Position numbers and translations under genes: made by a program. The notes below the pieces were generated by a model that saw nothing but the letters and a program-made list of their open reading frames with translations, made no database searches and was not told the origin of the DNA. A DNA stretch of 64,000 bases, taken from Trichosphaerium sp. ATCC 40318. Its lineage: Eukaryota; Protista; Tubulinea. How positions within the stretch are numbered: position 1 is the first letter of the stretch; every line of letters begins with the position of its first letter. Location of the stretch: positions 62,001 to 126,000 of the forward strand of contig JALMLS010000531.1 in NCBI GenBank assembly GCA_038496445.1, read 5' to 3'. This document shows, in pieces, positions 1-64,000 of this stretch.

Positions 1-412
1 AAAGATTGGCAAAGAGATGTGCGATACTTCATGACAGTACTTGTTAGATATCGAACATTGTCACAACCGCAAAAGTTTTGTTTGGATTCGCTACCAGAAC
101 AAGAAAATCTTGTATCTCAAGTACAAGTAATAAACTCCACGTGGGTCATAATAAAGAACGGACTGAGTTAATTTGTAGTCCAAAGTACTCTTCACCCAAA
201 CCATCTGCTTTTCAACAACTTTGCCAGTCTTTATGTGGTTTTGTAAATTACGCTACCGCACATGTTTACGAGTTCCTTTTCTAAGTGTTTGTTGTCAACA
301 GGATATTATTACAAAGGCAAAAAAGGGTACTAACAAGGCACCTTAATTTTGTGCGCGTGTACCAGAGTAACGCGATTTTCTTTTCTTGTTGACCACAATT
401 ATGAACTTCTCA

Positions 413-586
413 GGTATTAAGACGCTAAAGGGTGTTCATCATATCCGCCTAGGAAGTACCTCAGAATCAGAAAATGGTATAAAAGCAATAACAGGTGTTA
501 AATATAACATTAGCCACTGCAATAAGGCATTAAATCGCTCAAAAAAGGAGCTTGTGCCATCATACTTTTTGGATTTGAACAAATAA
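413..586 (+). pseudogene. Degenerate fragment (or last exon) of the 22-aa LRR family also found at 23.8-25.5 kb and 45.9-47.2 kb
   Basis: GIKTLKGVHHIRLGSTSESENGIKAITGV aligns with GIKTLNGVHKIDLTDTSVSDEGIKALKNV of the 46-kb protein. Only about 1.5 repeats are present before the stop. Confidence 0.5.
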
Positions 587-828
587 GTTATGAAGCTATC
601 CTATCGCCGAAATCATCTGGCATTACAGTATAGTACTAAATGCTATTTCCATTGAATTTAACCTCTGTTCAAAAAGGTCAGCCGGATTCTCCAACATTGA
701 CTGAACGTATTATAAAATTCAAGGGTCGGGCTGCCACTTACCCTTGTATAGTGTTTTAAATTTAGAAATGAGGTTAATACGGTACTCACGTGTCATAATC
801 AGTATTTTTAAGCTTACTCTTTTTCTAG

Positions 829-1941
829 TGCGTACAAAAGAAGACAGAATGACCCGAAGAAAGCTTTTGTATGTGGATCAAACGACAAAGAAACAAAAAA
901 CTTACAAGAGGTGCGTTGATGTCCTACACCGCTGAAAACTACTCTTTTATACCAACACGTTTTATATTCTAACAACTGTCGCTTTTTGTTGACACTCACG
1001 TGATAACTTTCAGCTCTATGAAAAATATAGATACATTATCCAAGAACAACCTACAAACGAATGTGACCTTATTGTACTCATTTATACTGCTCAACAGAAT
1101 CGATCTGCTTTATTTTTTACTCCTGGAGATGGTTGTTTTAATAGACACAAGGACACACTTGAAAAATTCTTTGAAGAAAACGGTACGTCCAGTTTTGAGT
1201 ACCAGGTGTTGCTTACAGTCTTGATTCTCTTTGCAGGAAGTAATGAGCACAACAGTAAACAACAATGTATTTTCGTTCTTATGCCAAAAACAAAGAAACA
1301 AGAAGAGGCATGGAATCATGATTTCATTTCTAATCTAAACGAGTACGTAAAAGCCAACCGCTGCCAGCAACAAAACTGGACATTGAACAATTTCTAGACC
1401 TTTGCTTAAGAAGTTTCATGTTCAAGTAGGCACTCTATCAGACTACCGTAGAATGCATAATGGTGGATTTCCAGACTGCCTAGAAATGGAGATAGAGAAG
1501 AAACCACCAACAAGAAGCACAACCAAACCTCAAATGAACAATACAAGTCACCAAGCTGTGGTGATATTGCCAAGAAACGAAAGCCAACAACAACAAAAAC
1601 CAAAAACGAAGTCAAAGAAAATGATAGTTTTCCTTGGCACTGAAGAAGCACTCTCATCATTAGAAAAGAGACACAGTCGTTATAAATTTCGCTTAAAAGA
1701 TGACATTTCTTTTTTAAGGACAACAAAAGACTTCAAGCGAATAAAATGTAGCGCTGAAAAAGTCTACGTTTGTGTTGATTCAAACATGTGGGATCCCTTC
1801 CGTAAACACATGCAGAAAATCCAGCAAACACAGGCTTGTTTCTTATCTGCTAATGCATCTACAAAAAGATTATGTGACGGATTATCTTGTGGTCCAGCTG
1901 ACACTGAGTATGTACCTACACTGACACAGTTGTTTTGTTAA
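829..1941 (+). CDS. Hypothetical multi-exon protein (5' end not resolved)
   Basis: Successive exons join in frame across GT-AG introns into the 1402-1941 ORF. No motif recognised. Confidence 0.45.
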
Positions 1942-2102
1942 AAACTTGTCTAGAATGCCAAACTATTTTGCAAGTTTTTGTTCTCTAGCATGCACCTTAA
2001 AATGGGCACGAAAAACAAACTATCTTCCGAAGCCAACAGAGGCACGTGATCTAATTTTTACCAGTACTTCAACTTACAATCCCGCAGGTTGACTCTGTCA
2101 CC

Positions 2103-2648
2103 TTGTCGAACGGTGAAGATGTATCCAAAGAAAGAACAGAAGACAAAGCTGGCAAAAAACTACAAACACAAAATGAGGTTGGAATCTCATTCAAGTGTAT
2201 GTATAAAGAAACTCCAAATTCATCAAGCAAACCTACGACCAATCTTGAAGATATAAAAATAGTTGACAGTTTCGATAAAGAACGTGATCAACTGTACGTT
2301 ACCAAACCTCCTTTCTCTAATTTAATGAGCAAAACACCAGTTTTTATTAACATCGTTGGTAGAGAAGTGGAGTTCGATCAGCTAAAAAAGTGTATTGATT
2401 TTGACAAAGCACTTGAGAAGGCGGCTTCTTTATGCTTCAAGGACTCAAAGGAAGCTTACAAAGAGTTGACAACTAACCCGATGAATGGTAATACGGACAA
2501 GCCAAATGCAAGTTCTACGAATGAGCATAGATACATGTATTATTTTAGCTCAAACATGGAGCCAGCGTTTGATGTGAGCTTAAAACGGGTCAAGTATTTG
2601 GAATGGCATAATTGTGTGTTTACCGTCGTCATTAAGAAGGTAAACTAG
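2103..2648 (+). CDS. Hypothetical protein
   Basis: 181-aa open frame in AT-rich DNA; start codon uncertain. Confidence 0.4.
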   Translation: MSNGEDVSKERTEDKAGKKLQTQNEVGISFKCMYKETPNSSSKPTTNLEDIKIVDSFDKERDQLYVTKPPFSNLMSKTPVFINIVGREVEFDQLKKCIDFDKALEKAASLCFKDSKEAYKELTTNPMNGNTDKPNASSTNEHRYMYYFSSNMEPAFDVSLKRVKYLEWHNCVFTVVIKKVN

Positions 2649-2757
2649 AGGTATCTTCGGTTAGCTCCAATAAAGATTAGAACAGATTTACACTAATCTC
2701 AAGCACGTGATTTGGCTAACTTATTTACAATAAGTTCAGTAAACAAATTTGCCAGCC

Positions 2758-3978
2758 ATGTCAACCAAGGCAACGGATAAGCGCTTCAACATACTTGTAA
2801 TTGGTCTACAGCACAGCGGTAAATCTTCTTACACAAACACGCTAGACCATGTTCTTACAGGAACTAAATATGAACAATGCGAAACAGGACGAACGGTAGC
2901 GTCTGGAACAGTGGAATATTTTGCTGCTGAAGTACGCTTTTTTAAACTGCCAATACTTTTAGGAACTACAAAATTTTTTTCTTTTATGCCTGTTGGTATT
3001 ATCGAATCACGTGTTGTTTTAGAGCCTCAAAAGGGTTTTTATTTTTATTTGCTTTCCGCAACACAAACTCGTTGGGAACAAAAAGTGCACACCACAGGCG
3101 CTCGCCTGGTTAGAACCAAACATTGGCGGTCGTTTAAATTAATATCTGCTGTAGATAAAGCGAAGAGATGGTAACCCGTTACTCGAAGCGACAGCACATA
3201 CAGACATGGTGGAGATGATACGAGCATTCGACGCTCAAGGTCTCGACATGGAGTCCGGCTTTACTAACGAAACTCGATTGATAATCAGTAGACAATTAGC
3301 TGGATGCAAGGAAGTAAGTTTCTCCTTAATGTTATAATGTTTTGTTACTTACAAAAACCCAAAGGGTTTAGAGCTGTGTGATCTCAAAGCAGACCATATC
3401 ACAGAAGTTTCAGCAAATTTTATTCATATCCCTATTGTAATCATAAGCGCAGTTGATATACTGGTAGTAACGTACGACGGATAAATTGTTTTGACTTTAA
3501 GTTTTCTGATACTTACCCATAACAGCGGAAAAAGAATCACCCCTGCGTGCCCACCATACCTACTGGCATTAAACGAATTCTTGTATGAAAAAAGAGGTAA
3601 AAATAACCCAAAAAACACAGCCTTACAAAAAACCCTTTGCTCATCACGTGCTACGTAGGGTTTTATCCTCCAGTTGTCGTTACGAACATGGATAGAATTG
3701 AAGAGATAGCAAACGATGTAGATAGTACTAGAATAATTAAAGCCTACGCAAAAACGCCGAAGATGCTCGAAAAGTTAATCGAACAACTAAAAGAGACAAT
3801 CAAATCAGTTTGCCATAACTCTACAATTACCTATCTATCGTGTTGGTCTCAAGCAAAAACAGACAACCCTACAACATATCAACATTCTAGCAAAGTTGTT
3901 GATATTGTAAAGAAAGCAACAAGCGTTTGTGTTCGAGTTGGTAGACATAGGCTAAAGCACAAGCATTCAACAAAATAA
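2758..3978 (+). CDS. IFI44-like P-loop GTPase, multi-exon
   Basis: P-loop NILVIGLQHSGKSSYTNTL, Walker B-like RAFDAQGL, IHIPIVIISAVD and PVVVTNMD. Motif order and spacing resemble IFI44/IFI44L (judged from memory). Confidence 0.6.
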
Positions 3979-4425
3979 TTCACTCCAATAAATAGCTTTA
4001 CATTTTACACCTCCTTCCGGTTATATAGTCATAGGTTAAAGTCATGAAATCTGCAATGTACCTAGACTGACCAAGCAGAGGTACTACAACTTGTACACTC
4101 GTGTTGTACTAGAGTGAGTGACATGATATACATGAGAACAATACTTAGAATACTAAATCCGAGAGTCTTTCGGCGTATTTCAGTCTGAATACGCTCTTTT
4201 TTTCTGTAAATACACAGTAAAAGGGCACGTGCAGTACTTGATAGTTCTATCTATAGCGTCTATATTGTGAACTGTTTAGTATAAAAGCGAACACAGGAGT
4301 TGTAACTGATTTGCTGCAAATAAATTGCCAGATAACGCGTAAGACTGCACCAGTCAAATGTGGTCGCAATAGAAAGAATCGAACTTTTGTTCAATAAAAA
4401 TTTTGTGTAAAAGACCGCGCTCCGC

Positions 4426-5745
4426 ATGGGACAAAAATGGACTACACACCACAAGGACTTTAATGTAACGTTTGCAGAATATGCTGTTTGTGGTAAAAGG
4501 TAAAGTGACAAATATTTTACCCAATAACCCTCACAGTAATAAGGACGTCCATGGAGGACGCGTCCAAAATATTCTTGCAGTTTGAAAAACAAGTTGGTAA
4601 AGCGAAAGATGCAAAAACTATACCTGAAGATAGCTACGGCTCATTCTTCGCGGTTTTTGATGGCCATTCTGGGCGTAAGTGCTCAAATTACATCGCCAAA
4701 ACAATACCCAAGTACGAGTCCCTCTACAACCCTAATATCATATAAACAGCGTAACTTACGCTTAAAAAAAACGGTTCATAGCAAACAAGCGGTAATCAGA
4801 CTAAATTACCTCTAGAATCATTCTAAAGGATGAAAACTACCCGTCAGATATTCCTAAAGCTTTGACAAACGCGTTTCACAAAGCTGATAGGTACACTGAC
4901 TTTTTCTCCACTGGGCACTAACAACAATTGCCAAAGGCGATTTTTGGAGCTTGCTAAACGAACAAAACTACCGGACGGTTCTACAGGCATATGCGTGATT
5001 ATAAAGGGTATGTAAACGCCTAACGACGTTCTAATTAGAAGTTGAATTTGGAAATAATTGATTGACTGTTTTTTTTTATTAGGTAACAAAATATATGCCG
5101 CTAACGCTGGTGATTCACGTGGTGTAATGTCAGAAGGTACGTTACGTTCACACATTGTTGAAGTATTTTCTTTTTCTGTTTTTTTGTTTTGAATATCGAA
5201 ATCACGCGTGTATGACGTTTATGATTTGTAGGTGGTAAAGCTGTACCTCTTAGTGAAGATCATAAGCCAGATAATGAAGATGAGCGCTTGCGTATCGAAA
5301 AGGCAGGTGGTACAGTCAAAAATGGAAGGATTAAAGGTATGCAACAACAAAGAATGTATTGAGCAGCTTCCATTGTTTTTGTTTTTTTGATTTAGTGCGT
5401 TATTAACGCACAACAGGTAAATTGGCTGTCTCTCGTGGTTTTGGTGATCTTCCTTATAAAGATAGAGAGACACTTGGCCCTCTTTATGTCACATGTGATC
5501 CAGATATTCGTGAGTTTACAGTGACACCTAAAACAGAATTTATTATTTTGGCTTGTGATGGTCTCTGGGATTGTATTGAAAATCAAGACGCTATCGATTT
5601 TGTACGCACGCGATTGAATTCTGCTATGAATGAGAAAGATCTATACATGTTGACTATTGAGCTGGTAAATAAGGCTTTCCAAGATGGAAGCACGGATAAC
5701 ATTAGCGCGTTGATTATTGTATTTTCGCACCATGGCGCGCCATAA
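4426..5745 (+). CDS. Protein phosphatase 2C (PPM family), multi-exon
   Basis: RTSMEDA, FFAVFDGHSG, YAANAGDSRG, EDHKP, LAVSRGFGD, FIILACDGLWD, GSTDNIS. Confidence 0.95.
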
Positions 5746-5852
5746 CCATGGATTGTAATTGTAGTTTTGATGAATAAATAAAAGAAAAAAAGATACGGCA
5801 GAAAAAGTCAACTTTTGGTCGTTTTTTGTTGTCTTTAATTTGTGCTGGTGCA

Positions 5853-7407
5853 ATGCTTCTCTTACGAGCGCGAGGTGCGCAAACAGCTGTTACGCTGTCG
5901 AAAGTAGCTGTATCTGTGCCATCTGCAAACAAGCACATTACAAACAGGCCCAAGAAAAACAAGATCGTACCAATACGGCGTAAACCTACAATCAGTTACA
6001 GCGTAGATACAGATGAGAACGAAGTCATACTGCCAGACAGTATACCTGGCTATACGCCTGGCGATATGAAAAAGCTACGCGTGTTTGTAAGCGAACGGTA
6101 AGTTTATAAGCACCTGGAGCTCAATAATAATATTTTGCAGTCTAAAAGGCGTTTCTTCATTGGATTTAACCACGAGAGCCTCAGAAGTAATTAAAGAGGC
6201 GAAGAATCTCAAGTTTATCGAAGATCGTGGTAAAAGACGCCAAAAATCACGTATGCTACGCGCAAAAAGAATGAAGAAGCGTACATACACTAGGGCACGC
6301 ATTTTTATTTAGTTTTCAAAAAAAAGTGATCAAAAGTCGCGACAAACGACTGTAAATCGATGACGCCTGCTATTTAAATACTTCAACATCAAAAGCAACA
6401 AAGTGTCTAACTAAACGAAGGCACTTGCCAGTAAATACAATTGGCACATGCACGAAGATCTTAAAGAGAATAGAGTATTGCGTGAACGCGCCAGAACAGC
6501 ACGCGAAGAACATAACGAAGATTTCTCATTGACAGCCTTTTTGCGCTTGTACAGACGCCGTAAACAACAAGACTACGACATAGTAGAGGTAAACCATTGT
6601 TTTGCGCTTGTTCACTTGGTCGTTTCAAGTACGTTCTAATGCAATGCAGGATGATGAAAAGTACTACCATACGCTTATGAAGACTATGGAGGACAACTTA
6701 AAGAAAGGCAAGCCTCACAGAGAATTTTTTCTTTAAATTGAAGACATTAACGCGATTCTTAGGTCCACCACGTTTAAACGCTCCTAAAAGAGAGAATCCT
6801 AGCTTCGAAAGACGTTACAATACTGAAATATGGCAACCTTACTTTTACGAGCTTAGAAGGAAGGCTCTCGCTACCTATCTTGTAAAACAACGCGAAGAGT
6901 ATATTGCTCTCAGAAACTACGATGAATGGGCGCAACAAAATAGAATTGAAAAGTACGAAAAACCGCAACAATTAATTTCATTCAAATATGTTTGTCTATA
7001 CCGCGTTTTCTTATTTCTTTAGAGCCTTATACAAAGCACGCGTGCACGAGATGAAAATGAAGTATTGGAATGAACAATTAGGCCAATACTATGCCGAGAG
7101 AACCAAATTGAAGATGCTCAAAAATGAGTACCGTCTTGCCCAAGAAGAGACTTTGTCAAAGGTATGTTGTAGAGAATTGTTTGTAAATATTTACGCGCCA
7201 TAAAATAGTCGAGAGGTGAGTTTTTACGCGCTATGCAAGAAGATATCAATGACTGGAAGAAAACACCAGATGAGGCCAAATACATGCGATTTCATTTCGC
7301 TGATGTACGTCAGGAGACAACTAGATATTATTTATTGGTATTATTTACTCACGGTGTTTTAATAGGGAAACAGCGCATTTCCTTACAGAAATACGCCTTA
7401 CGCTTAA
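5853..7407 (+). CDS. Coiled-coil, probably mitochondrial protein (possibly mitoribosomal mS26-like), multi-exon
   Basis: Arg-rich, acid-free N-terminus resembling a presequence; charged helical body. Exons join in frame, including across a GC-AG intron at 6708-6762. Family assignment is tentative. Confidence 0.45.
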
Positions 7408-7845
7408 AATTTATTGCAAGCTTGCCTTGGGTTATTCCTTGTTTATTATTTTGAACCAATCTCGTCTATGCTATCTCTTGGCCTTTCCTCGGATAAAGCT
7501 CCTTTCTTGTAGTACTAAAATAAAAAGTCAGTGTACTAATCTCTTTGACTCAGGTTATTCTGTTGTAAATCTAGCAAACGGTTTTGGCATTAGACTTGCA
7601 CCTTTTAGGCTTCAGTTTACCATAGTTTGCTATGAATACTGAACTCTACAGCTTAATATCTAACTTTGCGTATAACGCAGAAGTGTCATTCAATGTTTAG
7701 CAAGAAATGCGAAGCTGTTATTCTTGTTAGTGGACAGTCGTAAACGCTGAGATGGGCGAATTGGACATGTGTATTTGTTACAAAGGCTTTCTTAAACGTG
7801 AAAGGAATAGTAGGAAGCAAAGTTTTTAGCTACATGAGAATGCTA

Positions 7846-8292
7846 TTGTAAGCGACTGTTCCAGAGATTTTCTACTTCTTCGAGCCATTCTTCAGAGATA
7901 TCAAAAAGATCATGTTGGCGAGTAGCCGCCATTTCTGTTTCGTTTGCTTCAAAGTATTAGTGCTTTCTCTATGACTACTACATACCGACGCCTTTGATAC
8001 TACCAAAACGCATAAATTCTAAAGACACAGAATTCTCGCTTATAGGATAACATCCCTCGGAAATCATCTCTTGTAACGGTTTGTTGTGCTCGTCAGCCCA
8101 TTTAACTTGACATGTTTTGTTTAATTCAGTGCGTTGGCGGTGAATTTGATATAGAGCCTTTAGGTCTCGTTGTGCACTAGAGCGTTGTAATACTCTCCCA
8201 GTTCTTAGCTTATCCCCCTTCCTTTGTACACTCCCTTTACGTTGATTTGAACCTACATAACCGCGAAAGAAGCTAACAACAGAATCAAGCAT
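7846..8292 (-). CDS. Small two-exon hypothetical protein with an RVxF-like KTCQVKWAD motif
   Basis: ORF 7978-8298 splices (G|gtatgt...tttgaag|CA) to ANETEMAATRQHDLFDISEEWLEEVENLWNSRLQ*. Confidence 0.5.
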
Positions 8293-9511
8293 TCTCAACT
8301 GCGTCGGCTAAGTTGTTGTAGCTGTTGGTCAAAATGATATCAGTCAGCGCTTTTAATTTCACGTGTATTTTTAGCGTGGGTCTTTGAGTAAGCTACATGC
8401 ATATATAAAGTAGTATGAGTATTCATGGCGATGTATAATACCGACGAACTATGAACAGTTATGTCGTTCGAAAAGTACATTAAAACAACAGTGCAATCTA
8501 CAAACTTGAAAGGCCATTGGACACTTGAAAGATACTTTTACCTGCTTTTATAGCATTGAATTGTTTATGAGTAATCACCAAACTCTTTTAGAGCTCATGA
8601 ACGAGGTCACGGACGCGCCCAGAACACGGTAAGACCTTTTTGAACACTTTGCTTCGCTAACTCCTCTGTACCCATCCGAGATACGTTGTGTCATTACCTA
8701 CGAACAAATAGAGCTGTAAGTTACGTAGGTACTTTCACCGGATTGATACTTTCTTTTTGCATCTCGAACTGATCATCTACAATGTCTCAGGAAATACTCG
8801 TATGGAAGTACTAACGCCATAGCGTTTTCTTGCTCTGTTAAACAACAGCAAACCAATTCCGAAATTTCAGCGATTTCATTGTCTAAAACGAATTCACAAA
8901 CGCTCTTTAGTAGCATGGAGAACATTGTAAGGTGAGTTACAAAGAGCAAGGGTAAGTTTCAAGACAATCAGGCTATCCGAATACTGCAATACTCCGGACT
9001 TTAAATGCGTTTTCGACTGCCCTGTATCAGTCTCAAAACGCTCCCAAAGTCTTTAATACCGTTTGGTAGCTATGTGATCGTTTTTTAAGCAAAATATGGA
9101 ATACCTACAATTTACTGTTGATCAAAATATACCAACAATAAAAGCATTTTCGCTTTTTTTGCTAGTGGGGAACATGGGTAAAGCATTACTTAATTCCACA
9201 ACCGCCAGCAGTACGGCATTCCTGCTAGTAGAAGGCTTGCGTTACAAAACCTACTACCGGAAAACGGACCTCAAGTACCGACATTCCGTTGCAAGTGATG
9301 ATCCCTCTTCTTTTTTTTTTAGTACCTATTTTTATCACCAACTGAGCGTGAGCGACGTTTGATACACGTTGTAGTACGTGTCCTGTTACAGCAGATTTCA
9401 AACTGTACAATGTTGCGTCAAAGGCAATACAAACAATAGATTTCTTCAAAAAGGATGACTTGAACAAAACACAATAAGTCAAGTACATCGTACTATTTTT
9501 AACTGAGACAA

Positions 9512-10444
9512 ATGGAAACACTACCTACCTTGTTGGTATTGTTGTTGGCCTTTGCGTTGTTACACTGTACGTTACTATCATTAATCTCATAATTTAATGT
9601 ACCCTCCTAGTTACGACTGCCAACAACGCTGTTAGCGTAACAGGGTCTAATATGCATTATTTCGAGGGTTTAATATTTGAGGTTCCTGGACAGCATGAGT
9701 TTGCTTACGCATTCTCACACGATGGAGACACAATAGTTTATAACGTGGGTAAAATTAAAAATCCTAACCTGGGTGCGCGTCGTTTTATTTTCGTACAAAC
9801 AAAAAACACGTGATGCTACAACCAAACGACACCAAAAAAAGTGACATCCTGGATTGCTCTTTGTTTTTTTTCCGTTCGTCGGCTAAGACTATTATCAGCT
9901 CAAGAAGCTGTTACTTCAACATTCGTTAATGTGTATAAAATACTATGCAAGCAAACCGAAGGATGCTCTGACGGTACAAAAAGACGGAGGGCTGGTTTTT
10001 TTTGATTCTTTTTTCGCTGAATATTATGATTTAGAGTTTACAGTTACTGTCGCCAACGAAACGTTCAACGGATACATAAGTATTCATAAACGCGACAAAC
10101 CTGGCTGTGATGATTTCCCAGATACTGTATGTACAACACCATGTTGCGCTGACCATGATCATTGCTATCACATAAACAAGTGCACTTTTAAGAGTTGGAT
10201 GAACCCATACGCTTCCAAAGAATGCAAAGCGTACGTCTTAACCATAAACAAACATATTATATCAAAACTTATAAATTAATACTCGTGGTTTTGTAGATGC
10301 AACGACGCTGTTGTTAGTTGTATGAACTCAAATATGTTTTGTTGTTCTTCAACTTTCAAAGGATACGCACCTTGTGGTTGTGAAACACATAGATGCTACA
10401 GTCGCGAAACTGGATTCTATTGTGGTAAACCAACATGTTTGTGA
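9512..10444 (+). CDS. Secreted phospholipase A2-like protein, multi-exon
   Basis: Signal peptide METLPTLLVLLLAFALL; catalytic motif CCADHDHCY (CCxxHDxCY); Cys-rich C-terminus. Confidence 0.8.
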
Positions 10445-10660
10445 TCACAAAAAGGTTTCGAAGACGTACTCGTGAAGAACCAAAATTAAACTGAACACGA
10501 TGTTTAGTCCTTCCTTTGACATTGTAGTTATTGTCTTGGTTAATATACTGTCTATGAAAAACGTAGGTGTAGATGTCTAATTCTATGAGAGGTTACAAAC
10601 CAGTAGTCGGTTAAGTCAGTAGGTGTTGAATGAATTCATTTGTTGCTTTATTTGTTTTCC

Positions 10661-11818
10661 TTAGTCATCATCACTTTGGTTTTTTTGATTTTTTTTAGTT
10701 AACCACATTCGTGTCCTTAGTAGATGTTCTTTGAATGTATTCATATCCAAGAATGAAGAAAGCTTTTCTATAGCATCTTCATCAATAACGCCATCTTCAA
10801 AATTATCTTCTTCTTCTTCAATCAGTGACATCTCTTCAGAAGAAACAAAAGTAACATCGCCTTTTGAAGTAAAAGACTTTAACTTTTGTCCACCACTTAT
10901 ACTTGACCAATGACAATATGATCTATAAGCAAACCAATATAAAGGAAAGTTCGGTATTACAGGTACAATAAAGAAAGGTAAAAAAATAGGCATACATCCG
11001 AGGTTGACGTAAAACCAGAACCAATGTTTTTTTAAACGTGCTGATACAATACTATCCAAATCTTTTAATGTTTTTTTGTTATCCCATCTTGAAGGTAGAA
11101 CTATACTAACTGATTCTGTTGTTGTAGATATATTAGATAACACAGATTCCATAGGGTCTATTTTTGCCATTTGTTCTTGTGCTTTCTTTGAAGACAGTTA
11201 GCAAAAAAGCGCAAAAAACTATGTACTGTTTTATAACTTTTTACGTTTTCGCTCTCTTTCACTCCACAGAATCAGTTATTGCAATTGCAAATACTTGCCG
11301 TGGAGTCATAAAAAACGTGAGATGATTTGAATTTAATTATTGTCACGTGACATAGGTTGCAACAAAAAAAGACTGAGACATTTTTATGTACCCTATAAGC
11401 ATAACCTATCCACGAATCTGGTTTTGCTTTGCGCATGTTTTCCCATTGCTCGGTTGCCAAATCCAAACCTTTGTATAGCAGTTTTCTAAAGCGTACCAAT
11501 GTTAGTATAGCTTTTATTTCATAGGTGAGCCGTATAATATTCGGATTTGAGCTGCGTTGGATGAAGAAACAGCGGAGAAAATTAAAATATTGTAAAAAGC
11601 AGTTTTTACGCATAGTATACGCGCCTGTAATCTAGCAGGGATAGTTTTGATACATCTAAACGTGGAGGTAATACACTTGCCGTATGTATCACCCACGATT
11701 GTTTAGGCTTTATATTTGGCTTTTTTACTATCGGAAATACTACGACGGATGTTGTGTGGTGCTTGTCGATTAACTCCAGCTTTTTAGGCGTAGAAAGTAG
11801 TCTGGTTGTAAGCCTCAT
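10661..11818 (-). CDS. Mitochondrial K+/H+ exchange-related protein (Mit_KHE1 / yeast YDL183C family)
   Basis: Presequence-like MRLTTRLLS; signature HWFWFY...PFFIVPVIPNFPLYWFAYRSYCHW. Confidence 0.75.
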
Positions 11819-12065
11819 CAGTATATCGTACGTAGTGGAGCTAGGAGACCAAAAGACACAAACGCGCTGAACTTAGCTTGGCTTAGCCAAAAGCATAGTT
11901 AAGCCATTCATTTCTCATTGAGTCGTGTCACAATGTGTCAAAAGTTTATATGCAATAAGCTCAAGAATTCAAGACTGACAATTATATATCGATACTTTAG
12001 CTCAAGTTTAAAGTAAACATAGTCATGTAGTTTAAAATTACAGTTAATTGTTTTTTGGGAGAAAG

Positions 12066-13643
<1,578 letters not shown>

Positions 13644-13898
13644 TGGTGTTGCAATGTCGTTATTGAATATTTCGTATTTGGTAGGCAAAAATCACGAAAT
13701 GTGTCATTCGCAAAAAAAACGTTGGTTGTCATTTTGACCTTAAATGACACATGTCTAATACCCCTTGGTGTACTGTTTATTAAGAACATAACAGGTTCGG
13801 TTACCCTTTGTTTAAAATTTCTAGAACTAACTTTTTGAGTCTGCTGAGTCCAAAAACAAGAGGTGTTTTGTATTGTACAGATTGTGTAGACTAATGTA

Positions 13899-14150
13899 TT
13901 ATTCCAGCTCGGCGTATGGATTTTTCGATGTACATAGAAGAAAGAGTAGCGCCAATATTAATGCAATGACTGTAACGCCCAATAGACTCCCTACGGCTAT
14001 ACCGACAATATTTGACACTGCCATACCTGGAGATGGTGTAGGAGCTGTACTATTCGTTGTTGTGTTTGTGGTAGGCGCCAGTGTTGCCGCAAATGCCATA
14101 CTCAACATACATAAAAAAACTGTACGCGTAATATTACTTCTAGATGCCAT
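13899..14150 (-). CDS. Small single-pass membrane protein with Thr/Pro-rich ectodomain
   Basis: Signal-like N-terminus, TTNTTTNSTAPTP linker, TM IVGIAVGSLLGVTVIALILALLFLLC, cytosolic NPYAEL. Confidence 0.65.
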   Translation of the reverse strand: MASRSNITRTVFLCMLSMAFAATLAPTTNTTTNSTAPTPSPGMAVSNIVGIAVGSLLGVTVIALILALLFLLCTSKNPYAELE

Positions 14151-14272
14151 AGAATAAATATTCATTTGTATCACCGGCGTCGAGCGTGACGTGAATGAAT
14201 TTTGATGTGCCGCACAAAAAGTTACATTTCCTTAATCTGTTAATCGCACTTAAACCTTTCGGAAAAGTGTAA

Positions 14273-15751
14273 ATGGCTAAGCAATGGGTGCATTGTCCTT
14301 TTTGTAAAACAAATTTCAGCGGTACTGTTAAAAAGCACTCGTATCAAAAGAAACACCGCCAAGCGCTTGACTATAGACTCAAAAGAGAAGCCAAGCGTAT
14401 TGCATTGCTTCAAACTGCAACACCTGAAAAGTGTCATGATACATTGAACTTTTGGTGTTATTTTTGCGCTACAGAACCAGGTACGCGTATATTAAGACCG
14501 TAATAACATTATTTAACAAAAAACTATTGTACGTAAACCAATAACAATTTAGCTGGCAAAATCGACAAAGAAAATGAAACAGAGATATGGTACGCACCAT
14601 AACGGTTTAATGTTTAAAATTCTATGCGTGCAAATTACTAAAGTGGCTAAAAAGGAGCGTACTATGGCGTCACTTGGCTGGAAAGAAGCATCGTAAGTCT
14701 CTTAATAAATTATGGGATGATTGGCAATTACCACAAGCGAGCAAAAGGACGTACCTCATGACAGCTGGAAAACTTAAATACGTGCGTGGTGGGAAACATA
14801 AAGGCGAATTCAGCCGCTTTAAAACCGTTCAAACGATTTTGTAAAGAGCTTACGGCTTGTGCCTTTAAATCGCCTTTCTGACTATTGTAGTGCCTTGAAT
14901 CGATTGATGAGAATGCTGATAGTGATGACGATGATACAGGTGTATCCTATAAAGACAAGGAAAATGACATCCTGTCGAATATTCCTTCTCCTAGTTACAA
15001 TTTGTTACCTCCTTCATCAACTAAAGCTGCTAACAAAAGAACATCCTCTGGACTTTTATATAATCCAAGTCCCAATCCAGATGGTATATAGTAAACGTAG
15101 CATCCATGTACTAACAGTCTTTAAGGGGAAAGTGCATTAGTACAAGAATCTTATGGCGAAAGTAAGTTTGGTTGACACATTGTGACATTCTATTTTTGGA
15201 CCAAAAATACTAAATACTACTGTAGGTATACTTCGTGTAAATAGGCGTAAGAGCATGAATAGACGTAATATGAATACAGGAGCAAAACCTCCATGGTTAG
15301 AAGACGATGAATATGAGCTTGATAAGGCAATAAAACTAAATGACACAGAGTATTTAGAAAAGGTACTGTTCGAAAATTCTTTGTTTTTTCTTACTGTTGA
15401 CTAACTTCTAAGATTTTTTTTTACCTCTTCATACACTTAATACTATCCTAGGAGCTTGTAAAAGCTAGAAAAATGAGTGCTTATAAAAAATTAAATGATA
15501 AGAATCCTAATAGAGTTGGTGCTCATTTTTCAAGAATGATGCAGTTAAAGCTTGTACGAAGTTTTGTGTTTGGTTCTGCTTGTTCTCTTTTTTTTTATGT
15601 GGAAAACTTATATTTCATTTAGGCGACTGCTGACGCATCAAAAAATTGGTTGCCAAGTTTTGGACGTGTTTGGCAATCAGGGCCACGAAGTATGTCAAAA
15701 ACAGAGTTCAAGAATGAGAGACCAACCAAACGGAGACGTACAAAAATGTAA
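14273..15751 (+). CDS. CCDC84: CCDC84/CENATAC (TITAN-like) homologue, minor-spliceosome-associated factor
   Basis: N-terminal zinc-finger motifs (CPFC..H..H; FWCYFC), AKPPWL, NPNRVGAHF and NWLPSFGRVWQSGPR. Confidence 0.85.
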
Positions 15752-15817
15752 ATAAACTTGTTTTCTTTATACTATTCTGTTGAGTAGCTTGCTGTTGGAC
15801 GAGCGTTGGGTGCTTGC

Positions 15818-17068
15818 TTAGAAACAGTATTGTGCTGCATGAGAGTCCTCTGATGTATGAGCCTTATCAGCTGCCTTGCGTGAAGCAACAACCTTTGAAC
15901 ATAATTAGGCATGACAAAGTTAGTACAACAAACCTGGGCCTGTGCTCGCTCTGCTTCGGTGTTGTCTGCCGTATTATATGATTCAACTGCTTGTGTTGCA
16001 TGTTTATCTGCTTCTTTTGTAATGTATCGCGGTAAAACAAGCCGTGTAGCAGATCTTATATGTCGTTCTGTCAGTGTACTATCTCCAACCCTATTAACTT
16101 GTAACTGTACTTGCAACTACGTTTAACATACTGCTGTGCTAATAGGTTTGCTTCGTTAATAATAGTTGACTTCCAATCCATTACCATGGATACCATAACT
16201 GCCATTGCACTCTCGGATATATCTAGAACCTTGTTAAATAACCACATAGTCACGTCTTTTAGAAGAATATCTTACCCATTTGCGGATGTACGTTTTTCAA
16301 AGTTGCATATATTGAGTTTATAGTCTCGTTCCCAGGTGGCGGTACGTATGACGATTCAGTGTCCGGACACATCCAAGCGTCCTTTGATAGTTCTGTTAGA
16401 ATCAATGTCAATCTTATTCACTGTACTTCTTCATTATTAGGGTCTAGAAATGACCAACCGTCTATTAGCTCAGGATCTTCTTTAATGAGTTCGATTATTC
16501 TATCCCACAGCAGAGTTTCTGTCCCTTCAAAACAAGGAACTTTATTTCGCCTATGTGGATTTTTTAGAAAAATCACCACGTGCTGTTAAAGCCATCAAAG
16601 ACATTCACCGCACTTGAAAAAACTTGAAATTTCTGGCAGTGATGTAAGAGATATACTGTCCAGACGAATATACGGTTGATTAAGGTCTACAGGGACCAAC
16701 ACTAGATCAAAGAACTTTACTGACAACTTCAACCAAGAGAATTAAGTTAACGGGTTTGTCTAGTGTTGTAGTGATGCATACGTTGCTAAGAGCTCTCTCA
16801 CAGTACGCTACTTGGTATTCTGAAGCCTTCAGTTCTAAATTCTTGCTTGTAGTAGTGGCTGCAACAAGCCGATCTTCGTTTATTTTAATCTCGAGCATCC
16901 TTTCCCAAAATTGCACGTGAGCTTGTTTATAAACCTTAAATTCGCGTACACGTTTTTGTATGCGCCTGAGAATGTTGTAATATCGCTATTTGCCGACGAA
17001 ACGCAAGGCGATGTTGTTTGAGGTTCCATTATACTGTCTCTACGCCAAAGCGCATAGTTAGACGCCAT
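15818..17068 (-). CDS. Divergent histone H2B-fold protein with long N-terminal extension containing a SAP-like motif (5' end uncertain)
   Basis: Spliced IYATLKNVHPQMDISESAMAVMVSMVMD...LTERHIRSATRLVLPRYITKEADKHATQAVESY matches H2B (VYKVLKQVHPDTGISSKAM...[22 protein letters not shown]). Confidence 0.7.
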
Positions 17069-17216
17069 GTTAAGATTCAGAGCAAGTGTTCGGTTCCACG
17101 AAAAGCTTACTTGCCTCGGACGATATTTGTGCAATAGGGTACCTATCTAGTTAATTTGTCTCAGCTCTTTTTGTAAGACTTGTGACAAACGAAAGTGCAC
17201 TTAACAGCCTTTAAGT

Positions 17217-17968
17217 TAGAGATGGCAGAAATACCGGTCCGAACCGGTTCCGGACCGAAACGCAAAGACCAGTCCGTAAACGGTCCAAACGGTCCGCTGT
17301 CAAAGGGAGTACCCTTGGAAAATCGGAAAAATAGCCGAAAAAGGAATTTTTGTCAAAGGGTACTCCCTTGGATTTTTATCGGTCCAAACGGTCCCTGTCA
17401 CAAAATCTCAGAACCCTCCATCTATTGACCTACTCACTGTGTGCATGCACGTAAGGTGGCTGTACACTTTTTGTGGCAGGTTTGAATATCACCACTTTTT
17501 TTTTTTCATACCTAAAATAGTTTAGATACTATTATTTCGCGTAAGCAATGCACTTGATATGTTGCTCTACACACAAAGTGATAAAAAGATGTTTGGGTGA
17601 AAGTGTATGAAAGTATGTAACATCACGTGATTTTGTCCAAATGTCAAAATAACGTCACCACAGGCACATTTTGACTCAAAAAAAGTAGCGGCCAGGCCAG
17701 CGTGACCTTGTTTTACCCGCGCTAAACTTAATTTTGTTAAAACGGGCTGATTGAGGGCTTTCAACCACTCTATGTGTAGAAATCTCAATTTTAAGGCGTT
17801 TCAGGCTACTTTTAATCAAAATAAAGTGAGTGGTGGTTCAAAAAGAAGCCACTTACATTGTTATTCACTGAATGAATACTGCTCTTGTTCTAAATCACGG
17901 ACCGGTTACGGACCGAAAACCGATATATTGAAACCGGACCGGTATCGGACCGGTATTTGCCACCTCTA
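17217..17968. mobile_element. Non-autonomous hAT-superfamily DNA transposon (MITE), 752 bp
   Basis: Imperfect TIRs: left TAGAGATGGCAGAAATACCGGTCCGA, right reverse complement TAGAGGTGGCAAATACCGGTCCGA. Perfect 8-bp TSD CTTTAAGT at 17209-17216 and 17969-17976. Subterminal (A)CGGTCC/AAACGG repeats; no transposase. Confidence 0.93.
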
Positions 17969-18452
17969 CTTTAAGTTGACAATAATTTTTGCCGCTCAGA
18001 CTTTTTCTCAGCCGCTACAGACTCAATGTGTGGTAATGGTTAGTGACAGAACCTTTTTAAGGAGTATCTTATTAGTACAATATAAAAGAGCGAAAGAAAT
18101 GCTTAGACAAATGTTCAAAAAAAGTAAAATAAAGTTTATTATTTTGTAGGGTCGTATTACAGTACATCACCTTGAAGCGCTTGTGCCATAAGCATTTGAA
18201 CCAATCTTGCCATTGTAGCTCTTGAACATTGCAAGCGGCATCACAGTTTGTGACATCCTAAACTATTATGGCAACAATCAATCTTCACACCTTCTACAAC
18301 ATTCCGCACAGTGTGCTTACAACAACAGATAAAAACGAATTATGACAACTGTTTGTTCAATGTTCCAGAAAACAATCATGACATTACATTTTAGGGATAC
18401 GTCACGTATCACTAACAGTCTATACTTTATTATTTAAGAGCAAAGTATCAGC

Positions 18453-18854
18453 ATGCACCTCTTAACTGTATTGCTAGTCTCTGTATTCATTACAAATAAA
18501 GCAGCAGCATTTGTTAGTACGTTTGAACATACTCTAGGTGTTGTGACAGAGTTTGTTTCTATCGTTGTTATAGGCATTGGTGACACCGGTAATTGTCAAT
18601 TGATGCTCATGAGAAGGGATGGTGACTTGTTTGCTGATTCTACAACAACCTCTGGTCCACACTATCCAAACTTTGTGGTAGCTGAAGAAGATATGGAAAA
18701 TGTTGAGTATAAACGTGTTACTGGTTTGAATACTGTATACTATGACATTGACCCATCAGGTGTTACTATTAGCTTTGATATTCAACCCGGTCACATACTG
18801 GTTCCTACCGAGTTAGTGTGCAGCTTTAATAATGGGGTAATCGTAGAAGGTTAG
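18453..18854 (+). CDS. Hypothetical secreted protein
   Basis: Signal peptide MHLLTVLLVSVFITNKAAA; 133-aa ORF that may contain an in-frame intron. Confidence 0.55.
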   Translation: MHLLTVLLVSVFITNKAAAFVSTFEHTLGVVTEFVSIVVIGIGDTGNCQLMLMRRDGDLFADSTTTSGPHYPNFVVAEEDMENVEYKRVTGLNTVYYDIDPSGVTISFDIQPGHILVPTELVCSFNNGVIVEG

Positions 18855-18994
18855 TTTATTTGAACAATAACAGAGTTGCCTAAGTAACAGTACTATAGGT
18901 TCTACTACTGAAACACCAGTATCAGGGTTTTCTATAACAACGCCAACAAGAAATTCGTTTAAGTGCGTTCTTTGTTCATGTCCACGCGCAATTT

Positions 18995-19123
18995 TGTTTA
19001 ACGTCATGTTAGGGCTTTGATTCCTCGCTTGAGATCATTTGTTCCTACTTTGAGGATTCAATTTCCAGTATGTATACCTATTAGTAAAAGCGCATCAGCT
19101 CTAAGAGTACGCCTTCTTCAACA
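18995..19123 (+). repeat. 129-bp direct repeat, copy 1 (copy 2 at 23487-23615)
   Basis: 126 of 129 positions identical by manual comparison; weaker similarity continues in the flanks. Confidence 0.9.
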
Positions 19124-19270
19124 ATAAAGTTGATCAATAAAGACTGCAGAAGGATAAATAAACAATGTGTTGTTATTGTAAGCTCATAAACTTGATTAAA
19201 TAATTGAGCATAGTCTGTAGTACGACTTAAGTGACAGCAACGTTGATCATACTTCTATTTCGGGCATTCC

Positions 19271-22200
19271 TCACATAGCGCTGTTTCAATTTAACGTTAA
19301 TTTACTTTTCAAATCAGTAAGCACGTGATTTTCTGCTCCTACCCATCACAAAAGTATTTCATGTCAAACGCTTGGTCTTTATTATTGTTATTACAAGGTA
19401 TTGGAGGCGGAGGCATCTGTGAAGCTTGTACTAATACCTGTATTCTTAGAAAAGAATGATTTAGCATTAAGAATTGCTCCAAATGTTGTTTTATGTAAGA
19501 ATAGAACATTTATTGTGATAACTAGTGAAGTATTAGCGTAATTCACGAACGCACAAATGACGTACATGCACCAAGGTTAATGAGTGAAGCTATGATTGCA
19601 AACATTGCAAATCTTTCTATATTTGCAACAGCAATAGCGAAGCATAGCAAAGCAAAGAAAGTGACGTTGTATACAACAAAGAAAATAACACGTGATTCGT
19701 TAAACACCTTAATTGGTATCTTTCTTATTCTAAAACCCAAAACACTGCAAGTTAAAAGCAACAGCCCCTTTTGTCCACGTGTTAAGATTTAATAGCTATT
19801 AACGTTTGTTACAGAACGTACGTTTGCACCAGCAATGATATTTCTGATAACCAAGAATCCTGTAGTTGTAGAGCACTTGTGGTAGTTGTTGCTAATTCTT
19901 ATTGAGTCAACCACAACAATTGTCTGGCTTGATTGATGAACAATTGTCTATGAACGAACATCAGAAACTGTATTTTTTGAGAATATATACGCACCAGCAC
20001 AGAAAGACATATAATATGACAACCAACAATGATGGCGACCCACATGAAAACAACGCTACCAGATATTTTATAGACAGCAGTTGACTTGTTCGAAAACAAT
20101 CTTTCCAACCGAAGTGTCTTTGCAAAAATAGGTCTTTAGAGAACAAGTAAGTACACTATAATAAAGTACTTTCAAAGTCCAAGGCGTACGCAAACAGAAG
20201 TAGAAAGCCAATATCAAGAATCCAAGGTTGAATGACACAAGAGGCGTCTGTAACAACGTTTGGCATTAACGTGAATACACTTCCAGCAAGAATACAAGCG
20301 CCCAACAGACTTATTCCCATGAATACAGGAGAAGATGCCTATTCAGAAGTTATGTATGTGTACTAGGTATGTTATTCTAGTACCTTAACAGCCCGTTGTT
20401 TGATGTTGAGAACCAAGAATATAGCCCAACCAATGTACACAGCAATAAAGAGACATGACATTGCAGTAATTGCAATTTCCGTCCAGTGACCTTCAAGTAC
20501 CAGTCAAACATTAAGTTCATTCCGTCTCAATTGCGTACCATACTGAGGATCAAAGATTCGTTCTTTCCATGTTGGCATTGGATAGATTAGGTCCTTGTTC
20601 TGAGTGTCGCTTGGGCCTAATCCACAGTCAACAAGTTGCTATTAAAAGTGCTATTAAGTCTTACCAACAATTTCGAGATCACCACGTGTTTGAATTTGTA
20701 CATGCAACCAATCTTTTTGTTGTTCTCTAGTAGAACTCCAAGAGTACAAGCCAGCAAGAGTATCCAGCTTTGTTCTTAGTATGATATCATAGAGAATGTC
20801 ATCAACCTTTAGAAAAAAACAATTTAATAACAGGACGACATTATGCACCACTTACACTTTGGACGTCACATCCAGTATTATTAGAAACTGTAACCAGTTT
20901 ATCATCAGCGTTCATCTATAGCAAGGTGTTTGTTAGTGAAAAAAAGAAGGAATGTTCAGTGTACCATTAGGTTGGTTGGATTGTTGGCAATAGCGATTTT
21001 CACAGCATTGTAGATAACAGAGTATAAACCAGCTAAATTTGCTGTGAAAATTGACGACTCCTCTTCACCTGCGTCTCTAAGGCGATTTCTGAAGTTAGTC
21101 CAGTTACCAAAAGTACCGGGAGGGTAGGTAATTTCATCATCGTGCTGTAAAAAAGGTTAACAAACTATAAGAATAAAGAATAAAATGTACTTGTGCAACA
21201 GAGCTAGTGTAATGGTACAAACTTTGATCAAAGACATCTGTAAATATTGATATTGCTTCACCAATAGCAAGATATCTGGGGGTATAATCGTCTTCCCTGA
21301 GAGTCTCGAGAACTTGACCAGCACTGTCAAGCAACAAATGACAAAAGAACCTAACAAATAATGTAAGAAAAAGCCGTATGTTTAAACTCACCATGCATCA
21401 GGATCTAAAGCAGCTGCCGCACGCGCATTAGCTGAATGATTTCGTTTCACATCATCCGGAAAATCACGGTGATCTTGAGCAGCACCGCTAGGTGTAGCCT
21501 GAGCGGGACCTGGATTAGAAACGTTAAGCACAATAATTTTAGAACAAAAGCAATAAAGTTTGGTGTAACGTACTGTCCATCATAATATATTCTCCTACCA
21601 CTTCCATACCAGCTAAACGCAAAGCTAATCTAAACTCGGCATTGAGGCATCTACAAAAGGATTGTCATTAAGTTCAGAAAATACTGTCCAAAGTCATACC
21701 GTGGACTAAGAAAATCACGCGGACTTCCGCTATAAAATAAAGCAACGGTTTTCGCTCCAGCAATACGTAAACTTTGGATAGCCGTTTTATGAGAGTTATC
21801 AGTACTAGGCCCCGCGCTTAGTGCGTAACTAGAGCTCCGTGCAAATACGTTGAAAAGGTTGCCAATCGACACTATAAAAAGTGGTTAAACTAAAGCACAA
21901 ACATTGTGAACCAACTTTCAATGGCAACATCCACCTCAACGTTTCCACTACGCAGTAAAAAAAATCATTTTGAAGTGATCTCTTTGGAGAATTTTATGTA
22001 AGTTTCTCCGTCATTTTTTGAGAAAAACACGGGGTTTTCGGCTTTTCGCCTCTCGCTCACAACGCCCTTGAAAACACATAAAATAGTTGCAATTTGCTCT
22101 ACTACGCTAGTAAACGCCTTACAGAGGTGGGAACATTTAAGTGGATGAGGACACATTGCAAGAGATAAAAATAGTAGATATTTTCCGAACGTACGCAATA

Positions 22201-22684
22201 GCCTCTTGCGATTATCAGCAGAAGCAATAGTTTCCAAGGTAGCTCTAAAGCTGCTTGGGTTGACCACAATTGTCGTTTTTGGGTCATCAAATAGTTCTTC
22301 GTAAATACCTGCAATAATTGTGGTGTTTTCTGTTGTATCTTGCCTTGCTTCAAAGTGAAATCCTATTTTTTCTCCGTTGAGTTCGAGATACAAGTCTTGC
22401 TCTTTAATAATCTGTTCTACTATGTCTATAGTACGCCTATATAGGTTTAGAATATGAAAAAAGGCGTCAGTCTTTGCTGTAAGTTCCAAAGTCGGTACAA
22501 TAATGGTAGTGTGTTTACTTCAAACTGAGTAGCACTTAGCACAGTAGCTATAAACATTTACGTTAGATAAAAGCCGTATTTATGGTTAGTTTGTCTGCAT
22601 ACCTATTGTTATATTACGCTGTGCATTAATAGATACCAAAGAAGCAGTAACAAAAAGCAACAACACGACGTGATGTGCAGACAT
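19271..22684 (-). CDS. Class C (family 3, GABA-B-like) GPCR with periplasmic-binding-protein-like ectodomain, many exons (3' end approximate)
   Basis: Signal peptide MSAHHVVLLLFVTASLVSINA; long ectodomain; ASSPVFM after TM1; RKIPIKVFNESRVIFFVVYN before TM6. Confidence 0.85.
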
Positions 22685-23486
22685 TGTTTTTTGTTTAAAA
22701 GTGGATCCAAATTAAGAGGTATAGCCCCGTTTTGGTTTTAAGCTATCCGTAGCGTTGGTATCAAATTGAATAGCTTGTGAACTGTAAACATAACAATTGT
22801 TTGTAGACCCGAAAAATATAGTACTGCAAAACTTCTTTTTAAGAATGGTATGCGAGTGTGGTTAACTATTGACGTACCAATAGATTGTTTGTGAGAAATA
22901 TTAGTTAATAAGCTGGAAACGCGTGAATACGCGTTCAATAGGTCATACGGACGGCAATATACCAAGGGAAGGGTGCTAAGCGTAGTTTTGTATGATTTCA
23001 GTCAAAGATTGTTTAGAAACTGTCTAGGTATGACCAACGAGTTAATCTGCTTCATAGTTTCTATTTTTGAACTACCACAGAGCTCATTTTAGCAGTTTTT
23101 ACAATTTTCCTGAAGAGGAAGGAAAAAATGCTTATTTTGAAAGAGTAGACTCTCGCTGTCGGAGTGAGGTGGAACCTTAAACGACTATTGCACAACAACG
23201 CGAAAGCATATCTCGCCTTTCTCTTTAATTAGTTACTTTGGAGGTGACCCCGATTTTTGATTAGGTCAATACTCATAATCTAAACCAATTCCATGCCTCA
23301 TCATATCGTTTTAAAATTGTAGCATGGTACACAAACGTATTACCTTACGTCTTAAAGATCACGTGGTTTTTTTGCAAGTAGCATCAATGCAGTTGTGATA
23401 TCCTATCTCGTACATTCTCCCACATCCCACGCACGTGTGCTTTCCACATTTTAGTGTGTTCTTTGTTTCCATCCGCGAGTAATTTT

Positions 23487-23615
23487 TGTTTAACGTCATG
23501 TTAGGGCTTTGGTTCCTCGCTTAAGATCATTTGTTCCTACTTTGAGGATTCAATTTCCAGTATGTATACCTATTAGTAGAAGCGCATCAGCTCTAAGAGT
23601 ACGCCTTCTTCAACA
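23487..23615 (+). repeat. 129-bp direct repeat, copy 2
   Basis: See copy 1. Confidence 0.9.
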
Positions 23616-23761
23616 GTAGAGAAAGACTATTCACGTGAAACCGTCATCAGACAATGATAATTGTTCTGTTGTGCCAGCTTGGTAGCTCGTAAACTTGATT
23701 AAAGAAAATTGAATTTATTCATAGTACTTAATTTCATGTAAGATGAGTTAAGTCAGCTCTA

Positions 23762-25456
23762 CTAGTAGGACATTTCTTCTTCATCAAAATTGTCATTAGT
23801 ATTCAAGATTTTCCAGTTAACCTCTTTGAGATTTGGATGAGCCATAGAGATCGTATCAACCCACTTTCCATCAATAACTTGCATCCAATTTCTCACTACT
23901 TCAATAGTATTCACATAAGCTCCATTAAGACATAGCAAGAAATCCTCATTGTCTCCCTGACCGTATCCTGGTGTCCCGTGACTCAAAACCTTTACGGTTT
24001 TCAAAGCGTTCTTACTAATAGACATAGTTGGCATGTAAAGATTACCTTCTAAATTGAGTGCGTAGACTCCTGTAAGATCGTCCAAGTCCGTTGGCAACAA
24101 GCCCTCATTTCCACCTATGTTGAGTGTATGAACACCTTGTAGTGCCTTGAGACCTTCTCCAGATATTCTTCTCGATCCACAATGACTTGAGGCTCCCATA
24201 CAGCTTATATCAATAGAGTGAACACCCGCCAAATGTTTTAATCCATCATTGGTAATCTCCATTTGACTATAGCGCAGTGAGATGGTGTGTACACCTGCTA
24301 GTGATTTTAATCCGTCATTAGTGATATTTTGGCAGTTTGGTAGGTATATTGTATGAACGCCAGATAGATATTCGAGACCTTCGTCTGTGATGAACTCATT
24401 ATTGTCAAGGTGTATTTCATGTACACCTTTAAGTGCTCTCAAACTTGCATCGGTAACATGATAGCAATCTGACAAGTCAATGGTATGAACTCCAGCAAGA
24501 GCCTTCACACCGTCATCTGTGATGTCCACATTTTCTTTGAGATATATTGTGTGGACTCCTTTGAGTGCTTTTAAACTGTCATTAGTAATACCATAGCAAT
24601 CTGACAAATCAATAGTATGAACGCCAGCAAGTACTTTCACACCATCATCTGTGATAGAGTCATTTCCTTTGAGGTGTATTTCATGGACACCTTTAAGTGC
24701 TTTCAAGCTCGCATCAGTAATACCATAGCAATTTGATAAATCAATAGTATGAACTCCAGCAAGAGCTTTCACACCATCATCTGTGATACAATCATTTCCT
24801 TCAAGGTGTATTTCATGGACACCTTTAAGTGCTTTCAGGCTTGCATCCGTAACACGCTCACAATGTGATAAATCGATTGTATGAACTCCTGCAAGGGCAC
24901 TAACAGCTTCATCTGAGATAAAGCTTACATATCTTAACTTTATAGAATGAATACCAGCAAGGTGCAAAGCGAGTTCTGTAGTACATATGGCAAGATCTGA
25001 AACATTTAACGAATGCAAATTCTTCAGTGCCAATATCTCGTATTCTTCAATCCAATCAATACCAGGTGAAAGATCAATATGTCTTACATTAGAAAGGCCC
25101 TCTAAAATAGAAGAATATTGAAGTAAAAAGTACTTGTTACCTACACGTATACAAGGGCTGTCAGGCTTTTTTTTACAATATGGTCGATCAACAACTACGA
25201 GGGTATTGCGTTGTATACCCTTGCTTTCTGAGATCATCTTTATGTTATCAGTGTTGGCATAGATTTTGTTGTAGCCAATGTTGTCATGTAGCAGGTGAAA
25301 GAACTTAACGCAAGTTGCTGAGATGGCACATCTATCTTTGTCTTCACTCAAGAGTGATAATGAGAGATTCCATATTTCAGGAGGAATATCGCCATGAGAT
25401 GGTTTGCAATATGGTATATTAGATAAACGGCGTTTGTTGGAAGTGTTGAGTTTCAT
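23762..25456 (-). CDS. Intronless F-box/LRR protein with alternating 22-aa repeats
   Basis: F-box-like DIPPEIWNLSLSLL...ISATC; repeats GVHTIDLSxCxxxTDxSLKALK and GVHEIHLxxNxxITDDGVKALA give a 132-nt DNA periodicity. Confidence 0.85.
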   Translation of the reverse strand: MKLNTSNKRRLSNIPYCKPSHGDIPPEIWNLSLSLLSEDKDRCAISATCVKFFHLLHDNIGYNKIYANTDNIKMISESKGIQRNTLVVVDRPYCKKKPDSPCIRVGNKYFLLQYSSILEGLSNVRHIDLSPGIDWIEEYEILALKNLHSLNVSDLAICTTELALHLAGIHSIKLRYVSFISDEAVSALAGVHTIDLSHCERVTDASLKALKGVHEIHLEGNDCITDDGVKALAGVHTIDLSNCYGITDASLKALKGVHEIHLKGNDSITDDGVKVLAGVHTIDLSDCYGITNDSLKALKGVHTIYLKENVDITDDGVKALAGVHTIDLSDCYHVTDASLRALKGVHEIHLDNNEFITDEGLEYLSGVHTIYLPNCQNITNDGLKSLAGVHTISLRYSQMEITNDGLKHLAGVHSIDISCMGASSHCGSRRISGEGLKALQGVHTLNIGGNEGLLPTDLDDLTGVYALNLEGNLYMPTMSISKNALKTVKVLSHGTPGYGQGDNEDFLLCLNGAYVNTIEVVRNWMQVIDGKWVDTISMAHPNLKEVNWKILNTNDNFDEEEMSY

Positions 25457-25978
25457 GTCGAGGTGTTGATGGTTGAGGGGTGGTAAAATAATGATAAATT
25501 TGATTGACACAGATTGAAATTTAACAGCAATAAATCAATCAAGATGGTTTGAACACTCAGAAATCTGTCAAAAAGGTACTCAATCAGCCCTCATGTTATG
25601 TTAATATGGAATTTGCTACCTCAACATAGGTTTGTACTTTATTACAATATCAATCAAACAAAGTGATAACTATATTTATAACTATCGATGTGTCTCAAAA
25701 TCAGGTCACTTCTTCAGTTTTTCTGCCGACCAAAAAGTTGACGCTGAGAGTTCGGTAGCAATGCTTGAAGCACTGCAAGGTTTCAAGAATTAGCTTAGCA
25801 ATCACATTTTATGTATTTTGGAGCGATTTGAAGAAGCTGATTAATAGAAGTTCTTTTTTTTCTTGACAATTCACAGCCACCACAAGCGCGTTTAAGTTCA
25901 ATATTTCTACGCCTTCAAGAAGATTTACAGCTATTGGATACAATTCACCAGTCTTTATCGAATATTTATTTAAGTCTT

Positions 25979-28262
25979 TCATTTGTCAAGTAAGTTTGGG
26001 TACATCGATACAAGATGCTTTGCTGATGGCGTATCCTTTTTAGCTTTAAAAAACTTACGAAGTGTTTTAGGGTCTTGAGATATGAACCATGAATTGAGGA
26101 GGGTAATACTCATAGAGTTACATGTTAGTAATCCGTATTCAAGCCACTCATTCATCGTTTCAATGCTAAGATCATCAGCTGGTCGAATAAACACATCAAA
26201 GACAACAAGAGACTGCAAAGAGTCAACACAATACTTATCAGCAAACTTGAAGACGTTGAATAGAGTATCCAAATCAAGGTTAGGAGGTATGCAATCAAGG
26301 TAAGCGTATTGAACAAAAATCTTGACAATTAAGGGATCTTCTGTAACAGTGATACTTGAGTTCTTGTCACTATCATCTCCATTTGATCCAATTTCTTTTG
26401 ATAGAATAGCACCTTCAAAGAATGAAGACCTACACATCAGCATGGCCTAGAATAAATATCAGTTAATAGTCTACATATTGAGGCATTGCAGAATGGTTAA
26501 AACTCACCTTGTGACATTTAATGATGTCTTTTCCAACAATGATACTAAAATCTTTTTCTTTTGATTCAAAAAGCGTTTTGAGGGAATCACCAAGAGTCTC
26601 GGTATCATTTACACATTCTAGAGGACCTTTATCACGTATAGAGCATATGATAACGTTGTCCATGTTGATTTTCGCGTATTGTTCTTGGCTTAACTTTTTT
26701 AGGTCTGCTATCAGTCTTGACGATTTTTTCGGGAACATGAAAGGACGGATTGATGTCGCTGTGAGGCATTAGAAAAAACTGATATTTTTGTGTTTGTAAA
26801 AGTATGTTATACGCACGTGGCATTTCATTTGTTTTTGAGGCGATTTTTTCTTCGTTACTCGGTACGTGTCTCAAGAGGTGCGGAATAACTAGTGGGTTTT
26901 CTTCCGTCAAATCAACCAGCAGAACATGAATAACGCCTTTTGGTATATCCAATCCTGAGCACATGACGTTAACCATATGCATGGCACAATCATATGTAGT
27001 CATGTTTCCTAATTTCAGAGTGTGAGTTGAAGCTATTAACTTGGAGTACTACCTTGATAGTCTGGAAAGAACTGTTTGAATTTCTCTGGACGATGTTGTA
27101 TTTCTTGCTCGAAAAGATCAAGTTTTGTCATTACAAGGACAATAGGAGAACTAGCTAAGTATGCAGTTTGCGCAAGTTCTTTGAATAAGTCGCATGTTTC
27201 CTTAAAGTCACATGTCATATCATCTTCAAAGAGGTTATACAAGTATCTAGTACGAATCAAGGAATATAGTAAGAAAAAGAAGAGTTTTTTTTTAAAGAGC
27301 AAACACCTCATTGAGGGAAAGGATACCCAACGAGGGAGGTACAATAAAATGTACTATTAACATTGTCAAAGCAATGTATCCATTTTTTTCTTTCATTGCG
27401 TGCGCCTATTAACAGGTCAACAAAGATGAAGATTACAACAAAACAAACACTTACCTCCAACATCAATCAGTGAATATAGGTTACCGTTCAGTTCATAGCT
27501 TACCTCTATAATACCAGTAGTACGTATACGTATATTAACAAGCTCTTTATCGCTCACAACATAAGAATCAGCCGATTGAGAGCAAATAGATTCCATCATA
27601 CTGTAAAAAACAATACATTAAAAATACACAAAAGAAGATGGTTTACGCTTACGCTTTTGCATTACCACGGAGACACATCCTCATAGATTTAGAGTCAATA
27701 GATTCCATCATACTCATAAAAGCTTGACTGTCTTTCAACCTAGTAGCGCACGTGTCAAAAAGAAAAAAATTAAAAGAAAGAAATGTACAATGTCAAAGTG
27801 TCAATGTGCGGTTGTGTCCAAGAGTTGCCAGGAATAGCAAGAAACGAGTTGATATTGTCTTTTGTTCCCTATTTTAGTATTAGGATGTTTCTAATGACGT
27901 TTAGATAGTTTACGCTGTCTAATGTCGAATACTCGGGTAGTTGTGCTAATTCAACAAAGTACTGCTTTAGAAACGATAATCCAGGCGTTTTGTATGAATT
28001 ACGATCATCTTTAGTCATATTCGGTTGGCGAAATCGCATTAAAAGCGTTGATTTTCCTATTCTTCTATAAGACATATAAAACATATCTAAATACGCCAAC
28101 ATTACCACTCATACATGTGCCTACGATATAATTAGTGTTTGAACAAAAAGTATCAGTTAACTTACCCAAAATCTGTACTTTTGTCCGCGTGTTGCGTTCG
28201 ATCGTTTGTTGTTTTACTAAATCATCAATTGACGACCTGCGTTTCGTTGACTTGTTACCCAT
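25979..28262 (-). CDS. G-protein alpha subunit-BTB/POZ fusion protein, 11 exons, about 583 aa
   Basis: Exons 28262-28166, 28120-28106, 28056-27914, 27868-27789, 27739-27653, 27600-27455, 27405-27327, 27246-27053, 27008-26817, 26758-26508 and 26446-25979 sum to 1752 nt in one open frame. G-alpha motifs: MGNKST, GTCMSGKST, RIRTTGI, DVGGARNERKKWIHCF, TKLD. BTB motifs: DFSIIVGKDIIKCHKAMLMCRSSFF, FVQYAY, ADKYCVDSL. Confidence 0.8.
27247..27326 (-). other. U12-type (minor) GT-AG intron in the G-alpha-BTB gene
   Basis: Donor GTATCCTTT; branch site TTCCTTGAT followed by 9 nt ending in AG; splicing restores SLVGYLYNLFEDD. Confidence 0.85.
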
Positions 28263-29055
28263 ACTACTAAAAAGTCTTTTTACATTTGGGTCAGCTTAAA
28301 ATATTGCTTGTTAAGTTGTAGGTAGCTGAATCGTATGACAGGTGTCATGCAGGACTGCTTGTTTGTTTTTAATACACTGTGAATATTTCAGTTCTACCAT
28401 CATACGTAGTGTTTAAGGGTAAAGCATAAAGGTAAGTTTATCCTTTGGGTGCCATTGCGGTATAAGTTACTATCACCTTTAAAGGGGGAAGAATGCACGC
28501 TAAGTTCTGTCACAATAGTACATGGTTGCTATTGTTACAAAAGAGGGAAGATGTCGCAAGTAAACAGCCGTTTGGTAACAATAATTAGGTCAAATAGCCT
28601 TCATTGATTAGGATCTATGCCTGTTTGCGTTTAAATTACTGTTAACAGAAAGGTAATTTTCTAAAACTTGCTACTGAAAAGTACGCTGCCAATGGTCTAC
28701 AATCAGAAAATAAGAGGATGTGCATAGGACGTGCATAGTATGCCCCTTAAACTATCTTCTATTTTTTGTTCAAAAGACCAAAAAGACTCAAGTCATTCTT
28801 GTCCCATCTTACTTTCTCCTTTTTTTCGTGCTGAAAAACTTTCATTGAACTTTCGTGTTTTACTGTGAGGTGGCACCTCTTACTGCTCGTTTTTTGGCAA
28901 GCATAAAACAGATGTTTTAACATTGGAAACTGTTCAGTGACGTAGTAAACCAAGTCATGAATCCATTACCTTTTCAGAGACAGATTTTTCCTCAGCTTAA
29001 CTCCCTTGGCTTAGCGACTGTTGATAATCGAAATAATTACTATAAATTAGCAGCA

Positions 29056-30465
29056 ATGGCAGAGCCTGATGTTCGTGTATTGAGTAAAGAAGACTTAGCT
29101 TTTTTTAAAGAGAATGGTTACGTGGTTTTAAAGAAAATCGTACCAAAGGAAGATTGCGAAGCTGTAGTCGATGCTATTTACGATTTTCTTGGTTTCGACA
29201 AGAAGTAAGCAAAAAAAAGTAAAACAAGTTTAATTAGAACTAGTAACCCTCGAGACTGGTACAGAGAGCCTCTAAAGAGTATTGGCATGGTTGAAATGTA
29301 CGTTGCTCTAGAACGCGCAATTACAAAGGATATTTCAGTGAAATATAGACTTTCTTCAATTGACTTGCTTCAAGGTATCACCATCCTGCTCTATGGCATA
29401 ACAGACAGAACCCAAACCTATACAAAGCATTTACTGAACTATGGGGAACAAGAAACTTATGGGTGTCGTTTGACAGGGTGTGTTTCAAACCACCATCGAA
29501 TCCAGAAAAGGGATATGGTCATGATGGATTTCTGCACTGGGATCTAAAGTACGTAACCTTAGTGACAATTGTAGCACCTCCCACCGTTAAAAAAAACCTA
29601 GCCCATGGGCAGATCACATACCGTTCGGATTACAAGGTGTTCTTGTCCTTGAAGATACTGACACTGATATGGGTAAGCAACTTTAGTGTCAGGTTTTTCT
29701 TGCTAAGATTAGCCTTTAGGTGGGTTTCACTGCGTTCCTGGTTGTCACAAATTCTTGAATGAGTGGGTAAAACAAGTACCAGAGCCAAAGACTAGTGATA
29801 GGTTTCACAAAAGAGGCATTCCAATAAACCTACCATCCATAATGAAGCGATCAGTCAAATCGCCTCCGGTAAGCGTTTCTTCTTTAGGTTTTTTGAAAGG
29901 TAGCTAGTTAGTTCATCTTAGCTCTTAGGTGGCTGTATCACAAGGCGACTTTATTATATGGAGACGAGAAGTGGCTCATGGTAACGGAAGAAATGAATCC
30001 AAGAGACCTAGGATGTGCCAATACATCTCATACTTTCCGGCAAGACCAAATGGACCTGTCATTCATGATTCTCAAATCTGTCTTCATCCTGAAAGCCTTG
30101 ATCAGCGTCTTCAAATGTATTACAACATGCAAGCACCACCAAAGAAGCCAGGTACGTTTATACTACCACATCTTATTGTTGAAGCTTGTATCTCAACAGT
30201 CAATAGGCGACAATAGACAATGGGAGAAGCAAAAGTTTAGTGAACCTTTTGAATTATCTCCACTTGGTAAAAAGCTTTTAGGTATTGAACCTTGGCCAGT
30301 AGAAGGTACATTCACCCGCCTTGTTGACGTTTAACATCTTAATTATTGTCTTTAGAGGATAGAAAAGACCCTTTTGATTACCCGCCTGAGGCTGACAAGG
30401 AACCACCAACTAAACCAAAGTATGTTCATAGACCAAAAGGAAAAGGCAAAAAACAGAGACACTAA
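29056..30465 (+). CDS. Phytanoyl-CoA dioxygenase (PhyH) family Fe/2OG oxygenase, multi-exon
   Basis: FFKENGYVVLK, LHWD, GGFHCVPG, GDFIIW...HGNGRN...PR. Confidence 0.9.
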
Positions 30466-30764
30466 GTTCTTTGTTTCAATCATTACTAATGTACATAAAT
30501 AAATCAAAAACCAACCTACTCCACATAAAATGTTTTCGCCAAATGATAACAATTGGTAGTATTTCTTTTAGTCTTTAAAATGTTTCAGTTTTTCAACTCT
30601 CGAGACTTTTGGAAAAACGTGCCGAAAAGGTCGACAATCGTGTTCAAATACATCCATCTAAAACGTGTTTAAACCATTTTAAAGTTTTACCAAAAAAAAA
30701 GAGTGCTAACACCTCGTACTTTACAACAAATACAAGAGTAATAACTGGTACAATACCACTTTCT

Positions 30765-30978
30765 TTATTGTAAAGCCTGGCTGAGTACGATCACTAAAAT
30801 AACAATACTACAAAACAGTAGAGCACACATTGGTATGTCATTGGATTCACCTCTTGCGCTGGTTTGTCGTACGCTAAATTTGTTAGGATACTACGCTAGC
30901 TGCGAGTACTTACTTCCAGTACCGCCAATTGTTTGGGTTCATCTGATTAGATCTGTTATCTCTTGCAGGTTTGTCCAT
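30765..30978 (-). CDS. 57-aa two-exon microprotein with a DNRSNQxNPNN motif and C-terminal TM segment
   Basis: Exons 30978-30914 and 30873-30765; intron gtaagt...ctaac...ttag. Product MDKPARDNRSNQMNPNNWRYWNVRQTSARGESNDIPMCALLFCSIVILVIVLSQALQ. Confidence 0.65.
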
Positions 30979-31913
30979 GTGATGAGTGCGTAGTTCTTGT
31001 TGCTTGTTCTGACTTAACTGGGTGCTAGCCAACCAACATGGAGTTAGTCGTAGGTTGATGTGATAATTTCACTGCTAAATGTTATTCTTGGCCAAGATCC
31101 TTCTTGTGAACCAGACGTCATTCAAGTCCGGCAAAGATACAAAAGCTACTCATGGCTTCTTTAGCCTGAACAAGTGCTAAATGAACGCTAAACAAGTCAG
31201 GAAACTAATACTGAAGCCAAAAAAAAGCAAAGAAAAAGCCAAATATTTTATGCTTTAGATTTTATATGACAGTGCTTTTTCGTCTTGCCGTATTGAATAT
31301 AAGGACTGTACGATATTATGATTTATAGAATGGCTGCCTTCACATTGCATTGGCTCCACTAAGTTGGTATCAAAGCTGTCGGTTCTTGCAAGAACACTTA
31401 CAAAATCTGACAGAATCCAAATCATTGAAAACCTTTACCCGAAAAAAAAGCCATTTATTCATGGTTGTACGCATTGAGTGCATAGGTTAGGTGAATTCAT
31501 GTCGTACGTACCCAATATTAAGTGGCTGCGAAAGTGAGTAGTTACTACAAGCGGATAAAATGCAAAGAGTTATCATACAACTCGTGTTAGCTATGCTTGT
31601 GTTGTTTAAAACTCCTGTTGGAGAAAGCAATGATAGACGATGCTATTGCTGTGTATAAGAACCGTTTCATGGATTAGACGAACACTTCACGTGATTTTTT
31701 CTGCCAAAAGATTATTCGCTAAATATTATAAAAAGCTCCTGACGATCTAGGTTAACTCATCACAGTATGAAAAGCATGCTTATAAGACAACCCGCTATGT
31801 TTCTTTCTAGATTTTCTCACGTTTCACTGAATCTAATCCGGTCTGTGAAAAGAACCTGTTAGGCTAAGAGCCATAAAAAAGGAATCAAAATAACAAACAC
31901 CAACAAGAACAAC

Positions 31914-32703
31914 ATGTCAGCAACAGAAGTTAAAGTAGTCGTAGTCGGAGACGGAGCTGTAGGGAAAACGTAAGATCTAAAGTAGTAGCAAACAGACACT
32001 TTTTCTCACTTCTTTTTGTAGGGCTATGCTACTTACATACGCAAAAGGAAAGTTCCCTAAAGGATATACGCCTACAGTATTGTAAGTACTTCACTTTTAC
32101 TAGTTCCTTTTGAACACGTGTTACCAAGAGATAACTTACGTTTAATTTAGTGATAACTACGCATGCACTTTAAACACATCGACAGGAAAGCAAATCAATT
32201 TGACGATTTGGGATACAGCAGGGTACGATTTCTTCAAGTGCAAAAACAAAAAAAAAAATGTTACATTGCCTAGAATCACTCGTTTTGTTTTAATGATGTA
32301 TGCTCTAACAGTGTTGTTTAGGCAAGAAGAATATGATAGAATTAGACCACTTTCATATGCTAGTGCTGGGATTTTCATCGTTTGCTATTCTTGTGCAAAT
32401 GAGAATTCATTGTCAAATGTTAAAACAAAATGGATTCCAGAAATTTCACATTATGCACCTGGTGTTCCTTTTATCGTAGTAGGAACAAAGTCTGACTTGA
32501 AACAGATTATGCCTGATGGAGGAGTATCTATACAAGAAGCTCAATCTATTGCAAAAGAGCAAGGTGCAGTAAAACACATGGAATGTTCAGCAAAAACTGA
32601 CTATAGCAGTGTAAAAGATATTTTTGATAGCACAGTTCAAAGCGTTTTACATCCTGCAAAGAAAAAAAAGAGCAAGAAATATAAAAAGTGTAGTATCTTG
32701 TAA
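31914..32703 (+). CDS. Rho/Rac family small GTPase, 4 exons
   Basis: GDGAVGKT, YTPTVFDNY, WDTAGQEEYDRIRPLSY, TKSD, ECSAK, polybasic tail and CAAX box (CSIL). Confidence 0.97.
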
Positions 32704-33058
32704 ACAAACATTAGATAATAAAATTGTATTGTACATTCACGTTCCAGTGAGTTTTTTTGACTTCGAAAAAAAACAAAAAGAGTTTTTGATTAAGACAGTC
32801 TTTTTTTTACATACACTTTCCTACTAACAGAGAATCCTGCAAAAAATTATGGCGCCAAGGCTGCATCAAAAGATAACCAGTGGTAGAGTCCTCATACCAA
32901 GCAAATACCTTACTATGGAATTGCTCTTTTTAATATCTACATGCACTTCAATTGTCGACATTGTTATGTGTACCCTTGTAAAGAAGGAATGCAAACGACC
33001 ATAACAGTTTACAGACAAATAATATTTTATGTTTATTACTGCTTATGGTTTACGAGAG

Positions 33059-34541
33059 TTATTTTCATAGGCGCTTTCTCAATAAGATCTTTAGCAACTT
33101 GAGGTATTTGTTTTGGATGTAAAAAATCAGGTCTCAATTGTCCAAACACAGTATCATAATCACAATTCAATACAGAATCTTGCCAATATTGAGGAACAGC
33201 TTCAATACCATACGCTGCACCAAGAAGTCCTCCAATAATACATGCATTTGTATCTGTATCTCCACCACCTTCACATGTCTCCCTGATAGCATCAATATAA
33301 GGTGTGCCATGATATAAATGCCTAAAGGCATGGATAAATGCTATTTTAGATAATCCAGCACGTGGGTAGTATTTCTCCTATTGCATTTCAAATTAGAATC
33401 AAAATGTACTAAAAACGGTGTCTCCTACCTTGTGATTTTTCTTTGCCAAGTCAAGCCACTGCACTACTCTTGTTTCTTTATTTTCTTCAGCCCATTTATA
33501 AGCCGCTTCAAATGCACCAACATTATCGCCCAAGTTTTGCATCAAATGTGCTGATGATAGAGTTAGAAGAATTGTTTGGTTCCTACGTAAAACACACAAC
33601 TATTCCTTACCAACAGCTATATTGTATGCTCCTGAAAGTGCAGGATTTGGTTGTATAACATGACTCATTAGACTGTCTTGGGCCGCTATACTAGCAATAT
33701 CCTTAGGCGGAAGCTTATGAGCCCATAAACCAATTGGTAATGTCCTCATTAAACTACCATTTGAAGCTTTTTCCCACGATATTGAGGGATTTTCGTTACC
33801 CTTTAGCGTACGCATAGCACCAGTACGCATTGCCTCAGCATACCCTGTATTAGAAATTAATAAGAAAAATCAAAACAGAAAGCAAATAATAAGTAACACT
33901 TGGGTTGTAAGTTGTACCTTTCTCTTTTGCTAGATCCTTAAATTTTTGGTATACTATACACCCTATTCCTTTAGAAATTGTACCACCGAGATCAAATGGC
34001 TTTGAATCCATCCTAAATAAATCACGTGAGCTACAACCTTAAAAATATTGGTCCAATGTACCATTCCTTGTACATCTTTGCTATTTCTTCAATATCACAT
34101 GTGCCTTCTTTTGAGTTCAATAAACCGAGGGCAAGACATTGAGCAAGCTCACCATCGTCTGTGTACATAATTTAGCAGCGATCCTCGTAGAAACTACAGT
34201 AAAAAGACGTTCGTACCAGTTATTTGACCTGAAGCTAGTTTGTGGATACCTCCTCCAGGAAACAACATTGCATTCTCAACATCTACAGCAGCTTGTTAAA
34301 TAAGGTAATCACGTGACAACACTATAATACGCTTACCTTCAGCTGTAGGTGCTCTGTTAAATCCTTCCAGAACAGCACCAACAGCTTCTCCACAAAGATG
34401 ACCCATGAAAGCACCATACGCAGCTGAATTCTTATCTTTTGGTTTCGGATTTGTTGTGTTTTCTTTTAGTTTCATGAGTTTGTCGTACTGCACCCTATTG
34501 TTTGCTTCAATTTGCTCTAGGATTGATCTTTTGGTGACCAT
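33059..34541 (-). CDS. ADP-ribosylglycohydrolase (ARH/DraG family), multi-exon
   Basis: GEAVGAVLEG, GQITDDGE, SNGSLMR, GGDTDTNACIIGGLLGA. Confidence 0.92.
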
Positions 34542-35433
34542 CTTAAATATTGTATAAGCTTACAGTTTCGTAATGGACTCTGACGTACAAGAACGTAGTT
34601 GTAGCCAATGAAATCTAAGATTTCTCGAAGCTCAACGTGTAGCCCACAATATCCACTTGCAGCTATGCATAATTTCTTCATAGATGCGTCACTAGAGCGT
34701 ACTTGCTACGCTTTGATTAGTTGAATAATAATAAAGCTAAAAAAACAACAAGGATTGACAGGAGTACAGATTACAACTGACAGCGCTTGTAATAACACTT
34801 TCGTTGGTGTTTGATGAGAATTTATCGTACGTAAGGCTCTCTTGCGTAGTGAAGCGTAAACTGTTCTTCTTTGTCCTTAAAACCAAATAACATGATGTGT
34901 GCTGCCGCGTCTTGTGATATAAACTTTATATGCCGTCGTTTATTCGTAAAACTCGCCTAAAATGAAGATAACGTGTTAGATACGATAACTAAAAGGTTAG
35001 AGGACGTACTTCATACTCAAACGCTTCAGTTTTAAACCGTTTATCAATATTCCTACTTCGGAGTGCTAGTAGTGCTGCTGGATTCATGATTAACTTTTTG
35101 GAGCGGCAACGAACTTGTATTTTTTTTTGAAATTTCGGCTAATTTCATCGAAGAAATAAATGCATGAAAATATTGTTCTTTGCTTTAACCACAAGCGTTA
35201 CAGACAAGTAAAAAGTCGGCATTAGGAGCAAAAGACTTCATATAAAAACGAACACCAGAAAACCAAAAACAGATTTGAAAAGCAATATTTATTACACTCT
35301 CTATTTGTATTTTTATTGTTAGCCACAGTATACTAAACACCGGCTATTTGAATCTTGATTGGGAACAAGGTAAACACGAACATATGGAGCAACCAGAGAG
35401 CTTCTTTCGATTATGCATGATCAACTTGCTCAT

Positions 35434-37082
35434 TCACCATTCTGGGTTCCGGAGAAGCCCTCTATTTGTAGCTTCATCTGGAAGTTTTGCACGGGATACA
35501 AGGGACACAGTGGACTTGGCTGCCATGATTGCATCTGCAAAGCTATTTTTAACAATGTCGACGCGGTCCACATTGTTCCAAAAGAGCTTGACAATCTCAT
35601 GGTATTTCGGGTACCAAAGACACTTTGTCAAGCCAATTTTAAAAATATTTGCTCTGACTACGGTGGACGCTGTGCCTCTATCTTGTCTAAATGCCTGAAA
35701 TACTAGCATCAAATTACATATATTGTTAAAAATCACGTACCATGGATGCAGTGAGCTTGATATCGTGAGGAAACAATGGGTACTCAAAAGCATTTTTGTC
35801 TACAAGTTCAAAATTCTTCTTGTATTCGACATCTTCCCATCCTCCTTCTTTGCACGTTTTTAAGTACCTAAGTGACAATTTAGATGGTAATGTAATGATA
35901 TAGCTCCTATTACCATGCAGCAAGTTCCTCATCAGCAAGAATACGGTCTCGTTTCCCACACGGAAAGATGTAGTAACCTTGATCATCACTCGGGGCACAA
36001 CTCCAAATGTGGACAGAATGAAAGCCTAGCGCCGCCACATATTCCATGTAGCTGACCACGATCAGGCGTTTTATACTCACCATCTCATCTGCCAAGCGCT
36101 TGTAGTGTGCTATCGTTGTATCTAAAAACAAACGAAAAAAAAGCCTATTTCGCACCTGTAGAATCCAAGTAGCTTATGTATACACGTCCATCGTTTCTTC
36201 TAATACCGCAATCCTTTTCAAATTCCTGTACGTACATTGCAAAGAAAAACACTGGTTTGTCTTCTACTGGCAAATAAGGTAGTGTTGCTGGAATTTTGGA
36301 AACGCACGTGGGTTTTGGCGTTGACTAAAGAAGATGGCGCGCTCAAAGTAAGTTGCTTCCAACTTGTACTCTGGTGTGACAATTTTCTCGTAGCGCTGGC
36401 CCATTACGTGAATTGAAATGCCATTGAGAGATCCGTTAAGATGGTTGCGAATTGACCACTCGATATAATCAGGTAAATGTGTTAGTGTCTGCCCTTTTCC
36501 GCGTTTATAGCACCCCTCTGCAGATGCCTACAAATTTATTGTTAACTTTATTTCGTGTGGATTGTTGCCGTACAAAGACGGGTATACCAGCACCCTCTAT
36601 ATCTGGAGCTTGCCAAAACGTGACAGCCTCCGGCATAAGATTGGCACGAATCGACACCCTCGAATTGACAGTCCTAACACGAGGTTGTGGGATGTTACGG
36701 CGCATAGGAATAATTAACATAAGTTCTTCTCGTGTGTTTTTTGAAAAACCGAACGCCCAGCGAAACGCGTCTGCGAAATATTTGAATAAGTACACAACAC
36801 AATCAAAGAAAAAAAAACCGCACTAGTTACTGCACCAACACCAGCTCCTAATATCATGCCTTGTACAGTACCACTTAGCGCAGCAGGCACAGCGAGTATA
36901 GGCATTGTTGTTGCCCCAACTAGAACGCCGAAACCTATCGCTCCAGTAACAGCGCCAACATAAGCGTACTAAAGCGTATCAAATAAATGTGTAGGAACAT
37001 AATCTGTACGAACCCGTTCCATACGGGACCTCTTGCGTTCTCGAGGTATCTCCACAATACGTATATAAGGCTCATTTGACAT
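35434..37082 (-). CDS. Stand-alone p300/CBP-type (KAT11) acetyltransferase domain with N-terminal glycine-rich hydrophobic segment (3' end approximate)
   Basis: FFFAMYVQEF...GRVYISYLDS, YMEYVAALGFHSVHIWSCAP...YYIFPC and ELAAWY match the CBP/p300 HAT core. Upstream exons splice in frame. Confidence 0.8.
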
Positions 37083-37404
37083 TCTGGATAGATGCTGTTA
37101 TAGTGTAGGAACTGGTTTCTATGAACTAAATTTGACTGACATTTTTTGAACGATTATCACGTGATAAAGTTTTCAAACAAAAAAAAATGGCGCCACAGTA
37201 TTTTTTGGTTGTTTGCACTTTGTTTGGTGCACTGGGCACCTTGATTTAACAGCGTGGCAATGACGTAAAAAAGGAGGTATTGTGATGTCGCTAATTAGTC
37301 AAAAGCAATAATAACAACCTTGTTATAGGCCTAACATTGCGCTTTCATAGTATTTGGCGGTTGTAGTGTTAATTCTTCATTGGTTTATATACAAGAAAAT
37401 ACAT

Positions 37405-39863
37405 TCACTTATACCCAAGACCTATGGGTCCTTTTAGTACTTGTACTTTTAGTGTAACAACAAACATACCTTGTTTCTTGTGATTGGGTAATACAGTTAA
37501 CGGATCTGATCTGCCTTGGTTTTTAGATCCAATACCTTGACCTCGTTCCCATCCCATCTTAGATAACAGCTTGAATCCTACAGAGGAAAAAGTCAGAGCT
37601 CGACAAAAATAGTTCCATTGTCACGTGATAAAAAAACAAAGCGAAATCCACAAAAGAAAAAGTAAGTTGTTCATAAAACTTATTGTTATCTCATGTTTTA
37701 CGTCGTTCTTTCTGAACAAAAACAGTACGATATAACTTACCAACATTGTTTTTTTGTATTGGAGTATGAACAGATGAAAATTCCTTTGAAGGAACAGTAT
37801 CATGCTTTCGAAAATTATAGTATACATTATACTGCACAGGCTCTTCTTTAACAACTTTTTGTGCGTTCCCATTATTAAGTTTTCGTCGTTTATACTCCTC
37901 TGGCATATAATTTGGATACAGCTTACGCCTTTCAGCTGCTCTATCAGTGTACTTTTTATCTATAAACAGACCTTCATTAAAACAAATCGAAGAAAGAAAA
38001 GAAACCAAAAAAAAAAATCAATTGAATACAACAGTAGGTATTTACCTTGTTCTTCTTCACTACTTTTAATTGCTCCTAACCCAAGAACCCGTTTCAGTCT
38101 CTTATTAAGGGACCAAGCGGACACATTCTGATTATCAGGTACCAAAGAAGTAGGTTCGTCTTCTTGTAGTGCATGCTGTTGATGTGTTGATGCTTCTTCT
38201 TCTGGAATATCGAATTGTATCTTCACTTGTAAGTTGCTCTAAAGATATAAGTACCTATTGCCACCATTTTGCAACTTAATGAAAAGCCTTAAGAACTGAT
38301 TGCAAACATACAGATCCGAATTGAATCAAGTCATGGTTTCGAAGAATATGAGGAGTTTTTGACTTAACACGAGGTAAAGTAACCCTAGTTCCGTTTACAA
38401 ATGTACCTAACAAAACGTGAGTATATTGTTTTATATGCAGATTTAAACAAAAAACCTTGTTGGCGATGCAACCATGAACACTTTTTCAAAAAATAAATAA
38501 AATAAAGCAGTTACCATTTTGAGAACCAAGGTCAACTAGGGTTAAGTAATTTTGAAAATACATAGTCTCCCATATTATTCTAGCATGCTTGGTGCTAACA
38601 CAAACATGTGGTATGCGAATATCGGCTTTCTTAGATCTCCCTGCAAAGAAAAGTCAATTTTCCTTAGTTTGTTTTTAGGCTCTATTAGAAGTCTTTGCGA
38701 TTGTTTTTGTTCAAATTATGGTACCTATAGTAATTGACGATCGTTCTGTAGCATCGGAAGTTTGTGATTTATTCTGATTAGAAGTTGAGCTACCATAAAA
38801 CAAATGTCCTTTTTTTGCTTTTTGCTCAGCTGCTTTTTTTTCACTTTGCTGGTAGTCCTTGCCAACATGATACACTTCATCTGTCGCAACGCCTACAATT
38901 TTTTAGACTTATACGCTACTACATGATAACAAAAATAAAGAATGCAATGTACCATCTTTATATACAACAATATTTACATTAGATGTCACGTGACCATCAT
39001 TAGGCGTTTCTCCAAATTGTGAAAAATCACCAGCACCAAGGAGTTGAGAGCAACTATAAGTAACGTCCTCCCATTCAGAGGTGTGCCTAAACATTCAATA
39101 TTAGTAAACACAGGCTAACAAAAAAAGCTAATTCAGGATTTCACGTTGTTCTTCCGGATTTTGAAGCAATCTCGTACCAATTCCACTTGAAAAGCCTCCG
39201 TGTTTCCCGTTGAAAGTATAGTCCTGTTTCTTTATCATAAAACATACCCAACGAGTGAACAAAATGCAGCCCAACTTCCTCAATAAATTCAACATCTAGA
39301 GCCAGTTTAATACGAAAAGTATTCACTGTTGTGCGTCTTTACGCGTATAGCATGTTGAACGAGATTGTACCTTGTTTTTCTGGCTTTTTTGGCTTGAACA
39401 CCTCGTCCGTTATTTTTTCGTACAGTATTTTGCCGTTTTCGTATGTACTGCCGTCTATGAACGGCATATCCCACCATTCAATTTCAGGTGTTACTTGCTA
39501 ATTAACAAAAACGTTAATAATTGTTCTACTGTATGAAAACGCAGTAGATAGCGCGTAGGAGCGACAATTTAAGTGATATCACAATACCAATTGTAAACTA
39601 CTTAAAAATGGATGCAACATACATACCTTTAATTCTTTGTGTAATTTGAGTAGTTTTGAGAAGTCATCTTCTTCATCTGGCGTGTCAGGTGATTCTTTTG
39701 TCTAGCGGCGTAAATAGTGATTAATCACGCTTTAGATCACCTTTTGAGCCCGTAGAGCAAGTTCTTCTTCATCTGGCTCAGCTGGTGCCTCTCCTTGACA
39801 ATATTGCTCGACAAACGCTCGTTGGTCTGGTGTTATATCATCACTAGGAGCTGGTTCTCCCAT
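37405..39863 (-). CDS. AGGF1-like protein (OCRE + FHA + G-patch), multi-exon
   Basis: OCRE GMFYDKETGLYF; FHA VSTKHARI...VDLGSQNG and GTFVNG; G-patch GFKLLSKMGWERGQGIG...GLGY. Confidence 0.85.
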
Positions 39864-40081
39864 TAAACGTCACTGTGCAATAAAATCACTTAATACGTTT
39901 GTGATGGCTTAAGGCAGTGTTGATTGCGGTAAATGTTCGTAGCACGTGACCAACAGATTTGAAAATAGTTGATAGATACAAAGTTATTAAATTGTAGTTC
40001 GAACGGTTTTGTTTATCATTCCATGAAAGGCTCAGGTAATGAGACAGTTTTCTACTTTAATATTTTTATTGACTATTTCTG

Positions 40082-41788
40082 CTAAGACAATTGTGTCTCA
40101 TCAGGGCTATCTCCATCTTTATCTACATAACCTCCCCTATGCTTACCTTGGCTGCTAGCAACTTTTGCAAGATGTAATTGTTCTTTCAAACCAAGTAATA
40201 CACCTTCAAAGCCTTTTACAGATGCTTCAAGTATACCATATGAAGCAACAGTTTGTGAGTTCGTATTAATACCTTTATACTTATCTTCCAATCTTACAAT
40301 AGCAGCCTCTAGTTTTTTCTCATTATCAAAAATTGCCTTGATTTTCTTTCCTGTTTTAGCCCTAAGTTCATCTTGATTTACCTTGACTTCAAGTTTTTGT
40401 TGTGTAAGAATTTCCAAGACTTCAGTTTTTAAAATTTTAAGTGCTGCAAGTACAGCCTCTTGAGATTCTGTACGAGACTTTGCTAGTTTCTCACCATACT
40501 CCACCTCAATCTCTTGTCGGGCAGATTTAAGCTTCTTATCAAACTGTAATTTTTGTTCCTTTAAAAGCCTCTTTTGTTCTGCTTTTAAAGTATCAACAAG
40601 TTGCTTTGTCTCTTTTTTACTCTCTGCTAGACTTTCTTTTATCCTCCTAGAAACTATCCTTTCACTCTCCTCACGTATCTTTTTAATCTCTTCGCGTAAG
40701 AAAATAGAGTGTTCAGGCGTCATGGTAACTCCTGTAAAGTCACTACTAGCTTCTGATTTTTTCCTCTTCTTAGCTGGACGATGGCTCTTTTTAGCGCTTG
40801 CAACTTGAGGGAACTCCATCTCATAACCATCAGAGTCTACAGACCTTTCATCGTCAGCTACGAATTTATAAGTCTCCAGGAATGAACCAAACAAGCAGTA
40901 TTAATCACGTGCCTTCTTCAGATCGTCGCCGTTTCTTCTTGTTTAGGAAAGGAGTACTTAACCTTTCAGATTTTTGCTTGATCAACTGCTTACGTGGCGT
41001 CTTTGGAGACGTACGCGATTTTTGACTGTCAACAAGTAGGGCTTGTTCGTTGTCATTTATTGGCCCTGAAAAATCTTCAAACAAGTCATGTTCACTCTCA
41101 TCAATCATCTATAAAAAGCTCTAAGCAACCCATCGATAAAAACAGAAAAATAAAATGTTTCATACAGCCAATTCATCGTCTAAGCGCTTTGGTTTTAGTC
41201 CTGAAGTATGTTTTTTCTTTTTTTTCTTATTTGTATTACGCTTACGAGGACTCTTTCGTATTTTGACAATCTTCTTTGGTTTTTTAACCACTTACAAAAA
41301 CAGAAAGTCAACACATTTCCTAGTCGTTTAAAGTACCCATAGGTGATTGATATGGAACAGTTGCTGGCACAGCAGAATGCGACGAGTCAGATGCGGCTCC
41401 ATCATCATCGGACTAATAAATGTCAAAAAAAAGCCAGAGCTGTTGCGTACAAAATCTACATCGTCTGTGCCATTATAAGGTAGAGTTGAAGGAAAAGGAT
41501 CTAAAAATGTTAATAATAAATCATAAAACAATTTTTTTTTATTTTTGAACAAAACGCACTGTCAGAATCACTGTCATCCTCCATCTGTTCTGGAAATACA
41601 TGTGGGTTTTTTCTCCAACTCCTTGCTTCATCTAGAGCAGTCCTAAATATGAGTAAACAAAAGGGGAACTTCAAAAAAGATAAATAAGTGAAATAGAAAA
41701 AAAAAATCTGCGTCACACAAAAGTAAAATGACACGAAATCCCAAAAGCACTTCAATGCCCATGGCACATAATCAAGGTGCGCACGCAT
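40082..41788 (-). CDS. Hypothetical coiled-coil protein with basic NLS-like tracts (5' exons uncertain)
   Basis: 270-aa terminal exon with heptad character plus upstream exon fragments. Confidence 0.5.
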
Positions 41789-42449
41789 AGTAAATCTTTT
41801 CAGTAAAAAAAAAGCCGTTGCGTCTAATGGCAAAAGAGCGCAAGTTTAATTCTAGCGACATCAAAGGAGCAGCGGGGATAAGGTTTCAGGCGTTTTTGGA
41901 TTTATAATCAAAAAATAAGCGTACTTGAAGTTTCTTTGTTTGTTTTTGTTTGCATGGCGCTTAAAGTTTGTTTCAAAGTCTTTAAAGTCCTTTTCAGGCA
42001 ACCAGGCGCTAATAGTTTATTAATTTAAGAACTGTTGTTGGAAAATGATCACAAGGCGTGTAATTGGTGTATTTATCGTACTAGTCGCCAGTTCCGAAGA
42101 AATAAACAAGTGTTTGGTTACTTTTGCCTAAAGTGCGAATTTCTTGCCGTACTTCGTTTTTCTTTGCGACCTAGCGTACAATAAGAGGCTTTCTGCAATA
42201 TTTTCGTGTTTTTACCCGCGCAGGCCACCAAGGGTAACCTTGAACCTTCCCCCACAGCAAAGTACCGGGTTCAAGGCTATCCGACTCCATCTACAATTCT
42301 GTGCGGGAACTAACTTAATTTTGTTAAATCACTCAACCGTTCACATTCTTTTGACCACTTTCTGGGCCCATGGTGCTAATACAGACTACGTCGCTTGTAA
42401 CACCCAAAAAAGGCACACCTCTATTTCTTCAGTGAAAGTTTGCGATTTA

Positions 42450-44493
42450 AACTGGCTTTGAGGTACCTCTACTACACTCAGATGCATCTTGGATCCACTC
42501 CATGAGTCGTACCAGTTGTGTGAGTATCCAGAAAGTCGTCTTCTTGTATGATTAAGGCAATTTTTTATCTTGGTTTAAGCCATTCATACTCGTTTGCCTC
42601 TGATGGAAGTAACAATACCAACGTCAGGCCGATCTGAAGGGAGACATCCAGGTAAAGGAACCAAACCTACTTATTATAATTGTGTTTCTAAATTTATGTT
42701 AGGTCCTACAATCCCACATGTTAATCCAAAAACGTCTTTACAACGAATTTATGACCAGAAAATAGCGTTTGCGATGGCTCGAAACGAAAGACTTGGTGCA
42801 GCTTCGCCAGCTCGCGTATTACCACTAGAAATATTTGTCGCTATTACCAGGTAACCTAAAAACGAGCCTCCGGCTTGCTTCAAAAAACTTGCAAATGCAC
42901 TGCAAAGAAAAATCCGTTAGGTTTCTGCGACCCAGGAAAACATCTTTTATAGTTCTTCTTATGCTCTGTTTTTTTAGCTATTTAGATAGTCCTAAAGGCT
43001 TTCTTATTGGAGGATCTCATGTCTGTAAAGATGATAACTCTCGCTACAACAAAGAGATTGACGCTTGCTCGATATTTGATTTTGAAACAAATACTTGTGA
43101 GGAGATTTCTAAACTACCTCAAGCTAATTGTAGCTGCATGGCATTCGTTTGGAACAGGAAAGTATTTGTATTGGGAGGTATGACCTATAAAGGTACGTCA
43201 GAACATCACGTGATATTTTTTGTAATTTACACTTTGCGAAAATCCTATGATATGCATCTTGAACTTGAAGGAAACTTCAGCTCTTTAGCTACCTAGTGAA
43301 TATCTGTTTTGGACTTCTTTTTGGTTAATTGAGTGTAGGTTGGAAGCAGTTTCCTTTGAATTCTTCATGGATGTACAACCCAATAAAAAACACGTGGACA
43401 AAAGATCCTTTACCACCAATGCTAACAAAGCGCTTTGGCGCAGCAGTATATGCAACTACGACCAAAGTTTATGTTTTTGGTGGCAACTCACAATCTGATT
43501 CTAAGCTCGTGAATCTGAAGGTAATTTTAGTTATTTCTTCTACGCCAAACAACAAACACTTTTTTGTTTGACGTCCTCCACGTGTTTTGGTGGGGTTTGG
43601 TTTTTGTGATCAGTACTAACTTGTGCTCTACGATTTAAGACTAGTGAAGTTTATGACAGTAAAACAAATACTTGGACAGAACTGCCAACTATGAAATATC
43701 CCAAGCCGTATGCTTCCGTAGTACAAAGGGGAGATAAATTGATTGTTTTTGGATGCGCAACAAAAGAGTCTCCAGAAGCTGGCGAAGAAGTGCGTGTGAT
43801 ACTTATAATTTACTACCTTCCATTTACTACTTTGACTACACTTGTGTTTCCTTGTGACGATGACACAAAACTGCTTATTTGAGCTTTGCTTTGTGGTGTT
43901 CACGAACAAACGTCGTCTTTTTTAAACGAGATACTGATTACTCTTAGTATCACATGACAGCTGAACAATTTGATTTGAATACCAATACATGGACTATATT
44001 TAAGCAGCACCCACCCCTATCTCAGTTAATGACACCAATTATACAAGCAGGGTAAGTACTACAATTTTTTGTTTTATTTTAACTTTTTTCCAAAGCCAAA
44101 CACTATGGAGTTTTGGCGGGTATGTCGTTAATGCACATGACTGGGACTCTGGTTGTCCAACGAGTAATTATTCATCGAACGAATGTTGGTATTGTCCCCC
44201 TGGTGAGGATACAAAATGGACAAAAATGACGAACGATCTGGTAAGTCCGACTCTTCTCAAAAGCGAAATAGTTTTGAACTGACATCTCTTGTTAGAAAAC
44301 AGCACGACGTGGGCCCTGTGGTGCAGAGTATAAAGGTAATTTATATGTATTCGGAGGTGCTGGTGGTTATGAGCTAGGTGGATGGAAGCAATTAACATCA
44401 ATTGAAATACTTAGAGAAGGTGCTAACGAATGGGAATATTTACCTTGTAGATTTAAAGAAAAACGTGAAAATTTTGCGTTTGTGATGTATTAA
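42450..44493 (+). CDS. Kelch-repeat protein with an F-box-like N-terminal motif (start uncertain)
   Basis: RLGAASPARVLPLEIFVAI, then kelch blades KVFVLGG, KVYVFGG, EVYDSKTNTWTELPTMKYP and LYVFGG. Confidence 0.8.
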
Positions 44494-44684
44494 GAATAAA
44501 CTACTTTATCATATAGTCACCTATCACTATGAAAATAAAGGTCAAACATCAAAACAATTTACAGTGTAGGATGCTCTTGTAATGAAAACGTTAGCAATGA
44601 AGAAGCTAAAAACAACATCAAGATGTAAACATAGTAGTTGCTTTATTGTTTATTAATTGTTGGATTCCCTTTGGTTTTCTGTGG

Positions 44685-45421
44685 TCACTGTTTTTGCTGT
44701 TTCATCTCCTCTATCTTCGCTTTAAGTTTCTCTAAGCGTTTTAATTCAGGAACACACATGTAGCACCCTAAAGAGCATACAATATCTTGACCTTCACACT
44801 CATTACAAAACGCTAATCTGCATGGCTGACACCAAGTAAAATCATATGTTTCGGTGCCACAATAATCACAGAACCAAAAAGCTGGACCTTCAGTACCATG
44901 AGTATAATACTAGATTAAAGAAGTAGCGTACAAATTGGACACGTGTCACCTACACACTTTTTGAGACTATAGAGACTACAGTTAGAACAAGAAAAGCCAC
45001 TGCATGATATACTATAAGGACAGTCTAGCATTGTTTCTACCTCCCAATTATCATGTTCAAATGTTTGTTTGCAGCGATAGCAGTACCTACATAAATCAGA
45101 TACACAACAATAGTGCAAGATTTAATGTACGTACTTAAAAATAAAACAACACTTCCAAAGGGGCAAATGCTTTCTCCAAACATTTTGCCATTTTGAAACA
45201 CTATTTTCAATAGTATAGAATTGGAATATTTGCTGATATTTTCCTTCCCAGAAGATATCACTACAAAGCAAACCCCTGAATTGCTCGTTTACGCAACTAA
45301 AGCGCTCGAGACTAATTTCGTCCAGATCATCGGTTATCAACATCCACAGCTCTGGGGGTAGTTTTGTAGCGACTAAGGAGGATCTATTGAACGAAGCTCG
45401 TTTTTTAGCTTTAGGTTCCAT
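44685..45421 (-). CDS. F-box protein with Cys-rich C-terminus, 3 exons
   Basis: KLPPELWMLITDDLDEISLERFSCVNEQFRGL; multiple CxxC pairs after splicing. Confidence 0.8.
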
Positions 45422-45859
45422 CGTTTGACTGCTTAGATACTTTTTAGTTTTAATAGGCAACAGAGCTCCTTTATAGTATGTTGAAGAATTGGTTAAATAC
45501 TTTTCTTGACGTTCCTTGTAATCCCCTTAGCCACGCATAGATCAGTTTACACGTAATTACTTGTGTACAATCTGAACACAAATTCCGGGTTTTTTCTGCT
45601 TTTTTGGCATAGCACTTTGTTATCAAAATCCAAGTATACAAGCCTATAGTGGACTTTGAACAGGTATTCCGTTTAGATCGGGTATCACCGTGCCAAGCTC
45701 CATAAAACTAAAAAGTTTGTACAAGTCGCGAGCTCGCGACTTGAGAAACAAATGTTGCGAATAGAATCTAAGCCCAAGAGTAGATTTCATGTTAAGTCAC
45801 TGGATCGCTACCAAAATCAGCAGAAAAAAATACACGTTTCAACGGTGTAACAAGTCACA

Positions 45860-47217
45860 ATGGATTCTTTGAGTGTTTCGATAGAACAAGTGCTGACGTA
45901 TTATCGCAATAACCATTCAGATGTTTTCAATACACTTACAACGAATAACAACGAGACATTAATAAAACAGCTTGAGAAGGTTCTAAAAGCATCAAATACT
46001 AGTTTAGCACAACAATTGGATCAAGTTCTCTTTAAACACGCAGATAGTGACATAAACATAAAGAACCAGCATACAAGGCATTCTGAGGGCGTAATTTTAC
46101 CCAAACATAAGCAAACAAAGAAGTACGTCTGAGTAACTACAGAACATACCTCAAGTTCCACTTGTACTTACTTATTAAACTCAGAAAAACTAATAAGGTG
46201 GTGGCACAGAAAGAAGTTAATTTTCTTGACTTTCCACCAGAGATTATTTCAAGCATTATTTCGTATGTACAAGATAGATTCAGTACTGCTCAAACATGTT
46301 GTTTGCTGGCTGATATCATTCATGATGTTGTTGGATATCAACATGCTTATTTACACAATGTTCAAGATATATTAAAGATACGACAGTACAAGGGCATTAT
46401 GAACAACACCGAAATTATATTATGTGGTATGGAACAAAACACATTATATTCAATGTTGTTTGGGTGTTGTAAGATCTCAGCACATCGTAGTAAAATCAAT
46501 GATAGTGATCTTAAAGCACTCAAAGGAGTACATACCATTGACCTTGGTAGTTGTAGAAAAGTGACTGATGAGGGTATCAAACAACTTGCTGGAGTTTATA
46601 ACATTGACCTTGGTTTCACTACAGTTGAAGATGAAGGAATAAAAGCACTTGCAGGTGTTCATACCATTAACCTTTCTTTTACTTCTGTGACAGACAAAGG
46701 TATCAAAGCATTGAAGGGCGCACACACTATTGGGCTCTATTATTGCAAACAAATAACAGATGAAGGCATATCAGCACTTGCAGGTGTATCTGACATTGAA
46801 CTTGGATACACCAATGTCACAGCCAAGGGTCTCAAAACTCTCAAAGAGGCAAATGTAATTGGCCTTGAGGGTTGTGAACATATTACAGATGAAGGAATTA
46901 TAGCACTTAAAAATGTTCATTCTATCAACCTGAATGATACTTTAGTAACAGATGCAGGTCTTAAATATCTCACAAATGTCCATACGATCAGTCTTTGTGG
47001 CTGTCTCAAACTAACAGATGAGGGAATCAAAACACTAAACGGTGTTCATAAAATTGATCTTACAGACACTTCAGTATCAGATGAAGGTATCAAAGCACTT
47101 AAAAATGTGCATACTATTTCCCTTTGTGACTGTCACAATATAACAGACGAGGGTGTTAAAGCACTTACAGGTGTACATATACTTGATATTAGTGGTACTT
47201 CAATATCAAAGAAGTGA
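45860..47217 (+). CDS. F-box/LRR protein, paralogue of 23762-25456; one 5' intron
   Basis: FLDFPPEIISSIISYV F-box; about 11 repeats of GVHTIxLxx(C)xx(I/V)TDEGIKAL. Confidence 0.85.
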
Positions 47218-47736
47218 CTAAGCATGGAGCGCATGTATAAAGTAGACCTTTACAATAACATTTTAATTACTTACAGGTATGTATAGTAAATCTGTCAACG
47301 GAAGGAGATAGTATACAAACCAAGGACATACATATTTCTAACGAATTGTAATAAAATCACTTGATACAAAATTAGGTCAACTTCTGACTTTGCGGTAAAA
47401 AGTAGCACGTGATTTATTATTTCACGCCCTTTCTCGAAGAAAAAAGATTTCACTTAAAACTTGCTACTATCTCGTCGTGTCGCACTAGCATAAAAGAAGG
47501 CGTGTAACCACGCTTAGAGCGTTTTCATTAAAAAGAAAATAGGACTAGTGAAAAAGCCTAATTAATGCTGCTGAAACTCATTTACAACTTCATATCGCGA
47601 AATTCGTGGACGTGTATCTAAGTGTGTATCGAGAAGCAAAGTTGGTTCGCATCATTCTTGTTTCACTGACTTGAAAAAAATCAAAATCAATAACAACCAA
47701 CACACAACAACTCAACTCGCAAGCAATACAAATCAA

Positions 47737-48719
47737 ATGTCAAAACAAAGATCAACAACTGGAAACAAAAACAAGACAACAAAACGTGTTACTCAAAAGA
47801 AGAAACCAGCAAAACCAAAACCAACAGAGAAACAACTTAGAATGAGAGAAGAAGCCAAACAACGAAAACAACAAATGCTTCAAAAGAAGGCTCATGGAGA
47901 GAAAGTGTACGTTCTTGATTCATCTCTTTTGTATTCTAACTTTGTGATAGTACAAAGAAACCCTCCGTTAAGCCTGCAACTGTTGGAGGGGGTGTCGGAG
48001 GAACATTCATGAAGTCGTTGCGTAAGTTCTCATTCTTGTGGAATATATTCTAACAGTTTATGATAGCAAAACCTTGTGGCGTTGCTGGCTTGGGTCCATG
48101 TGTCGGAATCATCAGCCCAAATCCAAATGGTACAAATTATTGTGCGCATATCAGCGATTCTTGCTCAATGAAGACATGGTGGACAACATACGACAAGGTT
48201 CAAAAAGCAGTCAGAACTGCATGGATTGAAGAAAAAATCAAATCTGGTTTAGGTACGTTACTATTTGCTTTGTACTATTTGATCGTGATGTATGACTCAC
48301 CCTCTTGTCTAGGAAATCATCCGATCAGCAAAAGAACGTTTTACGTGATGACAGGAATGCCAAAAGCCAACGCAACACTTGCAGCAGTACTTGAGGTATT
48401 GAAGGGCGCTCACAAAGTGATCAACAAAACAGGATCTCAAGGGTTTAAAAGTGGATTCTACTTGGATTCCAAAGGTTCTATTCATCCGCTTGTTGAGCCT
48501 GATGCACTTTGGGCATGTGGTTGGGGTAAAGACACAAAACAAGCACAACGATACAAGAAGATGCCAAATAACAAGATAAATGGAGATGGCGTATTCGAAG
48601 TACCTGATATGAAAAAGTTTGATACAGTTGTTTCACAAGTTCGTAAAGCAAAGAAGGGTTTGGTCAGCAAAGATGATCCAGCACTCAAGAAATTCAGAGC
48701 TACATTAGCGAAGGTATAA
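47737..48719 (+). CDS. Hypothetical protein with basic N-terminus and CheD/CNF1-like Cys-His motif
   Basis: Spliced frame is open; GVAGLGPCVGIISPNPNGTNYCAHI resembles CheD LGSCV...AH. Confidence 0.55.
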
Positions 48720-49206
48720 TCCTAAGGTATCTCCTTTTTCTTTGCACTGCAATCCTTGTACAGTCTCTTGTTGAATAAATAAAAAGTTTGCTCGACCACG
48801 TTCTTAGGTTAGATTGGATTTTTTTCATTCAGGTTTACTATCAATTAAGTGCAACATTTAGCATGAGTCAAAATAGTGGTTTGTAACTGCCAATATTAGC
48901 TGGATTATGAGGAAAAACTTTGGCAAAAAAAAGCAGAATATAACAGGAATTTGTGCCTTCAGATGTACACCCTAAATACGTGTATCTCTGCACATGTAGG
49001 GGTTACAAGGACCCGTGTTGAAAAGCATTTGATAAATTCTTCACCTAGTTACAATAAAAAACTGGAAATTTGCAGTCTGAGTCAATTCTAATTGCTCAAT
49101 CATTAGTGTTTTTTGAGATTCTTTCCCTTCTCAATTTCGGACTACCACTCACTTGTAAATCTTGTAGTTGACTGATTTTTACTGTTACAATTGTTTGATA
49201 CATTCT

Positions 49207-49933
49207 CTAGCTGAGCAGCGCTATTATTGATGAATCCTTCGCTAGATCTGCAGGTACTAAGCCTTTATTATCTAAAGACGTCTTTAATGATGGATCCTCG
49301 TTCAGCAGCACTTTACAAACTTCTATTCCTCCGCGCATTGCGGCTTTGTGTAGAGAAGTATGGCCGTCATTGTCTAAAGCAACTAAGCGTACGGCAAGTT
49401 TGATATGGAGTGACGTGACACGCCACGAAGTGTTTGGTGTCCTTCGTACGTACCTTTGAACCCGGGATCAGCTTTGTTTCTGAGTAATAGCTTTACAATA
49501 TCTAAATTACCACTGAAAGCTGCTCTGTGTAATGGTGTTGCGTTGCCACCCTTCGTGCCAATATTAACTTTGGCACCAGCGGTCAAAAGCCACTGACAAA
49601 CATCCAAGTCGTTCCTTCGTGCCGCGTAATGAAGCTGTAACAGTTTTAGTCCATTGTACGTGTGTTTACTCTTCATACCGCTGTGTAACCGAAATCATCT
49701 TGTTGATTAACGTCTTTACCTTTTGATAGGGCTTCTCTCACCTTTCGTTTATCCCCAGAGCTGGCGTAACCTCTATTCATTTAATTTTTAATAATCCGTG
49801 CTTATTACTCTACCACGTACACCAGAGTGCGTAGGAAATCCATCTCTTCAAGTGATTGGGTTCCAGTGGTTGGATCAAGTGGTTCTTCTTCATCTCCTGA
49901 GCCATGATCGTCCTTAGCTACGAATACCTTCAT
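49207..49933 (-). CDS. Ankyrin repeat protein, ANKRD39-like
   Basis: QSLEEMDF N-terminal signature; repeats GYTALHYAAR, ATPLHRAAFSG and GHTSLHKAA. Confidence 0.85.
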
Positions 49934-50017
49934 TGTTTACTTCGTTTAAAACAAAGACACTGCTTTCAGCAAAAACTGACTGTTGACTTTTACGTTTTTC
50001 GTCAAACACGCCTAAGA

Positions 50018-51437
50018 ATGAGTGATAGTTCACCACATCCAGTTTATGATTTTTTCACAAAGGTACGAGCAGTTTAAACGTATAAGCTCACACTAGTACA
50101 GAACAAGGCAGTAAAAATCGGCACAGTAGCCTTCTTTGGCCTGTGTATCGTTGGGGCACAAGTAGCGTTCCAATACAGTGCGAATTACAATTTTACTCTA
50201 ACAAGAAGCTAACACGTGGAAAGGGGCCATGAAAGAGACTTTACCATTAGATGAGATTGATTACGACCCTATTCTCGAAAGTACGAGCTCAATTCTGTTT
50301 ATCGCTAACAAAACATAAGAACTCAAGTCTGCTGAGCGTCCACAAGTATTTTTTGATGTCTCAGCCAATTCTCGCCCTCTTGGACGTATCATTATGGAGG
50401 TGCCATTAACTCACTTGCCAAAACAGCTTATAAACACTACCAATACTCAATTAATGCGTCTAATGCGTTTTTTAGCTTTACAATGATGTTACTCCGTACA
50501 CTACAGAAAACTTTCGTTGTTTATGCACAGGAGAGCGCGGAATAGGCGCAAAAGGAGTACCACTACATTACAGAGGTAATTACAGTAACTTGAATAAAAA
50601 TAAATCAACATTTTGACACTTACTTTTTGACAGGCAGCATCTTTCACCGCATCATCCCTAGCTTTGTATCCAAACACATCATTTTATATCCATACCTAAC
50701 AAGAAATTATTCTCTTTGACGTATAGATGATACAAGGAGGTGATATCACACGTGGTGATGGGCATGGAGGGGAATCCGTACGTTTATGAGTTGTAAATTC
50801 GTGGGTAAAGCGTGAAAAATCTATTCGAACTCGTTCAAATCCTACACTGGTTTTTCCCTCGCGCGTTGAAAAGCATACTTATTTTATACGCGTAATCGTA
50901 AGGTCATTCTGTGGAAAAAATAGGATTTAAGTGAAGAACTGTATTCCCGTTTTTGCTTTGTTTCTTTTTTTACTCGCACGTGATCTTTTTCGTAATATGG
51001 CATTAGATCTTTGGTGAACACTTTCCAGACGAAAACTTTGCTAAGAAGCACGACAGGCCTGGTCTTTTATCAATGGCAAATGCAGGAAGAAATAGTACGT
51101 TACTTATAAATAATTTAGCTGTTGGATGAGTTTCGGATTTTTTTTCTCATTTCCTTTAGCAAACGGCTCTCAATTTTTTATCACAACAGTACCTACACCA
51201 CATTTGGATGGTAAACATGTTGTTTTTGGAGCAGTCACATCAGGTATTGACCAAAAAGAAACAAAAGTTTGTGTTGTTAACACACCAACAATAGGTATGG
51301 AAGTTGTGAAGCAAATTGAACAGCGTGGATCTCGTACTGGTATGCCTCTAGAGAATATTATCATTGATGATTGTGGGCAATTACCAGCAACTATTGTTGA
51401 TTCAACAGAACTTACCACTGATGCTACAGCGGAGTAG
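50018..51437 (+). CDS. Cyclophilin-type peptidyl-prolyl isomerase with N-terminal hydrophobic segment, multi-exon
   Basis: [54 protein letters not shown]. Confidence 0.95.
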
Positions 51438-51876
51438 CAATTTTCATTTGTAGTCAAAAAAAAAAATAAAAAACAAGCTGAAAGCTAGAATTGACACTTG
51501 TGACGCACCATTAGTTCCAATAGTTTGGCGTAGAGTTGCTTTCACAATCTTGAAGTTACAAAGCACGTGTAGGAAAGTAGTTGCAAGACTTTGTTATCAT
51601 TTCAAAGTAACCAATTACTTAGCTTGCAAGATTTTGCATGGGTTTGTGGCGGTAAAAATATACTTGGCGCCACTTTCCCAATGAAATTATATTACTTCAA
51701 CCAATAAAAAGGAGTACTCATAAGCACTTGAGAGACAAGACCGAAATAAGAAAGTGTACAATTCATGACATACGACGATATTATTGACACTATTAAATTG
51801 ACAAACAAGAGACCAGGAATTATAAGCAACGATGGGTATATTTTTTTGTTTAATGGGTAACATTTTTTTAAGTACA

Positions 51877-53096
51877 CTAACCGTCGCGACCGGTGTAGAT
51901 TTGTTTTGTACCTCTGAGCAAACCGGTTCTTCTGGCAGCAATGTGACCGACTTTTCTACCAGGACAGGTATCTCTAGCAATAGTCGAAGCTTTACCAATA
52001 TGCTGGTGATTACCTAAAAAAAAATAAGCACCAAGTCAAAGAACATACAAAAACCTCCAAATTTCAAAAAAATCCCGCGAAACAAGTTCAAAAAAAAATT
52101 CAGAACAATATACGTACCACCACCATGTGGATGGTCGACGGCGTTCATAGCAACACCACGAACAACAGGCCAAGCTTTTCGCAATTTGCGGAATTTCCAG
52201 AAAGCGTTACCAGCCTTGAGCATAGGCTTTTCGATACGTCCACCACCAGAGATGATTCCGATCATAGCACGGCATTTAGAATGTACAAACTTTTTTTTGC
52301 CTGTAAAGGTGATGAGCAAAAGAAAGCGAAACGATCAAAAAGCGAAAGTTTTTTTTTCTGGTTTTTCCAGCGTGTACTTACCGGAAGGCATCTTCAATAG
52401 TGTCTTTCCGTCTTCTGTGTGCTGAATTATGCTACAAAACCTACCAGATGCTCTGGCAAGACGACCTTTTCGAAACAAGTCAGAAAAAATATTATTGATT
52501 GCTTGTATGCGTTTGTATACGACGAGAGCGTAGTTATACGCGTTTTTTGTGAATACAAGTAAAAAATAGAGATGACGCACCTTTATCGCCGAGATGACGC
52601 TCTACGTTGCATACGATAGCACCTTCTGGGATACGGTACAATGGCAAGATGTTACCAACAGCGATTTGAGCTATTGAGAAAGTAAATTTCTCAGTTACGC
52701 TATTTAGTGTGTATAATACGTACCGTTTCTTCCAGCGTACACGAATTGACCTGTGTACATACCCTCAGTAGCGAGAATGTATTGGGTGTCTTTAGCCAAG
52801 CGATACGCATTGCGAAATTGAACCTTAGCAACTGGAGCACCTCTACCGGACTCATGGATGATATCTTTGACAACACCACGGATGAACCCTTTGCGCTCAA
52901 CGTAATCGACTTTTCTGAATTGAGGCCTAGTTCCTAGTCTGTGAAAGTTTCTAGACTATTGGCAATGGGTTAGAGCCTGAGAAAAAGCGATGAAACCATA
53001 CCGTGTAGATGTTACCACGCCCCTTTCTTTGACCTGAAACGCGTGTAAATCGATTGCATTAGCGTATATATACGTACTCCTAATGTTTTTACCCAT
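51877..53096 (-). CDS. RPL8: 60S ribosomal protein L8 (uL2), multi-exon
   Basis: [53 protein letters not shown]. Confidence 0.97.
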
Positions 53097-53272
53097 GCTG
53101 CCAAGGCGATGTTTTACTAAAAATTGGGCCTAAAAAATAAAAAGTGAAGAAAGTCCACTAAAAGTCAAAAGAATTTTCGCGACCAAGTTACAGAATAGCT
53201 TCTGTGAGAATTTGAGGCTCAAGCGTTACAACACTTCTTCGAACGTTACACTTTACAATACGCTCATACGTC

Positions 53273-55526
53273 ATGGAACCAAAAGAAACACGCGACCCTG
53301 CAGAATGTAGCCCTTCAACTACAATTCCCAATTTCCTCAAGCAATATTACGAAACAAGTACTTTCCACCATCTATCTGCGTGGCGATTACGCTTTCAGGT
53401 ACTTTTTACGGTTATAAACGTACTTCAGACCAACTTTCTGTAGAACATGACGTCTGAGCTATTAAAGCAGCATACGAAGTCCCAGCGAAGCGTTAATCTC
53501 AACGGGCACTAAAATTACGCTAACATTTTATGTTGACACCTCTCAGATCCACCGAATTTTCATGCAGCGGTTCTTCAGCGTCTGAAGGAGGTTTCGATGA
53601 ATCTTTCGATTCTAGTGACTACGGAAAGGCAATGGAGCTATCAAGTCAAGAAGACCGCATTATTATGCACGTGGATATGGCACGTGCGCCAAACTGATTT
53701 AAACTTTATTAACTTGTGGCTAGGATTGTTTTTATGTGAGCGTTGCAATAAGGGAACAACCAATGCTTGCTGGAAAGGTGCACCAACTTAGTTTTATGAA
53801 TGTTACTGACTTCTATCCATAGCCTGTGGTCATATGTCCCAGTAAGAATATCAAGGGCACTTCTGAGATTGCTGCAGCGTCTTATGAGGCTCGTAGTTTG
53901 GGTACATGTCTATAGAGTTTATTGCAATGTATTAATTGTGTTTCAGGTATAAAAGCGCGTATGTTTGTTCGTGACGCACTGAAATTATGCCCAACGTTGA
54001 TTTCTTTACCTTGTGATTTTGAAAAATACGAGAAAGTTTCTGAACAGTTGTACAAGGCAATTATAAATTACTCTCATAAAATAGAAGCTGTACGCTTGAA
54101 GCTTGTTTTAAATTAGTGACATTGTAACAAGGTTTCTGCTGACGAAGCATTGCTGGATATATCTGAGTGGGGTTGGGGCCGTGCTGAGGAGGTAATATAT
54201 TGACCTGTGCATTTGTTTGACAAGCTTAGGTTGGCGCAAAGTTGCGAAAAGAAATCTGGAATGTCACGCATTGTACTATTGTTTTTACTCCTGACAAGAC
54301 GTGTAACAACTAAATTGTTTCTTTACAGGTCCAGCAAGTGTTGGTATAGGACCTAACCCACTTGTGGCAAAATTAGCTAATCGAAAAGCTAAGCCAAACG
54401 GCTTGAAAGGTATGAAGTAGTTTGTGTTTAGATAATTACTTATTCACGTGTAGTCGTTTTCCCAGCAATGTGCCCTTCCTTTGTGATTGGATTTAATATA
54501 ATATCCCTACCTGGTGTAGGTGAAGCTACTGCAAAGAATTTAAAGAAGTATAACGTTTCTACATGCAAAGATCTGCTTGACTTTGGAAAAGCGAAATTGC
54601 AAACATGTGTTGGACAAAAAATGGGCGAAAAATTATTTAACTATGCTTCTGGTGTTGACACCAGACCTTTGCGGTTCATTCACGTGCGCTATTTAAAAAC
54701 CTTATAAAAGGATCTTTATTAAGAGTTTACATAGAAAAGAAAAAGTGTTGGTAGTCAAGTTTCTTGGGGTGTTCGCTTCAAAACTGAACAAGAAGTTTCA
54801 AAGTTTCTTGGAGAGCTTTCAGCAGAAGTCTCTTCAAGACTTCAAAAATTAAAACTTAAAGGTAGTCGTATTCACTTGAAAGTACGTGTTGCCTTGAGTG
54901 ATGCACCTGAACCAGCGAAATATGGTAATCCTGGAAGGCACAATGTAAAATCAAAATCAAAAAAAATGGGAATTGTGACGGATGATGCAAATACACTTGC
55001 ATTATTTACCCGACAAGTATGTAAATTTTTGTTTCCTCCTCTTAGGCATGGTCTTTGTTATTGACTTTATTTTGATAGTTATGGAAGGCTATGGAAATAA
55101 AACCTGTACGTGCAAGAGGTTTTGGTATTGTTGTAGATCAACTTGATAATGAGAAGGAAGAAAAGCAACAAAAGAAAACACCACAAGGTAAAGATTACTT
55201 GAGAAAATTATACATTTTTTATTATTCTCTTTGTCAATTCTTTACAACGGTATCTGTTTGGGTGACAGTTGTATTAATGCCTTGTAGCGAATCAACTCAC
55301 TCAGTATTTTGAAAAGAAGAAGGAATCAGATAATAACGTATTTAAATCTTGGTCAAAGAAGCCAAAAGCAAAACCAAAAGAGAAAAACAAAACACAAACA
55401 CTTACAAACTTTTTTCAAGTTGTAAAGAGGAAACGTGATCATGATCAACCTCAAAAACAAATAGATAACCAACCGCCCAAAAAGAAACTAAAGACAACCA
55501 CACCTGAGAAAGACAACCAAAAGTAA
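53273..55526 (+). CDS. Y-family DNA polymerase, Rev1-like catalytic core (atypical), multi-exon
   Basis: N-digit-like YYETSTFHHLSAWR, MHVDMDCFY, IAAASYEARSLGI, VSADE, LPGVG, RKSVGSQVSWGVRF; C-terminal PIP-like QTLTNFF. Confidence 0.88.
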
Positions 55527-55643
55527 AACAAAAAAACTTTTCGACAAGCACATAAAAATGTAAATAGAAACAATAAAAAAAACCACAGAAAGACAGTCTA
55601 CTTATAAAAATATTTGTATTTTGTCTTCTATTCAATAAACAAA

Positions 55644-57464
55644 TTATGTAGATGGTACTGACGTATCTTCCCCGTTTTCTGGAGCTGTTTTAGGTACATC
55701 CGAGCCTCTGGTGGTGGGTGGTACTGAAGTATCCTCTCCGTTTTCTGGAATTGAATCCTCTCCATCCTCTGGAGCTGCTTTAGGTTCATCATCAGGAACC
55801 TCTGGCGTTGTAGGCAATACTGATGTATCCTCTCCGTTTTCTGGAGCTGCTTTAGGTTCATCAGCAGGAGCCTCTGCCGTTGTAGGCAATACTGATGTAT
55901 CCTCTTCGTTTTCTGGAATTGAATCCTCTCCATCCTCTGGAGCTGTTTTAGGTTCATCAGAAACCTCTGGTGTTGCAGATGCTGATGTATCTTCCTTGTT
56001 TTCTGGAATTGGCTCCTCTCCATTCTCTGGAACTGTTTTGGGTACATCAGGAACCTCTGGTGTTGATGTATCCTCCCCGTTTTCTGCATCTATTTTAGGT
56101 ACATCAGGGATCTCTGGTGTTGCCGATGGCGCTGATACATCATTCCCATTCTCCGTAACTTTTATGTCAGAAGTCTCTGGTGTTGTAGGCGGTGTTGATG
56201 TATCCTGGGCAGTTTCTGGAGCTGTTTTAGGTACGTCAGTAACCTCTGGTGTTGCAGGTGCTGATATATCCTCCTTGTTTTCTGGAATTGGGTCCTCTCC
56301 ATTCTCTGGAACTGTTTTAGGTACATCAGTAACCTCTGGTGTTGTAGATGCTGATGTATCTTCTTTGTTTTCGGTTTTAGGCGCATTAGGCGTATCCGGT
56401 GTAGGTACTGATGTATCCTTCCCATTTTTTGGAACTGTTTTAGGTACATCAGGAGTCTTACTAAAAATGTTCGAGTTTGCCATTCTCACAATAAACGGAG
56501 ATGGCACTTCACTGCTTTTTTTCCTCCTTTTAGGACCACGTTGTACAGTTTTTTCAGTCTTGGTACAATACATCAGTACCAAGAATGAAGTGAGGTAGAG
56601 TGACTACAATGTTAAAGGTACGTACATAAAGTTGTTCATAATGTTTAATGATATCTATTATTAATTCTCTACTAGAAACCTCGTCACCTTGCATATAGTA
56701 TTGTTCTATATTAGGTCGACAAAAATATTGCATTAGCAACTTTGCTAAAGTTTTAATATCAGATCCTCCTCCTGCATTAATCTCGTGAAGTAGGAATAAA
56801 AGCTGCTTTAGGACCATTTGATTTTTTGTCTTTAATTTTTTGAATATCTTCTTATATGTATTAATCCGTTGAGCTTCGTCTTTAAGCACTATTTATAGTA
56901 AAGGAAGAAAATCAATTTCAAAAAAAAACAAAAAAAACGTGACATTTCTTGACACATTGTGTCGGAATAAGGATACTGGATGTAAGTATGAGTAAATCGT
57001 AGTTATCATATTCTAGAAGAGGATGTGGAAGGATTTTGAGATGTTCTAGGCAGTGTAAGTTTCTTACAAAGAGTGTCAAATGATTGTTTGTAAACCAAGG
57101 GACTGTACGCACCAATTATAGCGTCAGCTACCACGTTGTTATTAACTTTGTCGGATAGGCGTATTTTTCCACCTTCTATGTTGAGATAATTAGTGTCCTG
57201 CTCGTAATAGCGCGGGTGTACCTGTTTTGAGCTTTCGAGAGAGCCCTACAAGCGCTTTTGAACTTCCTTTTTTTGTGAACAGGTCAGGGTGGCTGACACC
57301 TAATAATAGAGCGTAAGAGGACATTGTTGTAACTATCAGCAAACAAATACAAAGGTAGACAATTACAATTAGTTTTCGCCACGTTGTGTGCACTTACCGT
57401 GCTTAATGAGGTGCTCTATAAGCTTTATAATAACTTTGTAAGTGTCTGCGTGGTTTGAAGCCAT
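55644..57464 (-). CDS. RhoGAP-like domain protein with long acidic Pro/Thr/Glu tandem-repeat tail
   Basis: LIEHLIKHG...DLFTKKGS, VADAIIEHLKILPHPLL, NQMVLKQLLFLLHEI; tail repeats ENGEDTS...TPEVPDVPKT. Confidence 0.7.
55650..56460 (-). repeat. Degenerate coding tandem repeat (ENGEDTS/PEVPDVPKT units)
   Basis: Recurrent ctgatgtatcctc and tctggagctg(c/t)tttaggt blocks. Confidence 0.85.
56889..56976 (-). other. U12-type GT-AG intron in the RhoGAP-like gene
   Basis: Donor GTATCCTTA; branch-like TTCCTTTAC followed by 9 nt ending in AG; joins LTS|MLKDE in frame. Confidence 0.8.
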
Positions 57465-57704
57465 AATGAGAGATTTCGAGTGATGAAATTCGACCAATGT
57501 CACTAAAACTATCCCTATAGTACGATAAGACATTTTTACATTGTTGTTCAAAAAATAGTAAGCCAAAAGTGTTTCCTACTATGATGCAATGTACCTAGTT
57601 ACGTACTAAAGACATATACACTGTTGCAGTTATTAGCGTAACGTCTGGCCAAACTACGTTATCTCAGGTCAAATAGCGTCAACTACGTTTTTCACACTAA
57701 CTAC

Positions 57705-58326
57705 ATGATGAACGGAAGCACATTATTGGCTTTCGTAGCTATATTAGCCGTTTTATTGCCATTGGTATTTAGGAACCTCAATTATTGGGAAGATTCTAAT
57801 TTATGTCTAGGCTAACTCGGCGCTCGTCCCACCTTTCAAGGTAATACAAATTATAGAAGTTGATGCTGGCAGTTGTGACTTATGCAATAGTTGCGTCAGC
57901 AGAGATGATGGCTCCGTTAAAACCACTGGCGCGTATTACACTATAAATTAAAATAAATTACTACTTTAGCTCGTTAACGAAAAAATAGGTTGCTGCGGGC
58001 AATCCTTCGAGATCAGCAGTGCCAGCGGTAACTTTACAGAGCAAATGTGCTCACACTTTTGTTCAAACGATGGTATTACATGTTGTGGGTGCAACGCTGA
58101 GCTGAGCACTGATCCAAACTTCAGTACGCTTGTCTAGAATCATCCGAAATGTCCTTACTCTCAATTAGGCTGTTTTGGATGCAGCAACAGTTCGTCTTGT
58201 ACATCTCTTAACGATTCTGACTCTCCTCTACAACATTTTTGTTCTCCAGCTACACAATACTCAGTGTCTCCGCTTCTCCTCATTATGATGCTCGCAATTT
58301 CGCTACTTGCTGTACAATTAAACTGA
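57705..58326 (+). CDS. Small Cys-rich secreted, probably GPI-anchored protein, 4 exons
   Basis: Signal peptide, many Cys, C-terminal hydrophobic tail SPLLLIMMLAISLLAV. Requires a GC-AG intron at 57929-57988. Confidence 0.7.
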
Positions 58327-58492
58327 TAAGAAACACACGAAATTACGCGTTACACTTGTAAAAAGATAGATGACACTTGACGCTTGCGTCTGAAGCTGTA
58401 CTAATTTAAATCTATACGCTCAATTGGTTGTATTATTTGCATGTCGATTGTGATGTTTAGGAAACAAATTGACTTTCCATTTGCGTTGTAGC

Positions 58493-59894
58493 ATGTCTAG
58501 TGCGCCCAGCTACCCAAAATCTAAACAGCCCTCAGGCAATTGCACATGGTTAACGCACTTTTGTGAGCGCCTGTCGTCGAAGACCGCCAAATCAAGTATG
58601 CTACAGTTTACATTTTATAGTTAATGTTGCGTAAAGAGTCCTGGAAGCTTCATTATTGGATTTACGTGCATTGGATTGCGTTTTTTTATTTTCATATTAC
58701 GTTTTGGTGTGATGTACTCCCTTATTGGCCGGAAGATCATATCCTACCTATAGTTTCAATTTTCTTGTTTTTTGGTTAGTATTTCCCTTAACCTACCCAA
58801 GCTGGAACCAATCATACATAATCGTCTATTTAATTGGCGGGTTAGGCGTATTCAACCTACCATTGTATCCTACGTTGTCAAAATACAAACAATTCAACAT
58901 ACCTTTTATTCTTCTTGACGCTAAGCTATGAGACTGTGCGACGCATGAACCCAGGTTTTGTTGAAAGAAATAAAGAGGATGAAAAGTATTGGCCTTTAGG
59001 ATGGTCAATGGACGCAAACAACGCTCACAATCAAACCAATGACAAAGGGGGCGTTAAATCAGAAACTAACTTCGAGCCAGTTCATGGTACACATCCATCT
59101 GGTCTCCCTTATTGCCCATCTTGCAGGGTACGTACTTGACATACTAATGCATACACTCGCTTCTAAATACTCTTAACAGACACTCAAATACATACGATCT
59201 AAACATGACAGATTCACCAACAGATGCGTACATCGCTTTGATCATTTCTGTCCGTACACGAACGCTGTCATAGGTACTGCTTTATAACTTACATTTCGTA
59301 CAACTCATAACCGGAAATGTAGCTGCCAACAACTTTTGCTTTTATGTTATCCTCCTCTACCTATGCTTCACTAACACTGCACTTCTCTCAATGGAGAGTT
59401 ACAGAGGTATGAAATAGAGCTGCTTTACAAAATGATTTCCACTTGTTTATGACTCATTTAGCTCTTATTTATGACGACATGGGTTACGGATTTCGCTTTT
59501 GGCGTTTAGTATTATGTTGCATTATCCAAATTCCATTCATTCTGGGTTCAGCTGCCTTGGTTGTTAGTTACACGCACAAGGTGCTACATAACTACACTCA
59601 CAATGAGTTTAAAAACCATTTTAAATATGATCACGTTCAATTCATGTTCCGTCATTACAGAAACTCTTTTGACGTTGGACGATTTCATAATATACGGTAC
59701 GTACTGTGTAGAGGTGCTATTATCAAAAAGACAACCTTCTTTTCGATTAATACTGAACAAGTCACTTACAAAAAATGTGTAGGGAATGCTTCAATGGCTT
59801 TAAGGGAGAGCGAGTTCACTATACACATAAAGTACTGTACCCTGAGCCTGCCGACTATCGTAAAGATGAAAAAAAAGCAGATGCAAAAGTATAG
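58493..59894 (+). CDS. DHHC-family palmitoyltransferase (DHFC variant), multi-exon
   Basis: NPG motif, CPSC...RSKHDRFTNRCVHRFDHFCPYTNAVIG, NYTHNE (TTxE-like), NSFDVGRFHNIRECF. Confidence 0.9.
58865..58925 (+). other. Probable U12-type GT-AG intron in the DHHC gene
   Basis: Donor GTATCCTA; branch-like CTTCTTGAC 6 nt before the intron end; restores LPFYETVRRMNPG. Confidence 0.65.
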
Positions 59895-60283
59895 CATCCA
59901 AGCAGTTGTAAGTAGTAATGCATTGTCGAAAAAGGTATTAATTAAAAAAATGTCATTTTGACTTGCACAAAAGTTTTTGTAGTCTCTGGTAATGTTTATT
60001 GCTCGCTCTTTTTAGTGTTGTAAACGCATTTTAAGTATAAACTAATGGTGTAACGTTTGATCGCTTTTAAGGCAGGTTTAGATTGAATTATTATTATAAT
60101 AGTTTTCAAGTACTTGAATTACGCAGTACGAGCGTCCTTCGGCGATTAGGTGATTTAAGAGCGTTCATAGTTACTAGCAAACAATTTACTGACGAAACTA
60201 CTACAAATGTCATCTATTGAGGTACAACTGCGTGCAGTGTCAATTACTGGCGTTATTTAAAAGTTATTTTCGGCACCTCGTCT

Positions 60284-63200
60284 ATGCGTCGTGAGTTCTA
60301 AGCCTTTACTATAGGATAGCGATGCCTCTACCGAGAGCGAAGACCTGTACGCATTGTTTTATGTAAACGCTTACGTAAAGCTAACACTAACAGATCGACG
60401 GAAAGCGACTCGTCGTCATCAGAAGCACCAAAGGGTGGCGCTATGGTATGATCGTGCTTACAAAACTTTGCACTGACGTTTGGGTAGATGTTTGGAATGG
60501 ACTGGCTCGCTCAAATGGGCCAAGATATAAAGAAAGAAGAAGACAGCGAAGCAGAGGAGCAGAAAAAAAAAGAGGAAGCAGAGGTTAGGACCAAGCCGTT
60601 ATAGGTTAAAACGGAAAAAAATACTCTATTCGTTTTATAACTAGCGAAGCGTATTCTGGAAAAACCAAGAGATGAATTTAGTTCATTTTATTTTATTTTC
60701 ATATTTATGACGTTTCCTTCTTTTCTTACCCACTTTGTCCAGAAAAAGAAGCTGTCAAAGGAGGAAAAGGTTAAGAAGGCTCTAGCTGACCTAGTAGCTG
60801 CAGAAGAAGAAGAAGAAAGACTAGAAGCTGAGCGTATGGCTAAAATAAACAAAGCTCGCGAAGAAGCAGAGAGCGAGGCTATACCTATTATACCAGATAA
60901 GCCTGTTGTTTCAGTAAATGCTAGCGTGGATGTCTCTGTAGGCGATAGCAAAGAAAAAAAGCATCACCATCATCATAAACACCACCATTCACACAAACAT
61001 CACTCAGACAAAGATAAGAAGAAAAGGCATTCTGGAAAGCACAGCAAACATCACAAGCATCACAAACACGAAAAGACACCTTCCAAAAAACGCATCTCGA
61101 ATCCTCCAAAGGTTGAAACACCTTCTAAAAAGCGTCTTTCGAATCCTCCAAAGGTAGAATCACCATCACCTGCGAAACGCAAGGCACCACCACCTGTTGT
61201 ACGTTTGTTTATCTTTCTCTACAAAAAACATTATGACTAACGGAAGTTTAGCCAAAGAAACCACGCAGCAGGAAGTCTGTTGAATTACAAGCTGGTGTGT
61301 TGACTGGCGATAAACTTGTAGATGCAGGGAGTGATTCTCCACCTCCAGCTGTACGTGTATAGCTCCATCAACGAATCTTGTTTTAACTTCTTTTTATAGC
61401 CAAGTAAGCCAACAAATTTGAGGTCAAGTGGCAAAAAGAAACCTCTGCCAGTAAGTTTTTATTTTCAAGATGCTTGCGAACTTCGGGTTTGACTATTTTG
61501 TAGGTACCAAAATCAAGGCAGTCGGGTGACTTTTCAGCTCCTAGTGTACCAGTACGTATTGTATTATCATTCAACAAACTAATGTATACTTCAGGCAAAG
61601 CCAGCTAAGCCATCAGTACCTTCAAAACCAACACTTTCCCGTCCTGTATGTATTAAAAGTTGGAAAATCACCCTAACTATTATTTAGACTCCACCGCCTT
61701 CCATACCAGGTTTGCCACCACCACCAACTGTGCCACCGCCAGAGTTGCCGCCACAAGAATTACCACCACCAGACTTACCTGCGCCTGATTTGCCACCACC
61801 TGATTTAGCACCAGACTTGCCACCACCGGATGAAGCACCTCCTGTGCTTCCAGCACCAGCTAGACCTCCACCACCTGAGTCTGCACCAGCTAGGCCTCCA
61901 CCAGTTACAACACAGGGTCCTAGTACAACACCTCTTGGTAGGCTTGTCAGTCCAGTAGCTCCAAAACGACCAGCACCTAAGCGTGCTGCTCCATCTCGTA
62001 AAGCAGTAAGTGAAGTACCTCCATTATGTATTAACTAATAACATGATTTAGCCTGTACCAAAATCATCGGCTCCTGCTACTCCTGGAACCTTTAAAGTAC
62101 AGCTTAGAGCCACGCCAAACGCTGCTGTACGTAAAAACCCACCTAAAGCCAATGTACCTTCTTGGGTTGCCAAGAAAGGAGCATGTGGCTTAAAGAAGCG
62201 AAACTTTAAAGGACCACCAGTCAACCGCTTTGGAAAAGGCGCTAAGAAAGGTTGGGGTGGTAAGAAGCGCCCATTGAAGGCGGGTAGATATGGAAAGAAG
62301 AGAGGACCAGGTCCTTATAAGAAAGGTTTTGCTAAATTCCGCGCTGGAAAAAAGAAGCAGTTGAATAGATTTGGTCAGCCAAAGGCTCCACCACCTTGGG
62401 CAAAACGACCTGTTAAGCGACCTCCAAAGAAGAACAATGGAGGCGCAAGGGTGCCACTAAGTGGCTTGCGTCCGGTCAGACCGAACAAACCAGCTCCTAC
62501 ATCGCCTAGGAGTAGAAATCAAAAAGCTACTCCTGAATTTTCGGCCAGCGTAAACGCTGGTGTACCTGCACCAAATCCTGCTGTAGAAGGGCTTAATAAG
62601 CCAGTAGTAGTTAGTACAACATCTAAAGGTGTTGATTTATCGAATGAGGATATGATAGAACCTACTACGAGCACAACACCTACAATACCTAAGAAAAGGT
62701 TCTTGGGGAAGCTTAGACAGTCTGTTACAACGTCACAAGCAGCACAAGCTGAAGAAGCTTCAGGCGGTTCTGATGTTGCAGGACAGATGTCTTCTTTGGC
62801 TAAAGCTGGCACTCCGGCACCTAGTGCTACAGTGAACTGGGATGAGGATGAGAGTTATAGCGACTTGCAGAAACAAGAAGAGGAAGCAGATAGGAAACGT
62901 ATGGGCGGTTTGAATGCTGATAAGATGGCTATCATCGCTGAGATGCAAAGAGCTGGTGAAATTGAGCTTAAAGATGCTTCAGACGATGAACATAATTGGT
63001 CTGGAGATGAGAAAGATGATACGGCTGTAAATAGAGGTATGCGAAGCAAATGTTTTTTGTTCAGATCTTTTGACGATGTTTTTTTTCTTGGATTATTCTT
63101 TATTGTTTTTTTTCCGTTTCTGTTGCTCAAGTTTTTGTTCTTAGATGACGATAAAGTTGGGTTAAAGGATGTTGCTAACAGGATAAAGAATATCAAAATT

Positions 63201-63729
63201 AGTAATCCATTGGGTAAAGAGCAGTATCATGAGCACACTGGTATGTGAACACTCAATTTTTTTCTTTGCTTTCGTTAGTTGTAAGTTTTAATGATTTGAC
63301 ATTTTGTTTGTTTTAGATGCTGAGCTTCAAGAAATGACGTTAATGCAACTCCTAAAAGTTGCTAAACATCTAAAGATATCGACTGATACAATGGAGGATA
63401 AAGTGACTATTATAGGCGCTATATCAAAGAGACAAGCTGAAATCGCTGCTGAAGAGCAAGGACAAGGTGGAGGTGAAACAATAGAAGTGAAGAAGAAGCG
63501 TAGACTTTCTGCTAGATTGAATCGTATGTCCTTACTTTTTTTTTTGGGTTTTTGTTTATGTTGTAACTTCTTCATAGCTAAGAATGTATTTTCTCAAAAA
63601 GCTCAGCCTCAAAGTAATAATACACCTCAACCTTCTAGTACAAGTGAGAGTCCTACTCATGGTCATAAGAAAAAGAAGAAAAAGTGGACTAATAGTATAA
63701 AGAAGTTGAGCAAAGTCAACAAAAAGTAA
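60284..63729 (+). CDS. Large low-complexity Pro/Lys/His-rich protein, multi-exon, with C-terminal HeH/Rho-N-like motif
   Basis: Long open exons with poly-Pro and His/Lys tracts; LQEMTLMQLLKVAKHLKI...KVTIIGAI. Confidence 0.6.
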
Positions 63730-64000
63730 GATTAAAGTTAAAAAAACTTTATCCTTACCCCAATAAAAAAATGTACCATAATTTAAATCACGTTAAACAA
63801 GACCTATCGTGGGTCACCAATAGCTCTTAAGCACGACATTAGTGGTAACTCACAGTTCCTAAAGCTAGCTTCATTCTATTGCATTTTCCAGTTTTTTTGT
63901 GTCAATAAATGCCAAAGTCTAAAATAGTCACGTGTTTTAGTAAAACGCACTAGCGTACGTAAAGCAACTACTGCAAAAGTAATTTTACCTGTGTCGTGTT

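Follow-up and report, generated by a model that had tools for sequence, protein, structure and literature searches.

A single gene occupies the minus strand of positions 28262-25979 in the 64-kb window (the whole stretch of DNA that was analysed), and it encodes a G-protein alpha subunit that continues, through a linker, into what is with high probability a very divergent BTB domain. Rebuilt from the sequence alone, the gene consists of 11 exons that make up one 1752-nt frame of 583 amino acids, which runs uninterrupted to the TGA at 25981-25979, and its ten introns are all of the GT..AG type with lengths of 44-80 nt. An earlier note had proposed that a 58-nt intron at 26759-26816 joins a G-alpha part and a BTB part in frame and that all 11 exons add up to 1752 nt; the rebuilt model has the same intron ends, the same join and the same length. 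No paralogue was found in the window by tblastn with the gene model.

The first ATG of the transcript lies at 28262, behind a 5′ UTR at 28263-28283. Exon 1 (28166-28262) carries the MGNKST start (Gly2 and Thr6, then KRR) and the N-terminal helix, and it ends on the first base of the Gly33 codon. The P-loop, G-TCMS-GKST, is completed by exon 2 (28106-28120), a microexon of 15 nt that contributes T-C-M-S. Joins of exon 1 to exon 3 that bypass the microexon run into a stop or shorten the P-loop by one residue, and they were dropped in favour of the cDNA-confirmed microexon. Exon 3 (27914-28056) contributes GKST to the P-loop and opens an insert the size of a G-alpha helical domain, to which exon 4 (27789-27868) also belongs; exon 5 (27653-27739) is 87 nt long, a multiple of 3. 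As a side observation, 18 nt from the start of exon 6 (AGTATGATGGAATCTATT) recur unchanged within exon 5. Exon 6 (27455-27600) encodes switch I (RIRTTGI, 27530-27510) together with DVGG, the first residues of switch II; the rest of switch II (ARNERKKWIHCF, with Ala191 at 27403-27401) is encoded by exon 7 (27327-27405), and the segment from alpha3 to alphaG, including TKLD at 27128-27117, by exon 8 (27053-27246). Exon 9 (26817-27008) stands at the position expected for alpha4-beta6-alpha5 of a G-alpha and ends in the donor CCAC/gtgcgt.

It is the removal of intron 9 (26759-26816; 58 nt, CCAC/gtgcgt ... cacag/CGAC) that joins the two parts, the spliced product reading ...NEMP-P-TSIRPF... in frame. 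Left unspliced, the G-alpha frame would reach a stop at 26634-26632, within the exon on the BTB side. Downstream, exon 10 (26508-26758) encodes about 55 residues of linker, followed by the N-terminal portion of the BTB-like domain (...DFSIIVGKDIIKCHK). Exon 11 (25979-26446) completes the BTB-like core, which reaches to about residue 515 (position 26186), and adds a helical extension at the C-terminus before the stop codon. The 3′ UTR spans 25946-25978 with an AATAAA at 25970-25965, and cDNA contigs have their 3′ ends just past this signal, at 25946-25960.

Transcript support for one fusion gene

Contigs of cDNA from three public runs (X1, X2 and X3), belonging to three studies, were aligned with the gene model; they are short assemblies, not single molecules. 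Together, spliced contigs from the three runs back all ten introns (10/10). At the 5′ end, contigs of X2 and X3 cover 28165-28283, and X3 contig 14 ends at 28283, 21 nt before the MGNKST start, where 21 unaligned letters follow that read GGTATCAACGCAGAGTACGGG as the reverse complement. This sequence is that of a SMART template-switch adaptor, and its presence at the end of the contig places the 5′ end of the mRNA at about 28283. The letters of the microexon, ACTCATACATGTG, are found in X2 contig 11 between 28057 and 28165, and the same letters form the loose end of an X3 contig at 28165. X2 contig 11 further spans exon 3 (27913-28057), and exon 4 is backed by X3 contig 13 together with the X2 joint 27867/27913.

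The most informative transcript is X3 contig 13, which aligns over 1077 nt with 0 mismatches, contains exon 5, joins exon 9 to both exon 8 and exon 10, and is spliced exactly at 26758/26817 and at seven further introns of the model. In X3 this critical junction is flanked by 191 matching unique bases on each side, and in X1, loose ends of 12 and 17 nt read over it from both sides, so that the splice suggested in the earlier note is seen at the RNA level. Exon 10 is covered by X3 contig 13 and X1 contig 3, and exon 11 by contigs X1-1 and X3-12. Inside intron 9 there is no depth in X1 or X3, and the depth in the bin 26740-26823 equals the expectation from its exon bases alone, which means that no contig retains the intron.

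These data bear on whether the halves could be made mainly as separate proteins, with the G-alpha ending at the 26632 stop, the BTB part starting from Met352, and the spliced form being a minor read-through product or an assembly chimera. An ATG early in exon 10 (Met352, 26738) and the nature of the contigs as short assemblies speak for this possibility. It is nevertheless exceedingly improbable, as the canonical GT..AG junction occurs in two runs from two studies with 191 unique bases on each side, the depth in intron 9 is zero in both runs, and the halves are only 58 nt apart. Without splicing, the G-alpha frame would extend into the sequence that codes for the BTB part. There is thus very little doubt that one expressed gene yields one fusion protein in which G-alpha and BTB parts are combined.

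A G-alpha module with altered nucleotide motifs

Residues 1 to about 330 correspond to a G-protein alpha subunit. Searched separately, exons 6, 7 and 8 match Pfam PF00503 with 28.6, 31.8 and 48.7 bits, respectively, at consecutive profile positions (151-280); roughly added up, the scores reach 109 bits and so pass the cut-off of 48.8 bits, and all three exons also match G-alpha structures in the PDB. Exon 8 as an Atlas query retrieved G-alpha fragments exclusively and no cluster combining G-alpha and BTB, a result that is uninformative on the fusion, given the preference of that search for clusters of similar length. Exon 3 showed no profile or PDB similarity in the Pfam and PDB searches. The interval between Lys39 and Arg165 measures 126 residues, a helical-domain-sized insert; the same Lys-Arg interval takes about 132 residues in G-alpha-i1. 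The N-terminal MGNKST is a putative fit to the consensus for N-myristoylation.

The nucleotide-binding motifs are partly kept. The Walker A motif or P-loop, GTCMSGKST (residues 33-41), is intact and fits GxxxxGK[ST], with Cys35 at the position equivalent to Ras G12. Switch I, RIRTTGI (residues 165-171), aligns with the R-x-[KR]-TTGI of solved G-alphas and retains both the Arg finger and the Mg-binding Thr. Switch II reads DVGGA, in which Asp and Gly are kept and Ala191 replaces the catalytic Gln (Gln204 of G-alpha-i1); the assignment follows from PDB alignments in which the second residue of exon 7 pairs with Arg205 of G-alpha-i1, so that the first, Ala, takes the Gln204 position. The NKxD box is replaced by TKLD (lvmTKLDlfe versus lflNKiDlfe in the PDB alignment), and the guanine box TCAT is absent, LVDL standing in its place by position. 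For exon 9, no G-alpha similarity was obtained in Pfam, PDB or Atlas, and beta6 and alpha5 are unrecognisable. The statement of the earlier note that all switch regions are kept therefore applies to switch I and to the backbone of switch II, but not to the catalytic Gln, which is Ala, and the G5 box and alpha5 have become unrecognisable.

Judged from the Gln-to-Ala replacement and the loss of TCAT, the module would hydrolyse GTP slowly or not at all and would not work as a switch. Switch II itself is identical to that of G-alpha-o at 16 of 23 positions, as counted from the PDB alignment, while exon 9 is unrecognisable, which points to a selective preservation of the switch II surface.

The divergent C-terminal domain

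Following the linker, residues 398 (approximately) to 583 are assigned to a very divergent BTB domain with a SPOP-like helical extension. Direct searches with single exons were largely blank. The Pfam BTB model (PF00651) gave no match at E<=1 when exons 10 and 11 were searched one at a time, intron 10 splitting the domain between them, and phmmer with exon 11 found nothing in the PDB. A search of 1.84 billion protein representatives with exon 11 produced two marginal matches, the better of which is a Pfam-verified BTB protein and the other an unrelated bacterial surface protein. The nearest sequence relatives are uncharacterised fungal proteins consisting of a BTB domain only.

Clearer signals were obtained with a profile built from 11 proteins, ten of them carrying PF00651. 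Against the spliced protein it scored 26.8 bits over residues 425-510 (start at 26519), compared with 10.8 bits for the best of 2000 shuffles, and hhalign assigned a probability of 94% (E 1.5e-7), with the reservation that this family had been selected for being the top match in a very large search. The profile comparison revealed only one BTB-like region in the protein. The Atlas features of exon 11 match BTB clusters at 0.94, the ten best named clusters are all BTB, and the neighbours include clusters carrying BACK_BPM_SPOP. The BTB hallmarks also follow one another as expected: x-H-K-x-x-L, S-x-F-F, an acidic-Pro turn, F-x-x-Y-x-Y and F-x-x-A-D-K-Y.

Structural modelling was restricted to exon 11, strands B1 and B2 lying in exon 10 and hence outside the model. 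A single-sequence AF2 model was unusable (pLDDT 47); the one guided by a BTB alignment reached a pLDDT of 70.4 overall and 85-91 over exon-11 residues 40-100, and in it the BTB core is followed by helices at the site expected for a 3-box. All 50 of the 50 Foldseek PDB matches listed for this model are BTB proteins and span it entirely. Nearly all of those listed are Cul3 adaptors (SPOP, gigaxonin, KLHL11, KBTBD and KEAP1), joined by NPR1, and the first is SPOP, albeit with a best E of only 0.0097, which is weak. In the VIA search SPOP had a Z of 7.8, and helical-repeat (HEAT-like) proteins scored equally high at Z 7-9.

The last result belongs to a set of observations that would fit a lineage-specific helical domain whose BTB signals are due to chance or alignment bias: VIA Z-scores no higher than those of HEAT-like repeats, the lack of Pfam and PDB sequence matches for the exon pieces, a yield of two marginal matches from 1.84 billion representatives of which one is unrelated, and an AF2 model that leaned on the BTB alignment. 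Such an explanation is very unlikely in view of the profile score far above the shuffles, the hhalign probability, the exclusively BTB character of both the ten best named Atlas clusters and the 50 listed Foldseek matches, and the correct order of the hallmarks. The identification of the C-terminal domain as BTB is accordingly made with high confidence, and the earlier claim that the G-alpha C-terminus runs through a linker into a BTB domain is supported, if not beyond question, on the strength of one mRNA and frame in the cDNA and of the profile and hhalign scores, even though the Pfam model is silent on the exon pieces.

What the BTB domain does is less readily assigned. In the long A2-B3 loop (SKEIGSNGDDSDKNSS), no stretch could be confidently recognised as the phi-x-E motif that contacts Cul3. 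The domain might thus only dimerise or oligomerise, with no part in a ubiquitin ligase, and form a multivalent scaffold or sink of membrane-bound, hydrolysis-dead G-alphas. By retaining G-beta-gamma, RGS proteins or effectors, such an assembly would buffer signalling through canonical G proteins. Oligomerisation is the sole role of many BTB domains, and it is established that many, such as those of the T1 and BTB-ZF types, do not bind Cul3; in addition to the missing contact motif, the domain is far from characterised Cul3 adaptors (18-22% identity to SPOP) and has uncharacterised fungal BTB-only proteins as its nearest sequence relatives. Conversely, the best structural matches belong to the Cul3-binding SPOP, KLHL and KBTBD class and include the post-core helices at the 3-box site, and the BACK_BPM_SPOP clusters among the Atlas neighbours point the same way. 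A pure scaffold is somewhat unlikely, although it merits serious consideration.

A candidate Cullin-3 adaptor and its relation to known systems

The preferred reading is that the protein acts as a Cullin-3 adaptor, to which we assign a probability of roughly 0.45. The N-terminal myristoyl-plus-basic motif would anchor the protein at the membrane. The G-alpha module would no longer cycle as a timer, because hydrolysis appears crippled and guanine recognition weakened, and would serve instead as a fixed recognition surface whose best-conserved part, switch II, could bind G-beta-gamma, RGS proteins or effectors. The BTB domain would dimerise and recruit Cullin-3, leading to ubiquitination of the bound partner, so that the fusion might be the equivalent, with the adaptor built in, of the KCTD5-CUL3 ligase by which animals degrade G-beta-gamma. 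Since the alpha5 C-terminus is neither free nor recognisable, the usual coupling to receptors is unlikely. Against this mechanism stands, among other points, that the Gln-to-Ala replacement may keep the module GTP-bound, and GTP-bound canonical G-alphas release G-beta-gamma. A broader proposal can be put forward only tentatively, namely that a lineage-specific family of myristoylated, hydrolysis-dead G-alpha-BTB Cullin-3 receptors uses the switch II face to capture G-beta-gamma (or RGS proteins or effectors) at the membrane for degradation.

The RhoBTB group, known from animals and including RacA in Dictyostelium, offers the obvious comparison, and its GTPase domain has been reported to bind the first BTB domain. 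RhoBTB proteins combine an atypical, poorly hydrolysing N-terminal GTPase with a linker and BTB domains that recruit Cullin-3 (PMC10413933). The layout logic is the same, a GTPase fold followed by BTB, but the GTPase here is a G-alpha (PF00503, with a helical-domain-sized insert) rather than a Rho protein, one BTB-like domain takes the place of two, and a myristoylation-type motif is present at the N-terminus. The G-alpha-BTB protein is hence an analogue of RhoBTB and not a member of the group, and the two fusions are not homologous as fusions.

By analogy with RhoBTB, the G-alpha part could alternatively be a lid on the BTB domain that controls access of Cullin-3, with substrates binding to the C-terminal helical region. 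The location of RhoBTB substrates on the C-terminal half (PMC10413933) favours such autoinhibition, and a linker of some 55 residues would leave the chain room to fold back. A module with a missing catalytic Gln and degenerate G4 and G5 boxes would, however, make a poor switch, and the protein has one BTB domain instead of two, which renders this alternative quite unlikely.

For the proposed adaptor mechanism, the closest functional precedent is provided by KCTD5, KCTD2 and KCTD17 with CUL3. KCTD5 is the BTB adaptor of a CUL3 ligase that ubiquitinates G-beta-gamma (PMC10348674, PMC11047111). It differs in having a pentameric BTB domain of the T1 type and its own G-beta-gamma-binding C-terminal domain, whereas in the protein described here the presumed recognition module is the G-alpha and the BTB domain resembles the SPOP/KLHL type. 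Plant XLGs are degenerate G-alphas that still bind G-beta-gamma independently of nucleotide and interact with E3 ligases (PMC8584482). XLG1-3 are similar in that a G-alpha with degenerate nucleotide motifs is fused to an extra domain; this domain, however, lies at the N-terminus, is rich in Cys and carries an NLS, where the protein described here has a BTB domain at its C-terminus. The E3 ligases of the XLGs are U-box proteins in their own right, and the lineage is another one. The best structural match to the exon-11 model is SPOP, a MATH-BTB-BACK Cul3 adaptor, whose Foldseek rows have TMq values of 0.42-0.53 and whose VIA match covers 136 residues including the helices after the BTB core. 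With SPOP, identity is low, as noted above, and substrates are bound by a MATH domain, in place of which a G-alpha is presumed here.

No homologous protein was found in a search with exon 11, and no contigs encoding the exon-11 ORF or the expected partial cDNA product are on record. Scans of metagenomes gave 0 matches to the exact exon 9-10 junction and 0 matches to relatives of exon 11. Literature searches found no description of a G-alpha plus BTB architecture, in agreement with the earlier note, whose author knew of no characterised protein that has it.

G-alpha subunits are almost always free-standing proteins in which the C-terminal helix reads receptors and the GTPase times the signal. 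Here, both the timer and the free C-terminus are lost while switch II is kept, and the remainder is fused to a class of domain that usually recruits ubiquitin ligases. If the broader proposal is true and G-beta-gamma is what is captured, its natural partner would have been turned into the recognition domain of a ligase, as an independent invention of the KCTD5-CUL3 role and a G-alpha counterpart of RhoBTB. Should the Cullin-3 adaptor reading hold, heterotrimeric G-protein signalling would be coupled directly to protein degradation in a protist, in parallel to the animal KCTD5-CUL3 control of G-beta-gamma, and a second, independent GTPase-BTB design would exist beside RhoBTB.

One spliced mRNA across the G-alpha and BTB exons

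A single mRNA carries one frame for a G-alpha without catalytic Gln or G5 box and, C-terminal to it, a BTB-like domain. The gene (minus strand, 28262-25979) was rebuilt from the minus strand of 25700-28500 in three reading frames, and its 11 exons join into a single open frame of 1752 nt, equivalent to 583 codons plus TGA, with introns that are all GT..AG and 44-80 nt long. This reconstruction reproduces the 11-exon, 1752-nt frame proposed in an earlier note from the sequence alone. A 15-nt microexon (28120-28106, minus strand) contributes to the P-loop, G-TCMS-GKST; models omitting it were rejected, as the P-loop is then either broken by a stop or shorter by one residue. The two halves of the protein meet across intron 9, the fusion intron (26816-26759, minus strand, 58 nt, CCAC/gtgcgt...cacag/CGAC), removal of which keeps the frame (...NEMP + P-TSIRPF...).

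Transcript support comes from three public sequencing runs (X1, X2, and X3) of three studies, whose contigs were aligned to 25900-28400 and are short assembled contigs rather than single long molecules. The most extensive is the 1077-nt X3 contig 13, which aligns with 0 mismatches, is spliced at eight model introns (blocks 27868-27787, 27737-27653, 27600-27454, 27404-27327, 27246-27052, 27007-26817, 26758-26507, and onward from 26445), and has an unaligned end at 27868 that continues as exon 3 sequence. The earlier note had asked for RNA evidence at the fusion intron: the joint 26758/26817 is spliced in this contig with 191 bases either side, together with the joint 26445/26507, and X1 agrees, since its contigs 3 and 4 end at 26758 and 26817 with loose ends (GTGGCATTTCAT and AGGACGGATTGATGTCG) that are the far-side sequence across the intron. 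X2 contig 11 links 28228-28165, the microexon letters, and 28057-27913, and the same run shows the joint 27867/27913, so that the joints and loose ends of the three runs together support 10/10 introns.

On the 5′ side, X3 contig 14 terminates at 28283 and then runs into letters whose reverse complement, GGTATCAACGCAGAGTACGGG, we take to be the SMART template-switch adaptor; the material is therefore cDNA, and the mRNA begins about 21 nt upstream of the first ATG (that of MGNKST). On the 3′ side, contigs end at 25946-25960, directly past an AATAAA (25970-25965). Were the fusion intron retained, the G-alpha frame would end at a stop (26634-26632) within exon 10, the first exon of the BTB part. 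Production of G-alpha and BTB as two separate proteins is extremely improbable. The outcome named in the earlier note as refuting the fusion, an unspliced intron with G-alpha ending at 26632 and a BTB transcript of its own, is not what the cDNA shows. No contig of X3 or X1 retains the intron, and the depth in the bin 26740-26823 (4.03 and 2.82, respectively) equals the expectation from its 26 exon bases, which fully explain it. The fusion gene observed by the earlier note is thus confirmed, with cDNA now behind it.

The 18-nt string AGTATGATGGAATCTATT lies in exon 5 (27653-27739) and recurs where exon 6 begins, across its acceptor (27583-27600), so that the peptide MMESI appears twice; this looks like a partial exon duplication and a possible cassette exon. 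Skipping of exon 5 would preserve the frame because its 87 nt are a multiple of 3; it is included in the sole cDNA contig covering the region. The window contains 49 copies of the hexamer CACGTG, where 10.3 would be expected (sd 3.4; 0/100 shuffles reached 49), one copy straddling the donor after exon 9 at which the fusion intron begins (CAC/GTG, 26814-26819) and another lying within intron 4 (27749-27754). Two long, single-exon ORFs with ~25-residue repeats of the type GVHTIDLS.C..ITD..LKALK match Pfam LRR_6 (23762-25510, minus, 61.9 bits; 46162-47217, plus, 66.5 bits), the former directly downstream of the fusion gene on the same strand. The exon-sized Ras-family ORF (32200-32703, plus, 89.4 bits over the C-terminal two thirds of the domain) and Mit_KHE1 ORF (10664-11170, minus, 83 bits) are ordinary neighbouring genes.

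The G-alpha module and its switch regions

Judged by its sequence, the G-alpha part is a clear homologue, though it lacks two catalytic features that define a working G-alpha. Exons 6, 7, and 8 match Pfam PF00503 with 28.6, 31.8, and 48.7 bits at consecutive profile positions 151-280, and also match solved G-alphas in the PDB. The P-loop GTCMSGKST is intact, with a Cys where Ras has Gly12, and switch I (RIRTTGI) retains its Arg and Thr. From the Lys of the P-loop to the Arg of switch I there are 126 intervening residues, a length that would suit a helical domain; in this stretch the Pfam search covered exon 3, which gave no match. The start MGNKST, followed by KRR, is presumably an N-myristoylation consensus with a basic patch, as predicted from the residues.

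Switch II (DVGG-A-RNERKKWIHCF) is the best preserved piece of the module. Arg192 pairs with Arg205 of G-alpha-i1 in the PDB alignment, which places Ala191 at the catalytic Gln204. Conservation is highly uneven along the predicted protein: switch II is identical to G-alpha-o at 16/23 positions by hand count from the alignment, whereas the NKxD position reads TKLD, motif inspection found no TCAT in the spliced protein, and exon 9, at the expected alpha4-beta6-alpha5 position, is unrecognised by Pfam, PDB, and Atlas. Contacts with the nucleotide base, and the helix that reads receptors, have decayed. The G-alpha mutants Q204L and G42V do not hydrolyse GTP, and by analogy hydrolysis by this module should be poor or nil; its binding of guanine nucleotide may be weak. 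In X2, contigs 7-9 (word depth 10-28) show 90-95% identity that is confined to the stretch coding for switch II (27358-27397), beyond which they diverge; they derive from further G-alpha transcripts, either of paralogues or of different organisms in the sample.

Identity of the C-terminal domain

The BTB identity is a weaker link than that of G-alpha. Pfam BTB was not found on exon 10 or exon 11 searched singly, the domain being split by intron 10, and phmmer against the PDB returned nothing for exon 11. HMMER with exon 11 against 1.84 billion representative proteins gave two matches only, both marginal: an unrelated bacterial surface protein and, as the better match, a fungal protein (P0001) with a clear Pfam BTB domain that contains the matched region. 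Its family comprises 11 proteins besides the query, with PF00651 in 10/11. Run on the spliced protein, a profile of these 11 scored 26.8 bits at residues 425-510 (best of 2000 composition-matched shuffles, 10.8 bits), and hhalign gave 94% probability (E 1.5e-7). Language-model features placed exon 11 among BTB clusters at 0.94, the best ten named clusters being 10/10 BTB, some with BACK_BPM_SPOP.

AlphaFold modelled exon 11 poorly by itself (pLDDT 47); with A1, an alignment of fungal BTB rows, pLDDT rose to 70.4, and to 85-91 over residues 40-100. BTB proteins made up 50/50 of the matches listed when this guided model was searched against the PDB with Foldseek, with SPOP first, then gigaxonin, KLHL11, KBTBD2/4, NPR1, and KEAP1, at weak E-values (best 0.0097; TMq 0.42-0.53 across the SPOP rows). 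In the VIA search, which is independent of Foldseek, Z was 7.8 for SPOP (136 residues), 7.4 for NPR1, 7.2 for vaccinia A55 BTB-BACK, and 6.2 for KLHL3, all covering the whole model; HEAT-like repeats reached equally high Z over parts of it, and VIA's guidance treats this range as not decisive for helical proteins. Profile and model both depend on the choice of the P0001 family. Taken together, the sequence and model comparisons make it very probable that the C-terminal domain is BTB, and some other domain is decidedly improbable.

Outside this genome, relatives of exon 11 were found neither in a 5.8-billion protein set, nor among the 1.84 billion representatives, nor in JGI metagenomes; length limits kept these searches to pieces of the protein, short of the whole architecture. 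The 64,000-nt window holds no second gene copy. X1 contig 2, a 165-nt cDNA, is ~90% similar to the BTB part (26388-26437, 26508-26539) and has a splice joint only a few bases away from where intron 10 separates exons 10 and 11, nine letters there being unmatched; given this similarity and these differing letters, its source is probably an expressed paralogue sharing the gene structure.

Candidate function of the fusion protein

In canonical G-alphas, switch II is the face for G-beta-gamma, RGS proteins, and effectors, while SPOP/KLHL-type BTB domains dimerise and recruit Cullin-3. Because that binding face is kept and this BTB class brings Cullin-3, we infer as the most economical reading, at a probability of about 0.45, a CRL3 adaptor with G-alpha as its substrate-binding domain. 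Briefly, the protein would be tethered to the membrane, the G-alpha module would serve as a fixed recognition surface, its timer role given up, and the SPOP/KLHL-like BTB part would dimerise and recruit Cullin-3. A BTB part that serves purely as an oligomerisation module is somewhat unlikely. RhoBTB is an analogous design, in whose style the G-alpha module could act as an autoinhibitory lid; this is quite unlikely, and the gene falls outside RhoBTB because its GTPase is G-alpha, not Rho, and its BTB domain is single.

The CRL3-adaptor reading is made plausible by two precedents. In animals, the BTB adaptor KCTD5 ubiquitinates G-beta-gamma with CUL3 (PMC10348674, PMC11047111), and the XLGs of plants, which are degenerate G-alphas, retain nucleotide-independent binding to G-beta-gamma and RGS and interact with U-box E3 ligases (PMC8584482). 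Of the interpretation in the earlier note, the architecture now stands on cDNA and one frame, and the Cullin3-linked function keeps its conditional standing.

Literature searches turned up no paper that describes a protein joining G-alpha to BTB. In PMC3971589, a broad survey of GPCR-pathway architectures, a search did not find ‘BTB domain’, and a fusion of this kind is absent from its passages on G-alpha and on domain architectures. G-alpha-BTB combines two well-known domains in a new way, an unusual architecture now open to testing, whose biochemical role we infer.

What the first reader, a model, noticed from the sequence alone, without database searches (positions are those of the whole stretch)
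27000..28166. The fused G-alpha domain carries natural GTPase-dead substitutions
Seen: P-loop GTCMSGKST versus canonical GAGESGKST; switch II DVGGARNER versus DVGGQRSER (Ala codon at 27401-27403); G4 TKLD versus NKxD; G5 region VDLT versus TCAT. The cis Arg finger (RIRTTG) is retained. Known: Gai1 G42 and Q204 correspond to Ras G12 and Q61, and substituting them impairs hydrolysis. Inference: a constitutively GTP-bound protein or pseudo-GTPase, paralleling the atypical GTPase domains of RhoBTBs.
Basis: partly seen in the sequence, partly recalled or inferred. Interest (0 to 1): 0.7.

Follow-up and report, generated by a model that had tools for sequence, protein, structure and literature searches.

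The report
Hydrolysis-crippled G-alpha fused to BTB
An expressed 11-exon protist gene encodes a G-protein alpha subunit that keeps its nucleotide-binding residues but lacks the catalytic glutamine, and is joined to a probable BTB domain, so it looks like a permanently "on" or non-cycling switch tied to a ubiquitin-ligase adaptor; its biochemistry is untested.

Summary
The gene lies on the minus strand at 28262-25979. It has 11 GT-AG exons and encodes 583 aa. Spliced cDNA contigs from three public runs match the genome without a mismatch. They confirm every junction, including a 15-nt micro-exon that encodes the odd P-loop, and one contig runs from the G-alpha exons into the BTB exons.

Confirmed motifs:
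- P-loop G-T-C-M-S-G-K-S-T (Gai1 G42 becomes Cys, E43 becomes Met).
- Switch I R-I-R-T-T-G, with the Arg finger and the Mg-binding Thr kept.
- D-V-G-G-A (Q204 becomes Ala, codon 27403-27401).
- T-K-L-D.

TKLD is a normal G4 motif (Rac1 has it). The G5 stretch cannot be aligned to any G-alpha, so "VDLT versus TCAT" rests on spacing only. Introns are 44-80 nt and hold no spare exon, so splicing cannot restore Gln or Gly.

Best reading: a lipid-anchored, receptor-uncoupled G-alpha that binds GTP and barely hydrolyses it, acting as the recognition or regulatory part of a BTB adaptor, like RhoBTB. A nucleotide-free decoy is not excluded.

This scan had already noted paralogues of this family elsewhere in the same genome. 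New here: RNA proof of the fusion, and a G-alpha-BTB array, also degenerate, in Anaeramoeba ignava. Searches of public protein and metagenome collections found no closer relative.

The parts
25979..28283 (-). Whole transcription unit: 5' end at about 28283, ATG at 28262, stop codon at 25981-25979. 11 exons, 583 codons.
   Evidence: The X3 contig ends at 28283 and is followed by a sequence that I recognise as a template-switch (SMART-type) cDNA oligo. The oligo identification is my own knowledge.
28166..28262 (-). Exon 1: MGNKSTKRR... (N-myristoylation-type start followed by a basic patch) and a short N-terminal helix region. Ends with the first base of the Gly33 codon.
   Evidence: The myristoylation motif is read by eye from the sequence.
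28106..28120 (-). Exon 2: a 15-nt micro-exon encoding T34-C35-M36-S37 of the P-loop. Cys35 is at the Gai1 G42 / Ras G12 position.
   Evidence: X2 record 11 and X3 record 14 carry these letters between exons 1 and 3. Searches give the GT-AG sites and codons.
27914..28056 (-). Exon 3: K39-S40-T41 of the P-loop and the start of the presumed helical domain.
   Evidence: The local G-alpha HMM places its start at the P-loop Lys, with a non-significant score.
27653..27868 (-). Exons 4 (27868-27789) and 5 (27739-27653): the rest of the presumed helical domain. No detectable sequence similarity to G-alpha.
   Evidence: Exon 5 holds a copy of the start of exon 6, a 36-nt direct repeat at 83% identity.
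27455..27600 (-). Exon 6: switch I with Arg165 (Arg finger), Thr168 (Mg-binding Thr) and D187-V-G.
   Evidence: Pfam G-alpha 5e-8. Aligned to solved G-alphas. Codons checked.
27327..27405 (-). Exon 7: completes the Gly190 codon, then Ala191 (27403-27401) at the catalytic Gln position, then RNERKKWIHCF, which matches the consensus of canonical switch II.
   Evidence: Pfam G-alpha 1.1e-7. Local HMM. Codon checked.
27053..27246 (-). Exon 8: the G4 region with T256-K-L-D259.
   Evidence: Pfam G-alpha 8e-14, 51.9 bits, above the 48.8 cut-off. PDB alignments.
26817..27008 (-). Exon 9: presumed beta6 / G5 / alpha5 of G-alpha (V312-D-L-T315 at 26916-26905) and the start of the linker. Cannot be aligned to G-alpha.
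   Evidence: Searches were all blank. Assigned by position only.
26508..26758 (-). Exon 10: linker and the first strands of the BTB domain (...DFSIIVGKDIIKCHK).
   Evidence: Residues 59-83 align to residues 31-57 of a Pfam-validated BTB of Anaeramoeba ignava, E 0.009.
25979..26446 (-). Exon 11: the rest of the BTB domain (AMLMCRSSFFEG...ADKYC...) and a helical C-terminal part, then the stop codon.
   Evidence: Residues 2-60 align to residues 59-112 of the same BTB, E 0.013. All top ESM-feature hits are BTB clusters, score 0.94. Pfam and PDB sequence searches were blank.

Best explanation
The gene encodes one 583-residue protein in four parts: a myristoylation-type N-terminus, a divergent G-protein alpha domain, a linker of roughly 80 residues, and a probable BTB domain.

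Shown:
- The exon structure, and that the fused mRNA exists.
- The residues that hold the phosphates, Mg2+ and guanine are kept: GxxxxGKST, the switch I Thr, DxxG, and the Lys and Asp of TKLD.
- The Arg finger and a canonical switch II helix are kept.
- The catalytic Gln is Ala. The P-loop Gly and Glu are Cys and Met.

Inferred:
- The domain still binds guanine nucleotide but hydrolyses GTP orders of magnitude more slowly than a normal G-alpha.
- The alpha5 end is buried under a C-terminal extension of about 240 residues, and the receptor-contacting C-terminal segment has diverged beyond recognition. It is therefore not driven by a receptor.
- It sits mostly in one state, most likely GTP-bound.
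- It then serves as the partner-recognition or auto-regulatory module of a membrane-anchored BTB adaptor, presumably for Cullin-3, in the manner proposed for RhoBTB.
- The conserved switch II face points to a classical G-alpha partner (effector, RGS or G-beta-gamma) as ligand or substrate.
For: - Gene model and expression: spliced contigs with 0 mismatches in three runs from three studies. X3 record 13 bridges exons 3 to 11, and X2 record 11 bridges exons 4 to 1 through the micro-exon. All ten introns are GT-AG and the frame is open for 583 codons.
- G-alpha identity: Pfam PF00503 on exons 6, 7 and 8, and alignments to solved G-alphas.
- Residue states.
- No alternative exon, and no nearby acceptor that yields Gln.
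- Effect of the substitutions: Gai1 G42V sharply lowers hydrolysis by displacing Q204, and Q204 is the catalytic residue (10.1101/795088). Gz is reported to have a 200-fold slower GTPase (PMC9884212); that it carries a non-canonical P-loop is my own recollection.
- Contrast with XLG2, which has little nucleotide binding and has lost G42, K46, the Arg finger and DVGG. All of these except G42 are kept here.
- RhoBTB parallel and autoinhibition model: PMC4931677 and PMC3946479 Table 1.
- BTB.
- The same pairing of a degenerate G-alpha with BTB occurs in Anaeramoeba ignava, once as a continuous open frame.
Against: - No biochemical data.
- The G5 loop and the helical domain, which both cover the nucleotide, cannot be aligned. 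Nucleotide binding may therefore be weak or lost.
- The BTB call rests on two marginal pairwise alignments plus language-model features. Pfam does not match the separate exons, and the single-sequence fold of exon 11 was unusable at pLDDT 47.5.
- Cullin-3 binding was not tested.
- No orthologue close enough to measure selection was found.
- The joined protein was neither scanned nor folded.
Confidence: 0.55

Rival explanations
1. Nucleotide-free decoy. The G-alpha domain no longer binds nucleotide usefully and acts as a fixed scaffold that holds G-beta-gamma or an RGS protein regardless of nucleotide, as proposed for plant XLG2. The BTB part then hands that partner to a ligase.
For: - The G5 and helical-domain segments are unrecognisable.
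- In XLG2, replacing the G5 Ala is predicted to clash with the nucleotide. Here that position is Asp or Leu, depending on register.
- The P-loop Glu, which forms a salt-bridge network with switch I and switch III in AtGPA1, is Met.
- Switch II, which I recall as the G-beta-gamma face, is intact.
- BTB ligases that ubiquitinate G-beta-gamma exist: KCTD5/Cul3 (PMC10348674).
Against: Unlike XLG2, this protein keeps the P-loop Lys/Ser/Thr, the switch I Thr, the Arg finger, DVGG and the Lys and Asp of G4. Such retention is hard to explain without nucleotide binding.
Confidence: 0.22
2. Still a cycling GTPase. Hydrolysis is carried out by another residue, or by a partner that supplies the missing catalytic group in trans, as in HAS-GTPases or Rap with RapGAP. 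The protein would then be a regulated switch with an unusual off-mechanism.
For: - GTPases with a hydrophobic residue in place of the Gln do hydrolyse GTP (PMC2848588 and 10.1101/2020.08.16.253419).
- The Arg finger is kept, which would be pointless in a protein that never hydrolyses.
- The RhoBTB review depicts RhoBTB2, and probably RhoBTB1, as able to bind and hydrolyse GTP despite similar substitutions.
Against: - No such mechanism is known for any G-alpha.
- The P-loop Cys at the G42 position adds a second lesion. A bulkier side chain there (G42V) displaces the catalytic site.
Confidence: 0.13
3. A decaying, functionless paralogue of an expanded family whose catalytic residues have simply drifted.
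For: Earlier notes of this scan say the genome holds several paralogues and that one has a broken frame (unchecked). The helical and C-terminal segments are very divergent.
Against: - The frame is open through 11 exons, and all splice sites are canonical.
- The gene is transcribed and correctly spliced in three runs.
- Switch II and the G4 region are still close to the family consensus.
Confidence: 0.05

Closest known systems
RhoBTB1/2 (and Dictyostelium RacA): atypical Rho GTPase fused to BTB domains, Cullin-3 adaptors
   Same: A GTPase domain at the N-terminus and BTB at the C-terminus. Substitutions sit at both the Ras G12 and Q61 equivalents: RhoBTB2 has GDNAVGKT / DTFGDH, this protein has GTCMSGKST / DVGGA. 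The RhoBTB model has the GTPase domain acting as an intramolecular regulator of the BTB.
   Different: The GTPase here is a heterotrimeric-type G-alpha with a helical-domain insert, an Arg finger in cis and a lipid-anchor start, not a Rho. Only one BTB is detectable, not two. No homology of the fusion itself is implied, so this looks like convergence. That Dictyostelium RacA belongs to this group is my own recollection, not checked here.
Anaeramoeba ignava G-alpha-like + BTB tandem array (GCA_028826165.1, contig JAPDFW010000072.1; loci L001/L002; proteins P0006, P0030 and a 698-aa model)
   Same: An MGxKxSK start. A G-alpha with TKLD and without the catalytic Gln (DVGGM, DIWSR, DFGSG). It is followed by a BTB, and in one copy a single open frame runs from the last G-alpha-homologous exon into the BTB. 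The BTB aligns colinearly with exons 10 and 11 here.
   Different: Only 33-38% identity in the G4 exon, no closer than to ordinary G-alphas. The Anaeramoeba copies are more degenerate: the Arg finger is lost, and DxxG is lost in two of the three. Their linker is an NQ repeat. Two copies are annotated as separate genes. Common descent of the fusion is not shown.
Plant extra-large G proteins (XLG2), 'decoy' G-alpha
   Same: A natural G-alpha-like domain with lost catalytic residues, joined to a foreign domain. Proposed to work without a GTPase cycle (10.1101/795088).
   Different: XLG2 has lost G42, K46, the Arg finger, DVGG and the G5 Ala, and its extension is N-terminal. Here only G42, E43, Q204 and probably G5 are changed, and the extension is C-terminal.
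Mammalian Gz alpha
   Same: A natural G-alpha with a 200-fold slower intrinsic GTPase (PMC9884212). From my own memory, its P-loop also departs from GAGESGKST at the positions changed here.
   Different: Gz keeps the catalytic Gln, couples to receptors and has no fused domain.

Membership tests
Heterotrimeric G-protein alpha subunit (Pfam PF00503) | Match to the family profile | tested here: met
   Tested exon by exon. E6 5e-8, E7 1.1e-7, E8 8e-14 (51.9 bits against a cut-off of 48.8), matching consecutive profile positions 151-282. The whole joined protein was not scanned.
Heterotrimeric G-protein alpha subunit (Pfam PF00503) | P-loop GxxxxGK[ST] | tested here: met
   G33-T-C-M-S-G38-K-S-T, assembled from three exons and seen in cDNA contigs. 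The inner residues are non-canonical (Cys and Met in place of Gly and Glu).
Heterotrimeric G-protein alpha subunit (Pfam PF00503) | Helical domain inserted between G1 and switch I | tested here: inconclusive
   About 125 residues lie between the P-loop and the Arg finger, close to the length I recall for canonical G-alpha. Exons 3-5 show no detectable similarity.
Heterotrimeric G-protein alpha subunit (Pfam PF00503) | Switch I Arg finger and Mg-binding Thr (RxxTTG) | tested here: met
   R165-I-R-T168-T-G, aligned to solved G-alphas.
Heterotrimeric G-protein alpha subunit (Pfam PF00503) | Catalytic Gln after DVGG | tested here: not met
   Ala191, codon GCA at 27403-27401. The same letters are in the cDNA contig.
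Heterotrimeric G-protein alpha subunit (Pfam PF00503) | G4 NKxD | tested here: met
   T256-K-L-D259. The Lys and Asp are kept. Thr in place of Asn is within the small-GTPase consensus (N/T)(K/Q)xD, and Rac1 has TKLD.
Heterotrimeric G-protein alpha subunit (Pfam PF00503) | G5 (T/S)CA loop and a free alpha5 C-terminus for receptor coupling | tested here: not met
   No TCA-like motif, and exon 9 cannot be aligned. About 240 further residues follow the presumed alpha5.
BTB/POZ domain (Pfam PF00651) | Match to the family profile or to a validated member | tested here: inconclusive
   Pfam is blank on exons 10 and 11 taken separately; the domain is cut by intron 10. Two colinear BLASTP alignments to a Pfam-positive BTB, E 0.009 and 0.013. 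All ten best ESM-feature hits are BTB, score 0.94. PDB sequence search was blank and the fold was unusable.
BTB/POZ domain (Pfam PF00651) | Cullin-3 binding and dimerisation | not testable with these tools
   Needs pull-down, or a confident complex model of the joined protein.
RhoBTB family | Rho-type GTPase domain followed by two BTB domains | tested here: not met
   The GTPase domain is a G-alpha, and only one BTB-like region was found. An analogue, not a member.
PseudoGTPase that binds nucleotide but does not hydrolyse | Loss of catalytic residue(s) with binding motifs retained | tested here: met
   Sequence level only. Actual binding and turnover are not testable here.

The most novel reading that the evidence does not exclude
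A family of lipid-anchored, GTP-locked G-alpha domains has been recruited, in at least two distant amoeboid lineages, as the substrate-recognition head of BTB/Cullin-3 ligases. These would mark classical G-protein partners (G-beta-gamma, RGS proteins or effectors) for ubiquitination at the membrane. This would be a heterotrimeric-G-protein counterpart of RhoBTB and a receptor-independent way to tune G-protein signalling.
Probability: 0.25. Interest if true: 0.8.

Novelty: new variant of a known kind. Interest (0 to 1): 0.6.

Why it matters
G-alpha subunits are known almost only as receptor-driven timers. A naturally hydrolysis-crippled, receptor-uncoupled G-alpha wired to a ubiquitin-ligase adaptor would be a new use of the fold. 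It would give a G-alpha parallel to RhoBTB and a second natural 'non-cycling G-alpha' alongside plant XLGs.

This copy is a good object for experiment. Its full coding sequence is now backed by cDNA, it keeps all nucleotide-binding residues, and it differs from a working G-alpha at few defined positions. Binding and turnover assays would therefore be easy to interpret.

I found no paper describing the architecture.

Tried and rejected
- Public-database searches for relatives, all without a close hit:
  - HMMER search of 1.84 billion representatives with exon 8 gave 21 hits, all at or below 47% identity, none a G-alpha-BTB.
  - Word search with exon 11 gave nothing.
  - Two metagenome scans, with exons 11 and 8, gave nothing.
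  - Word searches with the Anaeramoeba proteins P0006 and P0030 listed no protein carrying both G-alpha and BTB. Length limits exclude the 698-aa model itself.
- PDB sequence searches with exons 11 and 9 were blank.
- AlphaFold on exon 11 alone gave pLDDT 47.5. I judged it unusable and did not send it to a fold search.
- ESM features for exon 9 gave no usable hit.
- MAFFT fragment placement of exons 4, 5 and 9 was arbitrary, and I disregarded it.
- A weak BTB-like tblastn hit at 9276-9404 showed no convincing ORF, and I dropped it.
- My by-eye likeness between the G5 regions of this protein and P0030 was not borne out by BLASTP, so I make no claim from it.
- I rejected a pseudogene reading (intact frame, expressed) and alternative splicing that restores the residues (introns too short, no spare exon copies).
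Full report
**What is there**

The stretch lies in a eukaryotic genome with 38% G+C. The finding sits on the minus strand. Three-frame translation and a Pfam scan of the open pieces showed G-alpha segments separated by short introns.

I laid the contigs of four public runs on 25500-28500.
- Run X3 holds spliced contigs with no mismatch to the genome.
- X3 record 13 (1077 nt) runs from the end of exon 3 through exons 4-10 into the first 35 nt of exon 11.
- X3 records 12 and 14 cover the rest of exon 11, and exon 1 plus the micro-exon.
- X2 record 11 joins exon 4, exon 3, the micro-exon and exon 1.
- X1 covers exons 9-11.
- The X3 contig ends at 28283. The letters that follow are ones I recognise as a template-switch cDNA oligo (my own knowledge). 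That makes X3 a cDNA library and puts the mRNA 5' end 21 nt before the ATG.

After shifting the ambiguous cuts to GT-AG, the model has 11 exons:
- E1 28262-28166
- E2 28120-28106
- E3 28056-27914
- E4 27868-27789
- E5 27739-27653
- E6 27600-27455
- E7 27405-27327
- E8 27246-27053
- E9 27008-26817
- E10 26758-26508
- E11 26446-25979

This gives 583 codons plus a stop. Introns are 44-80 nt.

**The observation**

The P-loop is assembled from three exons. It reads G33 (split codon), T-C-M-S (a 15-nt micro-exon seen in two runs), G38 (split codon), then K-S-T. Against canonical GAGESGKST, Cys35 stands at the Gai1 G42 / Ras G12 position and Met36 at E43.

Exon 6 aligns to the switch I of solved G-alphas. 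Arg165 falls on the Arg finger and Thr168 on the Mg-binding Thr.

Exon 7 gives D-V-G-G-A191-RNERKKWIHCF (Pfam 1.1e-7).

Exon 8 passes the Pfam G-alpha cut-off on its own (8e-14). It aligns VMTKLD to LNKxD.

- PDB phmmer
- Pfam
- an HMM I built from nine G-alphas
- ESM features
- BLASTP against an Anaeramoeba G-alpha

The G5 comparison therefore rests only on spacing after FPDYQG. The helical-domain exons 3-5 are equally unrecognisable, although the length between the P-loop and switch I looks normal to me.

**Can splicing restore the residues?**

- Only one spliced form is present in the contigs, with no differing letters.
- tblastn of every exon peptide against the 64-kb window finds no second copy.
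- The introns are too short to hide an exon.
- Around the exon 7 acceptor there is no alternative AG that keeps the frame, and no in-frame Gln codon.

**What the substitutions mean**

Kept:
- P-loop Gly/Lys/Ser/Thr
- switch I Thr
- Arg finger
- Asp and Gly of DxxG
- Lys and Asp of G4
- a switch II helix that matches the family consensus almost letter for letter

Lost:
- the catalytic Gln
- the P-loop Gly and Glu
- probably the G5 Ala

The XLG2 preprint (10.1101/795088) summarises three relevant points:
- Q204 is the catalytic residue.
- G42V sharply lowers hydrolysis by displacing Q204.
- The P-loop Glu takes part in a salt-bridge network with switch I and switch III.

That work also shows what a G-alpha with little nucleotide binding looks like. 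XLG2 lacks G42, K46, the Arg finger, DVGG and the G5 Ala. The present protein keeps all of these except G42 and perhaps G5.

Gz is reported to hydrolyse 200-fold more slowly (PMC9884212). From memory, it has a non-canonical P-loop.

TKLD is not a lesion. Table 1 of PMC3946479 lists TKLD for Rac1 and gives (N/T)(K/Q)xD as the consensus. The same table shows RhoBTB2 with GDNAVGKT and DTFGDH, that is, substitutions at both the G12 and Q61 equivalents.

My best reading is a domain that binds GTP and hardly hydrolyses it.

It is unlikely to be receptor-driven, for two reasons:
- The presumed alpha5 is followed by about 240 residues.
- The C-terminal segment that contacts receptors in canonical G-alphas has diverged beyond recognition.

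A nucleotide-free decoy remains possible because G5 and the helical domain are unreadable. A still-cycling enzyme with an alternative mechanism is also possible, as HAS-GTPases show (PMC2848588).

**The fused part**

Exons 10 and 11 read by eye like a BTB domain split by intron 10.
- Pfam and PDB sequence searches on the separate exons were blank.
- A single-sequence fold of exon 11 was unusable.
- All best hits by ESM features are BTB clusters, score 0.94.

The best support came by a side route, through a relative found in the large search.

**Relatives**

The HMMER search of 1.84 billion representatives with exon 8 gave only 21 hits, none above 47% identity. So neither this protein nor a close relative is in that library.

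Two hits lack the Gln and also have TKxD:
- P0014, a metatranscriptome fragment, has DVGGA and FTKID.
- P0006, from Anaeramoeba ignava, has DVGGM and FTKLD, with Tyr at the Arg finger.

I fetched the P0006 locus. It holds three tandem G-alpha-like genes, each followed on the same strand by a BTB open frame that Pfam accepts (9.7e-14).
- In the first copy (L002 2676-5823, a 698-residue NCBI model with no Pfam on record), one open frame runs from the last exon homologous to the C-terminal part of P0030, through an Asn/Gln repeat, into the BTB.
- The other two copies are annotated as separate genes, and their frames overlap in the repeat.
- Their G-alpha parts are more degenerate than the one here. 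P0030 has GIRGSGKST, RYYQKTVG and DIWSR.

Exon 10 residues 59-83 align to that BTB at 31-57 (E 0.009). Exon 11 residues 2-60 align to it at 59-112 (E 0.013). The two alignments are colinear across the intron, which supports the BTB call.

Other searches found nothing more:
- Word searches with P0006 and P0030 listed no protein carrying both domains.
- Metagenome scans found nothing.
- I found no paper on such a fusion.

**Earlier notes of this scan**

Earlier notes report several G-alpha-BTB paralogues elsewhere in this genome, also with altered catalytic residues, and call the organism amoeba-like. I could not read those sequences, so I treat the notes as leads. A paralogous transcript with the same intron position appears in run X1 (record 2).

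**Left out**

I list that step as referred.

**Verdict**

Hydrolysis is very probably crippled, but the nucleotide state is unknown.
- Two of the four cited deviations carry no weight.
- The architecture is a new variant of known kinds: a G-alpha, a pseudo-GTPase and a GTPase-BTB adaptor.

Noticed in passing
L002:2676-15757 (Anaeramoeba ignava, GCA_028826165.1, JAPDFW010000072.1): Tandem array of three degenerate G-alpha-like genes, each followed by a BTB open frame. In copy 0 one open frame joins the last G-alpha-homologous exon and the BTB through an NQ repeat (698-aa model, no Pfam on record). Copies 1 and 2 are annotated as split genes whose frames overlap in the repeat. A fourth BTB-like stretch lies at 21514-21699.
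   Followed up: partly
window:27574-27609 and 27686-27721: A 36-nt direct repeat at 83% identity. The acceptor and start of exon 6 (MMESI...) is copied inside exon 5, and both copies are in the mRNA. It looks like a partial exon duplication that also leaves a cryptic AG inside exon 5.
   Followed up: partly
window:23762-25510 (-): An intronless 582-aa ORF directly downstream, with strong LRR_6 repeats (2.4e-17) and a weak F-box-like start (E 0.16). If the F-box is real, this is a second ubiquitin-ligase adaptor type next to the BTB gene. The repeats of about 25 residues (GVHTIDLS...ITD..LKALKGVHEIHL) are very regular.
   Followed up: no
P0014 (JGI metatranscriptome fragment, 246 aa): Another natural G-alpha with DVGGA and FTKID, the same two changes as here, from an unidentified organism. 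Loss of Gln and the Asn-to-Thr change occur together in three sources: this gene, Anaeramoeba and P0014.
   Followed up: no
P0008 and P0016 (P0016's cluster includes a protein from Tritrichomonas musculus): G-alphas with long low-complexity C-terminal tails ending in a shared YEY.SEY...SYSEYY motif. P0008 has also lost RxxTTG and DVGGQ.
   Followed up: no
window:26388-26539 (run X1, record 2): A transcript contig 90-95% alike over the exon 10/11 junction, with nine extra letters at the joint. Probably a paralogue with the same intron position.
   Followed up: no
window:27358-27401 (run X2, records 7-9): Abundant contigs match only the RNERKKWIHCF part of exon 7 and then continue into unlike sequence. 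One of these continuations reads ...LDVGG followed by CA, which would begin a Gln or His codon. A canonical G-alpha is therefore probably expressed in that sample.
   Followed up: no
window:28957-29208 (+): A divergently oriented ORF about 670 nt upstream of the mRNA start. By eye it resembles the start of a phytanoyl-CoA-dioxygenase-like protein. Not scanned.
   Followed up: no

What the first reader, a model, noticed from the sequence alone, without database searches (positions are those of the whole stretch)
53273..55526. Rev1-like polymerase lacking the protein-template arginine and BRCT but carrying a PIP box
Seen: the N-digit reads STFHHLSAW (53357-53383) where yeast Rev1 has SRLHHLSAW. 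The catalytic DMD and DE residues are intact. The ATG lies only about 176 bp from the divergent RPL8 start, leaving no room for a BRCT domain. The short C-terminus shows no obvious Rev1 CTD but contains TQTLTNFF, similar to the Pol eta PIP box MQTLESFF. Known: Rev1 Arg324 pairs with the incoming dCTP and Leu325 evicts the template base, which makes Rev1 a dCMP transferase. Inference: a Rev1-derived enzyme with altered nucleotide selection (Thr-Phe), recruited directly by PCNA.
Basis: partly seen in the sequence, partly recalled or inferred. Interest (0 to 1): 0.75.

Follow-up and report, generated by a model that had tools for sequence, protein, structure and literature searches.

The report
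Rev1 polymerase without its template arginine
This amoeba expresses a stripped-down relative of the DNA-damage-bypass enzyme Rev1 in which the arginine that normally stands in for the DNA template is replaced by threonine-phenylalanine, and the same replacement is conserved in distant amoebae, so it is a working variant rather than a decaying gene.

Summary
Spliced cDNA contigs support a 13-exon gene (53273-55526, +) for a 546-aa Y-family polymerase. The N-digit reads STFHHLSAW where 269 of 275 Rev1 proteins collected here read SRL. The catalytic DMD and SADEA residues are intact.

- **No BRCT exon:** the cDNA 5' end lies at 53204, and the leader has an in-frame stop and no ATG.
- **Rev1 lineage:** the N-digit and little-finger exons match only Rev1 in the PDB.
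- **Conserved subfamily:** the gene belongs to a monophyletic group (100/99 support) seen in Echinamoeba, Amoeba proteus, Copromyxa, Mastigamoeba, Mastigella, Physarum and unnamed samples.
- **STF is conserved:** two members only 37-41% identical to this protein also carry STFHH. Others have lost the N-digit.
- **Other shared changes:**
  - no BRCT, UBM or CTD;
  - steric gate Phe to Tyr;
  - a new fingers Arg;
  - an NPG loop that puts Pro where yeast M685's backbone amide holds the evicted G;
  - two conserved PIP-like motifs.

I read it as a PCNA-tethered bypass polymerase that no longer uses arginine-templated dCMP insertion. Nucleotide choice, PCNA binding and whether a canonical REV1 also exists in this genome are untested. 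I found no paper describing this variant.

The parts
53204..53272 (+). 5' untranslated leader; the mRNA 5' end is at about 53204
   Evidence: X3 cDNA contig record 10 starts at 53204, directly preceded by a template-switch oligo. The leader has no ATG and has an in-frame TGA.
53273..53398 (+). Exon 1 (residues 1-42): short N-terminus and the N-digit helix
   Evidence: cDNA joint 53398/53444. The exon matches only Rev1 chains in the PDB.
53357..53383 (+). N-digit core STFHHLSAW; Thr30 and Phe31 sit at the positions of yeast Rev1 R324 and L325
   Evidence: cDNA covers it with 0 differences.
53444..53505 (+). Exon 2, ended by a GC-AG intron (53506-53546)
   Evidence: cDNA joint 53504/53546 with 1 ambiguous base. 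The frame is verified.
53547..53679 (+). Exon 3, acidic and Ser-rich linker ending in HVDM (first catalytic Asp106); followed by a GC-AG intron (53680-53723)
   Evidence: cDNA joint.
53724..53777 (+). Exon 4: Asp108 and the steric gate Tyr111 (DCFYVSV)
   Evidence: Canonical Rev1 has Phe here in 36 of 36 sequences; the subfamily has Tyr in 8 of 8.
53823..53901 (+). Exon 5 (fingers; includes the subfamily-specific Pro131)
   Evidence: cDNA joints.
53947..54089 (+). Exon 6 (fingers and palm); IKARM with the subfamily-specific Arg156 at 53949-53963
   Evidence: Pfam IMS 2.7e-08. It aligns to human REV1 IKNGMF, and Arg156 aligns to Dpo4 position 58. Canonical Gly in 32 of 36 sequences; subfamily Arg in 8 of 8.
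54132..54191 (+). Exon 7: VSADEA with catalytic Asp203 and Glu204
   Evidence: cDNA joints.
54230..54272 (+). Exon 8 (palm)
   Evidence: cDNA joints 54191/54230 and 54272/54329.
54329..54409 (+). Exon 9 (palm, KAKPNG)
   Evidence: cDNA joints, one also seen in run X1.
54454..54683 (+). Exon 10: thumb with helix-hairpin-helix
   Evidence: Pfam IMS_HHH_1 1.4e-16. The best PDB match is human REV1, 3.6e-08.
54735..55016 (+). Exon 11: little finger; altered G-loop KYGNPGRHN at 54918-54944
   Evidence: Pfam IMS_C 1.8e-11. Only Rev1 matches in the PDB. Pro403 aligns with yeast M685.
55079..55187 (+). Exon 12: end of the little finger and start of the basic tail
   Evidence: GT-AG borders, reading frame and homology. 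The 55016/55079 joint was not among the joints listed.
55288..55526 (+). Exon 13: Lys-rich tail up to the stop codon. It holds PIP-like motif A ANQLTQYF (spans the 55187/55288 junction to 55310), motif B TQTLTNFF (55392-55415), and the basic clusters KRKR and PKKKLK.
   Evidence: The X2 cDNA contig joins 55185 to 55286. Both motifs are conserved in relatives.

Best explanation
The gene encodes an expressed, probably active Y-family DNA polymerase of the Rev1 lineage. It belongs to a conserved amoeba subfamily that kept the Rev1 catalytic core and rebuilt everything that makes Rev1 special.

**What was lost.** The scaffold modules are gone: no BRCT, UBM or C-terminal domain.

**What changed around the template site.**
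- N-digit Arg to Thr and Leu to Phe.
- Little-finger loop GxG to NPG, with Pro at the residue whose backbone amide binds the flipped-out template G in yeast.
- A new Arg in the fingers, at a position that lies over the nascent base pair in Dpo4.
- Steric gate Phe to Tyr.

**What was added.** A short, Lys-rich, probably disordered tail carries two conserved PIP-like motifs.

**Shown here:** gene structure, expression, the residues, their conservation and lineage membership.

**Inferred:** the enzyme is tethered to PCNA like Pol eta or Pol kappa, and does not act as a scaffold. It no longer selects dCTP by an arginine protein template. Most likely it reads the DNA template conventionally or uses another, still unknown rule. 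Sister lineages that lost the whole N-digit but kept the rest suggest that the N-digit is no longer the core of the mechanism.
For: **Gene and expression**
- Spliced cDNA contigs from three studies support the model. The 5' end is at 53204. The ORF is intact at 546 aa.

**Rev1 lineage**
- The N-digit exon and the little-finger exon match only Rev1 in the PDB. The thumb matches human REV1 best.
- The AlphaFold model of the closest STF relative, P0154, matches human REV1 at E 2.6e-43. DinB, Pol eta and Pol kappa come at about 1e-30.

**Subfamily**
- It is monophyletic at 100/99. It stays so at 96 after the signature columns are removed.
- Named members are Echinamoeba, Amoeba proteus, Copromyxa, Mastigamoeba, Mastigella and Physarum.

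**STF is conserved**
- STFHH occurs in P0153 and P0154, which are 37-41% identical overall but 61% identical across the N-digit.
- In P0153's species it is also present in genomic DNA.

**Co-conserved changes**
- F111Y, H131P, G156R, G402N and C406V.
- Pro403 aligns with yeast M685. The M685 amide binds the evicted G (bioRxiv 10.1101/2020.04.10.036236).

**Missing domains and tail motifs**
- No BRCT, UBM or REV1_C in the window exons or in four relatives, whereas Balamuthia Rev1 has a BRCT.
- Two PIP-like motifs recur at matching tail positions.
Against: - No biochemistry exists. Loss of R324 could make the enzyme poorly active rather than re-specified.
- Thr-Phe is conserved at 61% local identity, which argues that the N-digit still matters where it is kept. 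That sits uneasily with 'the N-digit is dispensable'.
- The tree has no non-Rev1 outgroup and is unrooted.
- Whether this genome also has a canonical REV1 was not testable. If it does, the tail motifs could be Rev1-interacting motifs rather than PCNA motifs.
- The window protein itself was not folded, because the joined model has no reference. Only a relative about 41% identical was folded.
- The role of Dpo4 G58 in contacting the nascent base pair is from my memory of the literature, not from a tool.
Confidence: 0.65

Rival explanations
1. It is still a protein-templated transferase. Phe31 keeps evicting the template base as Leu325 does, and another residue takes over as surrogate template, so specificity is kept or moved to another nucleotide. 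The best candidate is the newly conserved fingers Arg156.
For: - The N-digit helix with Thr-Phe is under clear constraint in three distant species.
- Gly to Arg at position 156 is invariant in the subfamily (8 of 8) against Gly in 32 of 36 canonical sequences.
- Arg156 aligns to Dpo4 position 58.
- The P0154 model predicts the N-digit helices with pLDDT of about 73-84.
Against: - Echinamoeba, Mastigella and Mastigamoeba lack the N-digit yet keep Arg156, NPG and the catalytic residues. The shared core therefore works without a wedge.
- Pro at the M685 position removes one of the two amide donors that hold the evicted G.
- No coordinates were available to check whether Arg156 can reach the incoming base.
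Confidence: 0.2
2. It is a paralogue that works beside a canonical, scaffold-type REV1 encoded elsewhere in the same genome. The FF/YF motifs in its tail would then be Rev1-interacting motifs that dock on the canonical Rev1 C-terminal domain, as in Pol eta, iota and kappa.
For: - Canonical Rev1 with BRCT exists in Amoebozoa (Balamuthia P0118).
- PIP and Rev1-interacting motifs overlap in sequence (my knowledge).
- The free tree does not join the subfamily directly with Balamuthia.
Against: - The AU test does not reject subfamily plus Balamuthia as one clade (p 0.236).
- The inner topology splits into a group holding the named Tubulinea (Echinamoeba, Amoeba proteus, Copromyxa) and a group holding the named Evosea (Physarum, Mastigella, Mastigamoeba), as expected for vertical descent of a single orthologue.
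- No second, canonical Rev1 from any species that has a subfamily member turned up among the listed hits. Those lists are truncated, so this is weak.
- No other REV1 note exists for this genome, which is also weak.
Confidence: 0.25
3. It is a decaying or catalytically irrelevant remnant of REV1.
For: The residue regarded as essential for Rev1's own chemistry is gone, and all partner-binding domains are gone too.
Against: - The ORF is intact over 13 exons and the transcripts are correctly spliced.
- Catalytic Asp, Asp and Glu are conserved in every member.
- Subfamily-specific residues are invariant across lineages that are only about 40% identical.
Confidence: 0.05
4. The Thr-Phe reading is an assembly or sequencing error, or the polymerase belongs to another Y-family branch (Pol eta, iota or kappa).
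For: None found.
Against: - The cDNA contig is identical over 53204-53396.
- The same STF occurs in two other species, once in genomic DNA.
- The N-digit and little-finger exons hit only Rev1.
- The fold search ranks Rev1 more than ten orders of magnitude ahead of other families.
Confidence: 0.01

Closest known systems
Canonical REV1 (S. cerevisiae Rev1, human REV1; structures 2AQ4, 3GQC)
   Same: - Same Y-family core with the Rev1-only N-digit helix (NF..YY..S..HHLS.W).
- Rev1-type little finger and thumb, at about 35-40% identity over the core.
- Catalytic Asp, Asp and Glu are present.
- A folded relative superposes best on human REV1.
   Different: - Arg324 to Thr and Leu325 to Phe.
- G-loop GxG(x)CD to NPG, with Pro at the M685 position.
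- Fingers Gly to Arg.
- Steric gate Phe to Tyr.
- No BRCT, UBMs or C-terminal polymerase-docking domain.
- 546 aa instead of roughly 1000-1250.
- PIP-like motifs in the tail.
DNA polymerase eta (and kappa, iota): PCNA-tethered Y-family inserters
   Same: - A short disordered C-terminal tail with PIP-like motifs.
- TQTLTNFF closely resembles the human Pol eta motif MQTLESFF.
- Kappa, iota and Dpo4 also have a Tyr steric gate (my knowledge).
   Different: - The catalytic core is not of the eta, kappa or iota type.
- No UBZ or UBM was detected.
Uncharacterised 'REV1-like' database entries of amoebae (Mastigamoeba balamuthi m51a1_g7235 'putative dna repair protein rev1-like'; JGI 'DNA repair protein REV1' P0268; EukProt transcripts of Echinamoeba, Mastigella, Physarum, Amoeba proteus, Copromyxa)
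   Same: They belong to the same subfamily. They share DCFYVSV, IKAR, VSADEA, the K[FY]xNPG loop, the absence of BRCT and CTD, and the tail motifs.
   Different: - Only the JGI/Logan species (P0153 cluster) and P0154 share the STF N-digit.
- Echinamoeba, Mastigella and Mastigamoeba lack the N-digit.
- None is more than about 46% identical to the window protein.
- I found no paper that analyses them.

Membership tests
REV1 (Y-family deoxycytidyl transferase) | Y-family core: palm with two Asp and one Glu, fingers, thumb, little finger | tested here: met
   Pfam IMS, IMS_HHH_1 and IMS_C on the exons. D106, D108, D203 and E204 are present.
REV1 (Y-family deoxycytidyl transferase) | N-digit helix upstream of the palm (..F..YY..S..HHLS.W) | tested here: met
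   Exon 1 matches only Rev1 chains in the PDB. It aligns column for column with 36 canonical Rev1 sequences.
REV1 (Y-family deoxycytidyl transferase) | Protein-template Arg (yeast R324, human R357) followed by the wedge Leu (L325, L358) | tested here: not met
   Thr30 and Phe31 occupy these positions. SRL is found in 269 of 275 collected sequences.
REV1 (Y-family deoxycytidyl transferase) | G-loop of the little finger whose backbone amides (yeast M685, G686) hold the evicted template G | tested here: not met
   The loop reads KYGNPGRHN. Pro403 aligns with M685 and has no amide hydrogen. Asn402 replaces a Gly found in 36 of 36 canonical sequences.
REV1 (Y-family deoxycytidyl transferase) | N-terminal BRCT domain | tested here: not met
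   Only 28 residues precede the N-digit core STFHHLSAW. The cDNA 5' end is at 53204 with an in-frame stop in the leader. Pfam gives no BRCT hit.
REV1 (Y-family deoxycytidyl transferase) | Ubiquitin-binding motifs and the C-terminal domain that binds Rev7 and other polymerases | tested here: not met
   Exons 12 and 13 give no Pfam UBM or REV1_C hit and no PDB match. The tail is 93 residues, 24 of them Lys.
REV1 (Y-family deoxycytidyl transferase) | Descent from the Rev1 branch of the Y family | tested here: met
   - The little finger hits only Rev1.
- The fold of relative P0154 ranks Rev1 first.
- In the tree it lies among Rev1 sequences, next to Balamuthia Rev1.
- Caveat: the tree has no non-Rev1 outgroup.
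REV1 (Y-family deoxycytidyl transferase) | dCMP transferase activity opposite G and abasic sites | not testable with these tools
   This needs primer-extension assays.
PIP-box (PCNA-interacting) proteins | Motif Q/x-x-x-[LIM]-x-x-[FY]-[FYM] in a disordered terminal region, conserved among orthologues | tested here: met
   ANQLTQYF (468-475) and TQTLTNFF (503-510) are present. Relatives carry QVTLAQMF, QLTISQMF, QTTLFQMM and QMTLTSFF at matching places. The tail of the P0154 model has pLDDT below 50.
PIP-box (PCNA-interacting) proteins | Physical binding to PCNA | not testable with these tools
   This needs a pull-down or ITC experiment.
Pol eta, Pol iota, Pol kappa/DinB | Core sequence and fold closest to that branch | tested here: not met
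   These families score far below Rev1 for every exon and in the fold search.

The most novel reading that the evidence does not exclude
In a large part of the Amoebozoa (at least lineages of Tubulinea and Evosea), the only REV1 orthologue has been turned inside out. The scaffold domains thought to be Rev1's essential part were discarded, and the polymerase core was kept. The arginine protein template and the evicted-G pocket were replaced by a conserved Thr-Phe, NPG and fingers-Arg arrangement. That arrangement would give a different, so far unknown rule of nucleotide selection, delivered to forks by direct PCNA binding.
Probability: 0.35. Interest if true: 0.8.

Novelty: new variant of a known kind. 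Interest (0 to 1): 0.66.

Why it matters
Rev1 is the textbook case of a polymerase that uses one of its own amino acids as the template. Genetics in yeast and vertebrates suggests that its scaffold role matters more than its catalysis. This amoeba clade did the opposite. It kept the catalytic core under selection and lost every scaffold module, and it replaced the template arginine, the wedge leucine and the guanine-holding loop in a coordinated, conserved way.

That gives a natural set of variants for asking three questions:
- What is the N-digit for once the arginine is gone? The set includes forms with the Thr-Phe N-digit and forms with no N-digit at all.
- Can the Rev1 core read DNA conventionally?
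- How do organisms organise Pol zeta-dependent bypass without a Rev1 C-terminal domain?

All three can be tested directly with recombinant protein.

Tried and rejected
- **Wrong exon 2 donor.** My first splice model used a weak GT donor at 53478 for exon 2. The cDNA showed the real exon runs to 53505 and ends in a GC-AG intron.
- **Own protein not in the databases.**
  - A whole-library HMMER search with the little-finger exon found no hit above 54% identity.
  - The profile search listed nothing closer than about 46% identity to the window protein.
  - So no stored id exists for the window protein.
- The joined 546-aa model has no reference. It was used only inside local scripts for BLAST, MAFFT and trees. 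It was never sent to a database search, to the structure predictor or to the cluster look-up. A relative (P0154) was folded instead.
- **Failed outgroup.** P0132 looked like a possible non-Rev1 outgroup but is a Pol-iota/Rev1 chimera. The trees therefore have no outgroup and no inferred root.
- **Uninformative search.** A region-restricted word search with the STF N-digit of P0154 returned only itself.
- **No second REV1 found, but not excluded.** Looking for a second REV1, or for Pol eta or kappa, in this genome through earlier scan notes found nothing relevant. That does not show absence.
- **No amoebozoan canonical Rev1 besides one group.** The search with Balamuthia Rev1 listed only itself and one unnamed relative among the best 120. 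That list is truncated.
- **Literature.** Three literature searches found no description of a Rev1 that lacks the template arginine or of amoebozoan Rev1 enzymology.
- **Organism identity.** The organism names of the sequencing runs are coded, so I did not establish the species of the window. Earlier notes call it a marine amoeba.
Full report
**Gene structure and expression**

The region is eukaryotic, about 38% G+C, with introns of 38-100 nt. I built a 13-exon model from the three-frame translation and checked it against contigs of three public runs.

- Run X3 is a cDNA assembly. One contig starts at 53204 directly after a template-switch oligo.
- X3 contigs skip exactly the introns I had drawn, with one exception. 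Exon 2 runs to 53505 and is followed by a GC-AG intron (53506-53546). A second GC-AG intron is 53680-53723.
- Runs X1 and X2 show two of the same joints.
- The corrected mRNA gives one open frame of 546 codons.
- The 69-nt leader has no ATG and has an in-frame TGA. No upstream BRCT exon can therefore be part of this transcript.
- The neighbour on the other strand is uL2/RPL8 (Pfam Ribosomal_L2_C). Its ATG is 175 bp from this gene's ATG.

**The observation**

- Residues 29-37 read STFHHLSAW (53357-53383). The cDNA contig covering them has no difference from the window.
- phmmer aligns exon 1 only to Rev1 chains: 'ipnflkqyyetstfhhlsawrlr' against yeast 'DPDFLTSYFAHSRLHHLSAWKAN'. Thr30 and Phe31 therefore sit where R324 and L325 do.
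- DMD (106-108) and SADEA (201-205) are intact.
- Pfam finds only IMS, helix-hairpin-helix and IMS_C. It finds no BRCT, UBM or REV1_C. The last exon matches nothing in the PDB.
- TQTLTNFF is at residues 503-510.

**Rev1 lineage**

- The little-finger exon matches only Rev1 in the PDB (human 2e-09, yeast 1.3e-07; nothing else below 0.4).
- The thumb exon matches human REV1 at 3.6e-08, against 5e-04 or worse for DinB and Pol iota.
- The fingers exon matches human REV1 at 4.9e-07, against 2e-03 or worse for others.
- I therefore folded the closest full-length relative, P0154, with a 50-row alignment. Mean pLDDT was 78, above 95 over most of the core.
- Foldseek ranks human REV1 first (E 2.6e-43, TM 0.82-0.85 by target), then yeast Rev1. 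DinB, Pol eta and Pol kappa follow near 1e-30.

**A conserved subfamily**

A whole-library HMMER search with the little-finger exon and a profile word search did not find the window's own protein. They did reveal a set of short Rev1-like proteins.

Cluster look-ups name several members:
- Echinamoeba exundans, Amoeba proteus and Copromyxa protea;
- Mastigamoeba balamuthi and Mastigella eilhardi;
- Physarum polycephalum;
- others from unnamed JGI, Logan and ENA samples.

Two full-length members read the same Thr-Phe:
- P0153 (708 aa) has NSTFHHLSTW;
- P0154 (604 aa) has TSTFHHLSSW;
- for P0153's species the motif is also in genomic DNA, just after an intron.

These proteins are 37-41% identical to the window protein overall, but 17 of 28 residues identical across the N-digit. 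Among 275 collected proteins with a recognisable N-digit, 269 read SRL and the other 6 read STF. Thr-Phe is therefore a selected state, not decay.

Echinamoeba (complete ORF), its unnamed relative P0107 and Mastigella have no N-digit at all. Mastigamoeba retains only 'IPNLWPWKEDLL', which looks like the flanks of a deleted N-digit.

**Phylogeny**

An IQ-TREE analysis was run on 47 sequences and 516 columns with the LG+C20 model.
- The subfamily is one group at 100/99. It stays one group at 96 when the N-digit, G-loop and other signature columns are removed.
- It lies on the side of the tree that holds Balamuthia, opisthokonts, Diphylleia and Gefionella. It sits next to the canonical, BRCT-bearing Rev1 of Balamuthia.
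- An AU test does not reject subfamily plus Balamuthia as one clade (p 0.236).
- Inside the subfamily, one group (86/75 support) holds P0154, Physarum, Mastigella and Mastigamoeba. The other (95/96 support) holds the window, P0153, Echinamoeba, Amoeba proteus and Copromyxa.
- STF occurs in both halves, so it is probably ancestral. The presence or absence of the N-digit needs at least two changes on the tree.
- This pattern fits vertical descent of a remodelled REV1 orthologue. There is no outgroup, the root is not inferred, and paralogy is not excluded.

**What changed together**

Columns where the subfamily is at least 80% conserved on one residue and canonical Rev1 at least 75% conserved on another, in window numbering:

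| Position | Subfamily | Canonical Rev1 |
|---|---|---|
| 111 (steric gate) | Tyr, 8/8 | Phe, 36/36 |
| 131 | Pro, 8/8 | His, 33/36 |
| 156 (fingers) | Arg, 8/8 | Gly, 32/36 |
| 344 | Thr, 9/11 | Ala, 27/36 |
| 345 | Gln, 11/11 | Glu, 27/36 |
| 347 | Ser, 11/11 | Asn, 29/36 |
| 402 (G-loop) | Asn, 11/11 | Gly, 36/36 |
| 406 | Val, 10/11 | Cys, 33/36 |

- The alignment to yeast Rev1 puts the Pro of the NPG loop at M685.
[quoted passage not shown] R324 and L325 fill the gap it leaves (bioRxiv 10.1101/2020.04.10.036236). R324 hydrogen-bonds dCTP (PMC9130138).
- A proline has no amide hydrogen, so one of those two bonds cannot form here.
- Arg156 aligns with human REV1 G in IKNGMF and with Dpo4 position 58. 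From my own knowledge, not from a tool, Dpo4 A57 and G58 are fingers residues that lie over the nascent base pair.
- Every element of Rev1's protein-template device is thus altered, and altered consistently.

**The tail**

Residues 454-546 are Lys-rich (24 of 93) and carry two motifs that recur in relatives at matching positions.
- Motif A lies about 15 residues after the little finger. The window has ANQLTQYF. Relatives have VNTLTNYF, TNQLTKYF, PNLLTRYF, AAALDRYF, ERKIDSFF and QMTLTSFF.
- Motif B lies near the C-terminus. The window has TQTLTNFF. Relatives have QVTLAQMF, QLTISQMF and QTTLFQMM.
- Several fit the PIP consensus Qxx[LIM]xx[FY][FY]. The window's motif B has the Pol eta arrangement.
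- The tail of the P0154 model is disordered.
- KRKR and PKKKLK look like nuclear-localisation signals (my inference).

**Interpretation**

Shown: an expressed gene of the Rev1 lineage that lacks the template arginine and all scaffold domains. It belongs to a conserved subfamily with coordinated changes around the template site and conserved PIP-like motifs.

Inferred: it works as a PCNA-tethered inserter rather than as a scaffold, and does not select dCTP through an arginine. I consider DNA-templated insertion most likely, because lineages without any N-digit keep the rest of the signature. A new protein-templating rule using Phe31 and Arg156 remains a live rival, because Thr-Phe is so well conserved where the helix is kept.

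A review states that Entamoeba histolytica has Rev1 and Rev3 as its lesion-repair polymerases, plus a family A translesion polymerase (PMC10285105). That would fit a Rev1-derived general bypass polymerase in this group. I did not examine the Entamoeba sequence.

**Limits**

- The species is coded. Earlier scan notes call it a marine amoeba. One note likens its mitochondrial RNA editing to 'amoeba BB2'. I tested neither.
- I could not search the rest of the genome for a canonical REV1.
- No tool tests activity or binding.
- The 55016/55079 junction was not among the joints listed. It rests on GT-AG borders, reading frame and homology.
- Literature searches found no description of this variant. 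Database entries label relatives simply as REV1 or rev1-like.

Noticed in passing
window 53506-53546 and 53680-53723: This one gene has two GC-AG introns. Both are confirmed by cDNA contigs. The other ten introns are GT-AG and measure 38-100 nt.
   Followed up: partly
window 55644-56582 (- strand): The convergent neighbour is a long ORF made of Pro/Glu/Thr-rich tandem units (..PENGEDTS..). It is transcribed: an X3 contig covers 55810-56085, with a 3-nt insertion and several substitutions relative to the window, so the repeats look polymorphic.
   Followed up: no
window 51834-53097 (- strand): The uL2/RPL8 gene has seven exons, including a tiny first exon that holds the ATG. It is very highly expressed in all three runs. 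It shares a roughly 100-bp bidirectional promoter region with the Rev1-like gene (RPL8 ATG at 53097, Rev1-like mRNA start at 53204).
   Followed up: partly
protein P0011 (Mastigamoeba balamuthi), residues ~52-70: 'GIPNLWPWKEDLLQSM' resembles the two flanks of the N-digit (IPNF....SAWRLRFQNM) with the core that carries the Arg/Leu positions deleted. This would be a second route to losing the protein template.
   Followed up: no
protein P0132 (405 aa, public collection): Its N-terminal 100 residues match Pol iota or eta, and the rest matches Rev1. It is probably a chimeric gene model or assembly, and it is unusable as an outgroup.
   Followed up: partly
locus L004 4106-6230 (JGI sample 3300061462, 637-kb contig): In this eukaryotic contig the STF-type Rev1-like gene of another species is split into three 'genes' by a prokaryotic gene caller. 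This is why its N-digit exon is missing from the called proteins.
   Followed up: partly
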